From the NCBI GenBank assembly GCA_965217775.1, contig CBDCJH010000002.1, forward strand, positions 5,856,001 through 5,920,000: 64,000 bases of DNA, written 5' to 3'. Shown piece after piece: positions 1 through 64,000 of this stretch. The notes beneath the pieces are model-generated. The model ran no database searches, was not told the origin of the DNA, and saw only the letters and a program-made list of their open reading frames with translations. Position numbers and translations under genes: made by a program. This DNA comes from Acidobacteriota bacterium. Lineage in GTDB: Bacteria > Acidobacteriota > UBA6911 > RPQK01 > JAJDTT01. Within the stretch, counting starts at the first letter, position 1. Every line of letters begins with the position of its first letter.

Positions 1-324
1 TTGTCCAAAGGGACCGTTGTGCTTGGGGACACGGAGATCTCCTATCACTTTCTGGGCCTGTCGGGTGGAGCCTTGCTTGAGATCCTCAATTCCAATGGAA
101 AGGCCCGGACCCGGAAAGAGGACGACGACGCCGGAATTCGGCACATCGCATTCCTGGTGGAGGACATGGACGTCTCTTGCCGGGACCTGCGGGAGAAGGG
201 GATTGAAGTCGGCCCGACGCGGGAGCTGCCGAACGGCACCAAGCTGGTCTTCTTCCGGGATCCGGAGGGAAATATCCTGCAACTCGTCTATCGCACGGCG
301 CCCGTCCGGCCCTGGCTGGCGTGA
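1..324 (+). CDS. VOC/glyoxalase family protein (5' truncated by window edge)
   Basis: GIRHIAFLVEDMD...LREKGIEV...LVFFRDPEGNILQL is the typical C-terminal VOC module. Confidence 0.85.
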   Translation: MSKGTVVLGDTEISYHFLGLSGGALLEILNSNGKARTRKEDDDAGIRHIAFLVEDMDVSCRDLREKGIEVGPTRELPNGTKLVFFRDPEGNILQLVYRTAPVRPWLA

Positions 325-379
325 CAAGCCCGGTCCGGTAACGGGAATCCGCCCGCGCGAGTCCACCTGCGCGGTAATC

Positions 380-1441
380 TCAGCTTCCGGTCCAGGAACG
401 GTAGGCGGCCAGTCCGACCAGGGCGTTGCAGGTGGTGTTGAGCCGGAGGTCCAGAGACTGGTCCGGTTTTCCACCGCCCACGGCGTCGCCCCACCACTGC
501 CCGTCTGGCTGCTGGCGCCGGATCAGATAGGCGGCAATCCGCCACGCCGCCCTCCGGTAGCGATCCTCGGGAGACACCTGGTACAGCTCGGTGAGGCCCC
601 ACAGGAATTTGTGGGATTCCACGCAGTCGTAGATCCCGTCTCTGCCGTTTAGGACGGAATCCGTGTAGTTCCTGGCCGCCTCGAGATAGCGGTTCTCCCG
701 GGTCAGCCGATAGAGCCGCACCAACAGCACCTGGACCGGCCCCAGCCGCGCAGGTCGCTGTTTTAGCCCGTTGCGGTCCACATAGTCCCTGCTGGTCCGT
801 TCCAGGAGCAGCTTTTGGCTACCATCCTTCCTTCGGTTGGCTGCCAGGTAGATTCCTTCCTCCGGGTGGGGCTGAAGCTTCAACAGATCGATGAGGAAAT
901 CACCCGCACGTCGAGCGGCGGAAACGTGACGGGTGGAGAGGAGCCCCAGACCGGCGAATCCGGCGGTCATTGCGTGCTGGACGCCCGTTCCCTCGCTGAG
1001 GTCCGCCCCCCTGTCCAGGAAACCGCCTTTCTCCCGGTCCTGATAGGCGAGGATGTCCTCGGCGAGTGGGAAGGCGATGTCGTACCGGCCACAGATCCCG
1101 GCGCCCCAGACCAGCCAGCCCCGATCATAGGTGTTGGTGAACCGGGACGCCTCCTGCTCCGGCGGAATCGCCAGTTGGCCGCGGTCTCCGAGGAAACGGG
1201 AGGCAAACCAGTCGAGACAGGGCAACGCCGCGTCGAAAGCGCCGTTGACGGCGAGGCTGCCGGGAACCTTGTAGTAGAGGGAAGCGTAGTCCGAATCCAG
1301 AAAGCTTCCCCGCTTGTCCATCAGGGATCGGAGCCAGCGGCATGCCGACTTAAGGCTCTCGGACAACTGGTAATCGTCTGGAAATCGGCTTCGTTCCCTT
1401 ACTTCCAATGGAGACTCGATACGGGGACGCCGTTTGCCCAC
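380..1441 (-). CDS. Hypothetical alpha/alpha-barrel protein (prenyltransferase/squalene-cyclase-like QW repeats); start uncertain
   Basis: 353-aa ORF with repeated helix + QxxDGxW/F motifs (WLRSLMDKRGSF, YQDREKGGF, LIRRQQPDGQWW). Confidence 0.6.
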   Translation of the reverse strand: MGKRRPRIESPLEVRERSRFPDDYQLSESLKSACRWLRSLMDKRGSFLDSDYASLYYKVPGSLAVNGAFDAALPCLDWFASRFLGDRGQLAIPPEQEASRFTNTYDRGWLVWGAGICGRYDIAFPLAEDILAYQDREKGGFLDRGADLSEGTGVQHAMTAGFAGLGLLSTRHVSAARRAGDFLIDLLKLQPHPEEGIYLAANRRKDGSQKLLLERTSRDYVDRNGLKQRPARLGPVQVLLVRLYRLTRENRYLEAARNYTDSVLNGRDGIYDCVESHKFLWGLTELYQVSPEDRYRRAAWRIAAYLIRRQQPDGQWWGDAVGGGKPDQSLDLRLNTTCNALVGLAAYRSWTGS

Positions 1442-1518
1442 GGCAGCACATTGGTGTCGACCTTGGGCGACTTCGGTTTTCTCACTTCGGTAACAACATT
1501 CATTTCGAGGACATGCAT
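1399..1518 (-). pseudogene. vapC: Truncated PIN-domain (VapC) toxin, 39 codons
   Basis: MHVLEMNVVTEVRK...DTNVLPWA matches the PIN N-terminus (consensus MYxLDTNVxSELRK); its ATG overlaps the antitoxin stop (TGATG); first catalytic Asp reads Glu; stop after 39 aa. Confidence 0.7.
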
Positions 1519-1775
1519 CAGGACAAGTCCACTGTACCGAACATCTTGCCCTTCAGACGCGGCGGGTCGAAATCGATGTCGGCGGCCTGTGGCATGGCCA
1601 ACAACTCGACGACGGTCGCTTCCTTGTCGGTGATCTTGAGATAGGATTCGATGGTCAACAAAACATGGGTGACACGGCCGCGGTCGGTGATGAAGACCGG
1701 TCCCGTCGCCGCGCACCGTTTGGCCTTACTCACGTCTTGAATGAATTCTCTACTGGTAAAAGTCGTGATCCCCAC
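1518..1775 (-). CDS. Phd/YefM family antitoxin
   Basis: GTG start at 1775: ITTFTSREFIQDVSKAKRCAATGPVFITDRGRVTHVLLTIESY (C-terminal part of the 1518..2504 ORF). Confidence 0.85.
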   Translation of the reverse strand: MGITTFTSREFIQDVSKAKRCAATGPVFITDRGRVTHVLLTIESYLKITDKEATVVELLAMPQAADIDFDPPRLKGKMFGTVDLS

Positions 1776-1803
1776 TGGCTGAGGCTCCAATATTTCAGTT
1801 CGT

Positions 1804-1824
1804 TGTAGGAATGTTACGACTACA
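1804..1824. promoter_or_regulatory. Probable TA operator palindrome
   Basis: TGTAG-N11-CTACA about 30 bp upstream of the antitoxin start. Confidence 0.4.
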
Positions 1825-1858
1825 TTTGTCGCACGGCATCTCCTCCAGGTGGAGGCAC

Positions 1859-3550
1859 TCAGTCTCCGTCCCAGGCCTTCGGTGCGATGCCGTCGATGTG
1901 GGTCTTCACGTCGATCACGGCGGGCCGGTTCGAGTCCAACGCCTGCTCCAGAGCGCCGGCCAACTCGCTCGGCTTGTTGACCTGGATTCCGAAGCAGCCC
2001 ATCGACTCGGCGATCTTTGCAAAGTCGGCGTCGGTGAGCCTCCAGAGCAGATCGGATCCCGGCTGGCGCCCGCCATAGATCCTTTCGTTGAGATCCTTCT
2101 CCTGGTTCAGTGAGGCGTTGTTGTTGATCAGCGTCACCGTGTGGATTCCATGGCGGAGCGCCGTGTCCCACTCCGTCATGTGGTACCAGACACCGCCGTC
2201 TCCGGTGAAGCAGACGACGGGCCGGTCGCCGGCGGCGCACTTGGCGCCGATGGCCGCCGGAATGCCCCATCCCAGGGATCCGGCACAGCGGATGTAGGAT
2301 TGAGTCGGCGACGTCAGGTCCACCATGGTTCCGGTCCAGATGCCCGAGTGCCCGGTGTCGGACACGAGGATGGCGTCGTCCGGCAGCAGCCGGGTCAGCT
2401 CCTTGCACAGCCGTTCCGGCAGCATGGGGAGGAGATCGGAGTTGGCCAAGGGCGCCACCTCCTCCTGCCACTCCCGGACCAGTTGATGAACGCGGGCGAT
2501 CCATCCGGCGCGGGACCGGGACAGCTCCGAGGACTCGACGCCGCTGCAGTGGGCCAGCATCTTGCGCAGTCCGGCCCGGGCGTCGCCCTGCATGCCCACC
2601 GAAATGGGGAAGGATCGTCCCAGCTCGGCCGGATCGATGTCGAGTTGGACGACCCGGGTTCCGGGCCGGGGGATCCGCCAGTCGTTGGTGACCTGGCCGC
2701 CAGTGTGACTACCCACGAAGAAGACCAGATCCGCTTCGGCCAGGGCCCGGTTCGCGCAGGCGCGGGAGTACTGGCCCGAAACGCCGACGCACAGCGGGTG
2801 GTCGAAGGGGAAGGTCTCCTTGGCGTTCAGTGAGGTGATGACGGGAAGCTGAAGCCGTTCCGAGAGTTCCACCAGTTCCTGGCCGGCCCCGGAGACGGTC
2901 ACGCCGCCCCCCGCTACCACAATGGGCCGTCGGGCCTTGACCAGCTGTTCGATGGCGTCGAGCACCGGCGCCAATTCCGGCTCGGGGCGAAAGGGCGGGA
3001 TCTGGGTGAAGGGCTCCTCGACCACGATCTCCAGGTCGGCCTCGCCGCTCATCACCTCTCCGCCGAAGATTCCCCACAACTCCAGGTTGGTGGGTCGAGG
3101 CGTCCCAGTCGTGGCCTCCCGAATGGCTTGGCGCAGGAAGCGGGGAAAGTGGTCGACCGCGGTGACTGCCATGCTGTATTTGGTCACGGCGGCGAAGGGT
3201 CCTGTGTGCTCCACCTCCTGGTAGGCGTTTCTGTCCTGACGGATCTGCGGAAGCCGCCCCGTCAGCGCGACGACGGGCGAACAGCCCAGATAGGCGTCCT
3301 GGAGTCCGGCCGCCAGATTCAGAGCGCCCACCGATTGGGCGCCACAAACCCCGATCCCCCGGCGGACCCGGGCGTAGCCGTCGGCCATGTAGGCCGCCGC
3401 CTTCTCACCGTGGGTCATGATTCTGGAGATCCCCATCCGCTCCATTTCCGGCATGGCCTCGGGTATGACCACGGGCATGAAGAAGAAGTGTGTGACGCCG
3501 TACCCGTGCAGGGTCTCGGCCAGAAAGCGGGCTCCCGTCATCGTCGCCAT
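1859..3550 (-). CDS. Thiamine pyrophosphate-binding protein (acetolactate synthase-like family)
   Basis: MTGARFLAETL, HGEKAAAYMADGYAR, GSLGWGIPAAIGAK, TPP motif GDGG...NN. Confidence 0.9.
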   Translation of the reverse strand: MATMTGARFLAETLHGYGVTHFFFMPVVIPEAMPEMERMGISRIMTHGEKAAAYMADGYARVRRGIGVCGAQSVGALNLAAGLQDAYLGCSPVVALTGRLPQIRQDRNAYQEVEHTGPFAAVTKYSMAVTAVDHFPRFLRQAIREATTGTPRPTNLELWGIFGGEVMSGEADLEIVVEEPFTQIPPFRPEPELAPVLDAIEQLVKARRPIVVAGGGVTVSGAGQELVELSERLQLPVITSLNAKETFPFDHPLCVGVSGQYSRACANRALAEADLVFFVGSHTGGQVTNDWRIPRPGTRVVQLDIDPAELGRSFPISVGMQGDARAGLRKMLAHCSGVESSELSRSRAGWIARVHQLVREWQEEVAPLANSDLLPMLPERLCKELTRLLPDDAILVSDTGHSGIWTGTMVDLTSPTQSYIRCAGSLGWGIPAAIGAKCAAGDRPVVCFTGDGGVWYHMTEWDTALRHGIHTVTLINNNASLNQEKDLNERIYGGRQPGSDLLWRLTDADFAKIAESMGCFGIQVNKPSELAGALEQALDSNRPAVIDVKTHIDGIAPKAWDGD

Positions 3551-3649
3551 AGGAAAGGGTCTCCCCGAATGCGCTCTGCCGATCTCAGCTTGGGACACGC
3601 TTCGATCGGACGGGTTGATGGCACAGGTATGTCGGGCTCAGTCTACTAC

Positions 3650-3672
3650 GCGCCCGTGGTCAAAGTCGCCGC
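3650..3672. repeat. Remnant left end of the ~160-bp MITE-like family
   Basis: GCCCGTGGTCAAAGTCG resembles the terminus at 51361 and 59110. Confidence 0.4.
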
Positions 3673-3724
3673 GGCCCAAGGCTGGCCCGGCGTCCGGGAG
3701 GTAGGCTTCATCCTGAAACGGGAG

Positions 3725-3747
3725 CGGGCAACCACCAGGGTTGCCCG
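3725..3747 (-). terminator. Hairpin downstream of DUF6600 paralogue 1 (terminator or REP-like)
   Basis: CGGGCAACC-accag-GGTTGCCCG; a near-identical copy lies at 6314-6344. Confidence 0.55.
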
Positions 3748-3806
3748 TTCTTGTCTGCATGTTCGACGCCGCGCGCTGCCACGCGGCCCGGGGGATTCCA
3801 GAATCG

Positions 3807-6215
3807 CTAACGGTTCCTGGATGAACGTCGAGAGCGGGAACTGCCCCCGGAAGACCCGGACCGTTTTGGCGCAGACCGCACCTTGGAGCTGGATGGCCTG
3901 CTTCTCGACGGCGCCGGAGCGCGATACGAGGGAGTCGACCTGGGTGAAGGCCGCGATCGCACCGCAGGACGAGAGCTGGACCGTGACGAGGACCGGACCG
4001 CCGGACGCGAGACTGTCCGCTGGGAAGATGGTCTCGACCGCCTCGAGCTGGAGACGGAGGGCCTTGACTGGTTGCGGGGGGTTCGTTTGGTGACGGACCC
4101 TCTCGATCCGGACGAGGACCGGGAAATACTTCGGCTCGAAGAAGAGGGTCGAGACGATCGCTGGGTCCGGGTCGGGGTGCGTGTGACGCTGGCGCCGGAC
4201 CGCCCGCTCGACCGGGAATTGGAGCGTTGACGGGTGAGCGATCGGCTGGACCCGGTTCGATTGGGACGGCTGACGTTGGATGGCCGGGAGGGTGCCCGAA
4301 CGCGAGAGCTCCCGGAGCGGGAGACGGAGGGCGTCGACGGGCTACGCCTGGTTTGTTTGGTGACGGACTTGCTCGATCCGGACGAGGACCGGGAAATACT
4401 TCGGCTCGAAGAAGAGGATCGGGAAGATTGGGGGGTCCGGGTCGGGGTACGGATGACGTTCGCGCCGGACCGCCCGCTTGACCGGGAATTGGACCGCTGG
4501 CGGATGAATGATGGGCTGGACCCGGTTCGATTGGGACGGCTGACGTTGGATGGCCGGGAGGGTGCCCGAACGCGAGAGTTCCCGGAGCGGGAGACGGAGG
4601 GCGTCGACGGGCTACGGCTGCTGCGTTTGGTGACGGATTCCCTCGATCCGGACGAAGGCCGGGAAATACTCCGGCTCGAAGTCGAGGAACGGGCCGGCTG
4701 CGAGGCCTGGGTGCGGGAACGGCTCAGGCTCTCCCGGGACGCGCCTTGTTGCCGGGAATCGGACCGTTGGCGCGTAATCGTTCGGATGGATCCGGTTCGA
4801 TCGGCACGGTTGACGGTCGATCGCCGGGAGGCGGTCCCGACCCGAGAGTCGCCGGAGCCCCTCCGGGTGACGGTGGAGCGCCGGGAGCCGCCTTCCACGA
4901 CTCGATCCCGAGTGCGGCCGGTGGATTGGGATGCCAACCTGGAGGAACGGACACCGCTTCTCGAAGAAACGGAGTTTCGACCCCTCACCCGGGGACGGCG
5001 GAGTTCCCTGGGGAGGCCCTCCCGGAATTTACCCACGATGGCGTTGGAGGCCACGACTCGCGTCCTGGTGGGTCCTCTTCCCAGATCGCGCCCATGAACG
5101 ACGGTCAGCCCGTTGGAACGGTCCCGCGGGTTCCAATTCCGGAAAATGTTGTTCTGAACGACGACGGTCGTGTTGCCGCGCCCCCGGCGGCCCCTTCCGT
5201 AGTAGCCTCTGGGCGACCAGCCGACGTAACCATTTCCCCAGTAGAAGTCGACGTGAGCCGGATGCCACCGGTTGAACCCCCCGGGCACCCAGGCCCAACG
5301 GGCCCTCGGCCGGTAATAGATCCAGCGCCCGTAATGGTAGGGAAGCCAACCCCAGGGCTCATAGCTGACCCAGGTCCACCCGCCGGCGAGGTACCCCCAC
5401 CGACCGTGGCGAAACGGCGCCCATCCCACCGAAACGGTGGGCACCCAGACGTGTCCGTGGGAGCCGTAGTTATACCAGTGGCCATGATGGTCCAGCGAAT
5501 GGACTCCCGCGTAGTCGACACCCCCCAGGTAGCCGGTGGAACGACTGCTCACCAGAAGGGCGTCGCGGCGCCCGCTCCAGAGCTCGAAATCGTCCAGATC
5601 CCGAACCAGCGCCTGGATTCCGCTCTGCTGTGCGTCCAGAAGCAACTCTTGTCCGGTTTCCACCTTCACCTTCCCGCGCGGGCTGGTGACTTCCGCCCGG
5701 CCCTTGTGGACCACCAGGCGCATGGTACCGCCGGGATCGACCTGGATTCGGTAGAGTCCTTTCTTTCGAAAGCTCACCGAGGCCAAATCCGTCTCCGCAT
5801 GGACCCGACCACCCTTGTTCACACGGAGGATCAGATCACCCTGGTGAATCTTCAGGATGTTCTCTTTTTGGGACAGCTCCGAGAAGAAGACGTCGGTCTC
5901 TCCGGAGATTCGGACGAAGTTGCCGTCCCCCAACTCCACCTCGATCCGGGAATCGGGGTGGGCGACGATCCGGTCGCCGCTGACCAGGGGAAGATTGAGG
6001 GTCACCTCGCTCCAGTCCACGTCACCCGAAGACTCGTAGGCGGCGCGGCCGTCCATGAAGCTGACCCGGGCCGGATGTTCCCGGCCGGCCGAAACCCACG
6101 TGGTGGAAAATCCCGTCATCAGGATAAGGAGCGCGGCCAGCGGAGTCAGTCGCTCCCCCCGCCACGCTTTCGAGTTTCCGGAACTGCCTGCTGGGATTGG
6201 TTTTGCTGTGTTCAT
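3807..6215 (-). CDS. Exported FecR-like + DUF6600 domain protein with long Ser/Arg-rich low-complexity tail (paralogue 1)
   Basis: Signal peptide; ARVSFMDG...NLPLVSGDRI FecR-like start; LDHHGHW...WAPFRHGRW...WVSYEPWGWLPYHYGRW DUF6600 signature; about 390-aa S/R/P-rich C-terminus. Confidence 0.85.
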   Translation of the reverse strand: MNTAKPIPAGSSGNSKAWRGERLTPLAALLILMTGFSTTWVSAGREHPARVSFMDGRAAYESSGDVDWSEVTLNLPLVSGDRIVAHPDSRIEVELGDGNFVRISGETDVFFSELSQKENILKIHQGDLILRVNKGGRVHAETDLASVSFRKKGLYRIQVDPGGTMRLVVHKGRAEVTSPRGKVKVETGQELLLDAQQSGIQALVRDLDDFELWSGRRDALLVSSRSTGYLGGVDYAGVHSLDHHGHWYNYGSHGHVWVPTVSVGWAPFRHGRWGYLAGGWTWVSYEPWGWLPYHYGRWIYYRPRARWAWVPGGFNRWHPAHVDFYWGNGYVGWSPRGYYGRGRRGRGNTTVVVQNNIFRNWNPRDRSNGLTVVHGRDLGRGPTRTRVVASNAIVGKFREGLPRELRRPRVRGRNSVSSRSGVRSSRLASQSTGRTRDRVVEGGSRRSTVTRRGSGDSRVGTASRRSTVNRADRTGSIRTITRQRSDSRQQGASRESLSRSRTQASQPARSSTSSRSISRPSSGSRESVTKRSSRSPSTPSVSRSGNSRVRAPSRPSNVSRPNRTGSSPSFIRQRSNSRSSGRSGANVIRTPTRTPQSSRSSSSSRSISRSSSGSSKSVTKQTRRSPSTPSVSRSGSSRVRAPSRPSNVSRPNRTGSSRSLTRQRSNSRSSGRSGASVTRTPTRTQRSSRPSSSSRSISRSSSGSRGSVTKRTPRNQSRPSVSSSRRSRPSSQRTVSRPAVRSSSRSSSRPAVRSRPSPRSTPSYRAPAPSRSRPSSSKVRSAPKRSGSSGGSSRSRRSSRNR
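4050..4810 (-). repeat. Intragenic tandem repeat, 270-bp (90-aa) period, about 3 copies
   Basis: CTCGATCCGGACGA..CCGGGAAATACT.CGGCTCGAAG recurs at 4102, 4372 and 4642. Confidence 0.85.
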
Positions 6216-6226
6216 GATGGCCTCAC

Positions 6227-6262
6227 ATCATACAGACGGAGTGCATCGCTGCTCGGTTCAAT
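6227..6262 (-). promoter_or_regulatory. ECF sigma-type promoter of paralogue 1
   Basis: Minus strand TGAACC-N16-CGTCTgtatgat, then GAGG RBS and ATG at 6215. Confidence 0.6.
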
Positions 6263-6313
6263 TGACCGGTGCAGTATCTTGGCGGCCAGCATCATTGTGC
6301 CATGTCGGAAACG

Positions 6314-6344
6314 AAAACGGGCAACCACCGGGGTTGCCCGTTTT
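6314..6344 (-). terminator. Intrinsic terminator-like hairpin after the paralogue 2 tail ORF
   Basis: AAAACGGGCAACC-accgg-GGTTGCCCGTTTT, with T-runs on both strands. Confidence 0.65.
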
Positions 6345-6396
6345 CTCCTGTCTTGTTGTCGCCACGCATCACCGCGCGTTCCGGACCAGTCCTGAA

Positions 6397-6903
6397 TCAG
6401 TTCCGGCTGCGGGAGGTGCTCCGAGAGCGGGACCCGCCTCCGGAAGATCCGGATTGCCTGGGAGGGGACTGTACCCGAGGGCTGGGAGAACGCCTGACCG
6501 ATGGAGCCGGAGAACGATACGTGGGAGTCGTCCTTTGCATCGACGGATACGGCGTCCGGGAAACAGATCGCGAAGAGGATCGGACCGACGGACTTGTAAA
6601 TGTCGGCGAGGAAGATGGCCTCGATCGTCTTGAACTCCAGACGGATGGCCTGGACGCGTTGCGACTGCTGCGGGTGGCGAAGGACCCTCTGGAGGCGGGC
6701 GAACTGCGAGACAAGCTACGGCTCGACGACCTTGACCGGAAGGACTGCTGCGCCCGGGTCCGAGTGCCGTCGGTTCCACTTCTGGCGACGCTGGAACGTC
6801 GAGAGCCGCCTTGCAGGACTCCCTCCCGAGAAATCCCGGAGGGTCGGGATGCCAATCTGGAGGAGCGGACGTCACTTCTCGAAAATGCGGAGTTTCGGTT
6901 CAT
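6397..6903 (-). CDS. Ser/Arg-rich tail of paralogue 2 in a shifted frame (separate ORF or frameshifted 3' part)
   Basis: MNRNSAFSRSDVRSSRLAS aligns with RGRNSVSSRSGVRSSRLAS of paralogue 1; its ATG overlaps the upstream TGA (ATGA). Confidence 0.6.
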   Translation of the reverse strand: MNRNSAFSRSDVRSSRLASRPSGISREGVLQGGSRRSSVARSGTDGTRTRAQQSFRSRSSSRSLSRSSPASRGSFATRSSRNASRPSVWSSRRSRPSSSPTFTSPSVRSSSRSVSRTPYPSMQRTTPTYRSPAPSVRRSPSPRVQSPPRQSGSSGGGSRSRSTSRSRN

Positions 6904-8129
6904 ACACGAGAACGCCGGAGTTCTCGGGGTAAACCTTGCCGGAGACCGCCCACGATGGCGCCGGAGGCCAAGACACGAGTCCTCGTTGGTTCTCTGCCCA
7001 AGTCGTTCCGGTTTACGACGGTCAGGCCGTTGGAACGATCCCGCGGATTCCAATTCCGTAAAGTATTGTTTTGGGCCACCGTGGTCGGATTTGCGCCTCC
7101 GATGCCCCTCCCGTAGTAGCCTCGAGGCGCCCAGCCGAAGTAGTCGCCACCCCAATAGAAGTCCACAAGAGCCGGCCGCCATCGGTTGAACCCACCCGGC
7201 ACCCATGCCCAACGGCCCATGGGCCCGTAATGGATCCAGCGTCCGTAGTGGTAGGGGAGCCAACCCCAGGGCTCATGGCTCACCCACGTCAGTCCAGAAG
7301 AGAGGTAACACCACCGTCCGTATCGGAACGGAGCCCATCCCACCGAGGCGTCGGGCACCCAAACGTGGCCGAAACTGCCCGCTTGGACCCAGTCGCCATG
7401 CTGGTCCAGCGTCTGGACTCCCGGGAAGTCGACGCCTCCCAGGTACCCGGCGGAAAGGCTGCTGACCATCACGGCGTCTCGCCGTCCACTCCAGAGCTCG
7501 AATTCGTCGAGTTCCCGAACCAGCGCCTGGATTCCGAGGTGGCGTGCATCAAGAAGCAACTGTTGCCCCGTCTCCACTCGTTCCTTCCCATGCCGGCTGC
7601 TGACTTCCGCCCGGCCCTTGTGGACCACCAGGCGGATCGAGCCGTCTGGATCGATCTGGATTCGGTAAAGTCCCTTTTTGCGAATCTTGACCGAAGCCTG
7701 GTCCAAGTCGACCTGGATCCGGCTGGCGTCGGCCACTCGCAGAATCAGGTCGCCCTCGTGAAGCTTCAGGATCGTCTTTTTTGGGGACAGTTCAGGGAAG
7801 AGGACATCGGTCTCCCCGAAGATTCGGACGAAGTTTCCATCCCCCAACTCCACCTCGATCCGCGAGTCGGGGTGGCCCATGATCCGGTCGCCGCTGACCA
7901 GGGGTAGATTGAGCGTCACCTCGTTCCAGTCCACGTCACCGGCAGTCTCGTAGGCGGCGCGTCCGTCCATGAAGCTGACCCGGGCCGGATGCTCCCGGCC
8001 GGCCGAAACCCAGGTGGCGGAAAATCCCGTAATCAGGGTAACGAACGCGCACAACAGAGCCGTTCGGCTCCACCGTCGCGTCCTTAAGTGTATGGAATTG
8101 CCTGTGGGAACTGGGGGTGAGATTCTCAT
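6900..8129 (-). CDS. Exported FecR-like + DUF6600 domain protein (paralogue 2), ending where the tail begins
   Basis: Closely similar to 3807..6215 up to GLPRELRRSRV*. Confidence 0.8.
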   Translation of the reverse strand: MRISPPVPTGNSIHLRTRRWSRTALLCAFVTLITGFSATWVSAGREHPARVSFMDGRAAYETAGDVDWNEVTLNLPLVSGDRIMGHPDSRIEVELGDGNFVRIFGETDVLFPELSPKKTILKLHEGDLILRVADASRIQVDLDQASVKIRKKGLYRIQIDPDGSIRLVVHKGRAEVSSRHGKERVETGQQLLLDARHLGIQALVRELDEFELWSGRRDAVMVSSLSAGYLGGVDFPGVQTLDQHGDWVQAGSFGHVWVPDASVGWAPFRYGRWCYLSSGLTWVSHEPWGWLPYHYGRWIHYGPMGRWAWVPGGFNRWRPALVDFYWGGDYFGWAPRGYYGRGIGGANPTTVAQNNTLRNWNPRDRSNGLTVVNRNDLGREPTRTRVLASGAIVGGLRQGLPRELRRSRV

Positions 8130-8140
8130 GATTGCCTCCC

Positions 8141-8176
8141 ATTATACAGACGTGGACAATCCTTGCCCGGTTCAAT
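8141..8176 (-). promoter_or_regulatory. ECF sigma-type promoter of paralogue 2
   Basis: Minus strand TGAACC-N16-CGTCTgtataat, then GGAGG RBS and ATG at 8129. Confidence 0.6.
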
Positions 8177-8218
8177 TTCCAAATAAAGTTTTCGATCGAG
8201 TTTCCCTGACCGGTCTCC

Positions 8219-9337
8219 TCAGCGTGTGAGTTCGTAGGTCCCCTTCAAATTCGTGTCATCCTGGAACAGTTCGATCCATTCACCCGAAACCAGATTCGAC
8301 TCGAATGAGAATTGGTCGTGTCCCATCGACATGGTCACCTCTTCTTTTTCTTTGAAGAAGGGGTCGTCGAGAATGGTGAAGGCAAGCCGCAGGTAGCCAT
8401 CCTCCAGTTCGCCGTTGACCAGGCTGAACTCAGGATCTTCGAAAGCCACGTCGTTAACTGCCGAGATCACCATGTAACCGCGAATGAACGAGCCCTCAGT
8501 CCAGAGGGCAAGTTCTCCCGTGGCGTAGGTTTCATCGACCTCAAGACGAACCGAATAGGTGACGGGGGCTGGGTCCAGTGGAAGACTTGAGAACTGTCCG
8601 CCTGAGAAGGTGAGGGCCGTCCCGAAGATGGGAAAGTCGGAAGCGATCTCGACCTTGCCTCCTGCCAGCGTCTGACCCGGAAAGTGCTCATGGAGGTATT
8701 TGGCCAAGTGAGAAAGTGGACCTAGTGTAATGATCTTCTTGGGCCCCAACGGGTCGCCGTCTCCCGAGAAGAGGGAGAGTTCGACCCTGGCCCTTTTCTC
8801 TCCGCTCAAGTCGCCGTTCGCGAGGGCGAGGGCGGTTTCCGTAAATTTCTCGAAGGGAATGGAAGCCCGGTAGAACTCCTTGGACGGGGCAATGCCCACG
8901 CTGTCGCTCACCTGGCCGTTTCTGAGCACGAGATAGGTTAGATTTGTCTCGATGAGATTTTCCAGCGATAGATCTTCGAAATTGTCTGGCGATAGATCTT
9001 CGGAGAGCAGGATGGCGGCCCCAGTCTCCAGTTGGGACCCGGTCAGTCGAAGCGTGACCGTGGCCTGCGGTTGGATTTCTACTCCGTATACCCCGTTTTC
9101 CACGGCGACGCCGTTGACCGCTGGGTTCCATACCACGCTCTCATAGTTCACGGTTCGGAACAGGACCAGCGTCCCGAAATAGGAGTGTGTTCCCCGGTTG
9201 GTGAGATTAATGGTCGTCTCGTATCCACCTCCCACCACGACTTGTCCAAACGCGGCGTCCTTCTTGGGGTAGAAGTTCTGCGCCGAGGCGACTGCCGTGA
9301 AGGCGAGCCAGACCAGTACGAATCGTTTTGTTTGCAT
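8219..9337 (-). CDS. Secreted beta-rich hypothetical protein
   Basis: GGAGG RBS, signal peptide MQTKRFVLVWLAFTAVASA, FGQVVVGGGYETTINLTN-type domain. Confidence 0.75.
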   Translation of the reverse strand: MQTKRFVLVWLAFTAVASAQNFYPKKDAAFGQVVVGGGYETTINLTNRGTHSYFGTLVLFRTVNYESVVWNPAVNGVAVENGVYGVEIQPQATVTLRLTGSQLETGAAILLSEDLSPDNFEDLSLENLIETNLTYLVLRNGQVSDSVGIAPSKEFYRASIPFEKFTETALALANGDLSGEKRARVELSLFSGDGDPLGPKKIITLGPLSHLAKYLHEHFPGQTLAGGKVEIASDFPIFGTALTFSGGQFSSLPLDPAPVTYSVRLEVDETYATGELALWTEGSFIRGYMVISAVNDVAFEDPEFSLVNGELEDGYLRLAFTILDDPFFKEKEEVTMSMGHDQFSFESNLVSGEWIELFQDDTNLKGTYELTR

Positions 9338-9413
9338 CTCTGTTCCTCCAGTCTTCACGCTGTTGTTGACGGAACCGGAGGAACAAAGGTTCGATTTCCT
9401 GTAAGGGAGACGA

Positions 9414-10460
9414 TCAATACCCGGCCACTTTGTCGACGACGTGCCGGAGGGGCCGTCCAGTGACAAACCGTTCAATGTTGTCCCGGATCAGATTGATGAG
9501 TCGTTCACCCGACCGGTCGGAGCGGGTCGCCACGTGGGGTGTGATGATGACGTTGTTCATTTTCCAAAGGGGATGGTCGGCGGGCAGCGGTTCCGGATCG
9601 GTGACGTCCAGACCGGCGGCCCGTACCTTGCCCGATCGCAGCGCCGCCACCAGCGCCTCGGTCTGGATCACCTTTCCCCGGGAAACGTTCACTACGTAAA
9701 CGCCCTCCTTCATGGCAGCGAACTCTTCGGCCCCCAGCATCCCTTCCGAAGCGGGCGTGTGGGGCACGCAGCTCACGACTACGTCGGCCTCCGGCAGAAA
9801 TCGGTGCAACTGGTCCGGCACCACCACTTCCTCCACGTTCCGGCTCAACGGGATGTCCTTGGGGTCGACGCCCAGCACTCGCATGCCGAACGCCGCGGCG
9901 CGTTGGGCCACCTGGGAACCGATACCGCCGAGTCCGATGATCAGCATGGTCTTGTGACGGAGTTCGATCATGGGCAGCCGGCCCGCCCCACGCTTCCAGG
10001 TTCCGCTTTCCATTTCCCGGTCGTACTGTTTCAGATTCCGGGTGAGCATGAGCAACAGGGCGAAGACATGGTCGGCGATCTCCGGCCCCATCATGATCTT
10101 GGCGTTGGTCAAGGTGATCTGGCTGTCCCTCAGTTCGGCCAAGTGGACGATCCTTTCCACCCCGGCGCTGGTGCTGTGCACCCATCTCAACTTCTTGCCG
10201 TGGCGCAAGATCTTCCGGCCCTTGTCACCATAGGGCAGGCCGATGATCGCATCGCAGTCGCCGATGACGTCGGCGAATTCACCGCGGCCGGGCGTCACCA
10301 ACTCCAGGTCGGGCAGTTTCTTCTCCAGGTCCGCCAATTGTTGCTTCTGGCCGGGCGAAACCAGGACCTTCACGGTCGATGCAAGCCCCAGGCTCTGGCT
10401 CTGGACGAATATCCAGAGCAAGCACCCGACCATCGTCTGAATTCCAAAAACGGGTTTCAT
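9414..10460 (-). CDS. D-2-hydroxyacid dehydrogenase with N-terminal signal-peptide-like extension
   Basis: GLGGIG Rossmann motif, VNVSRG, AGLDVTDPEPL, ITPHVA. Confidence 0.9.
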   Translation of the reverse strand: MKPVFGIQTMVGCLLWIFVQSQSLGLASTVKVLVSPGQKQQLADLEKKLPDLELVTPGRGEFADVIGDCDAIIGLPYGDKGRKILRHGKKLRWVHSTSAGVERIVHLAELRDSQITLTNAKIMMGPEIADHVFALLLMLTRNLKQYDREMESGTWKRGAGRLPMIELRHKTMLIIGLGGIGSQVAQRAAAFGMRVLGVDPKDIPLSRNVEEVVVPDQLHRFLPEADVVVSCVPHTPASEGMLGAEEFAAMKEGVYVVNVSRGKVIQTEALVAALRSGKVRAAGLDVTDPEPLPADHPLWKMNNVIITPHVATRSDRSGERLINLIRDNIERFVTGRPLRHVVDKVAGY

Positions 10461-10557
10461 AGCTGTCTCCTAGTTTGGATCAAGGTCAAAAACCGATGCC
10501 AAGTCGGGACACTGAAGATATTTTGAGGGATTATAAACTTGACTACACTCCGTTCCG

Positions 10558-11634
10558 TCATCTCCCCTCCAGGCACTTGAGAACGTCCAGCGGGTCCACT
10601 CCGCGATCCTTCAATTCCCATCCCAAATCGTAGAGGATCCCAAGAGTGACAGGTCCGGGCTCGTGGGTGGCGACACCAAGCGAAGACCAGGGAGTCATCA
10701 GTTCATTTGGGCTTCCTTCGGGGTAGGCATCTTCGTCCAGGTGAGATACTGAACTTCCAGATGAATACTCCTCCGGAGACCAGATCATCACGGGTCCCCC
10801 GTTAGCCTCCACACCCTTCAGATCAACCCCATGGAGCCCGCGGGCGTACTTCTTCCCCCACAACAGACGGTTTCCAGTGATGGCGTCGTGGAGTTCCGTT
10901 GATGGGTTTTCGAGTTCGTCTTCGTCGAGCCAACCGTGTTCTCGGGTTCTAAGGAAGAAGTCGAAATAGGTCATTTCATTCCCATCTTCAGAAGCCGAAT
11001 ACCCGGCCACATCTGTTCCATTATTCTCCTCGGTGAAATAGACAGAAGTGATACCGAGGCCATGGCCGATCTCGTGCAGGATCACCGAGATGAAATCGTA
11101 GGAGTCGCCATAGGGATCCCTATCCAGCCCGAAGTACCATTCCGCTGTATTGGACACAGTGATCTCCATGTCGACTTGCCCAGTGAACCAATCCTTGCCG
11201 TCCAGTTGATTCGCCAAGCTGGACGACCAACAAAGATTGTCCGTGTCGCATACAAAATATTCAGAAGCCTGAGCAAGAGGGCCTGGGTCATCTTCTTCCG
11301 AAAGATCTTCCCAGGACGCTTCTATCCTGATGGGAATGTTGATCAGCAGGGCGGAATCCCAAATGTTCACTGCGGCTTGAAAGGCGTCTCTCGCGTCTTC
11401 CGGAAAATCGCTGTCGTAGCTGATGATAAAATTCCGGTCGCGATAGGTGTCGAGGTAGAAGGACAACCCCTCAGGCTGCCGAGATCGCTTCTCCCGGCGC
11501 AACTGAATCTGTTGTATTTCCGTGAGAGTGGCTCCAGTGCAGACCGATTTGGTGCCCTCTGCCCTCATGACGTGATGAGTTTCTGTTTGAGGAATGGTCG
11601 TCGAAACGGCAAGAGCAAGTACCAGTAGCTTCAT
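10558..11634 (-). CDS. Secreted zinc metallopeptidase (metzincin-like)
   Basis: Signal peptide, HEIGHGLGI, distal SHLDE and ELMTP Met-turn. Confidence 0.8.
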   Translation of the reverse strand: MKLLVLALAVSTTIPQTETHHVMRAEGTKSVCTGATLTEIQQIQLRREKRSRQPEGLSFYLDTYRDRNFIISYDSDFPEDARDAFQAAVNIWDSALLINIPIRIEASWEDLSEEDDPGPLAQASEYFVCDTDNLCWSSSLANQLDGKDWFTGQVDMEITVSNTAEWYFGLDRDPYGDSYDFISVILHEIGHGLGITSVYFTEENNGTDVAGYSASEDGNEMTYFDFFLRTREHGWLDEDELENPSTELHDAITGNRLLWGKKYARGLHGVDLKGVEANGGPVMIWSPEEYSSGSSVSHLDEDAYPEGSPNELMTPWSSLGVATHEPGPVTLGILYDLGWELKDRGVDPLDVLKCLEGR

Positions 11635-12379
11635 TCCGACACCTCCCTGGAAATTTCACTCCATTGGCGGTCGCTCAATAACGACCCGGAGTAGAAGGCA
11701 AGGGCCCATTTGGAATTTCGCATGAGAAGACCTCCAGGAGAGAGGCCCTGGGTCAGAGGAGAAGCGAATTCGGGGATGGAGTACACTCCGTCCGGCCCGT
11801 CACCTTATCCAACCCCGGGCGGCGGTGTAGAGGCCGTTGAGTCTTGGTCGCACTCTCCGGTCTCGAAGATGGACGCGGGCAGCTATCCCCATTCCGAGGC
11901 GGTCCGCCTCCAAAACACCGCGCATTCTCACAGGTTGCCAGTGCCGGGTCAAGGGACCCGATATCATTGTCGTTAGTATGAGAAGTGTCCGGTCCATCAG
12001 AATCGGGGTTAGGATGAGCCTTTTTCCCCACGGAAAGGAGGCGAGGATGGAACCGTATCCGCCGCGCGCTGTACGGTGAAGTCGGCGCAAGCGGAAACGG
12101 CGTTTACTCCGGCCGACCGAATCGATCTGGATAAGATTCTCCCGTATCAGGAGTTCCGGGTGGTAACCGCGGATAATACGGTACCGGTGCCGGAATTTAG
12201 AGATCGAATCGCACCAGTTTCGCACCAGCTTGGCGAAGTGTCGGGTGTTGGTCTGCGAGCACTTGGACGAACGCTCGCGTCTGTACTAAGGGACCCATCG
12301 GCTGGGGTGCTGCGACGCGCAGGGCCGGCTGGTGCACGAGGCGGTGGCATGAGGGCGCGGGGGTTCGAGGCGCGTACAC

Positions 12380-12454
12380 CCTGGGAGAGGTCGGGTCACT
12401 CAAAGGGCCGTAGCGAAGCGAAGGAGGCGGTGCCTTGACCCGACCTCTCCCAGG
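12380..12454. repeat. REPIN-like inverted repeat
   Basis: CCTGGGAGAGGTCGGGTCA...TGACCCGACCTCTCCCAGG perfect 19-bp arms with a 37-nt spacer. Confidence 0.75.
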
Positions 12455-12674
12455 ATGTGAAGAGTAGTTATGGCCGAAAGTAAGCTCCCGGCCAGGACTG
12501 ACCGGAAGGGCAACCGATGGTCTCCAAGCAACACGACGATGGGGTCCAATTTTTGCCGACCGGACAGATCACCTGTCAAAAAACTGGACAACTTGACGTG
12601 CAAATGACAGCACAATCCCCATACTTTGCGACAGACTGGTCGGGAATCAAACCGGTAACGGAGGTGACAAAGCC

Positions 12675-13631
12675 ATGAAGAAGTGGACGCTACTGCTGGT
12701 ATTGACCGCATTTCCCCATCTGTCCGGCTCCGGGATCATCACCTCTTCGGAGGCGGCGGAGCCCCCGAAAAGGATCAACAAGGCCATCGAGCTGCTGGAG
12801 CGAGGGCAACCCATCTACTACACGGGAGGCCACGGCGGTTACGAGGAGGGGCGCAAGATGGCCCGGACCTGGGCCGACTACATCAACTACGAGATGGAGC
12901 ACGGATCATACGACGTGACTGCGCTCCGGAAGTTCATGCAGGGTCTGGTGGACGGTGGCCCCACGCCCAGCGGCCACCGGACGCCGGCCGTGATCTGCAC
13001 CCTGCCGGTGGGAGGGATCGACGAGGCCACCATGAAGGCCAATTACTGGATGGTTCAGCAGATCCTGGCCACCGGCGCCCACGGGATCCTGCTCTGCCAT
13101 GCCCGCACGCCCGGAGCGGTCCAGGTCCTGGTGCAGGCCGCCCGCTACCCCTTCCACCGCCAGCGTGTGGGAACCGGATTGGAGGAGGGTTTGAGAGGCA
13201 GCGGAGGCCAGGGTTTCGCGAGCCAGATCTGGGGTGTTGACGGGAACCGTTATCTCAAGGTCGCGGACCCCTGGCCTCTGAATCCCCAGGGGGAGATCCT
13301 CCTGGGCCTCAAGGTCGAAGACCGCCACGCTCTGATCAACGCCGAAGCGAGCGTGCAGGTGCCGGGTGTCGGATTCGCCGAGTGGGGGCCCAGCGACATG
13401 GGCTTCTCCTTGCGCTCCACGAAACTCCCGGGCGAGGAGCTGTCCACGCTGCTGCGGAAGGCCCGGCACCGGGTCTTCTCCGCCTGCAAGGCCGCCGGAG
13501 TCGCCTTTCTCAACGGGGTGCGTCCGGAAAACGTGGAAGCCATGATCGACGAAGGGGTCATGATCGGGTCCGGGGGGCAGGAAGCCGCTACGAAGGGCCG
13601 CAAGCACACCAAGCGGAAGATGCCCTGGTGA
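12675..13631 (+). CDS. HpcH/HpaI aldolase/citrate lyase family protein with signal peptide
   Basis: YEMEHG, QILATGAHGILL, LGLKVED, WGPSDMGFS; GGAGG RBS; MKKWTLLLVL N-terminus. Confidence 0.8.
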   Translation: MKKWTLLLVLTAFPHLSGSGIITSSEAAEPPKRINKAIELLERGQPIYYTGGHGGYEEGRKMARTWADYINYEMEHGSYDVTALRKFMQGLVDGGPTPSGHRTPAVICTLPVGGIDEATMKANYWMVQQILATGAHGILLCHARTPGAVQVLVQAARYPFHRQRVGTGLEEGLRGSGGQGFASQIWGVDGNRYLKVADPWPLNPQGEILLGLKVEDRHALINAEASVQVPGVGFAEWGPSDMGFSLRSTKLPGEELSTLLRKARHRVFSACKAAGVAFLNGVRPENVEAMIDEGVMIGSGGQEAATKGRKHTKRKMPW

Positions 13632-13670
13632 GTTTCGGACTCACGCGTCTTTGAGTCGACGCAAGTCCGG

Positions 13671-16352
13671 TCAGGCCTTCGCCGGGCCGGTCACAATCGG
13701 CTTGGCGACGACTTTCCCGCCGGAACGAGCCGTCGCGATCACCGTTTCCCCAGGTTCCACGTCGATGAGACTCGGGACGGGAAGCCTCCCGTCCGGGAGC
13801 GTTCGAGCGCCGCGTAACGGCCGTCCGTCCGTTCGAGACAGCAGCACGTCTGCGTTCGGGAGGAGACTGACGGGGGGCAGGGAACAGGAAGGGGTTCTCC
13901 CGGTGCGGGACGCGAGCTCACGGACATGGCCCCCGCCGCGGGGCCGTTCGCCCGGCGGGTCCACCAGGTTGCGCACCCGCAGACCGATGGCCGGGTCTTC
14001 CCCTCTCGGGTCGAACTCCATTTCCAGGAAATTCCAGTAGAACGGCCCGTCCAGCTTGCGCAGGTCCGGCGTGTCGTAGCTCTGATGGTAGAGCGCCGTG
14101 ACGGCCACGTCCCGTCCGTCGAAGTCGGTCATGCGCGGCCCGAAACCCTCCTTGACGCCCCGGCCTCCGCTGCGGCCGATGGGTCCGAAGGAACACTCGA
14201 AAACCCGGTGCTCCAGGCTCTGCAGGATCATGCCCGTATGCACGTCTCCGTAGACGGTGGTCACGCCGGTGCGGGAGCCGAGCAGCTCCAGCACACGATC
14301 CGCCCCCGCCGCGACCCATCCGGCGTAGTCTGCGGCGACCCGGTCGCGCTCGCCCAGACTGGTCTTGGCGTCGGACCGCCGCCCGTCCCCGGTCCAGATG
14401 GTGTGAAGGCCATTGATTCCGGTCAGGCAGATCAGAGGCGAGGAATCGGTGCGAATCGTCTCCCGCAACCAGGCGAACTGTTCCTCGCCCAGGAGACTGC
14501 GGGTGACGTCGGTCCTCGGGTAGAGGTTCTGCTTGGCGCCCCATCCCTGGTCATCCCAGATGTTCGTATCCTGGCTTGAGCGCCAAAGCCTGGAGTCGAG
14601 GATCAGGAGGCTGAAATCGCCGTCGGGCATCTTCCAGCGTCTCCATTTCTTGGGATTCGCGGTTCCGGAGGGCGCCTCGTCTCCCGTCACCAGGTGGTGG
14701 ACGATCTGAAAGTTGCGCCGCATGTAGTCCCGGTCCTGGCCGAGATCGCCGTGGGACCGGATCGCGATCTGTTCCGGACCCTTGACGTCGTCCATGCCGT
14801 AGTCGTGGTCGCCGGGATTGATGGTGTTCCAGTGGCGCATCATCTGCCAGCGCGTCGTCGGGCCGCAGAGCGTGGTGGTGACGATCTTGTACGCGTCGTC
14901 GGGGGACGGCGGGTACAGAAGGAGCTCCATGTACCAGACGTCGTCCTCCCACATCATGACCTGGAACCCGTAGTCCTCCAGGTGCCGGTAGGCGCCCGGC
15001 GTGGGCTGATCGTGAACGAAAAAGCCTCCACCCGGTCCCGCATCGGGCAGATTCGGTTGGCTCCCGCTGATGGCATGGCAGGAGAGGCCGCATAGACGGT
15101 AGGGGGCCGAGAGCCTGGGGAGCCTTCCAATGTATGAGCCACTTGCCGGAACCCCGCCGACCTGGCCGGTGCCGATGCCGACGGCGTCGCTGCCCAGTCT
15201 GGAATCCGCCGTCACATCGCGGCCGTCCTTCCAGACCGTGTAGTAGAGGTCGGTTTCCGCGGGATTCCGTGGCAGCGTGGCGTCGATCACGGCCGTGTTG
15301 CGCCGGAAGTCGTTGTTGACGATGGATGCGCGTCCCGCCACCGGAACCGACTTCCAGCCGCCGGCCGGATCCGGGTTGTCCGCGACTCGCACCTTCGCCC
15401 TCGTCCCGTCACCGCGGAACAGGGCAATGAAGCGCACGCGCCAGGCGCCGCCTTCCCGGTGCAGAGTGTCGCCCAGGGCGTAGCAGACGTGGCACTCGTT
15501 GATCCGCGGGTCGAGAGGCCGGTTGTCGCCGGGGTCGATGGCGTATTCGTCGATTTCGAAGTCCAGCAGGCCGCGCCCGGCGATCCCGGCGAAGCCCTGG
15601 AGGTGCTTGGCCCGATTCCGGTCCCGGAGCTGGATTTCGGCCATCCGGCCGCGCCCCTCGACTTCCAGCGACGCCGACACGGTCCCTCGATCGGTATCGT
15701 CGCCCGAAACAGCCACGACGATCCGAAAATGGTCCCCGGCCGACGGTTTCGGAACCCGCTTGACGGCGATGATCGTGTCCGAACCGTGCTCCCGGATTCC
15801 GAAGGTGCCATCGTCGGTCCAGGCCGCGATCCAAGCCGCTTTCCCGTCCGGGTCCGACATGCCGAAGGATTCGTACAGCGAGGCCGACCCGAAGGCGAGG
15901 CCAAGGAGGCCGTGTCCCGCCTGGTACATTCGCCAATTCGGATCGTCCTGACCCGATGGGCCGTGCGCAGGCGCGTGAACCCGGCCCGTCATTTCCAGCT
16001 TGTAGTTGCCGGCCAGACGCCAATGCCGGTGCCAGATCAGCCCCGGGGGAAGCGTGGGGTCGTAGTCGACCGGCATGGTGTGGCTCCCCAGCCGATCTCC
16101 GTGGGTCTCGTAGTGATAAGGGAATCCGGTGTTGCGGGCGCGGTCGCCGAGATTGTGGATTTTCCGCTGAAGGGCGTTGTTCCGGATGCTCCAAAAGCCG
16201 GGATTCAGGGTTTCCCAGTCGTCGCCGTGGTACAGGGAATCGGGCCGCCGGAAGGAGTTCGAGTGTGCCCGAGTTGTATTTGTGGAGACCGACGCCACCG
16301 CGGTCGCCGTCGCGGCCTGCAGGAACGTCCTGCGATTCATGGAGTTTTTCAT
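13671..16352 (-). CDS. Tat-exported PhoD-like metallophosphatase with large N-terminal extension
   Basis: NRRTFLQ Tat motif; DDVWY, GDHDY, LDSR, LLGEEQFAWL and GDVH motifs. Confidence 0.75.
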   Translation of the reverse strand: MKNSMNRRTFLQAATATAVASVSTNTTRAHSNSFRRPDSLYHGDDWETLNPGFWSIRNNALQRKIHNLGDRARNTGFPYHYETHGDRLGSHTMPVDYDPTLPPGLIWHRHWRLAGNYKLEMTGRVHAPAHGPSGQDDPNWRMYQAGHGLLGLAFGSASLYESFGMSDPDGKAAWIAAWTDDGTFGIREHGSDTIIAVKRVPKPSAGDHFRIVVAVSGDDTDRGTVSASLEVEGRGRMAEIQLRDRNRAKHLQGFAGIAGRGLLDFEIDEYAIDPGDNRPLDPRINECHVCYALGDTLHREGGAWRVRFIALFRGDGTRAKVRVADNPDPAGGWKSVPVAGRASIVNNDFRRNTAVIDATLPRNPAETDLYYTVWKDGRDVTADSRLGSDAVGIGTGQVGGVPASGSYIGRLPRLSAPYRLCGLSCHAISGSQPNLPDAGPGGGFFVHDQPTPGAYRHLEDYGFQVMMWEDDVWYMELLLYPPSPDDAYKIVTTTLCGPTTRWQMMRHWNTINPGDHDYGMDDVKGPEQIAIRSHGDLGQDRDYMRRNFQIVHHLVTGDEAPSGTANPKKWRRWKMPDGDFSLLILDSRLWRSSQDTNIWDDQGWGAKQNLYPRTDVTRSLLGEEQFAWLRETIRTDSSPLICLTGINGLHTIWTGDGRRSDAKTSLGERDRVAADYAGWVAAGADRVLELLGSRTGVTTVYGDVHTGMILQSLEHRVFECSFGPIGRSGGRGVKEGFGPRMTDFDGRDVAVTALYHQSYDTPDLRKLDGPFYWNFLEMEFDPRGEDPAIGLRVRNLVDPPGERPRGGGHVRELASRTGRTPSCSLPPVSLLPNADVLLSRTDGRPLRGARTLPDGRLPVPSLIDVEPGETVIATARSGGKVVAKPIVTGPAKA

Positions 16353-16445
16353 CGTCTGCCTATCCTACCAAGGGGGCCGCGAAGGGGCCTGGGGGATGGG
16401 ACGAATTTGGCGCCGGACGCGACCCTGGTCAGCCCTGAAACCGAT

Positions 16446-16997
16446 TCAGTTGTGGCACAGCTTGCAGGCTTGGTCGCGGCTCACGATTAGATGGTCCGCC
16501 ACAGTGGAGCCATGGGCGTTGTGGCATTGCCCGCAATTCCGCAGGACGTGGGGCGCGTGCTGGTGGGCCTCGGGGAAAGAGGCCTTGCTGTGACAGGCGA
16601 AGCAGCTTCCCTTGGAGCGGAATCGTCCCCGCCGGCTCACCGTGTGACATTGTTGGCAGCCGATGGCAAACGGGGGATGGAGGCGGAAGGGATCGAAGCC
16701 CTCGGGAGCTCCCTCTCCCACGAAAAAGCGGATCTCGCGGTGTCCGCCCTCCCAGACCAGGGCCAGCGAGTGCTCACCGGGAGCCGGGGTCAACTTGGCA
16801 TGGAAGACGTTGGGAAAGGGCTCGTGGGCGGGGAGGACCTGTCCGTCCAGCTCCAACCGGGCACCGGGGCCGGTGGCCGCGATGCTGATCTCTCCCTCGG
16901 GCAGAATCGATCGATGGGCCGGACGGACGATCTTTCCTTCTTCCCCGGCGGCGGAGGAGAAAAGACCGAGCGCTATGGCGGCAGCCAGGGTCCTCAC
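16446..16997 (-). CDS. Tetraheme c-type cytochrome with N-terminal Ig-like segment
   Basis: Signal peptide; CQQCH, CFACH, CGQCH, CKLCH. Confidence 0.85.
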   Translation of the reverse strand: MRTLAAAIALGLFSSAAGEEGKIVRPAHRSILPEGEISIAATGPGARLELDGQVLPAHEPFPNVFHAKLTPAPGEHSLALVWEGGHREIRFFVGEGAPEGFDPFRLHPPFAIGCQQCHTVSRRGRFRSKGSCFACHSKASFPEAHQHAPHVLRNCGQCHNAHGSTVADHLIVSRDQACKLCHN

Positions 16998-17761
16998 AAG
17001 TGGAGCCGGCAGATGTAACCCGAGTATCGGCTCTTCGTATCGACGGCGCCGGGACCGATGCCTGCGTCGGTGTAGTAGAAGACCCCCTGGTGGAGGGTCA
17101 TGCCATGGGGATCGGGGTCGGACCGGCTCAACTGGATGGCCTCCATGATGCGGCCGTCCTTGGCGTCCAGACGGTGGATCACGTAGTCATTGGAGAACAT
17201 GCACCAGATGGAGCCGTCGTCCCAGGCCAGGCCGTGGGCTCGCCCCAAGGTCACCGGGATGGAGTGACGGATGCGGAAATCGGGATCCACCTGGGTCAGG
17301 CTCTTGCTGCTCAGGGTGGTGATCCAGAGGGTGTTCTGGTTCCAGGTGAGGCCGTGCACCCCTCCTCCTCCGGGAATCGGATGCCGGGCCAGGGTCTGTC
17401 CGGTTTCAGGATCGACCTTCAGGATCCTGCCGGTCTTGGCGTCGGTCGGTCTCGGCTCTCGTCTGAGAGCGGGCCCGTTGGCCGCCATCCAGAGATACCC
17501 CCCGCCGTAAGCCATGCCGCTGGTGTTGGTGGACTCGGTGGGAACCGCCTGCAACACCTTTCCGGTCTTCCAGTCCAGGAGATAGGCCTTGTTGGTGAGC
17601 TGCTCACCGACCCAGAGGCCCTCGTTGGTGGCCTCCAGCGCGTTGGGATACTTGTCCGGAGAGGGCCACAGGGGCTCCACCCTGGGCTTTCGGACCGGAT
17701 AGTCCCGCGGCCCCAGCGCGGCCGCCGCCAGCAGTTCCAGAAACTCTCTGCGATAGAACAT
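16994..17761 (-). CDS. Tat-exported beta-propeller protein (glutaminyl cyclase/Vgb-like blades)
   Basis: MFYRREFLEL; repeats GMAYGGGYLW, GLTWNQNTLW, GLAWDDGSIW, GMTLHQGVFY; TGATG overlap with the upstream gene. Confidence 0.75.
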   Translation of the reverse strand: MFYRREFLELLAAAALGPRDYPVRKPRVEPLWPSPDKYPNALEATNEGLWVGEQLTNKAYLLDWKTGKVLQAVPTESTNTSGMAYGGGYLWMAANGPALRREPRPTDAKTGRILKVDPETGQTLARHPIPGGGGVHGLTWNQNTLWITTLSSKSLTQVDPDFRIRHSIPVTLGRAHGLAWDDGSIWCMFSNDYVIHRLDAKDGRIMEAIQLSRSDPDPHGMTLHQGVFYYTDAGIGPGAVDTKSRYSGYICRLHL

Positions 17762-18963
17762 CAGATACTCCGAATCCGGACCAGAGATTTGTCGATGTCG
17801 GCGATTCTGGCGACGCCGGCCATCCCCATATCCAGCGCCAACTCCACTCGCAGTAGTTCCAGTACCCGCGAAACACCCCGGTGGCCGAAGCAGGTCAGCC
17901 CCCAGAGATAGGGACGAGCCACACCCACCGCCGTAGCTCCCAGAGCAAGGGCCTTCAGGATGTCGCCGCCGCGGCGAAATCCTCCGTCGACCAGCACGGG
18001 CAGGCGGCCCTTGGCCGCGGCGACGCACTCGGGCAGAGCCTCGATGGTGCCGCCCACATGATCCAGTTGCCGGGCCCCGTGGTTGGAGACCACGACCGCC
18101 GCCACGCCCCGCTCGGCGCACTTGGCGGTGTCCTCGGCGGTCATGACGCCCTTGATCATGAGCGGCAGATCCGTCATCGCCATCAGCCGGTCGATCGTCT
18201 CCCAGGTCGGAGTGGGAAAGGGCCGCTCGGGATAGACGCCGGTGCGCCAGGGACGGTCCTGGGGCTGGTAGATCAGATTGCCGTCGGCGTCCCTGGGGAT
18301 TCCGGTTTCGCACCAGCGGCGCACGAATCGGTGGTAGATGCTCCGTTCCCGGTAGGAGACATGCATGTTGTCGACGGTGAAGCAGATGCCGCCGGCCCCC
18401 AGATCCTCCAGCCGCTCCACGAAGTCCAACATGCTGTCTTCGGTGCGGAACTCACCCCCGGTGGTGTATTGCCACCATGGTTCGGGTCCCTCGCCCGACT
18501 CCAGGAATTCGTCGATGCCGCCGTTGGTGACGAACATGGCTCCGGAAGCCGCCGCGCCGCGGGCGGCCTCCTCTTCTCCCCCCGGAAAGAAGCAGTTCTT
18601 GCCGCCGGCCGGACAGACGAAGATGGGATAGTCCAGTTTCCGTCCCAGGAAGTCGACGGAGGTGTCGATCTTGTGGACGTCGGTCAGGATCTTGGGCCGG
18701 AGGATGATCCGCTCGAAGGCTTTCCGGTTGTCGCGGAGGGACACTTCGTCCTGGGAGCCTTCGGCCATGTAGTCCCACGCCACTGGGTCCAATTTGGACT
18801 GGGCCAACTTGGCGAAGTCGAACACGTTGACCAGATCCAGAAGCTGCTTCTGGTTTTCCGGGGACGAAAGCGCGGATTCGAGCAGGCCGGTCCGTCCCGC
18901 CAGAAGTGGTGAAGAGATCAGGAACTGGGCAAAGGCTGCTAGGGCGTGACGTCGAGTGAGCAT
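17761..18963 (-). CDS. FMN-dependent alpha-hydroxy acid oxidase/dehydrogenase with Tat-like signal
   Basis: SNHGARQLD, DGGFRRGGDILKALALGA, IKGV; N-terminus MLTRRHALAAF. Confidence 0.9.
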   Translation of the reverse strand: MLTRRHALAAFAQFLISSPLLAGRTGLLESALSSPENQKQLLDLVNVFDFAKLAQSKLDPVAWDYMAEGSQDEVSLRDNRKAFERIILRPKILTDVHKIDTSVDFLGRKLDYPIFVCPAGGKNCFFPGGEEEAARGAAASGAMFVTNGGIDEFLESGEGPEPWWQYTTGGEFRTEDSMLDFVERLEDLGAGGICFTVDNMHVSYRERSIYHRFVRRWCETGIPRDADGNLIYQPQDRPWRTGVYPERPFPTPTWETIDRLMAMTDLPLMIKGVMTAEDTAKCAERGVAAVVVSNHGARQLDHVGGTIEALPECVAAAKGRLPVLVDGGFRRGGDILKALALGATAVGVARPYLWGLTCFGHRGVSRVLELLRVELALDMGMAGVARIADIDKSLVRIRSI

Positions 18964-19139
18964 CAAGGACGATCGGTTTTTCGGCAGACCCGCTTCGGGT
19001 TCAGTTTAGCAGTTGCCGGACCGCCCCGAAACCCGGCACCTAGATCGGACTGACGCCAAAGCCGGTGAACCGTAGCCTCGGCGCTTGGTCGCGGCCGGAG
19101 CGCTTGTGGAATAATTGCGGCCCAACCGGGAGGGGCGCC

Positions 19140-20132
19140 ATGGAGTTGACCTGGGAGCTGACGGACGCGGACCGGGAGTTGTTCAAAAGGGAGTTGGACA
19201 GCTTCGTCCCGGACCGGATCTACGACGTCCACGCCCACCTGTACGAGCTGTGGCAGTGGAAGAAGCCGACGATCCTGGAAGGAGGTCCCGAGAAGTTGCC
19301 CCTGGAGCGGTACCAGGAAGAGATCCAGTGGATCACTCCCGGACGGGAGACCCATGCCCTGTTCTTCGGCGGCGGACTCCACGAGGAGACCTTCCGGGCC
19401 TCAAACGAGTACGTGGCGGCTCAAGTGGCCAAGGATCCGGCCTCGCGGTCGCTGCTCATCGTTTCCCCGCACATGGACCCGGAGGAGGTGCGCCAGGAGG
19501 TCCGGCGCCTCTCCATGGTGGGCTTGAAGGTGTACCAGCATTTCGCTCCGGGCGAGGAGACCTGGGAAGCGGAGATCGAGGAGTTCCTGACCGAGGAGCA
19601 CGTACGGGTCGCTCACGAAGAGGAACTGGTGATCATGCTCCACATGGTCAAGAGCCGTGCCCTGGCGGATTCGGTCAACCAGGCCACCATCCGGCACTAT
19701 TGCGAGACCTATCCCAGGATGCGGCTGGTCTTGGCGCACTCGGGAACGGCCTTCAATCCCCATCACACGGCCCAAGGCATCCACTCCCTGGCGGGCCTCG
19801 ACAACGTCTGGTTCGATACCTCCGCCATGACCGAGACGGGCGCCTTCGAGCCCATCGTCCGTCAGTTCGGCCACACTCGCCTGATGTGGGGGTCCGACTA
19901 TCCCATCAGCCATCTGCGAGGGAGATGTGTCGCCATCGGCGACAATCACATCTGGCTCTACGAGAACAACGTGGACTGGGACGCCCTCTCCTATCGAAAT
20001 ATCCGGCCCGTCTACCTGGGCCTGGAATCATTGCGGGCGCTCAAGGTGGCCGCCTGGAACCTGCGCCTCTCCGACTCCCAGATCGAGGACGTCTTCTGGA
20101 CCAACGCCCGCAAGCTGTTGCGACTGGAGTAG
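19140..20132 (+). CDS. Amidohydrolase family protein (amidohydro_2)
   Basis: DVHAH, GLKVY, VLAHSG, WFDTS, MWGSDYP. Confidence 0.85.
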   Translation: MELTWELTDADRELFKRELDSFVPDRIYDVHAHLYELWQWKKPTILEGGPEKLPLERYQEEIQWITPGRETHALFFGGGLHEETFRASNEYVAAQVAKDPASRSLLIVSPHMDPEEVRQEVRRLSMVGLKVYQHFAPGEETWEAEIEEFLTEEHVRVAHEEELVIMLHMVKSRALADSVNQATIRHYCETYPRMRLVLAHSGTAFNPHHTAQGIHSLAGLDNVWFDTSAMTETGAFEPIVRQFGHTRLMWGSDYPISHLRGRCVAIGDNHIWLYENNVDWDALSYRNIRPVYLGLESLRALKVAAWNLRLSDSQIEDVFWTNARKLLRLE

Positions 20133-20180
20133 CCCGCCGGCCCGATGCGGCGCTGCTTGCTCCGGCGGTCCGGCGCCCGG

Positions 20181-20363
20181 CTACTTGTCCCGGATCTGAA
20201 TCAGCACCAGGGTGACCGCGAAGGCTAGGAATCCGACGGCCCCTCTCCAGTAGACCACCGCCTCGTTGCCCAACAGATTCCCTCCGCCCAGGAAGCGGGC
20301 CAGAGTCCCCACGATGAAGGCCAGTGCGGCCAAGAGGATCAGGGTGTTGATCAGTCGATTCAT
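20181..20363 (-). CDS. Small two-TM membrane protein
   Basis: GGGGAG RBS; 60 aa with two hydrophobic helices. Confidence 0.6.
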   Translation of the reverse strand: MNRLINTLILLAALAFIVGTLARFLGGGNLLGNEAVVYWRGAVGFLAFAVTLVLIQIRDK

Positions 20364-20471
20364 GGAAGCTCCCCTTCTTGCCCGGTCAAGCACGGAGTCG
20401 CCAAGCGTTCTGCTGCTCGACGAAAATACGGGCCGGAATCAATCACGGATAATCGTGTGGATCATCGCCCA

Positions 20472-20911
20472 TCACCTTCTGTGACGAGGCGGGTGTCGCG
20501 ACTGGTATTGAGAGACCTGCAATGCGACCTCCTCGGTCGCTCGAATGAGCGCCTCGACCAAAGGCTCGTTGACGTCGATATCGCCTTCGTATTCGGACAG
20601 GTTCCGTTTTCGATGGGCCTGGTCCAGCACGCGCCATTTTTGGTTCGGAAAATCCTGCGTTTGGCGGAGGCATTGAAACACGATGTAGCGGTTTCTGTTC
20701 CGATACCCGGCGATCCGCAACGCCCCCAACGATAACGCGTGCGCCGCGTTATACGCCAAGTCGAAACGGGACTCGATACTCAGATCGCTGTTTTTCGCAT
20801 CTGCCAGTCCGCCAATCCCGACCGGACTAAGCCAACGACTTCCCCACTCGCCGGCGCTTCCGCCTTGAGAACGCCGATCCTTACGAGATTGTCGAGTCCT
20901 TCATGCGGCAT
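20472..20911 (-). pseudogene. HEPN-type toxin partner of MNT, frameshifted
   Basis: MPHEGLDNLVRIGVLKAEAP...SGLA, then a 1-nt shift near 20808 to LADAKNSDLSIESRFDLAYNAAH...HRKRNLSEY (RxxxxY HEPN-like motif). Confidence 0.7.
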
Positions 20912-21560
20912 CGACGGAACCTATGAGTAGGATGTGTGGGCCTTGGAGGACCCTGTTCAGAAACCCGGCCCCGGTCGCTCGACGCCGCCGGAACTCACTC
21001 GACGTGTATAGAGTCGGGCTCACGCGCCGACCAAGCCTCTTTTCGACAGGGGCCAGGGCAACGCAGGTCGCTTCCAACGTCAGTTCATCGGAGACCAGAA
21101 GAAGATCGATGTCGCTCGCTGCCGTGTCCGCTTGTTTTGCGACCGATCCATAGAGCAGGGCCAGTTTGAGTTTGTCCGCGAGCGGCTGGAGCGCGGCGCG
21201 AACCGGTTCCTTTAGGCCCACGGTCTTTCTGATGATGCTGCACAACTCGTGGAACAGAGGCGAGTCGCGATTTGCCTGGTAGTGTTTCTGGTTGCCGATC
21301 CTGGAAACCGTCGCCAAACCGCTCTCGGCGAGGCGGCGCAGTTCGCGTTGAACAGCGCCACGCCCCGAGCCTGCCAAGGCGATGATCTCGGTGACGAAGA
21401 AACTGCGGTCCGGCTGACCGAACAGCAGAGCGAACACGCGCTTTTGCGTCGTCGTGAACAGCGCATCGGCCAGCGAGGAACCGACAAGTCCGTCGTTCCG
21501 CCGCTTCGATGCGAGAGGATACGGGGTGGTTTCCGGGGAGTCCGAATCGTTCATACCCAT
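20901..21560 (-). CDS. wHTH + minimal nucleotidyltransferase (MNT) antitoxin
   Basis: N-terminal HTH (GSGRGAVQRELRRLAESGL); LYGSVAK...SDIDLLLV. Confidence 0.85.
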   Translation of the reverse strand: MGMNDSDSPETTPYPLASKRRNDGLVGSSLADALFTTTQKRVFALLFGQPDRSFFVTEIIALAGSGRGAVQRELRRLAESGLATVSRIGNQKHYQANRDSPLFHELCSIIRKTVGLKEPVRAALQPLADKLKLALLYGSVAKQADTAASDIDLLLVSDELTLEATCVALAPVEKRLGRRVSPTLYTSSEFRRRRATGAGFLNRVLQGPHILLIGSVDAA

Positions 21561-21590
21561 TTCGGGGATAATAGTACCTGAAATGGGTAT
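21553..21590. promoter_or_regulatory. Operator palindrome overlapping the MNT promoter and start
   Basis: ATACCCATTTC-N16-GAAATGGGTAT; contains TATTAT 7 nt before the ATG. Confidence 0.65.
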
Positions 21591-21846
21591 TTCAAGCCGT
21601 CCACCATACGGACTGGATGGGCCAAGCCGTCGAGGATCGCCGTGTTTCTTGAATCCGTGCGAGTCCCTGCCACCCTCTGTCCTTGCCTCTTACACGAGAT
21701 TTTGGGAGTTACGTTTCCAAGGATAGGCTTACTGTATAAGCCCCATTGCAAGGGATGTCTGGGCGCCCAGACGGCAGTGCATGGAAAGCGGCGGCCTTTC
21801 TGGGAGAATGCGCAAATCGTTGGTCACTGCCGCTACGACCATGCTT

Positions 21847-22540
21847 CTACAACTCTTCTCCCCATGTATTGAGGGGTCGTAAAAGCGCTTCAGTGATAGA
21901 GGACTCGAGTTCCTTGACGAGTGCACGATCATGGCTGACTTCGACGAACTCGGAAAGCTCGAAGAGGGCATCCTCTACGTCTGGTTGAGACAGGCTCGTC
22001 ATTTCCACGATTTGGCTCACCCTCAGCTGCGGATCGCGAAAGATAGCGTACTTGGTGGTCTGGACGAAAAGCTTCGCAACGGTGGAAGCTGCCGCAGAAT
22101 AGTCGGTCTCGGTTTCAACGGACTGGGTTACGACTTCCGGAGGTGGCCCGAGCGGCGGCCTTTTAGTGATGCCGTATATATCGTTGATGAGTTGGTTCAT
22201 CCTAGTTTCAAAGTCTGGCAGATCCGGCGACAACATCCCTGAGAACAACGGTGGCAGCATGTCAGGTGGCAGACCATGACGCAGAGGGATGAAACTACAT
22301 TGATTGCGAATCTTCAGAACAGTAATGAATCCATCTCCTGATTGACCCACGGCTTTGTCAGCGACCTTGGTGTGAGCAGCACAATGAAGTGCGTACAGTT
22401 GCCAAGGCCTTCGTCAATTTTTTGCCTCAAACTGTCGCCCGAGCGGATGCACCATTCGGCCCACCATGTGTCGATGCCGTTACCGTGGAGAATCGCAGCA
22501 ATCCTTTTGGTTAGCTTGCGATCTTCCCAGGCATGGCTCT
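21847..22540 (-). pseudogene. TIR-domain protein remnant (5' truncated, frameshifted)
   Basis: SHAWEDRK...GIDTWWAEWCIRSGDSLRQKIDEGL...FIVLLTPRSLTKPWVNQEMD, then a frame change near 22325 to KIRNQCSFIPLRHGLPP... Confidence 0.75.
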
Positions 22541-22617
22541 TCCGGACACGGTTCCGCGTTGCATTTGCTTCTGCGCCGCATGATAATGTCATGCACAATA
22601 TCAAAGGAGAATCAGTC

Positions 22618-22881
22618 ATGGCTGCAAATCAACTCGTCCAGGCCCGCATTGACGGGGCCGTCAAGGAAGAGGCGGCCGCCGTGCTGGCCGCGATTGGCTT
22701 GACGGTGTCCGATGCGGTGCGGCTGCTGTTGACCAAGGTTGCTCAGGAAAAGAGACTGCCGTTCGCGCCGCTGATTCCAAACGAAGCCACCATCGAGGCA
22801 ATGAAGGAAGCCCGAAAGGGCGGTCTTTCTAAGTTCGACAACGTGCAGGCCCTGATGGACGACCTGCATGCGCAAGATTGA
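22618..22881 (+). CDS. dinJ: RelB/DinJ family antitoxin
   Basis: AGGAG RBS; VQARIDGAVKEEAAAVLAAIGLTVSDAVRLLL...PNEATIEAM. Confidence 0.9.
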   Translation: MAANQLVQARIDGAVKEEAAAVLAAIGLTVSDAVRLLLTKVAQEKRLPFAPLIPNEATIEAMKEARKGGLSKFDNVQALMDDLHAQD

Positions 22882-23149
22882 GCGCACCAGCCAGTTCAAG
22901 CGCGATTACAAACGCGAGGCCAAGGGCCGGCATCGGGCGTCACTGGACGCTGCGTTGGTGCCCCTCCTGGTGGCCTTGGCTGCTGACCGGCCATTGGAAC
23001 CCCGGCACCACGACCATTCGTTGAGCGTTAACTGGAAGGATCACCGCGATTGCCATGTGAAGCCCGATTTGGTGCTGATTTACCTGAACCCCGGCACCGG
23101 CACGTTGCGGCTGGTTCGCCTCGGGTCCCATTCGGAACTCGGGCTTTGA
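22868..23149 (+). CDS. yafQ: YafQ family mRNA interferase toxin
   Basis: TSQFKRDYK...DHSL..NWKDHRDCHVKPDLVLIY...RLGSHSEL; overlaps dinJ. Confidence 0.9.
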   Translation: MRKIERTSQFKRDYKREAKGRHRASLDAALVPLLVALAADRPLEPRHHDHSLSVNWKDHRDCHVKPDLVLIYLNPGTGTLRLVRLGSHSELGL

Positions 23150-23207
23150 CGATCTCCGTGCGATCATCCCGGCCCGGGTAAGAAATGCGGACTGTTAAGG
23201 AGACACA

Positions 23208-24704
23208 ATGATCAGATCAAGTTGCCGCCGGGGCTGCGGGGGCCGGTCTCGGGCCGGGAGTCCGGGCATCTTTCTCCCGATCCTGATGTTCCTCGTTTCA
23301 CAACCGCACAATGTGGCCGGTGAACCGGTCCGGGACATCGGCTCCCGGTTGGAGCTTTTCCTTGACGACTACGTGATCGACCGCCTGCAAGGCGCCCGCC
23401 TCAAGCTTCACATCCCCCGGTCCAAGGGCATCGTGCTGCGTTTCGATCAGCCTTGGGAAGGGGAGTTTTCCGGATTTCCCAGGATCGTCGACGACGCCGG
23501 CGTCTACCGCATGTACTACCGGGGCCTCCCTCCCTGGAAGAAAGGGGAACCGCTGGTGGAATCCACCTGCGTGGCCGTGAGCCGTGACGGTATCCGCTGG
23601 GAGAAGCCCAACGTGGGACGGATCGAACTCCTGGGCACGACCCGGAACAACGCCATCTTCGTGGGGAGCGGGTTCGCTCCCTTTCTGGATACCCGTCCCG
23701 GGGTGCCCCACTCCCAGCGCCTCAAGGCACTCAAGGCGCCGCCGCGGTTGAAGACCGAGATCGGCGTCAGGGCCTACCTTTCCCCCGACGGCGTCCATTG
23801 GGAGGAGATGCACGATGCCTATCCCGGGGACCGGTTGGGAAGCGTCTTTTGGAGCCCGGTGGAAGATCGCTACGCCCAGTACGTCCGGTCCGACGACGAG
23901 AGGAGCGGAGAGCTGATCCGTTCCGTCAGCCGGGCCACCTCCTCGGATTTCATGGCCTGGGGGGAGTTCTCCTTCATGGACTTCGGTTCGAACCGTCCCA
24001 CCCGGGAGGAGCAGCTCTACACCATCGGTGTCCGTCCCTATTTCCGGGCGCCCCACATCTACTTGGCGCTGGCCGCCCGTTTCCTGCCCAACAAGAGGTC
24101 CCTCACCGAGGAAGAGTGCCGAGAATTGGGACGGCATCCGTTGGGAGGCGGTTGCAGCAGCATCGCCGATGCCGTTTTGCTGAGCATCCGCGCCTCCGAG
24201 CCCAACCGGATTCGGTGGACCTTCCCGGAAGCCTTCGTCCGGCCGGGGCTGGAAGCCAGCAGTTGGAGCGCCAGGACCAACTACCCGGGGAAGGGCTTCA
24301 TCGCCACCTCGGAGGAAGAGATCTCCTTCTACGTCCAGCGGGACTACGGATTCAAGACCAACGGACTCGAACGCTTCGTAGTGCGGACCGACGGTTTCAC
24401 CTCGGTTAGGGCGCCTTACGGCGGGGGCGAATTCCTGACCCGGCCCCTGCGATTCTCGGGAAACGAGCTGGTTTTGAACTACGCCACGTCGGCGGCTGGT
24501 GGGATCCGGATCGAGATCCAGGACCGGCATGGAGAGCCGATCCCGGGACGGACTCTGGACGACTGCCCGGAAATCATCGGCGACGAGATCGAGCGGGTCG
24601 TGCGTTGGAAAGAGGGTTCCGCTCTGGGGCGGCTGCAGGGGACGGTCGTCCGTTTGCGCTTCGTGATGAAGGACGCCGATCTCTATTCGATCCGATTCCG
24701 CTGA
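23208..24704 (+). CDS. Secreted five-bladed beta-propeller glycoside hydrolase-like protein (GH32/43 clan-like)
   Basis: RLELFLDDY, SRDGIRWEKP and SPDGVHW Asp-box-like motifs, C-terminal RTDGF...DADLYSIRF domain. Confidence 0.7.
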   Translation: MIRSSCRRGCGGRSRAGSPGIFLPILMFLVSQPHNVAGEPVRDIGSRLELFLDDYVIDRLQGARLKLHIPRSKGIVLRFDQPWEGEFSGFPRIVDDAGVYRMYYRGLPPWKKGEPLVESTCVAVSRDGIRWEKPNVGRIELLGTTRNNAIFVGSGFAPFLDTRPGVPHSQRLKALKAPPRLKTEIGVRAYLSPDGVHWEEMHDAYPGDRLGSVFWSPVEDRYAQYVRSDDERSGELIRSVSRATSSDFMAWGEFSFMDFGSNRPTREEQLYTIGVRPYFRAPHIYLALAARFLPNKRSLTEEECRELGRHPLGGGCSSIADAVLLSIRASEPNRIRWTFPEAFVRPGLEASSWSARTNYPGKGFIATSEEEISFYVQRDYGFKTNGLERFVVRTDGFTSVRAPYGGGEFLTRPLRFSGNELVLNYATSAAGGIRIEIQDRHGEPIPGRTLDDCPEIIGDEIERVVRWKEGSALGRLQGTVVRLRFVMKDADLYSIRFR

Positions 24705-24710
24705 ATCGCC

Positions 24711-26315
24711 ATGGGTGTCACGCGAAAACCTGAACTGGATCGGCGCAGCTTCCTGGCCGGTTCCACCGCGGTCCTGGCAGCGGGGCGGGGACTGCTGGGC
24801 CGGGAACGAGCCTCCCAAGAGCGAAAGCCGGGTTATCGGATCGTCTACAACGACGATTCCAATGCGCCCATCCTGATGTCCGAGAGCCTGGAGCACTTCC
24901 TGGAGCTGGCCGTCGATCGTTTCCGGGACACCCAGGTGGATGCCCTCTTCTGGAACGTCATCTCCAGCGACGTGCTCCACTATCCCTCGGAAGTGGCCGA
25001 GATGGTGGGCGCTCACCTGGAACGATTCGAATCGGCCGGCTACTTCCAGTGGTATCAGCGCCTGATGAAGATCATCGACGAGCGGCCCGACTATCTCCAG
25101 GCCATGGCCGACCGGGCCCGGCCCAGGGGCCTGGAGTTCTTCGCCTCGCTGCGGATGAACGACTGTCACGAAAGCCCGGTCTGGAAGGCGATGGACACAT
25201 ACAGTCGGTACCGGAAAGAGCATCGCCAGTTTCTGCTGGGAGACTCGGTCCACCCTGGCTTCAGCACCGGATTCGATTTTGCACATGAAGAGGTCCGTGA
25301 GCGCCGCTACCGGATCATCGAGGAACTGGCTACTCGATATCGGCTCGACGGCATCGAGCTGGACTTCTTGCGGCATCCGGCCTATTTCAAACCGGACGAG
25401 GCCTACCGGAACCGGCATCTCATCACCGGCCTGGTCCGCCGGGTTCGGGAACTGCTGGATCGGCATCAGGAGGAGACGGGCCGCCGGGTCCGGCTTGCGG
25501 TCCGGGTCGCCACGCCGATGGAGATCTCGAAACGCATGGGCCTCGACGTGGAGACCTGGATCCGGGAAGGACTGCCCGACCTGGTCATCGCCGCCACGCC
25601 CCGAGGCTTCGAGCTGAGCCTTCCCCTGGAAAAGTATGTGGAAGCGGTTCGAGACCGCCCCATCACCCTGCTGGCCCAGTTGGGCTGGCACCAGCCGGTG
25701 AAGGAAGCCCGCGGCGCGGCCTTGAACTTCTGGGACCAGGGGGCCGACGGGATCTATCTCTTCAACTGGTACTCGCGGAAGGACCGGCGTCACGAATCGT
25801 TGGGGGAAATCGGCGATCCCGGCCTTCTGCGGCGGCGGGACAAGGTCTATCCGGTCCATTCCCAGGAGGGAGATCTGTGGGCCGGGACCCACCCTCCCGC
25901 CCAACTTCCCTTGCGCTTGTCCCCCGCTCCTCCGGAAGGCGGGGTTGAAATCCAGCTCAGGATCGGGGACGACGTGACGGCTGACGTTGCAGCCGGACGC
26001 CTCAGGAGTGCCCGGCTACGGATGCGGTTCGAGGAGATTCATTCCGCGGACAGGGTGGAAGTGTTGCTGAACGGAGTCGCCCTGGCGCCTGAGACCGGCA
26101 AGCTCAGGATCGACGACGCTCACATGTACATCTGGAAGTACTGGATCGAGTATGAGTTGCCGGTTCCTCCGCTGCGGGCTGGAATCAACCGTTTTCAAAT
26201 CCGGCTCGCTCACCGGAACCCCCGACTGGACGGGCCGGTAGCCCTGGTGGAGTTGAAGGTAGAGATGGATTACCGGGAGCCAGGAAAGAGGACAGAGCAA
26301 AGAGGAAAGAGTTAA
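24711..26315 (+). CDS. Tat-exported GHL10 (DUF187)-like TIM-barrel protein
   Basis: DRRSFLA; SLRMNDCH, DFAHEEVR, RYRLDGIELDFLR, GADGIYLFN. Confidence 0.75.
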   Translation: MGVTRKPELDRRSFLAGSTAVLAAGRGLLGRERASQERKPGYRIVYNDDSNAPILMSESLEHFLELAVDRFRDTQVDALFWNVISSDVLHYPSEVAEMVGAHLERFESAGYFQWYQRLMKIIDERPDYLQAMADRARPRGLEFFASLRMNDCHESPVWKAMDTYSRYRKEHRQFLLGDSVHPGFSTGFDFAHEEVRERRYRIIEELATRYRLDGIELDFLRHPAYFKPDEAYRNRHLITGLVRRVRELLDRHQEETGRRVRLAVRVATPMEISKRMGLDVETWIREGLPDLVIAATPRGFELSLPLEKYVEAVRDRPITLLAQLGWHQPVKEARGAALNFWDQGADGIYLFNWYSRKDRRHESLGEIGDPGLLRRRDKVYPVHSQEGDLWAGTHPPAQLPLRLSPAPPEGGVEIQLRIGDDVTADVAAGRLRSARLRMRFEEIHSADRVEVLLNGVALAPETGKLRIDDAHMYIWKYWIEYELPVPPLRAGINRFQIRLAHRNPRLDGPVALVELKVEMDYREPGKRTEQRGKS

Positions 26316-26394
26316 AGAGGGGGTTGGTGGCGGGGCAGTTTGCCGTGGGTTGTCTTCAGTTGCAGTATGTAAGCAAGGGAAAAGGAGATCGATC

Positions 26395-27615
26395 ATGATC
26401 CGACGGGATTTTCTGAAGACCGCGGCGGGGACGGCAGCCGCATTGGGCACGGGGTCCTCCGCCGCACCTGCGGCCGAGACGGCAGGAACGACCTATCGAG
26501 CCGGCGTCATCGGCCTGGGCTGGACCGGCGTCCTTTACGATCTGGCCGGGCGGGGTGGTGAACACCGGCAGGGAACCCATTGGGACCCGGCCTACGACCT
26601 GGAGGGAGACCGCCCCACGCCCGACGAGATCGACGTTCACCGGAAGTTCTACCACCACGATCATCCCGGGAACGAGGGACTGCCCATCTCCTACTCGGAA
26701 GCGCTTCACTCCCGTCCCGAAGTGGAGCTGGTGGCGGGAGCGGAGCGGGACCGGAAACGGCTGGCGATCTTCGGGGAGCGCTATGGAATCGAGTCCCTCT
26801 ACACCGACGCCATCGAGATGCTGCGCCACGAACGGTTGGACATCGTCGCGGTCTGCACCAACGTCAAGGGCCGGTCCTTCCTGACCTGCGCCGCGGTGGA
26901 GCACGGGGCCAAGGCGGTGATCACGGAGAAGCCCATGGTCTTCACCCTGGAGGAGGCGGACCGGATGGTCCAGGCCTGTGCCGAGCGTGGCGTGCCGCTG
27001 GTGGCGGGCGCCATCAGCACGGTCCATCCCTCTTTCGAGAAGGCCAAGCAATTGGTCCAAGACGGAACCATCGGAAAGGTGGTTTCCATCGAGGCGGGCT
27101 TCTACCTCTCCCAGCATCAGAACTGGACCTACTTCATCGACAGTCCGCCCGCGTGGGTGTGCGGCACCGGAGACCTGCCCCGGCTGGAGAACGGCAGCGA
27201 CGAGTTCCGCGGCCAGGGGATGATGGTCACCCGGAACGGTCAGGTGGTCCACTATCGGCCCGGCGGTCCCATGCTCCGGGTCAGTGGGTCGAAGGGGGAG
27301 ATCACATTCGACCGCATTGAAGGAGGATGGAGGATCTGGCGGGACGTGAAGTCTCTGACCGGCCGGGCGCGGCGAGTCGAAGTTCCCTGGCCCAATCCCA
27401 AGTTCGTGGGTTCCTATGGAGCCGTGAACTGCCTTGACGACGCCCTGCGGTGCCTGGCTGGAGACCTGGACGAACCCAAGAACTCGGGCCGCCGTGTGGC
27501 TCAGGCCATCGAGGTGGAGATCGCCCTCAAGCTTTCCTCGGATCGTGGCGGCGAGCGGGTGGAGCTGCCCCTGGCCGACCGGTCGCTGGGCCTGAAATAC
27601 GCCTGGTTCCGTTGA
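26395..27615 (+). CDS. Tat-exported Gfo/Idh/MocA family oxidoreductase
   Basis: IRRDFLK; GVIGLG; ITEKPM. Confidence 0.85.
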   Translation: MIRRDFLKTAAGTAAALGTGSSAAPAAETAGTTYRAGVIGLGWTGVLYDLAGRGGEHRQGTHWDPAYDLEGDRPTPDEIDVHRKFYHHDHPGNEGLPISYSEALHSRPEVELVAGAERDRKRLAIFGERYGIESLYTDAIEMLRHERLDIVAVCTNVKGRSFLTCAAVEHGAKAVITEKPMVFTLEEADRMVQACAERGVPLVAGAISTVHPSFEKAKQLVQDGTIGKVVSIEAGFYLSQHQNWTYFIDSPPAWVCGTGDLPRLENGSDEFRGQGMMVTRNGQVVHYRPGGPMLRVSGSKGEITFDRIEGGWRIWRDVKSLTGRARRVEVPWPNPKFVGSYGAVNCLDDALRCLAGDLDEPKNSGRRVAQAIEVEIALKLSSDRGGERVELPLADRSLGLKYAWFR

Positions 27616-27640
27616 GCAATAGAGAGGTGGCCACCTGAGG

Positions 27641-29344
27641 ATGAAACGTAGGCGCTTCTTTCTGACCGCCCTGACCGCTGGACTCTCTTCGCGCCTGACC
27701 AAGGCTCGAGGCGAGACGGTTCGCAAGAGCCGGAGCCCGTCGGGCCCTCCGATACCCCGGATCATGTTCACCCACGACAGCCGTCACCCGGCTGTCTACA
27801 TGTACGAACCCCCCATGGAGCGGGAGGAGTTCGAGGCGGCGGTGGACGAGCTGGCGGGGACCCCCGTGGACGTCCTGATGTTCGGGCTGGCCGACGGCCG
27901 GACCTTTTTTCACGACACCAAGGTGGGCGAGATCTGGGGGGACCCGGTGCGGAAGTGGCCCCACCTGATCTTTCGGCGGGCGCGCCAGAACGTCAAGATG
28001 ATGCTGGCCCGGGGCCAGGATCCGCTCCGCATCGTCTGTGAACGGGCCCGGGCCAAGGGCATGCTCCTGTACCCGACCCTGTTGGTCAATCAGTGGATGT
28101 TTGGGACGACGCCCGAAGAGGACACAAGGGCGTCCAACTTCCGCTGGAAGAATCGCCATCTGGAAATCGGCGCCGCCGGGGACCTGGAAGAATTTCCGGG
28201 AAAGACCCACCTGGATTTCAAGCATGAAGCGGTCCGGAGGGAGCGGTTGGCCGTGATTCGGGAGGTGTTGAACAACTACCCCGTCGATGGATTCGAACTG
28301 CATCTCAACTACGCCGGACCCTACTTTTTTCACCCTGATCGGATCGCGGCCGGACGCGAGATCATGTCGTCCTGGGTGGCTCAGGTCCACGAGGCGGTGA
28401 AAGCCAGTGGTGCGGAACGGGAGCTGGTGATCACGGTGCCGGTCGACTTGGAACGCGCCTACTCCCGGGGATTGGACGTGCGCCGGTGGATCCGTGACGG
28501 AAGCGTCGACGTCCTGGTGGGAGCGTCCCACAACTCCATGGATCATGGGGCCGACTTCCGGCCTCTGGTCAAGGCGGCCCGGGGCTCCTCTTGCCGGGTT
28601 TACGCGGCACTCAACGGACAGGTCTACTCGGACCGGCTCCAGAACGCCGACACTACTCTCACGCGTGCAGGGGCCTGCAACTACTGGGCCCAAGGCGTAG
28701 ACGGGCTCTACCTGGATCAGTGGTTTGCCCGCTGGCCCTACCAGGCCTCCTTCTATGAGCAACTCCGGGAGATGCCCCACCCGGACGTGATGGCCGCCAA
28801 GGACAAGTTCTACTACGTGCCGACCCGGGCCGGGACCCGGCTCCGCTCCCACGAGCCGGAATTGCCCCTTCCCCGGAAGCTGGAGACGGAAAGGCCGGTC
28901 GCGGTCGATTTGGAGATCGCGGACGACCTGCCCCGCTGGGATCGGGTCGGCCGCGTCCACGAGGTGCTGCTTCGCCTCCGGATCACGGGGACGACCGAAC
29001 TGGACCGGTTGCGGTTCACCCTCAACGGCCAGGTCCTGCCCTGGGAGCAGATGCGGAAGATCAACCAGATCTACACCATGAGGGCTCCGAGGCGACAGAG
29101 GGTCGTCGGTTACTGGTTCGTCTTTCGTCCGGACCGGGAACGGTGGCCACGGCAAGGAAGGAATCGGATCGAAGTGACCCTCTTGGAACGGGACCCGGAG
29201 GTGACACCGCCCCTCGAGCTCCGGGACGTCGAGTTGGAGATCCGGTACCTGCGGGGGAAAAATGCCGGGAGGGGACGGGACCCGGACGATCTGGGCAGAA
29301 ACGAAACCACCGTCCGCTTGGGGCCGGGGTCTCATTTGGTCTGA
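27641..29344 (+). CDS. Tat-exported GHL10-like protein
   Basis: KRRRFFL; LDFKHEAVR, YPVDGFEL, GVDGLYL. Confidence 0.7.
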   Translation: MKRRRFFLTALTAGLSSRLTKARGETVRKSRSPSGPPIPRIMFTHDSRHPAVYMYEPPMEREEFEAAVDELAGTPVDVLMFGLADGRTFFHDTKVGEIWGDPVRKWPHLIFRRARQNVKMMLARGQDPLRIVCERARAKGMLLYPTLLVNQWMFGTTPEEDTRASNFRWKNRHLEIGAAGDLEEFPGKTHLDFKHEAVRRERLAVIREVLNNYPVDGFELHLNYAGPYFFHPDRIAAGREIMSSWVAQVHEAVKASGAERELVITVPVDLERAYSRGLDVRRWIRDGSVDVLVGASHNSMDHGADFRPLVKAARGSSCRVYAALNGQVYSDRLQNADTTLTRAGACNYWAQGVDGLYLDQWFARWPYQASFYEQLREMPHPDVMAAKDKFYYVPTRAGTRLRSHEPELPLPRKLETERPVAVDLEIADDLPRWDRVGRVHEVLLRLRITGTTELDRLRFTLNGQVLPWEQMRKINQIYTMRAPRRQRVVGYWFVFRPDRERWPRQGRNRIEVTLLERDPEVTPPLELRDVELEIRYLRGKNAGRGRDPDDLGRNETTVRLGPGSHLV

Positions 29345-29394
29345 GCCAGATGTCCGAGTGAAAGTATGACCGTGTCGGATCGGGAGAGGAGAGC

Positions 29395-31293
29395 ATGAGG
29401 AATTCACTTTTCGGGAAATGGTGTGGGATCGCGGCGGCAGTGCCCGTGCTGGTCCTGCTCGCCGCCGGCTGCCGGATGGGAGAACCCTGGAGCGAGGACA
29501 ACGCCCGGGTCATCCAGGAAAACGGAGTTCAGGGCAGAGAGCGGGAGGTTCCCGATCTGGGCGTCCGCTCCAACCTGGATTGGGACAAGGTGTATCCGAA
29601 CCAGACGCTTCCCAACCTGGAGTTGGCCGCCGGGGTCACGGCCAGGGCCGCCTGGGGCCAGGGCACCCTCTACGAATACGTCACCTTGGCGCCGGGAGCC
29701 GTCTATCCCGAAGAGACGCTGTCCGTGGAAGTGATCACCACGGTCAGGGACGGCAGCGTCACCGTGCGGGTGGAGGACACGGACCACACACTGGCTCGAA
29801 ACGACGTGATCTATCTGGCCGAGGGGACTCGGCGCCGGTTGGAGGCTGGCGACGAGGGTGCGGAGCTGGTCGAGGTCTTTTCTCCTTTGAGAACCGACCA
29901 CCTGGAGTTGGCCGGCGTCCAGGCCGACCCCGGCGAGATGCCGGATCAGGGAGTGATGCCCTCTTTGGAGGCGGGCCGCGTCTACAATATGGGACAGATT
30001 CAGCTCACGCCCCTGATCCCCGCCGACAAGGACCTTTCCTACCCACGCAGCAGGGCGAATTCCCGCCTCATCTGGGGCAAGAACGCCATGCTCAGCTTCA
30101 TCACCCTGGATCCGGCGGCCTCCTTTCCCTTGCACATCCACCCCGAGGACCAGTTGATGATCGTACTTCGAGGGGGGTTGATGCAGACCATGGTAAATCG
30201 CAAGTTGCCGGTGGACGGGCATGCCCGGCACGCCCTTTTCGTTCCGGGAGGGATGGTGCACGCCGGTGACTCGGGGGAGTTCGGAGCCGATGTCCTGGAT
30301 GCCTTCTGGCCGGTGAGACCCGACTATCTGGAGGCGGCCTCCCGGCAGAGCGCCCGTTTTCAGGAGGTGATCGCCGCCGGAAGCGAGCCGGAGCGGGTGG
30401 CCACCGGATTTACGTTCCTGGAGGGACCCACCTGGCTGGACGGGCGACTCTACTTCTCCGACATGTACTTCAAGGATCCGGCCAACGGCGACTGGACGGG
30501 AGATCCCAAGCGGAGCCGCCTGATCCGGATGGAGCCGAACGGTGAGACCAAGGTGCTCTCCCGGGGCCGGCAGACCAATGGAACCATTGCCTCCCGGCGC
30601 GGCTACCTCATCGTCTGCGACATGTTCGGACACCGCGTCGTGGAGGTCCATCCCCGGTCCGGACGGGTGGTCCGAAACCTGCTCAGACGGGTCGACGGCA
30701 AGGCGGTGGACGGTCCCAACGACCTGGTCATGGACACCAAAGGGGGCATCTATGTCACCGATCCCCAGTTCACGCTGGAGGCGAAGAAGAGCCAGCCCGG
30801 CGCCCAGGTCTACTACGTCCCGCGGAGAGGGCGCGCCCGGGTGGTGGTGCCCGCCGGGGAATTCGCCATGCCCAACGGCGTGGAGATCTCACCGGACGGC
30901 AAGATCCTCTACCTGAACAACACCTGGAAGAGCCCGGGTGAGAACTTCATCTGGGCCTACGACATCCAGGAGGACGGGTCGCTCAGCAACAAGCGCAAGT
31001 TCGCCATGCTCCACTTGACTCCCGAGGTGATGGATGCCGCCGACCCCGGAGACCGGGTCAATACCCAGGCCGATGGGATGGCGGTGGACATGGAGGGCCG
31101 GATCTATGTCGGAACCCTCTCCGGGGTTCAGATTTTCGATAAGACCGGCCTTTACGTGGGGACCATCGCACCCCCGGAACTTCCAGTGGTGAGCTGCACC
31201 TTCGGAGGCGAGAATTACGACGAGCTCTACATGGTCAGTCCCAATTCCGTCTGGAGGATGCCGACGAGGGTTCAAGGCTTCCGGCATCCTTAG
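29395..31293 (+). CDS. Lipoprotein: tandem cupin domains fused to SMP-30/gluconolactonase propeller
   Basis: Lipobox LAAGC; PLHIHPEDQ...PGGMVH cupin; FLEGPTW, GPNDL, MPNGV, ADGMAVD SGL motifs. Confidence 0.85.
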   Translation: MRNSLFGKWCGIAAAVPVLVLLAAGCRMGEPWSEDNARVIQENGVQGREREVPDLGVRSNLDWDKVYPNQTLPNLELAAGVTARAAWGQGTLYEYVTLAPGAVYPEETLSVEVITTVRDGSVTVRVEDTDHTLARNDVIYLAEGTRRRLEAGDEGAELVEVFSPLRTDHLELAGVQADPGEMPDQGVMPSLEAGRVYNMGQIQLTPLIPADKDLSYPRSRANSRLIWGKNAMLSFITLDPAASFPLHIHPEDQLMIVLRGGLMQTMVNRKLPVDGHARHALFVPGGMVHAGDSGEFGADVLDAFWPVRPDYLEAASRQSARFQEVIAAGSEPERVATGFTFLEGPTWLDGRLYFSDMYFKDPANGDWTGDPKRSRLIRMEPNGETKVLSRGRQTNGTIASRRGYLIVCDMFGHRVVEVHPRSGRVVRNLLRRVDGKAVDGPNDLVMDTKGGIYVTDPQFTLEAKKSQPGAQVYYVPRRGRARVVVPAGEFAMPNGVEISPDGKILYLNNTWKSPGENFIWAYDIQEDGSLSNKRKFAMLHLTPEVMDAADPGDRVNTQADGMAVDMEGRIYVGTLSGVQIFDKTGLYVGTIAPPELPVVSCTFGGENYDELYMVSPNSVWRMPTRVQGFRHP

Positions 31294-31477
31294 GAGCCTG
31301 CGACGCAGAAATTGATCTACTGCGAAAGCGGGGAATCGGTCCATATTTCCCCGATTTCTCGGCGAATAGAACAACTATGCACCTCCAAATCGTGAAAATC
31401 TGGCCTCGATTCCCCACTTTCTCGCTACGATCATTCCTCCGGCGCAGACTCCTAGCGTCCGGGCCACAAGGCACAAC

Positions 31478-33064
31478 ATGAAGAAGCCGCGCATCTACTT
31501 CTACAACGACGGCCGCCATCCGTTGATCTACATGTACGAGCCTCCCATGCAGAAGGAGGAGTACGAAGCGGCCGTGGACGAGCTGTTGGGAACTCCCGTC
31601 GAAGCCCTGGTCTTCGCCCTGGGCGAGGGGCGCACCATGCTCCATGACACCCAGGCCGGCGAGCTCTGGGGGCACAACGTGGACAAGTGGCCCCACTTGA
31701 TCTGGCGGCGCGCCCATCAGAACGCTCGCATGATGATCGATGCCGGGAACGATCCGCTGCGAGTCGTCGCCGACCGGGCTCGCGACGAGAACATCCGCTT
31801 CTATCCCTCCCTCAACGTCCAGTGGCCGGCCGTCAAACGGGGCGAGGGGACCGTCTGGGTCCGGGTCTCCGACTTTCGCTGGAACCACAAACACCTGGAA
31901 ATCGGCGCCGAGGGGGACGTGGACCCCGGGTATCCCGGCTTCGGGTGTCTGGATTTTCGACATCGGGAAGCACGGGACGAACGCTTCGCCATCGTGGAGG
32001 AGACGGTCCGGCGATACCCGGTGGACGGCTTCGAGCTCAACCTGAACGGTTACCCCTATTTCTTCGCTCCTCACGGCATAGAGGAGGGGCGTCCCGTCCT
32101 CACCGAGTGGGTGAAACGCGTCTCGGAGACGGTCCGAGGCAGCGGCGCCGGCCGGGAGCTGCTGGTGCGGGTGGCCACCAACCTGGCCGGCAACTACTCG
32201 CTGGGAATGGACGTCGTGGAGTGGATTCGTCAGGGCCTGGTGGATGTCCTGGTGGTTCAGGACCGCCCGGGCGTGGTCAATCAGATGGCTGACTTCCGTC
32301 CCCTGGTGAAGGCGGCGCGAGGAACGGGAACCCGGGTCGTGGCGGCGATCCAGAGCAGGGTGAACACCGACCGGCTGGACGTGGAAACCATCGAAATGCT
32401 CCGGGCCACCGCCTGCAACTACTGGGCTCAGGGCATCGGCGGGATGGTCCTGGATCGGGGCTGGTTTCTGGACTGGCCCTACGAAGCCCCTTTCTACCAG
32501 AAGCTCCGGGAGTTGCCCTATCCACGCGTGATGGAGACCCGGGACAAGCATTACCATCTGTTGACCCAGCCGGGCCCGGGGATCGAAGACACGGTCCTTC
32601 AGACCCGGGCCCCGCTACCGGCCAAACTGGAGGAGGGCCGGCCGGTCCACCTCGATTTCACCAGCAGCGACGATCTGCCCCGTTGGGATTCGGTGGGACG
32701 GGTTCATCGGGTCCTGCTGAGGATTCGGGTGAGGCAGACGACGGAGTTGGACCGCTTGCGGTTTCGACTCAATGGAAGGGAACTTCCCGCCAAATCGCTC
32801 CGGAAGATCAATCACATGTACAAGATGCACGCCCCGCGCGAACGGATCTCAGGCTATTGGTTCGTCTACACGCTGGAGCGCGAGCATTGGCCCCGGCGGG
32901 GCGCCAACCGGATGGAGATCACTCTGCTGGAGCGGGACCCGGAGGTGACGAAACCGATCACCGTTCGCGATTTGGAGTTGGAGACGCGGTACCTGATGGG
33001 AAAGAATTTCCACCGGGAATACGTGGACCCGGACCTGGGGCCCTACGAGTTCTCCACCGCCTGA
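31478..33064 (+). CDS. GHL10-like protein, close paralogue of 27641..29344 without signal peptide
   Basis: Shares HP..YMYEPPM..EE.EAAVDEL.GTPV and KWPHLI.RRA.QN along its whole length. Confidence 0.75.
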   Translation: MKKPRIYFYNDGRHPLIYMYEPPMQKEEYEAAVDELLGTPVEALVFALGEGRTMLHDTQAGELWGHNVDKWPHLIWRRAHQNARMMIDAGNDPLRVVADRARDENIRFYPSLNVQWPAVKRGEGTVWVRVSDFRWNHKHLEIGAEGDVDPGYPGFGCLDFRHREARDERFAIVEETVRRYPVDGFELNLNGYPYFFAPHGIEEGRPVLTEWVKRVSETVRGSGAGRELLVRVATNLAGNYSLGMDVVEWIRQGLVDVLVVQDRPGVVNQMADFRPLVKAARGTGTRVVAAIQSRVNTDRLDVETIEMLRATACNYWAQGIGGMVLDRGWFLDWPYEAPFYQKLRELPYPRVMETRDKHYHLLTQPGPGIEDTVLQTRAPLPAKLEEGRPVHLDFTSSDDLPRWDSVGRVHRVLLRIRVRQTTELDRLRFRLNGRELPAKSLRKINHMYKMHAPRERISGYWFVYTLEREHWPRRGANRMEITLLERDPEVTKPITVRDLELETRYLMGKNFHREYVDPDLGPYEFSTA

Positions 33065-33076
33065 CGGGCGGGAGGG

Positions 33077-33264
33077 GGGAGGGGCGACATCCTTGTCGCC
33101 CGCCCGGAAGGGCGATTTCTAGTCGCCCATTCTTTCTTTTCTCGGTTCGTTCCTGCGTCGGGTTTTTTTGGGAGGTCGGCTACGGGGCGGCTGGAAACCG
33201 CCGCTCCTGTTCGGCGGCTGGAAACCGCCGCTCCCTGTTCGGCGGTTGGAAACCGCCGCTCCCT
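33077..33264. repeat. REP-like hairpin cluster (GGAG foot), including three tandem GGCGG(C/T)TGGAAACCGCCGCTCC units
   Basis: Units at 33186, 33213 and 33241; opposed GGAGGGGCGACATCCTTGTCGCCC at 33078; lies between convergent genes. Confidence 0.8.
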
Positions 33265-33281
33265 GGCCGGCGGGACAGTTT

Positions 33282-34169
33282 CTATCGTGTCTCTACGACG
33301 ACCGTGTCCAGTTTGTCCTTCTCCCGCGCGACTCCGATGATCATCAGCTCCAGAGAAGATTCCGGACCGCTGTCAACGGAGTGAGCTTCGCCCAGAAGGA
33401 CCGGAACGGCGTCTCCCTCGGACACGGGAGCGGTTTCTTCCCGGTCGCCCGCACCGAGGCGGAAAGTTCCCGACCCTTGCATCACGTAGAACACTTCCTC
33501 CACGCCCTGGTGCCGGTGTTTCCCCAGCGAGGTTCCCGGGGGAAGAAGCAGGTGGTCCACGTAGGCCCAATTGGTTCGGAACACCTCCGGCGAGAGCGCC
33601 CGGCGGAAGAGCACGGTTCCGGTCCCGCCATGAAGTCTCTTCGTGGACTTGAGCAGGCGGCGGTCCAGCCGCATGGTCATGAAAACGGGTACCGGGTCTT
33701 TGGGAACGCCGACCCGGTCGTCCCCCAGGTCGAAGGCGTCATATTTGCGCTTGACCGCTGAGACGGCGATGTTCATCCACTGAGTCGGCCGATCCGTGGG
33801 GTTGTAGATGCCGTGCGAGCTCCCCTGGCGGCAGGGAGCTCCGGCGGGACCCTGAACCGTTGAGGTCCGCCCGTCGATGGTGAACTCGGCCTCATTGTCG
33901 AAGATGACGTACATCTCCTCCATCCGGTTGTGGAAATGGTGGCCGATGCCTCCCCCGGGATGCAGCACTCCCCGGTGGACGAACAGGAGGTTCGTGGTCA
34001 GTGCGTCCCGTCCCAGGAGGGTCATGTAGGCCATCTCCCCGGCACCGCCATGGACGGCTTGTATCGTCCGCAAGGCCTCGGGCGTGGTGTGTCCGATCCG
34101 TTCAGCAAGGGGCTTCATTTGGGCTGCGGCCGGAGTGAAGAACAAAAAAAGAAGGGGAACTACTCTCAT
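33282..34169 (-). CDS. Secreted double-cupin protein
   Basis: Signal peptide [11 protein letters not shown]; [14 protein letters not shown] and [13 protein letters not shown]. Confidence 0.8.
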
Positions 34170-34275
34170 GGCGAGATCCTCTCGAATGGATGCGGGCTGC
34201 TGAAATCGGCTGCAGGATGCCGAATAATCAAACGGGACATGAATCGCCGGAACGCCCACCGGAGACCCGGGGGCA

Positions 34276-34782
34276 TCACCAGCCGCGGCGGTTTCCCTCC
34301 AGAATGATTCGGCGGTAGACGGCGGGGGGCAGCTGAAAGTCGTGGAAGACCTTCAGCTTGTAGCGATCGTTCAAGAGGTTCTTCAACCGGATGTTCCGTT
34401 TCAGGTTCCTTCCCGGTGGCCGGGTCCGGTCAGCCTCGTCCCGGGCCTTCTGTTGAGCCCTTTTCCAGGCCTTGAAGATGTCTCGGCGAACCGAACTGTC
34501 CTGCGGGACCTCCGCGACGAAAGCGACGGGTCGCGCCACCGACTTGTGGACGTAGCGGGTCGCCCCGGAGAAGAGATGGATGGCGTACCAGTTGCCCTTT
34601 TCGTCCTCCAACTGGAAGACGTCGTTCCGTGCCGCCTTGGCGACGATTCCGGCGCCCCGCCGGGGGGCGTTGCGGACGTTGGCCACCCGGGTTCTGATCT
34701 CGACGTAGTGGGCCGCACTCAGCAGCGGTCCACTCAGCAGAAGCAGAATCAGTCCGAGGCAGACCGACGGCACGGGTCTCAT
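34276..34782 (-). CDS. Secreted SH3b-domain protein
   Basis: Signal peptide; ANVRNAP...IVAKA...GNWYAI...YVHKS. Confidence 0.7.
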
Positions 34783-34789
34783 TCGCCCG

Positions 34790-35107
34790 CTACTCTCTCG
34801 AACGGGAATTGGTGTCGGTAGCGGATTCCGACTCTTGGGACTCGGCAGACGGTTTTCTGATTCGAGGTCTCATATGGGTCCCGGACCCCGGACCCATGGG
34901 CTTGAGATTACCCACCTCGTGAAAATGGAAGCCGATGGTTTCCGGCTCGGCCTCCTCCAACTCGGGGTCCTCGGCGTAATCGTAGCGATCCATCGGAGCC
35001 AGACCCTTCTTCCGGTCGAAACGCCGCTGACGCTTCAGGCTGGCCTTCTCCATTCTGCGCAGCTCTTTTTGCCGTTTGAGGTAGGACTGTCGAGACTTCC
35101 TGGCCAT
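34790..35107 (-). CDS. Small basic hypothetical protein
   Basis: GGAGG RBS; MARKSRQSYLKRQKELRRMEKASLKRQRRF followed by an acidic stretch. Confidence 0.65.
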   Translation of the reverse strand: MARKSRQSYLKRQKELRRMEKASLKRQRRFDRKKGLAPMDRYDYAEDPELEEAEPETIGFHFHEVGNLKPMGPGSGTHMRPRIRKPSAESQESESATDTNSRSRE

Positions 35108-35444
35108 ACGGAGAACCTCCGGGGGATTGGAAAACAGTGGTTTCGGGAGTTCCGCCCGGGAAAAATCAACTCTACATGGAACCGGGGAAATTTTCCAGCC
35201 GGCGACATCGACCGCCGGCCATGTCCCGCAGAGCATTCTCCCAGGTCCTTTCTGAAATCAGTCCCAGTCCCGCGGAGACACACACGAAAGACACCTCGAT
35301 CCCTACTTGGCCGCCGATTTCGTAGAGGTCCTTTCCGGGGACCGACAAGTGTGATAATCACATCATGATGTCACACAACCGGCAACTTCTCCCGGCCACC
35401 AGCACCTTGATGGCCGCGAGGCCTACCAGAGAAGGGACAGTGGA

Positions 35445-37640
35445 TTGACGCAATCTCGTTTCTTACGAGTCGGGAGGGGCTTTGGACCATGGGACCGGGG
35501 GCGGGCTTTCTGGTCTCTCCTGTTTCTCGTCCTGGCGTTTTCGGGATTCTCCCAAGCCCAGAAACGTAGTGTTCCCGAACGTGGACACCGGGACTGGCGG
35601 GTGTACGGGGGCACCGCGGAAAGCATTCGCTATTCGGCTTTGACTCAGATCCACCGCGAAAACGTTCAACGGCTCGAGTTGGCCTGGAAGCACGACACGG
35701 GCGATGCCTACGAAGACTCGGAGATGCCCTGCAATCCTATTGTCATCGACGGTGTCTTCTATGCCGTGACGCCGACGCTGCGGATCTTTGCGCTGGAGGC
35801 AGCCACCGGCAAGTTGCTCTGGCGCGTCGAACTTCCAGGGAAATTCACGCGCGCGCAACGGCGCAGCCGCGGAGTCGTCTGGTGGGGAGATGAGCGGGAA
35901 CAGCGCATCTTCGCCACCAAGGGGCCGTACCTCTATGCCCTGGACGCCCGCAACGGCCGGCTGATTCCGGGCTTCGGCGACTCGGGGCGAGTCGATCTGA
36001 GAGTCGGCTTGGGACGTCCGCTCGAGACTCTTCGAATCTGGGCCAGAACGCCCGGCGTGATCTACCGGGACCTCCTGATCCAGGGCAGCGTGATGAGCGA
36101 GGGCCTGCCTGCTCCGCCCGGAGACGTGCGCGCCTACGACGTGCGTTCCGGCGAGCTCCGCTGGTCTTTTCACACGATTCCCCGTCCGGGAGAGCCGGGT
36201 CACGAGACCTGGCCGGAGGAGGCCTGGAAATATGCCGGAGCCGCCAACAGTTGGGCGGGCATGAGCGTGGATCGCCGGCGGGGACTGGTCTTCATCCCCA
36301 CGGGGTCGGCCTCCTTCGATTTCTATGGGGCCAATCGCCACGGCGACAATCTCTATGCCAATTCTCTGATTGCACTCCGGGCCGGGACCGGGGAGCGCGT
36401 CTGGCATTTTCAGTTCGTCCGCCACGATCTCTGGGACCGGGATCTTCCGGCGCAGCCCTCACTGGTCACGGTGAAGCGGGACGGGCGGCTGGTCGACGCC
36501 GTGGCCCAGACCACGAAGTCGGGCCATGTTTTCGTATTCGACCGGGATCGGGGAACTCCCCTTTTCCCCATCGAGTACCGGCCAACGCCGGAAACCGACG
36601 TCGAAGGAGAACGGGTCGTCTCCAGCCAGCCGTTCCCCTTGAAGCCGCCCCCGTTTGCCCGGCAGCGGCTGACGGAGGAGATGCTCACGCGTCGCAGTCC
36701 CGAGGCCCACAAGGCCGTTCTGGAGCGATTCAGGAGCCTTCGCAACGAAGGACCCTTCACGCCTCCCAGTCTCCAGGGAACGGTGATCTTCCCCGGGTTC
36801 GACGGTGGAGCGAATTGGGGAGGAGCCGCCTTCGATCCCGAGACCGGACTGTTCTACGTCAATGCCAACGAGATGGCGTGGATCCTGCGGTTGGTGGAGA
36901 CGTCCCGCCCCGATCAACCGTTCGGCGGCCGGCAACTGTACCTGGACCGGTGTGCCGGGTGTCACCGGGAGGACCTCAAGGGGACTCCACCGGAATTTCC
37001 GTCTCTCGTCCACCTGAGGAATCGCTCCACGGAGGCGGAGGTCGTCCGCATGATCCGCGAGGGTGGAGGCCGCATGCCCGGTTTTCACCGGTTGGAACAG
37101 GACGAGCTTCGGGCGGTGGCCCGCTATCTCCTGAAGGGCGAGGATACTCCTCTGACCAGAGAGGGACGCAAGACCCGGGACCCGATCCTCCGTTACCGGC
37201 ACGACGGATACATCAAGCTGTTGGACCCGGACGGATATCCGGGTGTCCAGCCGCCTTGGGGCACTCTGACGGCTATCGATCTGGACCGGGGAGAGATCGC
37301 CTGGCAGATCCCCTTGGGAGAGTTCCCCGAGTTGGCCGCCCAAGGGCTCGGGAACACGGGGACCGAGAACTATGGCGGTCCGGTGGTCACCGCGGGGGGC
37401 CTCGTCTTCATCGGGGCGACCAACCATGACAGCAAGTTTCGAGCCTTCGACAAGGCCACGGGTCGTCTGTTGTGGGAGACGGGTCTTCCGGCGGGCGGGA
37501 ATGCCACCCCTGCCGTGTATCAGGTCGGTGGTCGCCAGTTCGTGGTCATTGCCGCCGGAGGTGGTAAATCGGGCGCGCCTTCCGGGGGCAGCTATTTGGC
37601 GTTTGCCTTGCCGGCCAGTGAAGTTGACGAAGCCCCCTGA
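35445..37640 (+). CDS. PQQ-dependent (glucose/quinate-type) dehydrogenase with internal cytochrome c
   Basis: RYSALTQI...NV..LELAW, HDLWDRD, PGFDGGANWGG, CAGCH, PPWGTL; start uncertain. Confidence 0.9.
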   Translation: MTQSRFLRVGRGFGPWDRGRAFWSLLFLVLAFSGFSQAQKRSVPERGHRDWRVYGGTAESIRYSALTQIHRENVQRLELAWKHDTGDAYEDSEMPCNPIVIDGVFYAVTPTLRIFALEAATGKLLWRVELPGKFTRAQRRSRGVVWWGDEREQRIFATKGPYLYALDARNGRLIPGFGDSGRVDLRVGLGRPLETLRIWARTPGVIYRDLLIQGSVMSEGLPAPPGDVRAYDVRSGELRWSFHTIPRPGEPGHETWPEEAWKYAGAANSWAGMSVDRRRGLVFIPTGSASFDFYGANRHGDNLYANSLIALRAGTGERVWHFQFVRHDLWDRDLPAQPSLVTVKRDGRLVDAVAQTTKSGHVFVFDRDRGTPLFPIEYRPTPETDVEGERVVSSQPFPLKPPPFARQRLTEEMLTRRSPEAHKAVLERFRSLRNEGPFTPPSLQGTVIFPGFDGGANWGGAAFDPETGLFYVNANEMAWILRLVETSRPDQPFGGRQLYLDRCAGCHREDLKGTPPEFPSLVHLRNRSTEAEVVRMIREGGGRMPGFHRLEQDELRAVARYLLKGEDTPLTREGRKTRDPILRYRHDGYIKLLDPDGYPGVQPPWGTLTAIDLDRGEIAWQIPLGEFPELAAQGLGNTGTENYGGPVVTAGGLVFIGATNHDSKFRAFDKATGRLLWETGLPAGGNATPAVYQVGGRQFVVIAAGGGKSGAPSGGSYLAFALPASEVDEAP

Positions 37641-37732
37641 CCGGTAGATCGGCGACGGCTTCAGGTCTGATTCCGATCTGGACCGCTTCGCGGCATGGCT
37701 ATCGGGTTGGTTCAGGGAGTCCCGATTTTCTC

Positions 37733-38896
37733 ATGCGGATATCCACATCAATCATCATGTCGGCTCTGCTGCTGACCGTTTCTCAGGCGACGGCGGGAGA
37801 AATCATCCGTTATCCCATCGGCGGCAGTGGCATTCCCGGGGCGGTCCGTGTCGGAAGATCGGGTCTGGCTCACACTGGAATGCTCTACGGGTCCCCGGCT
37901 GGACAAGAGGCGTCTGGCTTTTTTGAGATCGCCGTACAGCTCAAAGCCATCGCCCGGCACTATGGAGCGACCCTTGGAGACGTAGCCAAATTGAATCTCT
38001 ACGTCGCGGACCCGAGTCCTGCCCTGATCCGGCGGATCGAAACTGAAATCGGGCAGGACTGGCCGCGTGAAGCCTGCCCCGCCCTCACGCTGATTCCATC
38101 GCCGATTCCGGGGGATGCCGCGGCCGTCGCTGCGGACGCCGTCATCGCCGTGCCCACGGATGACGATGCTGTGACCCGATTCTCCGGCCAGGCTGCCGTG
38201 ATGCCGGCCGGCCGCGACATCCTCTACGTTTCAGGTCGAGCAGCTTCCGGTGCCCTGGCGGAGGCCACGTCGGAGACCATGAGGCAACTCTTCGATGTGC
38301 TGGCGCACATGGGGAGCACCCAGGCCGATGTCGTGCAGGTCAAAGCGTTCATTCAGCCCATGTCCGATTGGGAGACCGTCCAACACGAAATCGACCGAGC
38401 CTTCGGTGACGCCGCGTCGCCGCCGGTGGTCTACGTCGCGTGGGCATCCCCCTCGCGAGCCACCGAGATCGAGTTGATCGCAGCGGCGCCCGGGCGGCAG
38501 GGGATGGAAGAAACCGTCAGCTACATCACTCCTCCCGGTGACAAGGCGTCCCCCGTCTACAGTCGCGTGGCGCGAGTCCACGCCGACGAAGTGATCTACA
38601 TCGGAGGCATCGTCGCTGGGGATGCGGCCACGCCGGAAGAGGAGGTCCGCTCGGTCCTCGAGGAACTGCGGAGTCTGGTCGAGGCGGCCGGGTCGAACCT
38701 CGGTCACCTGGCCAAGGCGACCTACTACGTCTCCGGCAAGCCGGTGTCGGCGATGCTGAACCAATTGCGGCCCGAGTACTATTCGCCGACACGGCCGCCT
38801 GCGGCGTCAAAGATCTCCGTGGCCACCATCGGTGTCGCGGACCGCACCCTGTTGGTGGACATGGTCGCGGTGCCTGCGGGTAGAAGGACGGAGTGA
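37733..38896 (+). CDS. Secreted multi-domain RidA/YjgF family protein
   Basis: Signal peptide; three YjgF-like repeats (LYVSG...DVVQVKAF...EIELIA; YSR...IYIGG...PPAAS). Confidence 0.75.
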   Translation: MRISTSIIMSALLLTVSQATAGEIIRYPIGGSGIPGAVRVGRSGLAHTGMLYGSPAGQEASGFFEIAVQLKAIARHYGATLGDVAKLNLYVADPSPALIRRIETEIGQDWPREACPALTLIPSPIPGDAAAVAADAVIAVPTDDDAVTRFSGQAAVMPAGRDILYVSGRAASGALAEATSETMRQLFDVLAHMGSTQADVVQVKAFIQPMSDWETVQHEIDRAFGDAASPPVVYVAWASPSRATEIELIAAAPGRQGMEETVSYITPPGDKASPVYSRVARVHADEVIYIGGIVAGDAATPEEEVRSVLEELRSLVEAAGSNLGHLAKATYYVSGKPVSAMLNQLRPEYYSPTRPPAASKISVATIGVADRTLLVDMVAVPAGRRTE

Positions 38897-38902
38897 AGCC
38901 GA

Positions 38903-39127
38903 TCAGTCGGCCGGTACTCCGGACGGAGCGAGTGAGCGGGATTCCCTCTCCCGGTTTGCCGCTTCGATGGAGGGGAAGTACTGAACGCCTTTCGGTGCTA
39001 CGGGTGGCGCCAGGCGGCACGAGAACTCCCAAAGCCGTCTGATGCGTTGGGCGAGCCGAGGATGAGTCGAGTCGGTCCAAAGAGCCCGGCGCGCATCGTC
39101 ATGGTTCTTGAACTTGGTTACAGGCAC
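38903..39127 (-). CDS. Small hypothetical protein
   Basis: GGAGG RBS then GTG: MPVTKFKNHDDARRALW...PKGVQYFPSIEAANRERE. Confidence 0.6.
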   Translation of the reverse strand: MPVTKFKNHDDARRALWTDSTHPRLAQRIRRLWEFSCRLAPPVAPKGVQYFPSIEAANRERESRSLAPSGVPAD

Positions 39128-39223
39128 TCTAGTCCTCCAACATGAACGTCCTGCGAAAAGAGTAGCATGACGAGCCTGTGGTAACGTGAGGTTCTCTCGG
39201 CTCAAACTTCCGGCAGGGTTCCG

Positions 39224-40873
39224 TTGTTGCGCAAGAAAAGGGTTCAGTTCGATCGCCGGCGATTCCTGGCCGGGACGGCCGGCGCCATGGGGCCCGCCAT
39301 CTTCGGACGACTGCCGCTCCCGCTGTTGGCGAGTCAAGGTGGTCCGCCCCCGGTTGCGGATTGGGATGCCGGCAGCGTGCGGCATGTCCTGCCCACCGTC
39401 AGCGATTCCCGGGTGCTGATCAAGGTCTCTTTCAACGGTCCGTTGCCGGCCTCGCCCAGACTGCGAATCGGATCTGCCGAGATTGCGGGCCGGATGACCG
39501 ACACGGCAGGCGTTTTCTGGCAGTTCCATGCCACTGGCCTCAAGCCGGATAGTCCGTATTCCCTGGCCCTTACGGGTAGCGACGGACGAGCCTTGTGCGA
39601 ACCGTGGACGCTCTCGACCTTTCCGGCTCCGGAGGCCCGACCCGAACGGTTCCGGCTGCTCTTTTTCACCTGTGCCGGCGGTCCGGGCGGGACCTATTCG
39701 GGGATCGGCAAAAGGAGCGGGTTCCTCCCCGCCGCCATCCGCAATCGGCTCCTCCGGCGCGCGCTGTCGTTCCGGCCGCATGCCGCCGTGGCCAACGGCG
39801 ACCACATGTATTGGGATCTCCACACCTGGTTGGGTGATGATGTCGGCGAGCTCAGTCCCGGCGGGCGGGAATCCAACTTCGATTTTTCGGCTTCGCCGTT
39901 CGGCGGCAGCAACGAAGCGGCATTGAAGGCGGCGGCCGGGCCACAGATCGTTCCGGTGTACGGCGTGGACTTCCGGTCGACGCCGGTGTTCTTCATCCAA
40001 GACGACCACGACCACTGGGAGAACGACGCCGCCAGCGACGAACTCGTCAACTTTCCCATCCCCTGGTTCCAGTTGCAGTTGGCCCGGGCGACCCAGCAAC
40101 TCTACTATCCGGAGTTTCTTCCCGATCTCCGGCGTCCGGCGGGATTACCGTGGTCGGGTGCCGGCAACCGGGGCGACCTGTCCGAGAGCTTCGGGACCAT
40201 CCGTTACGGGAGGCTCGCGGAGGTTCTGCTCTACGACGTACGCCGTACCCTGAGTCTGGCGGGACCCACCGCGGTCTTCGTCGACGGTCAGGTCGAGGAA
40301 TGGTTGGTAGAGCGTACCCGCTCGACCGAGGCGCGGCACCTGGTCCACGCTCCCTCGAATCCCTTCGGGTGGAGTGCGGGCAAGTGGGGCGAGTGGTATC
40401 CCGACGTGCTGAATTGGGAGGCGGGTGCCCTGACGACGGCTGTTCCGAAGCCGTACTGGCAATCGGGATGGCTCAAGCAACACGATCGGCTGGTGCAAGC
40501 GATTACCGCCCAGTCCAGCCGCGTCCCGCTGGTGGTCAGCGGAGACCTTCATGCCATCGGCGTGGGGCGGATGCATCGTGCCGGGAAGCTCGACCTGAAG
40601 GGCAACCCTTTGACCACCGTGCTGAGCGGGCCCATCGGCACCTCGATCCGGGGGTTTCCGTCGGTGGTCCGCGGCATCGGCGCCACGCCACCGGCACACC
40701 TGGACCTGGAGGAGACGGTCCCGCCGGTCGAGCAGCATGGGTTCACCCTGGCGGATTTTCTGGCGGACCGGATCGTCTTGCGGCAGTACAAATGGGACGT
40801 GAACAGTCAGCCGCTCGATGCCATCGACAACCTGGAGCCGTTCCAAACGACGGTGCTGGGAGTCGGTCGCTGA
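39224..40873 (+). CDS. Tat-exported PhoD-like metallophosphoesterase
   Basis: DRRRFLA; NGDHMYWD, DDHDHWEND, YDVRR, SGDLH. Confidence 0.75.
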   Translation: MLRKKRVQFDRRRFLAGTAGAMGPAIFGRLPLPLLASQGGPPPVADWDAGSVRHVLPTVSDSRVLIKVSFNGPLPASPRLRIGSAEIAGRMTDTAGVFWQFHATGLKPDSPYSLALTGSDGRALCEPWTLSTFPAPEARPERFRLLFFTCAGGPGGTYSGIGKRSGFLPAAIRNRLLRRALSFRPHAAVANGDHMYWDLHTWLGDDVGELSPGGRESNFDFSASPFGGSNEAALKAAAGPQIVPVYGVDFRSTPVFFIQDDHDHWENDAASDELVNFPIPWFQLQLARATQQLYYPEFLPDLRRPAGLPWSGAGNRGDLSESFGTIRYGRLAEVLLYDVRRTLSLAGPTAVFVDGQVEEWLVERTRSTEARHLVHAPSNPFGWSAGKWGEWYPDVLNWEAGALTTAVPKPYWQSGWLKQHDRLVQAITAQSSRVPLVVSGDLHAIGVGRMHRAGKLDLKGNPLTTVLSGPIGTSIRGFPSVVRGIGATPPAHLDLEETVPPVEQHGFTLADFLADRIVLRQYKWDVNSQPLDAIDNLEPFQTTVLGVGR

Positions 40874-41077
40874 CGCACGCCGGCGGGAAAGGCGCGTAGT
40901 ATACGCGTAGCGGGCGCAGGCGTCTTCTCTCTTTCCTGTTTCCTCTTTCCTCTCCCTCGCTACCAGTGGACCCGGAACTTGAGGATCCGGTGTCCCGCCT
41001 GAAGGAAGACCAGCCCCTCGTCTGTCCGGCTGACAGCCACCGCGTGGTGCCTCCCGCCGGCGTGGTCGAACCGCCCG

Positions 41078-41398
41078 TCACCTTTCCACCCGGTAACTGA
41101 AGATCAGGTGATCGCCCTGCACGTAGACGATGCTTTCGTCCAGCCGATTCAGGGCCAAGCCGTATCCGTGGGCGTGCAGGCCGGGCCGGGGCTTCCCGGC
41201 CGAGTCCTCTGCGCCGACGGCCCAGAGCCGGCGGCCGTCCCGGTCCAGTTTCACGAACCGATGGTTGCCGGTGTCGGCGACCAGGAGGTTCCCCTCGTAG
41301 TTCGCTGCCAGGGCCGACGGATTTCGGAATCCCGAGTCCCCATGACCACCCTCGATGGTGCACCACGTCGCCAGAAGACTGACCTTCGGTCGCCCCAT
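41078..41398 (-). pseudogene. NHL-repeat protein fragment
   Basis: GDSGFRNPSALAANYEGNLLVADTGNHRFVKLD is one NHL blade, too short for a propeller. Confidence 0.55.
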
Positions 41399-41472
41399 GC
41401 CGGATCCTCGCGAGTCCAGCGAACCTGACCTCTGGCCCGGCGCCGGGAGGCCGAATCGTAACTGCGCTTCTC

Positions 41473-42039
41473 TCAGAGAGTCTCAGCCTCTCTTTTCAGG
41501 CGTCTCCATAGCCTGTGAAGTTCGAGGCGTCCGACCCAGTGTTCCAGGTAGTCATGGTCCAATGCGTCGTATTGGACCTCGAACACGCGCAGTGCATCTC
41601 GAAACTGCTTTTCGCTGCCGCCCGATGCCTTGGACCATCTTAATTTCATCAGGATGGTGTCCTCCGGACTGGAAACGTGGATTTGATGGTCGAAGAGTCT
41701 CTCGATCCGGCGTCGAGAAAAACGTGATCGGTCGAATGGATCTTCGGTCAGCGGCCAGAAGTCGACCTTGTCTCCCGAATTGAGGTCGATCAGGTTGAAC
41801 ATTGTCTTGCGGCGGACGGCTTGTCGGATACGTTCCGCACTGACGTAGAAGCCGGGCTGGGGAAACGCCTCCGCCAATCGTTTCGCAGCGGCGGCCCTCA
41901 ACTCGACCACCAGGTCGATATCGTGGGTGGCCCGCGGCTCGCCCTGCAGGCTGGAGGCAAGCGATCCGGTCAGCATGTACTCAACATCCAGCTTTCCCAG
42001 CTCCTTCACGACCCTTCTCAGTAATTCCTGTTGTGACAC
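41473..42039 (-). CDS. Pol-beta superfamily nucleotidyltransferase-like protein
   Basis: YMLTGSLASSLQGEPRATHDIDLVV; SPEDTILMKL..KQFRD. Confidence 0.8.
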   Translation of the reverse strand: MSQQELLRRVVKELGKLDVEYMLTGSLASSLQGEPRATHDIDLVVELRAAAAKRLAEAFPQPGFYVSAERIRQAVRRKTMFNLIDLNSGDKVDFWPLTEDPFDRSRFSRRRIERLFDHQIHVSSPEDTILMKLRWSKASGGSEKQFRDALRVFEVQYDALDHDYLEHWVGRLELHRLWRRLKREAETL

Positions 42040-42233
42040 AGAGACAGTCGATCCAGATAGAGTTGCTGAAGTTCTTCTTCGGACAGGTGGGGGAACCTGC
42101 GACGTAATCCGTCACGAAAAAGTTGCCGGACATTATCCGAGAGTTCGAACGCCTTGAGCAGCCGCTGCTCGGGGGACCTGCGGCGCAGGGCGGCCAGATA
42201 GATGCGATGATCAGGTTGCGGTTTCAACGGCAC
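42018..42233 (-). CDS. Small partner protein upstream of the nucleotidyltransferase
   Basis: LRRRSPEQRLLKAFELS...GLRRRFPHLSEEEL; overlaps the NTase start; TGcTAGACT 8 nt upstream of GTG. Confidence 0.7.
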   Translation of the reverse strand: MPLKPQPDHRIYLAALRRRSPEQRLLKAFELSDNVRQLFRDGLRRRFPHLSEEELQQLYLDRLSLCHNRNY

Positions 42234-42466
42234 CAAAGCCGAGTCTAGCACACGGAAAACGGGGCCATGAGAATCACCATTGCAAGCGGAGGGCGGCTTG
42301 CCGCCGGGGCGTCGGCGAAGCGGACGAGGATTCGTCAACTGGATCGAGTGAGATTTCCTTGTACTATACGGAACGGTTTCGTTCGTCGTAATGGAACCTC
42401 TGAAGATGGAGAGGCGCCGCGATGCCCATCAGCGGCGCCTCGTGTACCGGAAACTGGAGAAACGCC

Positions 42467-43651
42467 ATGCGCATTCTGATTTGCATCCTCGCCGTCTCGT
42501 TGCTACCGCCTTCCGGCGTCGCCTCGAGCCACAACACCCTCACCCCCGAAGAGGCCGCAGCCGGATGGATCCTGCTCTGGGACGGTAAGACCGAATACGG
42601 CTGGGAGTGGCACGGGGACGCACGCTGGAAGGTGGGCGACGGGGTGCTTCGATCCGACGGCGGCGGCTACGGATGGCTGGGCACCACCAGCAGGTTCGGG
42701 GACTTCGAACTCAAGTTGGAGTTTCGCACTGCGGAGGACGGGAACAGCGGCATCTTTCTGCGCTCGGCCCGCAGGGGGCCGCCCCACGAGACCGGCTATG
42801 AACTGCAGATCTACAACCGGCAGCCGCAGGGCTACAACACCGGCAGCCTGGTCTTCTACGTCAAGGCCGAACCCGCCCGGTTCGAGGGCGGCCAGTGGAA
42901 CCAATACGAAGTTCGCGCCGTGGGAAGCCGCTTTGTGGTCAAGCTCAACGGCAGGGAAGTTCTCGATGCCAATGACTCGTCGCATGCCTTGGGTGTGATC
43001 GGGCTGCAATACAACGTGGACAAACCCATCGAGTTCCGCAACCTCAAGCTCAAGCCGCTGGGGTTGAGCCCACTCTTCAATGGACAGGACCTGAACGGTT
43101 GGCGGAAGGTCGATCGCCCCAACCGGGACGACGTGCATGAATGGTCGGTGCGGGACGGCATTCTTCACGTCGAGAAAGGCGCCGGACAACTGGAGACCGA
43201 GAAGGAGTTCAAGAATCTGGTGCTGCAACTGGCAATCCGCACCAACCCGCCCCACGCCGGCCACCATCCCAACAGCGGCGTCTTCTTCCGAGGGGAGAAG
43301 GGGGTCTTCTGGAGCGGGTACGAATCCCAGATCCGGAACGAGTTCCGCAACGGCGACCGCAGGCAGCCCCATGACTTCGGCACCGGGGGGCTCTACTTCT
43401 ACGTCCCGGCCCGCGAAGTCATTCCCGAAGATGGAGAGTTCTTCTACAAGACGGTCGTCGCCCATGGCCGGCACCTTGCGGTCTGGGTCAACGGCGTCCA
43501 GACCAGCGACTGGGAAGACCCGCGGCCACCCGGGAACAATGCCCGGCGCCAAGCCCGCCTGGTTCCCGGCGTCGTCAGCCTTCAGGCCCACGATCCCACC
43601 ACCAATCTGGACTTCAGGAACATCCGGGCGGTCGAGTTGCCGGAGCGTTGA
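42467..43651 (+). CDS. Secreted double DUF1080 (3-keto-disaccharide hydrolase) protein
   Basis: GWILLWDGK, DFELKLEF...NSGIF, LFNGQDLNGW, NSGVFF, LQAHD...FRNI. Confidence 0.9.
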   Translation: MRILICILAVSLLPPSGVASSHNTLTPEEAAAGWILLWDGKTEYGWEWHGDARWKVGDGVLRSDGGGYGWLGTTSRFGDFELKLEFRTAEDGNSGIFLRSARRGPPHETGYELQIYNRQPQGYNTGSLVFYVKAEPARFEGGQWNQYEVRAVGSRFVVKLNGREVLDANDSSHALGVIGLQYNVDKPIEFRNLKLKPLGLSPLFNGQDLNGWRKVDRPNRDDVHEWSVRDGILHVEKGAGQLETEKEFKNLVLQLAIRTNPPHAGHHPNSGVFFRGEKGVFWSGYESQIRNEFRNGDRRQPHDFGTGGLYFYVPAREVIPEDGEFFYKTVVAHGRHLAVWVNGVQTSDWEDPRPPGNNARRQARLVPGVVSLQAHDPTTNLDFRNIRAVELPER

Positions 43652-43723
43652 CCGTCCAAGTCGATGGTCGCGGCAGAGTCGGCGGGGGGCTCGCCAGGAA
43701 TCCCCTGATCGCGTGCGCCGGTC

Positions 43724-44515
43724 TCAAGCCACCGGTCCCTTTCCGGCGTTGATGCCGAGCTCTCGCCGATAGGCCTCAAGCGAGAGCAGATCCTCCGGCA
43801 TCACGTTCCCCACGTTCACCTCGGGGCCGAATCGATCCACCAGGTCGCGCCGCATCCGATGGATGTGGTGGGACTGAACACCGGGGATCCAGGGTCCCGG
43901 CAGCTCGAACATGACTCGATCGAACCCGACGGCCACGACCGTTTCGTCGACCTCGCGACCGGTCGCGTCGTCGGCGTGAACCAGTTCCGCGGCCTCCAAC
44001 AGAATGAGGCTGGCGCCGGCGTCGAGGCAGGCTCTGGCGTCGTCGGCGAATCTGGGACCGTGTGGGAGGCCCTCTTTTTTGCCGACTTCCCCCAAAACGC
44101 CCATTCCAAAGGCGGTAACCGCTTCCTCAATGACCCGGACCTTCCAATCCAGGGGGAGGTCAGCGACGTTGTTGGAGACCTCGACCCAGCGGTATCCGGC
44201 CCTTTGACAGGCCGGAAGGTAGAGATCCGCCTTCCCATGAACTTGGGCGTACTCGAGATACTGCCCTCCGGGGAAAGGCTCGATCCGGTGGGCCCGGTAG
44301 GCGTCGATCTTCTCGGCCAGGATTTCGTCCGTGAGCAGTCGTGACAGGCCGACGGCGATCTTGGCGAAGTCGATATAAGGCGCCGCGGTGGCGGTCAGGT
44401 CATTCTGCCGGCCGGATCCCAGGCCCCAATCCACCACCATGGTCAGGCCCGACGACCGGGGCTTCCGGCTGCGGGGAGTGCCGTCCAGGCCGGCGAAAAT
44501 GTGTCGTTCGTTCAT
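43724..44515 (-). CDS. comA: Phosphosulfolactate synthase (ComA family)
   Basis: KPRSSGLTMVVDWG, YIDFAK, PGG, VEVS, EVGKK, FE.P, GPEVNVGNV...LEAYR. Confidence 0.85.
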   Translation of the reverse strand: MNERHIFAGLDGTPRSRKPRSSGLTMVVDWGLGSGRQNDLTATAAPYIDFAKIAVGLSRLLTDEILAEKIDAYRAHRIEPFPGGQYLEYAQVHGKADLYLPACQRAGYRWVEVSNNVADLPLDWKVRVIEEAVTAFGMGVLGEVGKKEGLPHGPRFADDARACLDAGASLILLEAAELVHADDATGREVDETVVAVGFDRVMFELPGPWIPGVQSHHIHRMRRDLVDRFGPEVNVGNVMPEDLLSLEAYRRELGINAGKGPVA

Positions 44516-44542
44516 CTGGGATCAACGCCGAGCCGACGGGTC

Positions 44543-47044
44543 TTATCCGGTGAGTCTCCGGTTGCCGGGATCGTATCGGGGAAAGGACACGACCGTTGCG
44601 CCCTGGGGTTCCTCGAAGTAGTCGATCTCCAGACGGGTTCCCGGCTGCGAGACCTCCGTCGGCAGATAGCTGAACGCCAAGCTCTCCTGGACTGTGTGGC
44701 CGTAATCCGCACTGGTAACGTATCCCACCCGATTCCCGCCGAAGCGGACCGGCTCGGCGCCCATGAGCACCGTATCGGGGTCCTCCAGCCGGAGGCAGCA
44801 CCATTTCCGGCTCACCCCCTCAGCCGCGACCCTTTGCAGAGCGGCCCGCCCCAGAAAGTTCTCCTTGTCCATGCGTACGGCGAAACCGAGACCCGCTTCC
44901 AGCGGATTGTATTCCGTATGAACGTCGGCCCCCCAGAGCCGGTAGCCCTTCTCCAATCTCAGGCTCTCGAAGGCTCCCCCGCCGGCCGCCGCCACGCCCA
45001 AGGGACGACCCGCCGCCCAGAGCGTGTCCCAAAGATGCAAGCCGTATTCCGTCGGCGCGTAGAGCTCCCAACCCAGTTCCCCCACATAGGAGATGCGAAG
45101 AGCCAGCACCGGCACGTGGCGCACGTGGATCCGCCGGGCGGTCAGGTAGGGAAAGGTCTGGTCCGACAAGTCGTTCTCGCTGACGGATTGAACCAGCTCG
45201 CGAGCGGCGGGACCCCAGACGCCCAGGCAGCAATAGGCCGACGTCAGGTCCCGGATCTGTACCGGACTCTCCCGTTCAAGGTGAGAGCGTAGCCAAGCCA
45301 GGTCGCGCCTGCCCGTGGCGCCCCCCGTGATCACCCAGAAGCGCTCCTCCTCCAGACGGGTGACCGTGAGATCGGCCTCCATCCCTCCGCGGCGGTTCAG
45401 CATGGAGGTGTAGGTGATTCGGCCGGGAGGCCGGTCCATCTGGTTGGCGGCCAGGTGCTGGAGAAAGGAGAGCGAACCTGGACCCGCGACCTCCAGCTTG
45501 GTGAAGGGGGTCAGGTCGAAGAGGCAGACCCGCTCCCGGGCGGCACGATGCTCGGAACCGATCAAGGGGGACCAGAATCGAGCGCTCCAGCCCTGCCGTG
45601 TGTATCCGCCTTCGGGACCCGGAAGACGCTCGCTGGCGGCGAACCATTGGGGCCGTTCCCAGCCGGCGCTCTCGAACATCTCCCCTCCCAATTCCTCCAG
45701 GCGCGGGTGAAAGGGGCTCAGGCGCAACCGGCGCGGACGCTCGATCTGCTGGCGGGGATGGATGATGTCGTAGACCTCCCGGTATTGACGCCTTCCCCGA
45801 GCCAAGACGTAGGGGCGGCTGTGGACATGGGCGTGGAAGCGATTGCAGTCCAGGTCCCGCAGGTCCAACGGGGGAAGACCCTCCACCATGTACTGGGCGA
45901 TGGCCCGGCCCACGCCGCCGCCGTGAGTCAGCCAGACTCCCTCCGCCAGCCAGAAACCCTCCAGTTGAGCGGATCGTCCCAACAGAGACTGGGCGTCGGG
46001 AGTAAAGGCGAAGATCCCGTTGATTCGGAAGGGGAAGGACGCCCCCCGCAGGCACGGTAACAACTCCATGGAGTCGGCCAGGGCGTTCTCGAAGTGGTGG
46101 GATGGAAACGGACGGAGCGCGGGTTGGGGAGCACCCGACGGGTCCAGCCCCAATGACTCGACGTTCACCGGAAGAGGCTCGTGCCGGTAGGAGCCCACGC
46201 CGTAGCGGTCGAAGTCCTGCCGAGAGTACATGGAGCGATCCTGGTGGCGGAGGATCGGCTCTGTCACTTCCTCGCTTGCCCCGGCCAGAGCGGACAGTGG
46301 ACCGGTCCGGGCGTAGAGGTGCTGCATGGGCTGCATGGGAACGGGAACGCCCGCCAGCTTGCCGACGCGGGGACCCCAGATCCCCGCACAGAGGAGAACC
46401 GCCTCGGCTTCGATGCGGCCCTGGTTGCAGACCACTGCCGTCACCCGGCCATCGCGGGACTCGATGGCGGTGACTCTGGCGTTGGGGACGAAGAGCGCGC
46501 CCCGGCTTCCGGCCTCCCGGGCCAGGGCCTTCAAGATGCGGACGCCCTTTCCCAGGCCGTCGGAAGGGACGTGGTACCCGCTGTAGACTCGCCGGGTATC
46601 GATCTGGGGAATGAGGGACCCGACCTCTTCCGGGGTCAGGATCCGCGCCGGCAACCCCCAGGATCGGGCCAGGCCGGCGCGCCGCTTCAGTTCCTGGTGC
46701 CGTTCTCGGCTGCAGGCAACCTCGATACTTCCCGCAGGGTAGAAACAGGGACCTTCCGATGCGGTCCCCAACTCGCGGTAGAGCTGAACGGTCCACTGGG
46801 CCAGCCGGCAGACGGTCCGGGAAGGATTGGTTTGGAAGACCAGCCCGGGAGCGTGTGAGGTGGACCCCAGGACCTGGAACAGGGGCCCCTGGTCCAGGAC
46901 GACCACGTCGTCCCAGCCGTAGCGGGTCAGGTAGTAGGCCGCGCTGGAGCCCACCACGCCGGCGCCTATGATGACGACCCGGGCATGCCGGGGAAGCCGG
47001 ATGGGATCCATGGATGCGAGTGTCTTTGGGGGCGAAGCCTCCAT
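44543..47044 (-). CDS. GcvT-family FAD oxidoreductase (sarcosine/dimethylglycine dehydrogenase-like)
   Basis: IIGAGVVG, GSTSHAPG, FTPD, GWERP, ISYVGELGWELY, SLRLEKGY; alternative start at 47011. Confidence 0.9.
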   Translation of the reverse strand: MEASPPKTLASMDPIRLPRHARVVIIGAGVVGSSAAYYLTRYGWDDVVVLDQGPLFQVLGSTSHAPGLVFQTNPSRTVCRLAQWTVQLYRELGTASEGPCFYPAGSIEVACSRERHQELKRRAGLARSWGLPARILTPEEVGSLIPQIDTRRVYSGYHVPSDGLGKGVRILKALAREAGSRGALFVPNARVTAIESRDGRVTAVVCNQGRIEAEAVLLCAGIWGPRVGKLAGVPVPMQPMQHLYARTGPLSALAGASEEVTEPILRHQDRSMYSRQDFDRYGVGSYRHEPLPVNVESLGLDPSGAPQPALRPFPSHHFENALADSMELLPCLRGASFPFRINGIFAFTPDAQSLLGRSAQLEGFWLAEGVWLTHGGGVGRAIAQYMVEGLPPLDLRDLDCNRFHAHVHSRPYVLARGRRQYREVYDIIHPRQQIERPRRLRLSPFHPRLEELGGEMFESAGWERPQWFAASERLPGPEGGYTRQGWSARFWSPLIGSEHRAARERVCLFDLTPFTKLEVAGPGSLSFLQHLAANQMDRPPGRITYTSMLNRRGGMEADLTVTRLEEERFWVITGGATGRRDLAWLRSHLERESPVQIRDLTSAYCCLGVWGPAARELVQSVSENDLSDQTFPYLTARRIHVRHVPVLALRISYVGELGWELYAPTEYGLHLWDTLWAAGRPLGVAAAGGGAFESLRLEKGYRLWGADVHTEYNPLEAGLGFAVRMDKENFLGRAALQRVAAEGVSRKWCCLRLEDPDTVLMGAEPVRFGGNRVGYVTSADYGHTVQESLAFSYLPTEVSQPGTRLEIDYFEEPQGATVVSFPRYDPGNRRLTG

Positions 47045-47210
47045 CCGGCCCGGATTCTATCGCCGGAGGGGTTGCCGGAACAACTCCCGCAAGGGGTTCC
47101 CCGGGATCGCCAATCGTTACCGTCGGCCGGATTGAAGCTCCGGTCGAGTGCCGTAGCCACTTTTGGTCCCGGCTGCTAGAGTTGCCGTTCTTCTACGGGC
47201 ACCGAATCGC

Positions 47211-48722
47211 ATGATCATTTCCTTCGTCCTCTATCTGGTGATCCTGCTGGGGCTGGGCCTCTACGCGGCCCGCTTCATCAAGAGCCTGAAGGGGTTCCTG
47301 TTGGCCGACCGCTCCATGGGACCCTACGTCACCGCACTGTCCGCCGAAGCCTCCGCCATGAGCGGCTGGTTGCTGATCGCCGTCCCCGCCCGCGCGTTCA
47401 CCTACGGACTCTCCGCCATCTGGGTGGGAATGGCCTGTGTCATGGGGGACGCGGTGAGTTGGTTGTCCGTCTCCAAGCGTTTGCGGCGGCAGACGGAGCG
47501 GCTCCGGGCCCTGACCTTGCCCGAGTACCTGGAGAAGAGATTCCCCAAGGAAGGCGGCTACGCCGTGCAGCTGGTGGCCACCTCCGGAATCATGGTCTTC
47601 ATGCTGATCTATCTCTGGGCCCAATTCGTGGCCGCGGGAAAAGCCATGTCGGCCATTTTGGATTACGTTGACTACTCGGAAGCCACGCTGCTGGCTGCCG
47701 TCATCATCGTCGTGTACACCCTGATGGGAGGGTTCCGGGCCGTCGCCTGGACCGACTTCCTCCAGGGCTTCATGATGTTGTTCGCCCTCACGGCGTTGCC
47801 CCTGATCTGCCTGGCGAACGTGGGTGGATGGAACGCGCTCATGGGACACCTTTCCCAGGTCTCCTCCGAGATGCCGGGGACTGCCAGCGCGAACCTGGAT
47901 CACTGGTTCGCCGGGCTGACGGGACTGGTGCTGTTCACCTTTCTTTTCGAGGACGCCGGAGTGGGGGTCGGCTACGTGGGTCAACCTCAAATCTGCTCCC
48001 GCTACATGGCTGTCCGGAAGGTTTCCGACCTGAAGACAGCCTGCATGGTGTCCGTCTGCTGGAACCTCCTGGCCGTATCGGGAGCCGTGCTTCTGGGGCT
48101 GACCGCCCATTACTGGTATCGATTCGCGGCCGGGGCCGGCGGAACGGTGGAGTCCAGGCTGGATTCCGCCCTGGTCTTCAACGTGGAGCAGGTGCTGCCC
48201 ATGATGGCTCGCGAGGTTCTGGACCCTTGGGTCGCCGGAATTCTGGTCTCGGCCATGCTGGCTGCCATCATGTCCTCCGCCGACAGCTTTCTGCTTTCCG
48301 CCGCCAGCTCCATGACGCGGGACGTCTACCAGCGCATCTTCCGGCAACAGGCCTCGGAACGGGAACTGCTCAAGACGTCGAGAGTGGTGACCATCGTGCT
48401 GGGAACGGGAGCTTTGCTGCTGGCCCTCTCGACCGATCCCTGGGATCCTGAGGCCACCGTTTATCAGTTGGTCCTGTACGCTTGGGGCGGACTCTCCGCT
48501 TGCTTCACCGCCCCCCTCGTATTGGCCCTCTTCTACCGGAAAATGACGCGAGCGGGATGTCTGGCAGGGATCCTGACCGGCGCCGGGACCAGCTTGGTCT
48601 GGCGCAATGTCGAGGTCCTCTCCTCGGTCGCCTACGAATTGATCCCGTCGGTGATCATCTCGGGCTTTTCCATTTGGTTGATCTCCCGGCTGACCGGCGA
48701 AGGAGACCCCGAGAAACACTGA
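47211..48722 (+). CDS. putP: Sodium/proline symporter (SSS family)
   Basis: ALSAEASAMSGWLL, GGFRAVAWTDFLQG, GYVGQPQI, AAIMSSADS, YAWGGL. Confidence 0.8.
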   Translation: MIISFVLYLVILLGLGLYAARFIKSLKGFLLADRSMGPYVTALSAEASAMSGWLLIAVPARAFTYGLSAIWVGMACVMGDAVSWLSVSKRLRRQTERLRALTLPEYLEKRFPKEGGYAVQLVATSGIMVFMLIYLWAQFVAAGKAMSAILDYVDYSEATLLAAVIIVVYTLMGGFRAVAWTDFLQGFMMLFALTALPLICLANVGGWNALMGHLSQVSSEMPGTASANLDHWFAGLTGLVLFTFLFEDAGVGVGYVGQPQICSRYMAVRKVSDLKTACMVSVCWNLLAVSGAVLLGLTAHYWYRFAAGAGGTVESRLDSALVFNVEQVLPMMAREVLDPWVAGILVSAMLAAIMSSADSFLLSAASSMTRDVYQRIFRQQASERELLKTSRVVTIVLGTGALLLALSTDPWDPEATVYQLVLYAWGGLSACFTAPLVLALFYRKMTRAGCLAGILTGAGTSLVWRNVEVLSSVAYELIPSVIISGFSIWLISRLTGEGDPEKH

Positions 48723-48728
48723 AGAAAA

Positions 48729-49646
48729 CTACGCCGATTCTTCGACCCGGGCACCGTGGGGGTCCAGATCCAGGACCCGGTATTGAGCGCGGGTCCCGGC
48801 CACCGCCAGAGTCCGGACCATCCAGGTGCCGATCTCCGCTTCCCGGCCGGCGGCCAGGGCGATTACGGTAGAACCCGAACCGCTGATGAAGGTGCCCAAG
48901 AGCGAGGCGCTCCAGTCGCGATCCGGGGGAGGTCCCGCGAGCACCTCCTCCAGTCCCGGGACCAGGCTCGCCCGGTAAGACTGGTGGAGACGATCCAACG
49001 TCGCCTCCCGCAGGAGATGGGCCTCGCCGGTGTGAAGCGCGTGCACCAGCAGTGATGAGCGCTGGATGTTGAACACGGCGGTGGCCAGATCATAGGACCG
49101 CGGCAGGATGGCGCGGGCTTCGGGTGTGGAGATGGCCTGGTCCGGGACGGCCACGACGAAACGGCAGCGCAGGGCGGAACGCAACCGCAGGGAGCGGACC
49201 CGGGATCCGGAGGTCCAGGAAAGGGCCCATCCGCCCAGCAGGCTGGCGGCCAGATTATCGGGATGGCCTTCCAGGGGATAGGCGATCCGGAGGGCGTCGT
49301 CGTTGGAAAAGCGCTCACCGGTGATCTGCTCGGCGATCTTGATCCCCGCGATAATGGCGGCGCCGCTGCTGCCCAGCCCGCGGGTGAGGGGGATGGGGTT
49401 GTCGATGCCGAGGCGAATCCCGGGCACCTCGACGCCCAGGGTGGAGAAGGCGACCCGCAGGGACCGGTCCAGGACGTTTTCCTCCAGGGGCAGGCTCCAA
49501 TCCGGAGGCCATTCCAGTCCGCCGCCTTCGATGGGTTCCACGCCGAGGGTCAGGTAGAGGCTCAGGGCTGCCGAGAGGGTATCGAACCCGGGTCCCAGGT
49601 TACTGGTGCTGGCCGGGACGCGGACCTGGAATGGCTCCCAGCTCAT
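48729..49646 (-). CDS. thrB: Homoserine kinase
   Basis: VPASTSNLGPGFD, PLTRGLGSSGAA, EGHPDN, SGSG. Confidence 0.93.
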   Translation of the reverse strand: MSWEPFQVRVPASTSNLGPGFDTLSAALSLYLTLGVEPIEGGGLEWPPDWSLPLEENVLDRSLRVAFSTLGVEVPGIRLGIDNPIPLTRGLGSSGAAIIAGIKIAEQITGERFSNDDALRIAYPLEGHPDNLAASLLGGWALSWTSGSRVRSLRLRSALRCRFVVAVPDQAISTPEARAILPRSYDLATAVFNIQRSSLLVHALHTGEAHLLREATLDRLHQSYRASLVPGLEEVLAGPPPDRDWSASLLGTFISGSGSTVIALAAGREAEIGTWMVRTLAVAGTRAQYRVLDLDPHGARVEESA

Positions 49647-49655
49647 CCGGCTTTC

Positions 49656-49897
49656 GCCCGCATTTCTCCCCAGGGGGCGTGACGATCGCGCAGGATTTTC
49701 GCCCTCAGCGCGTGCTCGCGACCGAGAGCGTAGTGGTGACTACGTTTGAGGGAGCATGTGCGCGCTGAGGGCGAAAAGACCAGCGAGCGCGCGCCCAGCG
49801 CAGTCGGTCCCGGAGAAACCTTGGAAAAATTCGCGTAAATGCTCAAAAACAGATTATTTTTCATCATTCGCGTAGCGACCTGGTGAGAAATGCGGGC
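49656..49897. mobile_element. MITE-like palindromic element (~240 bp)
   Basis: TIR GCCCGCATTTCTC / GAGAAATGCGGGC; internal arms TTTTCGCCCTCAGCGCG...CGCGCTGAGGGCGAAAA around CGTAGTggtgACTACG. Confidence 0.6.
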
Positions 49898-51350
49898 TAG
49901 CCAGATCCTGCGGGTGGCTCCGGACCAGTTCCAGCATGGCGTCCCGGTCCGGCTCCCGGCCCGTCCAGGCCGAGAACTGGAGCGCCGCCTGCTCTACGAA
50001 CATCTCCATTCCCGAGATGGTTCCAATGCCCTGACCAGCCGCCAACTTCAGGAGCTTCGTCTCCTCCGGCTGGTAGACCAGATCGTAGACCCATTCGAAA
50101 CGCAGGTCCGGCTCTGCCAGCAGCGAGGCGTCCACGTCGGGGGACTGGCCCACCGGAGTGGTGTTGACGCAGAGAAAAGCGGAATCGGGAAGTTCCGGGA
50201 GCAAGGTATGGGCACAGGCGTATCGGCTTGCGAACCGCGCAACCCGCTCCGGACTGCGTCCGGCTACCGTCACCCGCGCTCCGTGGCCGATCAAGGCCTC
50301 CATCACCGTGTGAGCGACGCCGCCGTTTCCCAAGACCAGAGCATCCTTTCCTCGAATGGGTGTCCTGGAGAGAAGTGGCTGCAGGAACCCGCGATAGTCC
50401 GTGTTCAATCCCTCCCACCGGCCGGCTTTGCGCACCAGCGTGTTGATGGCGGGCGCCGCGGCCGTGTCCCGGGAAACCAGGGCGGCGGCATCCTGCTTGA
50501 ACGGCAGCGTCACACTGAACCCCTTGAAGGAAAGACGGCTGCTTTCCAGGTAGCGGAACCACGGCTCCAGCTCGTCCAGCCGGATCGGGAGATAGAGCCG
50601 GCGGTCGAGATCGTGTCGCCTGAAGAGCTGATTATGGATCCAGGGAGATCTGGAGTGAGCCACCGGATTCCCCAGAACAGCGTACAGCTCGGGGGCCTGA
50701 TTCCAGGAATCGAGCCGGTAGAGATCCACCGCGGTTTCCAGGCTGAATTGACCTGGGGCCGTTCCCTCGCCCTCTTCCTCCGCCACGAAAGTCCAGGCGT
50801 TCCCCAGGAACGCCCCCAAAGCCCGGGAGGGCTGGCCGAAGTCCCCCATGCCCAGCAGCACGTATGCTGCCCCCTGGGGGACCGATTCCATCCAGCTCAA
50901 CAGGGTCACCAACTCCCGGGTGGAAGAGACCATCACGGCGATCTTGACCACATCGCCCTTCAAGGCGTCGAGTCTGGCGTAGAGCCGGTTCAGATCTCCG
51001 GGAAAGGTGTCGAAGGAGTGGAAAGAACGGATCAGTCGTGTCGTGTCGGGGAAGGGCGGGAGTTCCCGGACGTCATGTTCGACGTCCACCCAATGGAATC
51101 CGCTCCTTGCGGCCTCCAAGAGCAGGTTCAATCGATCCGCTTCCGGACCGGCATAACTCCCCCCCTCGCGCGGGGGGCGGCAAGTGGCGATGAACTCGGT
51201 CCGGGTTCCGGCCGGCAGGGGTGGGACTTGAGGTGTGGAAAGGCTATCCAGACGGCATTCGATGAGAGCCACCCGGCCCGCATATCGATGAACCTTTTCC
51301 AGCAGGCGCGACGGCGATTCCTCGCCCAGGGCGAGACAGAGTTTGGGCAT
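49854..51350 (-). CDS. aroE: Bifunctional type I 3-dehydroquinate dehydratase / shikimate dehydrogenase
   Basis: ECRLD, ATCR..EGG, SFH, VKIA, APGQ; then GNPVAHSRSP, SVTLPFK, NTD, LGNGG, NTTPVG, QAALQF. Confidence 0.9.
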   Translation of the reverse strand: MPKLCLALGEESPSRLLEKVHRYAGRVALIECRLDSLSTPQVPPLPAGTRTEFIATCRPPREGGSYAGPEADRLNLLLEAARSGFHWVDVEHDVRELPPFPDTTRLIRSFHSFDTFPGDLNRLYARLDALKGDVVKIAVMVSSTRELVTLLSWMESVPQGAAYVLLGMGDFGQPSRALGAFLGNAWTFVAEEEGEGTAPGQFSLETAVDLYRLDSWNQAPELYAVLGNPVAHSRSPWIHNQLFRRHDLDRRLYLPIRLDELEPWFRYLESSRLSFKGFSVTLPFKQDAAALVSRDTAAAPAINTLVRKAGRWEGLNTDYRGFLQPLLSRTPIRGKDALVLGNGGVAHTVMEALIGHGARVTVAGRSPERVARFASRYACAHTLLPELPDSAFLCVNTTPVGQSPDVDASLLAEPDLRFEWVYDLVYQPEETKLLKLAAGQGIGTISGMEMFVEQAALQFSAWTGREPDRDAMLELVRSHPQDLASPHFSPGRYANDEK

Positions 51351-51358
51351 GGGCGTCT

Positions 51359-51522
51359 AACAGTCCGTGGTGAAAGTCGCGCGTAGCACCGAGACCGGGG
51401 CTGCGCCCGCCGGACAAGGCGCGGTGAGGGAGCATATTCGACCATATGTGACCGAGGCGCAACGCAGTCCGCCGGGATGCAGACTCGGTCGAATGCCGCG
51501 ACGACTTTTGCCACGGGCTGTC
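51359..51522. mobile_element. MITE-like element, ~160 bp (copy A)
   Basis: TIR ACAGTCCGTGGTGAAAGTCG / CGACTTTTGCCACGGGCTGT; core CAAGGCGC...GAGCATA...GTGACCGA...CGCAACGCAG shared with copy B. Confidence 0.7.
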
Positions 51523-51526
51523 AGGT

Positions 51527-52093
51527 TCACCCGTTCACGACCGAACCAGGGTCGGCGCCGCCGTCGATTCGGCCCCAGAACCTGCGGAAGTATTCGACCA
51601 TGGAAGCGCAGGCCAGAAACACGACTACCCACAACAGGATTTCTCCGGCGCTCGCCAGCCCGGCGGAACCCCGCTGTCCCAGAATCAGGCAGCTCACGCA
51701 CAGGACCTGGGTCGCCATCTTGGCCTTCCCCAATCGGGAAGCGTCGATGGTGACTCCCTGTGCCGAGGCGATGCTTCTGAGTCCGGTTACGGCAAGCTCG
51801 CGGCCGATGACCAGGATCACCATCCAGGCGGGAGCCACCCCCCACTCCACCAGTGCGACCAGGGCCGCCGATATGAGCACTTTGTCCGCCACCGGATCCA
51901 GGAGCTTGCCCAGCGTGGTCACCTGCAGCCGTTTACGCGCAAGGTAGCCGTCGAAATAGTCGGTTGCCGAGGCGGCAAGGAACACGATGAATCCCCACAA
52001 TTCCCGATCCTTGAACTTCCCCGTCAGCAACACCACGAGAAGCAGCGGGACCAGGAAAATTCGCGAAACCGTAAGGGCGTTCGGCAGGTTCAT
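51527..52093 (-). CDS. pgsA: CDP-diacylglycerol--glycerol-3-phosphate 3-phosphatidyltransferase
   Basis: MNLPNALTVSR, TDYFDGYLARK...TTLGKLLDPVADK, GRELAVTGLR. Confidence 0.95.
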   Translation of the reverse strand: MNLPNALTVSRIFLVPLLLVVLLTGKFKDRELWGFIVFLAASATDYFDGYLARKRLQVTTLGKLLDPVADKVLISAALVALVEWGVAPAWMVILVIGRELAVTGLRSIASAQGVTIDASRLGKAKMATQVLCVSCLILGQRGSAGLASAGEILLWVVVFLACASMVEYFRRFWGRIDGGADPGSVVNG

Positions 52094-52166
52094 GGGTGGT
52101 TAAAGTAACACAATCTCCGAAAGAGTCACAAACGATTCCAAGGGGCTCCGAGCCCACTTCCCCCCA

Positions 52167-52330
52167 GTAGTCCGTGGTGGAAGTCGCGCGAGCACCGAGA
52201 CCGTTCCTGCGCCCGCCGGACAAGGCGCAACGGAGGGAGCATACCGAGAGTCTGTGACCGAGTCGCAACGCAGTTCGCGCACGATGCAGGGACGGTCGAA
52301 TGCCGAGCCCACTTCCCCCACGGGCTGCCA
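52167..52330. mobile_element. MITE-like element, ~160 bp (copy B)
   Basis: Colinear with copy A over its full length, in the same orientation. Confidence 0.7.
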
Positions 52331-52513
52331 GGTTCGACGATTCGCACTGGCGAATGGCGGGTCCGGACCGGCTGCACAGCCCGAGTAAGCGGAACTTGCG
52401 TCAAATATGAAACTTTTTCGGTTATCCGGAGTCTAAATTTCGTCTGAAGGGATTGACAAAAAGCGCAGGAATTCGTCAAATAGGCGGCCCGGAGTTTGGA
52501 GAGAGGTTCCGGA

Positions 52514-52984
52514 ATGACCCGAGTTGGAAAAGTTGTCCTTATTTTGTCCACTACGCTGGTGCTTGGCGTCTCCGCCGGGATCGGTCTGCTCTTGGATCCC
52601 GAATCGGGCGCGCTGCTCGGAGGTTTCCGGCGGGAATCGGGTTCCCCGCGGCAGTTTGTGGGACCGCGGGATTCCGGATATCGTGTCTTTGTCGCCACCG
52701 CCTACTGCATCAAGGGAGTGACCCGTTCCGGCGTGCGTGTCAAACGGGGGATCGTGGCGGCCGATCCGTCCAGAATTCCTCTGGGATCGGTGATCCAGGT
52801 GAGGGCCGGCAGCTACAGTGGGATCTACAGGGTTCTCGACACCGGTTCCGCGATCAAGGGCAGAATCATCGACATCTACGTTCCCGACTACAACGAGGCC
52901 ATGCGGTTCGGCAGACAACGGGTTCAGGTCCGGGTTCTGCGCCACGGCTGGGATCGGGAAATTCCCACGGATACGCTGAGCTAG
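52514..52984 (+). CDS. 3D-domain protein (cell-wall lytic transglycosylase-like)
   Basis: N-terminal TM/signal; ATAY, VAADP..IPLGS, DTGSAIKGRIIDIY. Confidence 0.9.
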   Translation: MTRVGKVVLILSTTLVLGVSAGIGLLLDPESGALLGGFRRESGSPRQFVGPRDSGYRVFVATAYCIKGVTRSGVRVKRGIVAADPSRIPLGSVIQVRAGSYSGIYRVLDTGSAIKGRIIDIYVPDYNEAMRFGRQRVQVRVLRHGWDREIPTDTLS

Positions 52985-53018
52985 CGATCCTCTCAACAAC
53001 CGGGTCCTTCCCGCCGGT

Positions 53019-53027
53019 TGCTATAAT
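53019..53027 (+). promoter_or_regulatory. Extended -10 box, probable leaderless uvrC promoter
   Basis: TGcTATAAT 8 nt before the ATG, no SD. Confidence 0.6.
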
Positions 53028-53035
53028 TCCGCTCG

Positions 53036-54856
53036 ATGAGTGAGGAGATTCTGGAGGCCCGGCTCGGGCACCTGCCCGACAAGTGCGGCGTCTACCTGTT
53101 CCGGGACGCCGAGCAGCGCATCATCTACATCGGTAAGGGCAAGAGCCTCAGGCACCGGGTGCGCTCCTACTTCCAATCCAGCCGGTCCTGGGACCAGAAG
53201 ACGGAAGTTCTGAAGCGTCAGATTCGGGATCTTGAGTTCATCGTCACCGATACCGAAGTGGAAGCCCTCATCCTGGAGAGCAACCTGGTCCGCAAACACA
53301 AGCCCAAGTTCAATGTGAACTTGAAGGACGATAAATCCTTCCTGCTGGTGAAGCTGACGGTGAACGAGGACTTCCCCAGGGTCCTGCTGACGCGGCGCAA
53401 GCTGCGAGACGGGGCCCTCTACTTCGGGCCCTTACTTCCGGCCTCTCTGGCCCGCAATACCATCAAGATCATCAATCGCCACTTTCTGCTCCGAACCTGC
53501 GACCTGGAGATCGACGGAAGTCTGGATCGACCCTGTCTCGAGTACTACATCAAACGCTGCCTGGGTCCGTGCGTAGCGGGTCTCTGCTCCCAGTCCCAGT
53601 ACACCGCGGCGGTCAGGGACGTGATCCTGCTGCTCGAGGGAAAGAACCAGGAATTGCTCCGGAATCTGACTCGCCGGATGCTCGCCGCCTCCGAGAAACT
53701 GCAGTTCGAGACGGCGGCCTTCTACCGGGATCGAATCCGCATGGTCCGGGAACTCAATGAGAAGCAGAAGATGATTCTGAGTGGGCCGTCAGACGTGGAC
53801 ATCTTCGCCTACTACCGGGAGGGGCCCCGATTGGCCCTCCAACTCTTCACCATGCGGAACGCCAGGATCGTCGGGAAACGGGAGTTCTACTGGGAGGACC
53901 TGGAGTATTTCCATCCCGCTCGTTTCCTGAGGGATGCTCTCCAGCAATACTACCTGAACTCCGGCTTCGTTCCCGCGGAGATCTATCTTCCCGCCGAGGC
54001 CGTGGACCAGGAACTGATCCGGACCTGGCTCGACAAACGGCGAACCATCGGACAACGGCGGCAGGTGCGCATTCTGGTGCCCCGGAGGGGGGACAAGCAC
54101 GACCTCCTGCTATTGGTCGAACGCAACGCCAAGGTGGCTTTCGAGCGCCGTTTCAAAGTTTTGAGGACGGCCCGATTGAAGGTCTTGGAGGAGCTCCGGA
54201 GTCTTCTGGCCCTGGAGGAGACTCCCGCTCGCATCGAGGCCTTCGATGTCTCCAACATCCAGGGAGAGGAGACGGTCGCCTCCATGGTGGTCTGTCTGGA
54301 GGGACGCATGGAGCATGGCGACTACCGGAAATACCGGATCAGGACGGTGTCCGGCCCCGACGACTATGCGGCCATGCGGGAGGCCGTCCGCCGGAGATAC
54401 CGGCGTCTGCTGGAAGAAAAACAGACCCTTCCCCATTTGATTCTCATCGACGGAGGCAAGGGACAATTGCACAGCGCGTATCAGGCGCTATCCGAGTTGG
54501 GGATCGAAGACACGCCCCTGATCAGCCTGGCAAAGCGGGAGGAGCACATCTTCGTCAAAGGGAGGGAGGATGCCCTCGTCCTGGACCGCGGCTCGCCCCT
54601 GTTGCATCTGGTCCAGGAGATCCGGGACGAAGCGCATCGTTTCGCGGTCAGCTACCATCGCAAGCGCCGCTCGATTCGGGATTTCGGCTCCGAGCTGGAC
54701 CGGATCCGCGGCATCGGCGAGAAACGCAAGAAGCGGCTGTTGCGCAACTTCGGCAGCGTCAATCGAATCCGGCGGGCCACCACCGAAGAGTTGGTCCCTT
54801 TCCTGGGAGAAAAGCTGGCCATCCGCGTCAAGGAGGGCCTGTCCGGATCAAGCTGA
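53036..54856 (+). CDS. uvrC: Excinuclease ABC subunit C
   Basis: GVYLF...YIGKGK GIY-YIG domain, CL.YYIKRCLGPC, RIEAFDVSN, LIDGGKGQL, RDEAHRFA, HhH. Confidence 0.97.
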   Translation: MSEEILEARLGHLPDKCGVYLFRDAEQRIIYIGKGKSLRHRVRSYFQSSRSWDQKTEVLKRQIRDLEFIVTDTEVEALILESNLVRKHKPKFNVNLKDDKSFLLVKLTVNEDFPRVLLTRRKLRDGALYFGPLLPASLARNTIKIINRHFLLRTCDLEIDGSLDRPCLEYYIKRCLGPCVAGLCSQSQYTAAVRDVILLLEGKNQELLRNLTRRMLAASEKLQFETAAFYRDRIRMVRELNEKQKMILSGPSDVDIFAYYREGPRLALQLFTMRNARIVGKREFYWEDLEYFHPARFLRDALQQYYLNSGFVPAEIYLPAEAVDQELIRTWLDKRRTIGQRRQVRILVPRRGDKHDLLLLVERNAKVAFERRFKVLRTARLKVLEELRSLLALEETPARIEAFDVSNIQGEETVASMVVCLEGRMEHGDYRKYRIRTVSGPDDYAAMREAVRRRYRRLLEEKQTLPHLILIDGGKGQLHSAYQALSELGIEDTPLISLAKREEHIFVKGREDALVLDRGSPLLHLVQEIRDEAHRFAVSYHRKRRSIRDFGSELDRIRGIGEKRKKRLLRNFGSVNRIRRATTEELVPFLGEKLAIRVKEGLSGSS

Positions 54857-55078
54857 GGGAGCGACGGCATTCCTGCCGCCGAACGGGAGCGGCGACACGG
54901 TCCAGCCACCGCCGTCCGGATCGCTCATGAGCGATCCGGACGGCCCTATTTAAACAGACAAGCGGCGGCTTTCTTGCCGCCGAACGCCAGAGCAACGGCC
55001 AAGTGATGCGGGAGCGGGCGAAGAACGGACGCCCAACGGAAGGTGGAGAAAGATGGGGACAGGAATGTCCCCTCTCCT
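54857..55078. repeat. REP-like cluster containing a perfect 34-bp palindrome
   Basis: GGAGCGACGGCATTCCTGCCGCC, GGCGGCTTTCTTGCCGCC, GGGGACAGGAATGTCCCCTCTCC; GCCGTCCGGATCGCTCATGAGCGATCCGGACGGC at 54911-54944. Confidence 0.7.
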
Positions 55079-55652
55079 ACCCGTACACGTGGGTGTTGTA
55101 GAAGGGGGCGAAAGCCGCGGTGAGAGCCAAGGCGTAGGACTGGTCCCGGTTGAGGAGCTCCTGGCTCAGGAGCATCCAGCCTTCCTGTCCGGATTGAAGC
55201 TGCCGAACTCGGCAGAATCGGTCGATGACGATCTCCAGCTCGATCCCTCGATCGATCACCGGATCGGCAATTCGAGATGGAACCGATATCCCGTTGCCGT
55301 GGCCGAAATAGCCGCTGTAACCGTCGGACACGTAGACCCAACTCTCCAGGACGACCTGCCGCCGAGCCCCCGAGGAAGCGATCACGTTGAATCCTTCCTC
55401 CAGCCCGACGTAGAAGTCGGCCTCGCTCCGCTCCCGCTTCAGCTGCATGGTGAGATGGTCCACACGACTCAGCACGCTCCAGGACAGGTCCGCCGAGGTC
55501 GTGGGGATCTTCGGAGCGTCGGTGGGGACGTCGTAACAGAGAAAGTCGACGCGATCATCGATCCCACGAGGCATCCGGTTCGCGAGCTGTTCCCAGATCT
55601 GCTTTACGGCATTCACCTTGGCGGGCCGAGTACTCCCAACGGCGACTCTCAT
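55077..55652 (-). CDS. yjjX: Inosine/xanthosine triphosphatase (DUF84 family)
   Basis: MRVAVGSTRPAKVNAV, ADFYVGLEEG, ALTAAFAPF. Confidence 0.75.
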   Translation of the reverse strand: MRVAVGSTRPAKVNAVKQIWEQLANRMPRGIDDRVDFLCYDVPTDAPKIPTTSADLSWSVLSRVDHLTMQLKRERSEADFYVGLEEGFNVIASSGARRQVVLESWVYVSDGYSGYFGHGNGISVPSRIADPVIDRGIELEIVIDRFCRVRQLQSGQEGWMLLSQELLNRDQSYALALTAAFAPFYNTHVYG

Positions 55653-55715
55653 CTCAATTCAGTCTAGCAGCCCATGGCGACTTTTTTCGATGCCGCATTC
55701 GATCCGTTTCATACC

Positions 55716-56519
55716 TCACCGGCCTCTTCCACTCCTCCTCTTGGGTGATGCGGACTGCAGCATTTCGAGTAAGTCATGGTGAATCCGGCCATTGCTGGCC
55801 AGGACCGTCCGTTCCTCCAATTGGAACGGCGAACCGTCCAGATTGTTGACCCTTCCTCCGGCCTCCTCCACCACCAACCAGCCGGCCGCCATGTCCCAGG
55901 GACTCAGGCTCAACTCCCAGTAACCGTCATAACGCCCACAGGCGACGTAGCAGAGATCGAGCGCAGCCGAGCCATCTCGACGCACCGCCTGGACCTTGCG
56001 GGACACCTGTGCGAACAGGTCCAGGTTCAACTCCATCTCCCGGTAATCGTAAGAGAAACCGGTGGCGAGAAAGCCGTTTCGCAGATCGGATTGTTCGGAC
56101 ACGCGGATCGACTTGCCGTTGAGTTGCGCGCCGCTGCCCGACGTCGCCGAAAAGAGCTCTTCCGCCACCGGATCGTAGACGACTCCCAACTGGATCCGGC
56201 CTTCGACCCGATAGGCCACGGAGACGCTGAAAAAGGGGTACCGGTGGGAATAGTTGGTGGTGCCGTCCAAGGGATCGATCACCCATTGCCGCTCGCCCGC
56301 TCCATGAACGCCTGATTCCTCGGCCAGAATGGAATCATGGGGGAAATGGCGCCGGATGGTGTCGATAATGGTCCTCTCGGCGGCGAGATCGGCGTCCGTC
56401 ACCAAGTTTCTGGGACCCTTGGCGGACACCTCCACGCCGGAGTCCAGGTATTCCAGCAGGACTCGGCCACCCTCCAGTGCGGCGTCCCTGGCCACCGCCA
56501 TGATTGCGCTCGTTTCCAT
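55716..56519 (-). CDS. suhB: Inositol monophosphatase family protein
   Basis: LVTDAD, AEES, WVIDPLDGTTNY, GSAALDLCYVACGR, WDMAAG. Confidence 0.92.
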   Translation of the reverse strand: METSAIMAVARDAALEGGRVLLEYLDSGVEVSAKGPRNLVTDADLAAERTIIDTIRRHFPHDSILAEESGVHGAGERQWVIDPLDGTTNYSHRYPFFSVSVAYRVEGRIQLGVVYDPVAEELFSATSGSGAQLNGKSIRVSEQSDLRNGFLATGFSYDYREMELNLDLFAQVSRKVQAVRRDGSAALDLCYVACGRYDGYWELSLSPWDMAAGWLVVEEAGGRVNNLDGSPFQLEERTVLASNGRIHHDLLEMLQSASPKRRSGRGR

Positions 56520-57016
56520 CACGTGGCCCCGCCGGTCCGGACCAGGAGCACGACCGACTGAACGGCAATCCCCTCGCGGCGGCCGATCGTGCCGCAGCCT
56601 TCCATTGTCGTCGCCTTGAGGCCGATCCGTCCCGGCTCCACCGAAAGCAGCCTCGCCAGATTCGCCTTCATGGCCTCCACGTGGGGCTGGATCCGGGGGG
56701 CTTCCGCCAGCACGGTGATGTCCAGGTTGATGACGGCGAACCCCCGGTCCCGGACCAGCTCGTACGCCTTCTCCAAAAGCATCAGACTGGAGCTGTCGCG
56801 GTAAGCCGGATCGGAGTCGGGAAACCAGGTGCCGATGTCCCTCAGCCCGGCGGCGCCCAGCAGGGCGTCGGTCACCGCATGGAGCAGAGCGTCGGCGTCC
56901 GAGTGCCCCTGCAACCCCAGTGGGTGCGGGATCCGGACTCCACCCAGCAAGAGGCGCCGATCCTGTCCAAAAGGGTGAAAGTCGAATCCCAGGCCGACAC
57001 GAAATCCTTCCGTCAT
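56519..57016 (-). CDS. ispF: 2-C-methyl-D-erythritol 2,4-cyclodiphosphate synthase
   Basis: RVGLGFDFH, GHSDADALLHA, DIG..FPD, KATTMEG. Confidence 0.95.
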   Translation of the reverse strand: MTEGFRVGLGFDFHPFGQDRRLLLGGVRIPHPLGLQGHSDADALLHAVTDALLGAAGLRDIGTWFPDSDPAYRDSSSLMLLEKAYELVRDRGFAVINLDITVLAEAPRIQPHVEAMKANLARLLSVEPGRIGLKATTMEGCGTIGRREGIAVQSVVLLVRTGGAT

Positions 57017-57080
57017 GTCCGCACTCGGTTCCTTCGAAGGCCTGGAAGCGTTTCCGAACTGCCGCCCACCGTGCGGGATC

Positions 57081-57731
57081 TCACAGGTCCCCCTCGAATG
57101 TGACCTTGAGGTTCCTGGGGTCTCCCTCCACCGCCTGAATCTCCACTCCAATGCGCTCCACCAGGGAGGCTTCGTCGGTCCCGTAGAAGTCGTCCTGCCC
57201 GGCTTGCCGGACGGCCTCCCTGAGGACTTCGGCCGGAAATCCCTGCGGCGTCTGGGCCAAGCCCAGGCGCTCACGCTCCAAGGTTCGCTCCACCCTGCCC
57301 GAAACCACCTCCTTCACCGTGTCCCGAATCTTCAGGATAGGGACCGCAGCGCTCCCTCGGCAGACCGCCCGGATCACCCGGGCTATGAGCGGGGCATCAA
57401 CGAAGGGCCGGGCCGCATCGTGGACCAGGACGATCTCCACGCGAGGCGAGAGTAGTTGGAGACCCCTGGCCACGGTATCCTGACGGTGGCGCCCACCTGG
57501 GGCCACCCGTAACTTCTTGTCCCTGGAAGCCCCTGTCGACAGCTCCTTTCGGACCGTCTCGATCCAGTCGTCCGGCACCAGTATCACCGCCTCGTCCAGG
57601 AAGGGAAGGAAGGGATCGAGGGCCAGCCGATAAAGGCGCTCCCCTCCCATCCTCAAGAACTGTTTTGGGATCTGGGAGCCGAAACGGGAGCCCTTGCCGG
57701 CAGCCGCCAGAATCAGTCCGGTCAATGTCAA
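57081..57731 (-). CDS. ispD: 2-C-methyl-D-erythritol 4-phosphate cytidylyltransferase
   Basis: AAGKGSRF..PKQF, GG..RQDTV, LVHDAARPF, AQTPQGF, TDEAS, NLKVT; TTG start overlaps the radA stop. Confidence 0.93.
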   Translation of the reverse strand: MTLTGLILAAAGKGSRFGSQIPKQFLRMGGERLYRLALDPFLPFLDEAVILVPDDWIETVRKELSTGASRDKKLRVAPGGRHRQDTVARGLQLLSPRVEIVLVHDAARPFVDAPLIARVIRAVCRGSAAVPILKIRDTVKEVVSGRVERTLERERLGLAQTPQGFPAEVLREAVRQAGQDDFYGTDEASLVERIGVEIQAVEGDPRNLKVTFEGDL

Positions 57732-59095
57732 GGCCCGATTCCCGGGAACGCGATCGCTTCGAGGCACTCGCCGACCGTGGCCACGCCCTGCAAAGAGACC
57801 CCACGAACCGGTTCACTCAAAGGCAGGCTGTTGGCGGGCAGAATCAGGTTTCGAAATCCCATCATTGACGCTTCCTTGACCCGGTTTTGGGGGAAGCTGA
57901 CGGCCCGGATCTCACCAGCGAGGCCGACTTCTCCGAAGACGACCGTCGACTCGGGAAGAGGGTGGTTTCCCAGGCTCGACACGATGGCTGCAACGATGGC
58001 CAGGTCCACTCCCGGCTCGGTCAAGGAGAAGCCGCCGGCAACGTTGATGTAGACGTCGCTACCCAGAAGATCCAGCCCCAGACGCTTCTCCAGCATGGCC
58101 AGGAGCAGTGCCACCCGGTTGGAGTCGACTCCGTCCGTCATCCGCCTGGCGGCGCTGAAACCACTCTGGCTGACCAGAGCCTGGACTTCCACGAGAACCG
58201 GCCTCGAACCCTCCATGGTGCAGGTGACGGCGGATCCCGAAACTTGCTCGCTACGCTGGGACAGGAATAGCCTGGACGGATTCTCGACGCAGCGGAGTCC
58301 GCGGCTGGACATTTCGAAGATGCCCAGCTCGTTGGACGGACCGAATCGGTTCTTGACCGCCCGGACGATCTTTTCGTTCCGGTGACGAGTCCCCTCGAAG
58401 TAGAGCACCACGTCCACAATGTGCTCCAGCGCCTTGGGCCCGGCCAGAGCGCCGTCTTTGGTGATGTGTCCGATCAGAAGGATCGGAACACCCTCCCGCT
58501 TGGCAAAGACCAGAAGCTCGGCGGCGCAGTCCCGAATCTGGCTGATGCTGCCCGGGATGGAATCGGAGGCCTCGCTGAACACGGTCTGGATCGAGTCCAC
58601 GATCACCACCGACGGCCGGAGGCTCCCGATCTGGTCCAGGATCCGCTCCAGACAGGTCTCTCCCAGCAGGTAGAGCCGCGTCCCCTTGACCTGCAACCGA
58701 TCACCGCGAAGGCGAATCTGCTCGACGGACTCCTCTCCCGCCACGTAGAGGACAGGCTGGCCCTGGTTCGAGAGGCTCTCGGCCACCTGAAGCAAAAGGG
58801 TCGACTTGCCGATTCCCGGCTCTCCTCCCAACAGAATCAGGGAACCGGGCACGATCCCGCCGCCCAGGGTCCGGTCGACCTCCGAGTTGCCCGTAGTCAT
58901 CCGTTGCAGCCCGCTGCCCTGAATCTCAGCGTAAGCGTGCGCCGGCACGGCCGGTCTGGATTTACCCGAAGTGGAAACCTTTTCCTCCACCAGGGCGTTC
59001 CAGTCACCGCAAGAGGGGCAACGGCCGAACCACTTGGGACTCTGGAAGCCGCACTCGCTGCAGACGTGCAGGTGCTTGAGAGGGGCTGCAACCAT
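57728..59095 (-). CDS. radA: DNA repair protein RadA/Sms
   Basis: CSECG...CPSC zinc finger, GEPGIGKSTLL, KNRFG. Confidence 0.97.
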   Translation of the reverse strand: MVAAPLKHLHVCSECGFQSPKWFGRCPSCGDWNALVEEKVSTSGKSRPAVPAHAYAEIQGSGLQRMTTGNSEVDRTLGGGIVPGSLILLGGEPGIGKSTLLLQVAESLSNQGQPVLYVAGEESVEQIRLRGDRLQVKGTRLYLLGETCLERILDQIGSLRPSVVIVDSIQTVFSEASDSIPGSISQIRDCAAELLVFAKREGVPILLIGHITKDGALAGPKALEHIVDVVLYFEGTRHRNEKIVRAVKNRFGPSNELGIFEMSSRGLRCVENPSRLFLSQRSEQVSGSAVTCTMEGSRPVLVEVQALVSQSGFSAARRMTDGVDSNRVALLLAMLEKRLGLDLLGSDVYINVAGGFSLTEPGVDLAIVAAIVSSLGNHPLPESTVVFGEVGLAGEIRAVSFPQNRVKEASMMGFRNLILPANSLPLSEPVRGVSLQGVATVGECLEAIAFPGIGP

Positions 59096-59109
59096 TGTGG
59101 GAATTCTAT

Positions 59110-59160
59110 CAGCCCGTGGTGAAAGTCGTCGCTTCCGGTCCGGCAGAGGCTGCGCCGTCT
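59110..59160. repeat. Partial copy (left end) of the ~160-bp MITE-like family
   Basis: CAGCCCGTGGTGAAAGTCG...GGCTGCGCC between the dnaB stop and the radA start. Confidence 0.6.
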
Positions 59161-59165
59161 CCGGG

Positions 59166-60515
59166 CTATGCGGGGTTCTCGAAACGGGTCCACTGATCCA
59201 CGAACGCCAGCTTCACCCGGCCAGTGGGACCGTTTCGCTGTTTGCCGATGATGATCTGGGCATAGCGGTCCTCGTCGTCCAGGTCCTCCTCTTTCTTGTA
59301 GAAGGACTCTCGAAAGATGAAGAGGACCACGTCGGCGTCCTGCTCGATGGAACCGGACTCGCGCAGATCCGACAGCAGGGGCTCGTGGTTCCCACGCCTC
59401 TGCTCCGGAGCCCGGCTCAACTGGGAGATGGCGATCAGAGGCAGGTTCAGCTCTTTGGCAAGAGCCTTCAGCGACCGGCTGATGGTGGATATCTCCTGCT
59501 GCCGGTTCTCGTGGCGCCGGCGTCCGGAGGCCTCTCCCGACATCAGCTGGAGATAATCCACGATGAGCAGATCCAGTCCCTGTTCCGACGCCAGCCGCCG
59601 GGACTTGGAACGCATCTCCAACAGGGAGATGCCGGGAGTGTCGTCGATGAAGAGCCGAGCCTGGGAGAGGCGGCTCAGAGCGCCGGCCATCAAAGTCCAG
59701 TCCTGTTTGGAAAGGAATCCGGAGCGCATTTTGTGGCTGTCCACCCGAGCCTCGGAGCAGAGCAGCCGCAGCGCCAACTGCTGGGAGGACATCTCCAGGC
59801 TGAATACACCCGCCACCTTCTGCTGCTGCACCGTCACGTGCTGGGCAATGTTCAGTGCCAGACTGGTCTTTCCCAGACCGGGCCGCGCCGCGATGATGAT
59901 GAGATCGGAGTCCTGCAGGCCCGACATCATCTGATCCAGTTGGGTGAAGCCCGTGGCGACCCCGGTGACCACTCCCTTGTGCTCGTTGAGGCGCTCCACG
60001 TGCCTGTAGGCCGAGGAAAGGAGTTCCTGCAGAGGGGCGAATCCGGTGCGGGATCTTTCTTGGCCGATCTGGAAAATGGCCTTCTCCGCCTCCTCCAGGA
60101 GGAGACCGGGATCCTCCTCGTCGGAAAAACTGCGATTCAGAATGTCATTGGCGGAGTGGACCAGCTTTCGAAGGATGGCCTTCTCCTTGACGATGCGGGC
60201 GTAGTGTTCGATGTTGGAGACACGGGGAACGCCGTCCACGAGAGAGGCGATATAGGAAACGCCTCCGACCGCGTCCAGGTCGGTGCTCCGCGCCAATTCT
60301 TCCCGCAAGGTCAGGATGTCGATGGCCCGGGACGCTCCGGCCAGGGAGACGATGGTGTCGTAGATGCGGCGGTGGCTTTCCAGATAGAAGTCTTCGCTGA
60401 CCAGCAACTCGGCCGCCTGGTCGAATACCTGGTTGTCCAGCAGCACCGCCCCCAGGACGGCTCGCTCGGCTTCGGCGCTGTGGGGGAGTGTCTTCTCCAG
60501 GGAGGAGGAATTCAT
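59166..60515 (-). CDS. dnaB: Replicative DNA helicase
   Basis: PHSAEAERAVLG, AARPGLGKT, IVDYLQLM, SQLSR, DLRESGSIEQDAD, KQRNGPTG; no intein seen. Confidence 0.97.
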   Translation of the reverse strand: MNSSSLEKTLPHSAEAERAVLGAVLLDNQVFDQAAELLVSEDFYLESHRRIYDTIVSLAGASRAIDILTLREELARSTDLDAVGGVSYIASLVDGVPRVSNIEHYARIVKEKAILRKLVHSANDILNRSFSDEEDPGLLLEEAEKAIFQIGQERSRTGFAPLQELLSSAYRHVERLNEHKGVVTGVATGFTQLDQMMSGLQDSDLIIIAARPGLGKTSLALNIAQHVTVQQQKVAGVFSLEMSSQQLALRLLCSEARVDSHKMRSGFLSKQDWTLMAGALSRLSQARLFIDDTPGISLLEMRSKSRRLASEQGLDLLIVDYLQLMSGEASGRRRHENRQQEISTISRSLKALAKELNLPLIAISQLSRAPEQRRGNHEPLLSDLRESGSIEQDADVVLFIFRESFYKKEEDLDDEDRYAQIIIGKQRNGPTGRVKLAFVDQWTRFENPA

Positions 60516-60646
60516 GTGCCCCGATTATATGGGGATTGGCGCAGGATGCGGAAGTCGGTCAACAAGCCCGACGCGATTGTCACGGCTGTGGTGGACTGGG
60601 AGTCTGCGCGGTAGATCAATTTCTGCGGCGCAGGCTCCCAGGAAAT

Positions 60647-61222
60647 CTACTGTTCACCGACTTCCGAATCGGGAGTTTCGATTCGGGTTGGTTTCAACTC
60701 ATCGACCAGGAACTCCAACTCGGCCACCAACCGGTTGGACTCGTCATCCTGCCGTTTCAGCCGCTGCAGCGGAGCCTCTTCCTCGGGAACGATGGAGACC
60801 AGAAGTTGGGCCGTGACCTCGGCGTGACACCGGATGTCCAACCGGTAGTTGCCGATGCTCTTGATGGGGTGCTCCAGCGTGATCTTGCGGCGATCCACTT
60901 CGATCCCGTTTGCGGAGAGCAGGTCGGAGACATCTCTCGACGTCACCGAGCCGAACAGCACTCCCGTTTCTCCCGCCCTTCGACTCAGCACTGCGTGCCG
61001 GCTCGTCAATTCTTCGGCCAGAAGCTCGGCCTCTGTCTTGTTTTTCGCCTCCCGCCGGGCCTGGGCCAGCCGCTGCGCCTCCACCAGCTTCAGGTTGGCC
61101 GGAGTAGAAAGCAGGGCCAGCCCCTTGGGCAGCAGGTAGTTTCGGCCGTAGCCATTGGCCACGCGAACCACATCGCCGCGCCGCCCCAGATGCTCGACGT
61201 CACCCACCAGAATCAGTTCCAT
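60647..61222 (-). CDS. rplI: 50S ribosomal protein L9 (with C-terminal extension)
   Basis: LGRRGDVVRVANGYGRNYLLP, LFGSVT. Confidence 0.95.
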   Translation of the reverse strand: MELILVGDVEHLGRRGDVVRVANGYGRNYLLPKGLALLSTPANLKLVEAQRLAQARREAKNKTEAELLAEELTSRHAVLSRRAGETGVLFGSVTSRDVSDLLSANGIEVDRRKITLEHPIKSIGNYRLDIRCHAEVTAQLLVSIVPEEEAPLQRLKRQDDESNRLVAELEFLVDELKPTRIETPDSEVGEQ

Positions 61223-61258
61223 GGTCGTGCCCCTCAGTGGAAAAACAGTGGGCGGAGA

Positions 61259-61471
61259 TCAGTCCGAGACGTAGGGAAGGAGGGCCAGATGGCGAGCCCG
61301 CTTCAAGGCTCGCTTCAACTTGCGCTGGTGTGGCGCACAGACGCCGCTGAGCCTGCGGGGAGAAATCTTGGCCCGCTCCGGCACGTACTGATTCAGCATC
61401 CTCACATCTTTGAAGTCGATGTATTCGATCTTGTCGGCGCAGAACTTGCAAAACCTGCGTCTTCTAGGCAT
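61259..61471 (-). CDS. rpsR: 30S ribosomal protein S18 (Zn-binding C+ type)
   Basis: RRRFCKFC...IDFKD...[16 protein letters not shown]...[10 protein letters not shown]. Confidence 0.96.
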
Positions 61472-61862
61472 GGCTTGCTTCCCGGGACGTGGAACCCTCT
61501 GCCGGCGCTGGTGATTCCGGCTCAGTCTTCCGTCGTTCCTTCCTCCTCTTTCTACCTTCGGCGCGCTTTCGCTCCAAGTCGACGCGAATGGTGAGGAAGC
61601 GGATGATGGAGTCACTGACCTTGCCCCGCCGCTCCACTTCACGCACCGCGTCGTTGGTGTCGGCCCGCAAGGTGAAAATGACGTAGTGCCCGTCGGTGTG
61701 CTTCTTGACCGGAAAGGCCAAGCGCCGGCGCCCCCATCTGTCCACATTGGCCACCTCGGCCCCGCGTTCCTCGGCGGCCTGGCTAAGGCTGTCGATTATG
61801 GTCTGGATCTGCTCCTCGTCCAGCGTAGGAGCCAGAATGAAAATTGCCTCGTATTCCCTCAT
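61464..61862 (-). CDS. rpsF: 30S ribosomal protein S6
   Basis: [24 protein letters not shown]...GHY, IIRFL. Confidence 0.96.
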
Positions 61863-61971
61863 TCGACTGCTCGATCCTCTGTGGTTCGAACCATATTTTC
61901 GGAAGTTGCTCAGTGTAGCACAGCCCCGGTCTTTGCTGACAGCGTGGAGCCGTATCCACCGAGGCCGGCTA

Positions 61972-62032
61972 GCAGTCCGCCGGGATGCAGGGGCGGTCGA
62001 ATGCCGTGAGGACTTTTACCATGGGCTGCTAA
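61972..62032. repeat. Partial copy (right half) of the ~160-bp MITE-like family
   Basis: GCAGTCCGCCGGGATGCAG...GGTCGAATGCCG...GACTTTTACCATGGGCTGCTA matches about 51464-51522. Confidence 0.65.
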
Positions 62033-64000
62033 ACCAACAGCGGTGCGATCACCAGTGCGACGATGGACATGAGCTTGACCAGGATGTTCATGGACGGACC
62101 GCTCGTGTCCTTGAACGGATCCCCCACGGTGTCTCCCACCACGGCCGCCTTGTGGGCGTCCGAGCCCTTGCCTCCCAGGATGCCCTCCTCGATCATCTTC
62201 TTGGCATTGTCCCAGGCGCCTCCTGAGTTGGACATGAAGAGCGCCAACAGCACGCCCACCAGCATCGACCCGGCCAGCATTCCCCCCAGAGAATGGGGTC
62301 CCAGCACGAAACCGACGATGACCGGGGCCGCCACGGCGGTGATACCGGGAGCCACCATCTCCTTCAGAGCCGCCCGGGTGGAGATATCGATGCACCGAGT
62401 CGTGTCCGGTTCGGCCTCGCCCTCCATGAGCCCCGGAATCTCCCTGAACTGGCGCCGGACCTCCTCCACCATCTTGAAGGCCGCACGTCCCACCGAGGAC
62501 ATGGTGAGGTTCCCGATGAAGAAGGGGAGGGCTCCCCCGATGAAGAAGCCGACAACGACCCGGGGATCGATGAGATCCAGCTGAAGCTGTTTGCCGGGCA
62601 GACTCTGGGCCACGGTCTGAGCATAGGCCGAAAACAGGGCCAGAGCGGTGAGCGCCGCCGAGCCGATGGCGAAACCCTTGCCGATGGCGGCGGTGGTATT
62701 GCCCAGGGAATCCAGGCTGTCGGTGATCTTCCGGACGTCGGGCCCCAAGCCGCTCATCTCGGAGATCCCGCCGGCATTGTCTGCTATGGGGCCGTAGGCG
62801 TCGACCGACATGGTCACACCCACCGTCGCCAGCATGCCCACCGCGGCGATCCCGATTCCGTAGAGGCCTGCGAAGTTGTAGGCGACAAGGATGGTCCCGG
62901 CGATGGTCAGTATGGGGAGAGCCGTCGACTCCATCCCCACGGCCAGACCCGAGATGATGTTGGTGGCGACGCCGGTCTTGCAGGATTCGGCAATGCGACG
63001 GACCGGCTTGCCCGAGGTATACCACTCGGTAAGCAATCCAATGAGGACTCCTGCGACGGCCCCGACCAAGACCGCATAGAAGACGCCCGACTCGAGTTCC
63101 AGCGCACGGACCGCGACCCAGGTCCCCGCCAGCAGGAGCAGGGCGCTCACATACGTGGCATTGCGGAGCACCGCAGCCGGACTGAGATTGCGGAGCACGC
63201 GAATGGAAACCACACCGATGAGCGAAGCGATCAGGCCGATGGCGATGACCACCAGGGGAAACAGCATGTAACGGCTCTTCTCAGCGTCCCCGATCATGAG
63301 TATCTGACTGGTCCCGGCCGCCGCGATGGCAATAGTGGCGATCACCGAGCCGACGTAACTCTCGAAAATGTCCGCTCCCATACCGGCCGTGTCTCCGACA
63401 CAATCGCCCACGTTGTCGGCGATGGTGGCCGGGTTTCTCGGGTCATCCTCGGGAATTCCCGCTTCCACCTTGCCTACCAGATCGGCGCCCACGTCCGCCG
63501 TCTTGGTATAGATTCCGCCGCCCACTCTGGCGAAAAGTGCGATGGAGCTGGCGCCCATGGCAAAACCGTTGATGTCGCGCGCGGAAATGAAGCCGTTGCT
63601 GTAGAGCAGGAAGGCGATGCAGATGCCCAACATGCCCAGGCTGGCAACCGAGAGCCCCATCACGGCTCCTCCGGAGAAGGCCACGTTAAGGGCGTCGCCG
63701 ATACCGGAGGCTGAGGCGGCCTGTGTGGTTCGGACGTTGGCGCGGGTCGCCGCCTTCAAGCCGAAAAAACCGGCAATCATGGACAGGACCGCTCCGGCCA
63801 GAAAGGCCATTCCGGTTCCCGCCGAAAGACTCCACCAGAGCAGTAGGAAGACCACCACGACGAAGATGGCCAGAATCCCGTACTCCCGGCGCAGAAACAC
63901 CATGGCTCCGTCATGGATCGTGTCGGAGATGCGGCGCATCGTCTCGTTCTGAATGTCTATCTTGGTGATGAACCGGTAGATCAGGCCGGCTGCAAGGAGT
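62029..64000 (-). CDS. hppA: Membrane-bound K+-dependent (probably Na+-translocating) pyrophosphatase, 5' end outside window
   Basis: [60 protein letters not shown]; frame stays open to the window edge. Confidence 0.95.

Follow-up and report, generated by a model that had tools for sequence, protein, structure and literature searches.

A conserved gene pair for a variant FMN enzyme of the HAOx family and a tetraheme cytochrome c in Bryobacterales

Introduction

Can an FMN enzyme of the alpha-hydroxy-acid type work outside the bacterial cytoplasm and pass its electrons to a multiheme cytochrome encoded beside it? The question is raised by three overlapping genes in a stretch of 64,000 nucleotides (the window) from an Acidobacteriota genome (assembly GCA_965217775.1, contig CBDCJH010000002.1, positions 5,856,001 to 5,920,000), encoding an FMN enzyme, a beta-propeller and a cytochrome. 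A preliminary description of the window read them as a split flavocytochrome, likened it to flavocytochrome b2 and knew of no described equivalent. Dedicated c-type cytochromes serve flavoenzymes such as p-cresol methylhydroxylase, gluconate 2-dehydrogenase and the multiheme flavocytochromes, and the accessible text of the source that reviews them names no HAOx/FMN member with heme c (PMC6472588). Many HAOx enzymes assayed in vitro are dehydrogenases rather than oxidases, according to the accessible part of PMC9670274, and in the literature, as far as its text was accessible, we found no natural electron acceptor named for the soluble bacterial FMN hydroxy-acid dehydrogenases.

Results

Gene layout and host genome

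As the preliminary description had it, the three genes overlap on the minus strand, the enzyme and propeller genes sharing one nucleotide in a TGATG junction at 17761 and the propeller and cytochrome genes sharing four in a GTGA junction at 16994-16997. The genes and the features referred to below are as follows.

17761..18963, minus strand: FMN enzyme gene, open reading frame of 400 amino acids from ATG (an adjacent TTG at 18966 is an alternative start, giving 401)
18895..18963, minus strand: roughly residues 1-23 of the enzyme, a leader of twin-arginine type; R4 kept by 75 of 76 orthologues, R5 likewise
18592..18594, minus strand: Cys124, the second invariant Cys of the enzyme, in 76 orthologues
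18463..18465, minus strand: Thr167, where AvLOx has the substrate-binding Tyr146; all of the 76 orthologues have Thr
18205..18369, minus strand: active-site lid of the enzyme (loop 4), containing the invariant Cys218
18070..18084, minus strand: NHGAR motif with catalytic His295 and Arg298, both in 76 of 76 orthologues
16994..17761, minus strand: beta-propeller gene, open reading frame of 255 amino acids, N-terminus MFYRREFL
16446..16997, minus strand: cytochrome gene, open reading frame of 183 amino acids with four CxxCH
16710..16943, minus strand: Ig/FnIII-like beta-sandwich of the cytochrome, about residues 19-96, from a fold match to an AF2 model
16452..16679, minus strand: heme domain of the cytochrome, residues 107-182, with four CxxCH and His107, 145, 147 and 162

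A divergent amidohydrolase gene lies upstream of the trio, and 93 bp downstream is a PhoD-like gene with a weak Tat match. A promoter and terminator scan of the locus gave 0 and 0 and is uninformative; metatranscriptome contigs (three runs of one study) span parts of the module genes and two cross the enzyme-propeller junction, contigs being unable to show a transcript. The host genome (6.4 Mb, 97.9% complete) encodes TatC, three PF01578 matches (cytochrome c assembly), a heme-copper oxidase (COX1), two cytochrome b matches and 15 ORFs with at least four CxxCH, and contains no match to NrfD.

The conserved unit

The unit that is conserved is the enzyme with the cytochrome, the propeller being optional. 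Among 251 genomes of the order Bryobacterales, 84 carry both enzyme and cytochrome, seven the enzyme only, three the cytochrome only and 157 neither, a co-occurrence whose statistic is overstated because the sampled genomes are kin and not independent. The two genes lie within 5 kb of each other in 66 of the 84 genomes and farther apart or on different contigs in 18. The neighbourhood search that the preliminary description had proposed thus removes the objection that the genes might not occur together elsewhere; what it bears out is the enzyme-cytochrome pair, the propeller being dispensable.

Within the window's family, 12 of 14 fetched regions have all three genes in order, one of them with a split propeller; the other two are a region cut off by a contig edge and a degraded one. 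Synteny there extends to the neighbouring genes for an aldolase and a D-2-hydroxyacid dehydrogenase, so that the order of the trio within the family is weak evidence, and we rejected family-level synteny as proof of linkage. Beyond the window's family, where the flanks vary and the enzyme-cytochrome pair stays, the linkage is strong. Our locus scans took in the best 80 of 100 genome loci and the best 80 of 199 metagenome loci; ten of the former, partial or distant matches, were set aside, leaving 70 full-length genome loci. Their gene order is enzyme-propeller-cytochrome in 33 and enzyme-cytochrome in 15, with another gene between in two, convergent genes in three, propeller-cytochrome in 12 and the cytochrome alone in five. 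The 80 metagenome loci comprise 35 with enzyme-cytochrome, 10 with the propeller between, nine convergent, two with the propeller first and 24 without the enzyme, 20 of these last with short upstream sequence. The enzyme is present at the cytochrome locus, then, in 53 of the 70 genome and 56 of the 80 metagenome loci, and where a genome had an enzyme-less cytochrome locus, the enzyme was found elsewhere in 16 of 16 tested (including the unpublished G422) at an identity of at least 57%. Across 140 loci, no further family tracks the pair closely.

A phylum-wide sample contained both enzyme and cytochrome in G000 and seven family members and neither gene in the 393 genomes outside the family, a figure that sits oddly with the 84 of 251 of the Bryobacterales sample.

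The FMN enzyme

Membership of the FMN_dh domain is clear (PF01070; 321 bits against a cut-off of 24.9, E 1e-95), and the enzyme is the sole full-length FMN_dh protein of the host genome. It falls under every NCBIfam cut-off, scoring 165 bits against the L-lactate oxidase model (cut-off 645), 143 against LldD (550) and 179 against MftD (471). Of 16,988 representatives clustered at 50%, we took the best 150; in these, the identity of full-length matches drops from 68% to 43%, and none has the enzyme fused to a multiheme domain. In a FastTree phylogeny of 128 rows (117 of the 150 representatives and 14 proteins from the loci, less three omitted rows, and with the lid columns removed), the orthologues group on one long-stemmed branch, support 100. 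On this sequence evidence, the enzyme belongs to a discrete, cytochrome-linked HAOx clade.

The catalytic His and Arg, the Asp, the FMN Lys and the carboxylate Tyr and Arg were assigned by glycolate oxidase numbering. The register comes from alignment to solved relatives, with five AvLOx residues as named in the accessible text of PMC9670274. The preliminary description called the NHGARQLD site intact; the motif indeed stands, as SNHGARQLD at residues 293-301, and D198, R205, K271, H295 and R298 are retained in 76 of 76 orthologues and Y65 in 75. The site as a whole is not canonical, since the substrate Tyr has given way to Thr in the entire clade. The equivalent position is Tyr in 94 of the 117 nearest representatives outside the clade and is reported, in the part of PMC9670274 accessible to us, as 100% conserved across the LOx cluster. 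The enzyme is thus, by its sequence, a variant of HAOx by domain and not a canonical 2-hydroxy-acid oxidase. In one family screen, eight of ten inactive members lacked a conserved residue, as did two of 14 active ones (PMC8491902, accessible portion); taken with the kept catalytic residues and Thr167, this suggests that the enzyme probably has activity, with an unusual substrate; given Thr in place of Tyr, lactate, glycolate and mandelate become less certain candidates. The clade is further marked by a remodelled loop, residues 118-124 (GGKNC), that is invariant and clade specific; its Cys124 could possibly form a disulfide with Cys218 of the lid.

Leaders and export

An RR pair lies within the first 30 residues in 72 of 72 enzyme orthologues (13.9 in shuffled leaders) and in 115 of 115 propeller homologues (35.0 in shuffled leaders), and the propeller's R4 and R5 are invariant across 116 sequences. 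A stricter, TatFind-like rule accepts 37 of the 72 and 47 of the 115, against 0.1 and 0.2 for shuffled leaders. The RR signals claimed earlier for both proteins therefore hold as a conserved pair, while the window's own two leaders fall outside the stricter rule, the enzyme's for its His at +2 and the propeller's for its Tyr at -1 and for having only nine uncharged residues. RR-type leaders are common in the host genome (228 of 4334 crude ORFs). Export of the enzyme is likely on these grounds. Such a prediction is already known for this FMN family and is not the new element here: export signals were predicted earlier for FMN lactate dehydrogenases, Tat for PauLDH and Sec for SsLDH (PMC9670274, in its accessible part).

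The tetraheme cytochrome

The preliminary account of a Sec-exported protein with four CxxCH agrees with what we see: the leader is Sec-type, as judged by eye, and lacks a lipobox, and the four motifs are retained in 98 of 99 homologues. Further His residues are conserved at 107, 145 and 147 (99 of 99) and at 162 (98 of 99), a number that would suffice for bis-His ligation of the hemes. With its CxxCH set, spare His, leader and the assembly genes of the genome, the protein has the marks of a multiheme c-type cytochrome. It scores above the cut-off of PF09699 (doubled CXXCH), and its heme domain has a profile match (E 1e-8) to 6R2Q chain A, presumably MtrA, the file label being different. Against the DmsE/MtrA decaheme model TIGR03508, it reaches 27.4 bits where 192.2 are required and has four hemes, not ten, which places it outside that family. 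The AF2 model (pLDDT 87.8) has an N-terminal Ig domain, whose best fold match (Z 10.1, rmsd 2.2, 77 aligned) ties with other Ig-like folds; the whole-model fold searches probed this domain only. The atlas clusters of the cytochrome are unnamed and mostly from Acidobacteriota. A complex prediction for the enzyme (residues 36-400, no alignment) and the cytochrome (18-183) scored 0.07 against a mark of 0.32, which is evidence neither way.

The propeller

The propeller is modelled by AF2 with pLDDT 92.8, and its predicted fold resembles that of glutaminyl cyclases, which are five-bladed propellers; the best match is 3mbr (Z 24.2, rmsd 2.3, 206 aligned, 18% identity). Identity to the bacterial and plant glutaminyl cyclases is 14-18%, and the PF05096 score of 20.6 bits lies below the cut-off of 22.3. 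A single-sequence search found no solved homologue, and a profile search gave only weak matches to Vgb lyase and YncE. His136, His176 and His219 are invariant, which makes an enzymatic role plausible. Homologues occur in 76 of the 84 genomes with both partners and in 13 with neither, and the host genome has a paralogue elsewhere. We considered the propeller as an obligate subunit and rejected this, as it is absent from many loci and also occurs without enzyme and cytochrome.

A related clade with CxxCH in the lid

Among the 117 representatives in the tree, 16 of the 36 with an RR leader have a CxxCH in the lid, against none of the 81 without one (0 of 71 leaderless, 0 of 10 with a non-RR extension). 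The remaining 20 RR-leader proteins lack it, so that heme on the same chain is no prerequisite for export. Where the motif is present, its first Cys lines up with C218 of our enzyme, in a lid that aligns poorly. All 120 of 120 homologues of the representative P0257, some of them named Gemmatimonadaceae, retain the motif. So do 30 of 30 loci from the order Bryobacterales, fetched from 45 of 151 genomes; none of these loci has the module cytochrome, the propeller or a multi-CxxCH ORF within about 1.5 kb of flank. In the 128-row tree, the lid-CxxCH clade and the window's clade fall in one group (support 93, unstarred), not as sisters. The lid motif may carry heme, a disulfide or a metal site being possible as well; it would be uncommon for a Tat substrate to have heme attached. 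A CxxCH in an RR-leader clade without a neighbouring multiheme gene is a hint of coupling to heme c among exported HAOx enzymes.

Discussion

We hold, with moderate confidence, that a periplasmic FMN dehydrogenase passes electrons to its dedicated tetraheme cytochrome and on to the oxidase chain, with the propeller as an optional enzyme. The FMN enzyme would fold with its flavin in the cytoplasm and then be exported by Tat, and the cytochrome would be exported by Sec and gain its four hemes. In the periplasm, the enzyme would oxidise some 2-hydroxy acid or a compound much like one, plain L-lactate and glycolate being improbable. The cytochrome, and not O2, would re-oxidise it and hand the electrons to the heme-copper oxidase chain, and the propeller may be an accessory enzyme working on the substrate or the product. 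The location, the direct transfer and its direction, the substrate and the propeller's role are predictions. In favour of this reading stand the co-inheritance in 84 of 251 genomes, an adjacency that survives rearrangement, the kept catalytic and FMN residues, the RR leaders, the TatC, assembly, oxidase and cytochrome b genes, the restriction of the lid CxxCH to RR-leader representatives and the many HAOx enzymes that act as dehydrogenases in vitro. Against it stand the genes lying apart in 18 of the 84 genomes, the kinship of the sampled genomes, Thr167 together with the inactive family members that lacked a conserved residue, the window's leaders falling outside the strict rule, the 20 RR-leader representatives without a lid CxxCH, a tree in which the lid-CxxCH clade is not the sister of the window's clade, and the 15 ORFs of the host genome with four or more CxxCH.

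The co-inheritance is compatible with either direction of flow, and the tetraheme could instead feed electrons to the FMN enzyme for the reduction of a periplasmic keto acid or another acceptor. Small tetraheme cytochromes do feed periplasmic reductases; the heme domain looks like repeats of the MtrA/DmsE type, with sufficient His for bis-His ligation, and hemes of that kind are often of low potential; and the Tyr-to-Thr site could suit other chemistry. We nevertheless judge reverse flow unlikely: the host genome has an aerobic oxidase chain and lacks an NrfD match, no membrane quinol dehydrogenase was recognised by eye among the recurring neighbour families (three were scanned), and the characterised HAOx members described in the accessible text of PMC8491902 oxidise hydroxy acids. 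The two proteins might also share an exported pathway or regulon without direct transfer, the enzyme giving its electrons to O2 or to a mobile carrier, with a different task for the cytochrome. That the genes are separated in those 18 genomes, that RR-type leaders are common in the genome and that other clades have FMN lactate dehydrogenases with predicted export, for which the accessible part of PMC9670274 mentions no cytochrome partner, would fit this; the near one-to-one co-inheritance, the direct adjacency where the propeller is absent (15 of 70 genome and 35 of 80 metagenome loci) and the lack of any other family tracking the pair as closely make it improbable. Very improbable, in our estimate, is that the enzyme has diverged into an FMN protein that acts on a different class of substrate or serves as a sensor, that it stays in the cytoplasm, or that the linkage is inherited synteny. 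The invariant, clade-specific Thr167 and GGKNC loop would suit other chemistry and the syntenic aldolase and D-2-hydroxyacid dehydrogenase flanks would suit inheritance, but the remaining catalytic residues are invariant, RR is retained in 72 of 72 enzyme orthologues and, outside the family, the pair persists between differing flanks.

Electron transfer from the enzyme to the cytochrome, our preferred reading, invites comparison with known systems. Yeast flavocytochrome b2 (L-lactate:cytochrome c oxidoreductase, EC 1.1.2.3) belongs with our enzyme to one family of FMN TIM barrels (1FCB matches at E about 1e-60) and couples flavin to heme outside the cytosol (PMC6472588, accessible text), as we propose here. 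It has, however, a single fused b-type heme domain where the module has a separate protein with an Ig domain and four c-type hemes, and neither enzyme nor cytochrome matches PF00173 (cytochrome b5-like); the module also differs in its Tyr-to-Thr change, bacterial origin and RR leader. With an Ig and MtrA/DmsE-like c-type tetraheme as partner and not a b5 domain, the split flavocytochrome of the preliminary description survives as an analogy only. The soluble FMN L-lactate dehydrogenases of the LOx cluster (PauLDH, SsLDH) share predicted export signals and, as a class, a low O2 reactivity that we propose for our enzyme; they keep Tyr146, and no cytochrome partner is named for them in what is accessible of PMC9670274. 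The nearest solved or curated relatives (glycolate oxidase, 4-hydroxymandelate oxidase, mandelate dehydrogenase and the pre-mycofactocin synthase MftD) are distant: our enzyme lies under all curated cut-offs and has an altered pocket and a leader. Flavoproteins of the p-cresol methylhydroxylase and gluconate 2-dehydrogenase type follow the same logic of flavoenzyme plus dedicated c-type cytochrome and are FAD-dependent, from families unrelated to the enzyme. The doubled-CXXCH cytochromes (PF09699; DmsE/MtrA) share heme-motif spacing and profile similarity with the module cytochrome, which has four hemes rather than ten and an N-terminal Ig domain, and no porin gene was recognised among the recurring neighbours. 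The module thus works like flavocytochrome b2 or the flavoprotein-cytochrome c enzymes and is a member of neither. Nor did we find the enzyme-cytochrome module or the lid CxxCH described in the literature searched, which left out most subscription papers.

More tentatively, we suggest that bacteria possess a hitherto undescribed set of FMN hydroxy-acid dehydrogenases, exported by Tat and connected to heme c in two ways: in cis through the lid CxxCH (a one-chain flavocytochrome c) and in trans through the Ig-tetraheme protein, where the lid keeps one Cys and the pocket is rebuilt. If true, these enzymes would be bacterial heme-c counterparts of flavocytochrome b2, and such heme-c-coupled enzymes, the lid-CxxCH clade above all, would be candidates for direct-electron-transfer biosensors. 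For the soluble FMN hydroxy-acid dehydrogenases, the module offers a specific candidate acceptor, the tetraheme cytochrome. The module occurs in roughly one in three of the Bryobacterales-order genomes sampled, and in the host genome its enzyme is the only full-length one of its family; the module may therefore mark a common periplasmic respiratory substrate, which may concern soil and marine Acidobacteria alike.

Genomic context of the module

Two enzyme genes lie near the module in the window, each with a signal-like N-terminal leader as judged by eye:

9414-10460, minus strand: D-2-hydroxyacid dehydrogenase
12675-13631, plus strand: HpcH-like aldolase

When neighbor families were compared across 140 genome and metagenome loci around cytochrome homologues, HpcH-like genes were found near the module in 13, and their recurrence may point to a sugar-acid or 2-keto-acid context for the module.

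Directly downstream of the cytochrome, the neighbor varies. In the window, the PhoD-like gene adjoins the module on this side, with synteny limited to the window's genus; in the sister genus, a different gene (locus L030:9689-10543) takes its place 3' of the cytochrome, and in at least 19 metagenome loci, the immediate 3' neighbor is a member of an unnamed family (L164:1321-1758 and its kin), for which a Pfam scan of the L164 fragment returned no match. The PhoD-like gene and some further genes of the window are as follows:

13671-16352, minus strand: PhoD-like protein of 893 aa, with a weak Tat signal match and a weak PhoD-like match (24.8 bits vs. a cut-off of 27)
10558-11634, minus strand: metalloprotease-like gene, AT-richer, NF038122 match below cut-off
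20901-23149: variable island encoding a nucleotidyltransferase, plus a pair of small genes
3807-8129, minus strand: FecR and DUF6600 genes in tandem

The metalloprotease-like gene was absent from the corresponding position in the relatives fetched, and the small gene pair of the island has, by eye, the appearance of a RelB/YafQ-type toxin-antitoxin system.

Elsewhere in the window's genome, a plausible electron sink is provided by a heme-copper oxidase cluster:

G000:C2:5067000-5078300: heme-copper oxidase genes together with cytochrome b and an ORF with eight CxxCH motifs

Module variants and a related enzyme clade

The module is degraded in genome G013 (L034:4516-8661), where an ORF of transposase-like appearance, as judged by eye, interrupts the enzyme at residue 327, the propeller is absent and the cytochrome is partial. 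In several Bryobacterales genomes (loci L204, L206-L210, L212 and L050), the enzyme occurs in tandem copies, some of them located apart from a propeller-cytochrome pair.

Comparison of representative sequences and loci also revealed a large clade of HAOx enzymes with an RR leader, in which a CxxCH motif is conserved within the active-site lid:

Proteins: P0254, P0255, P0257, P0258, P0267, P0274, P0283, P0286, P0292, P0299, P0309, P0319, P0327, P0328, P0338, P0339
Loci: L243-L272

No description of a CxxCH in the HAOx lid was found in the literature searched. Judging from sequence, the clade is a candidate single-chain flavocytochrome c.
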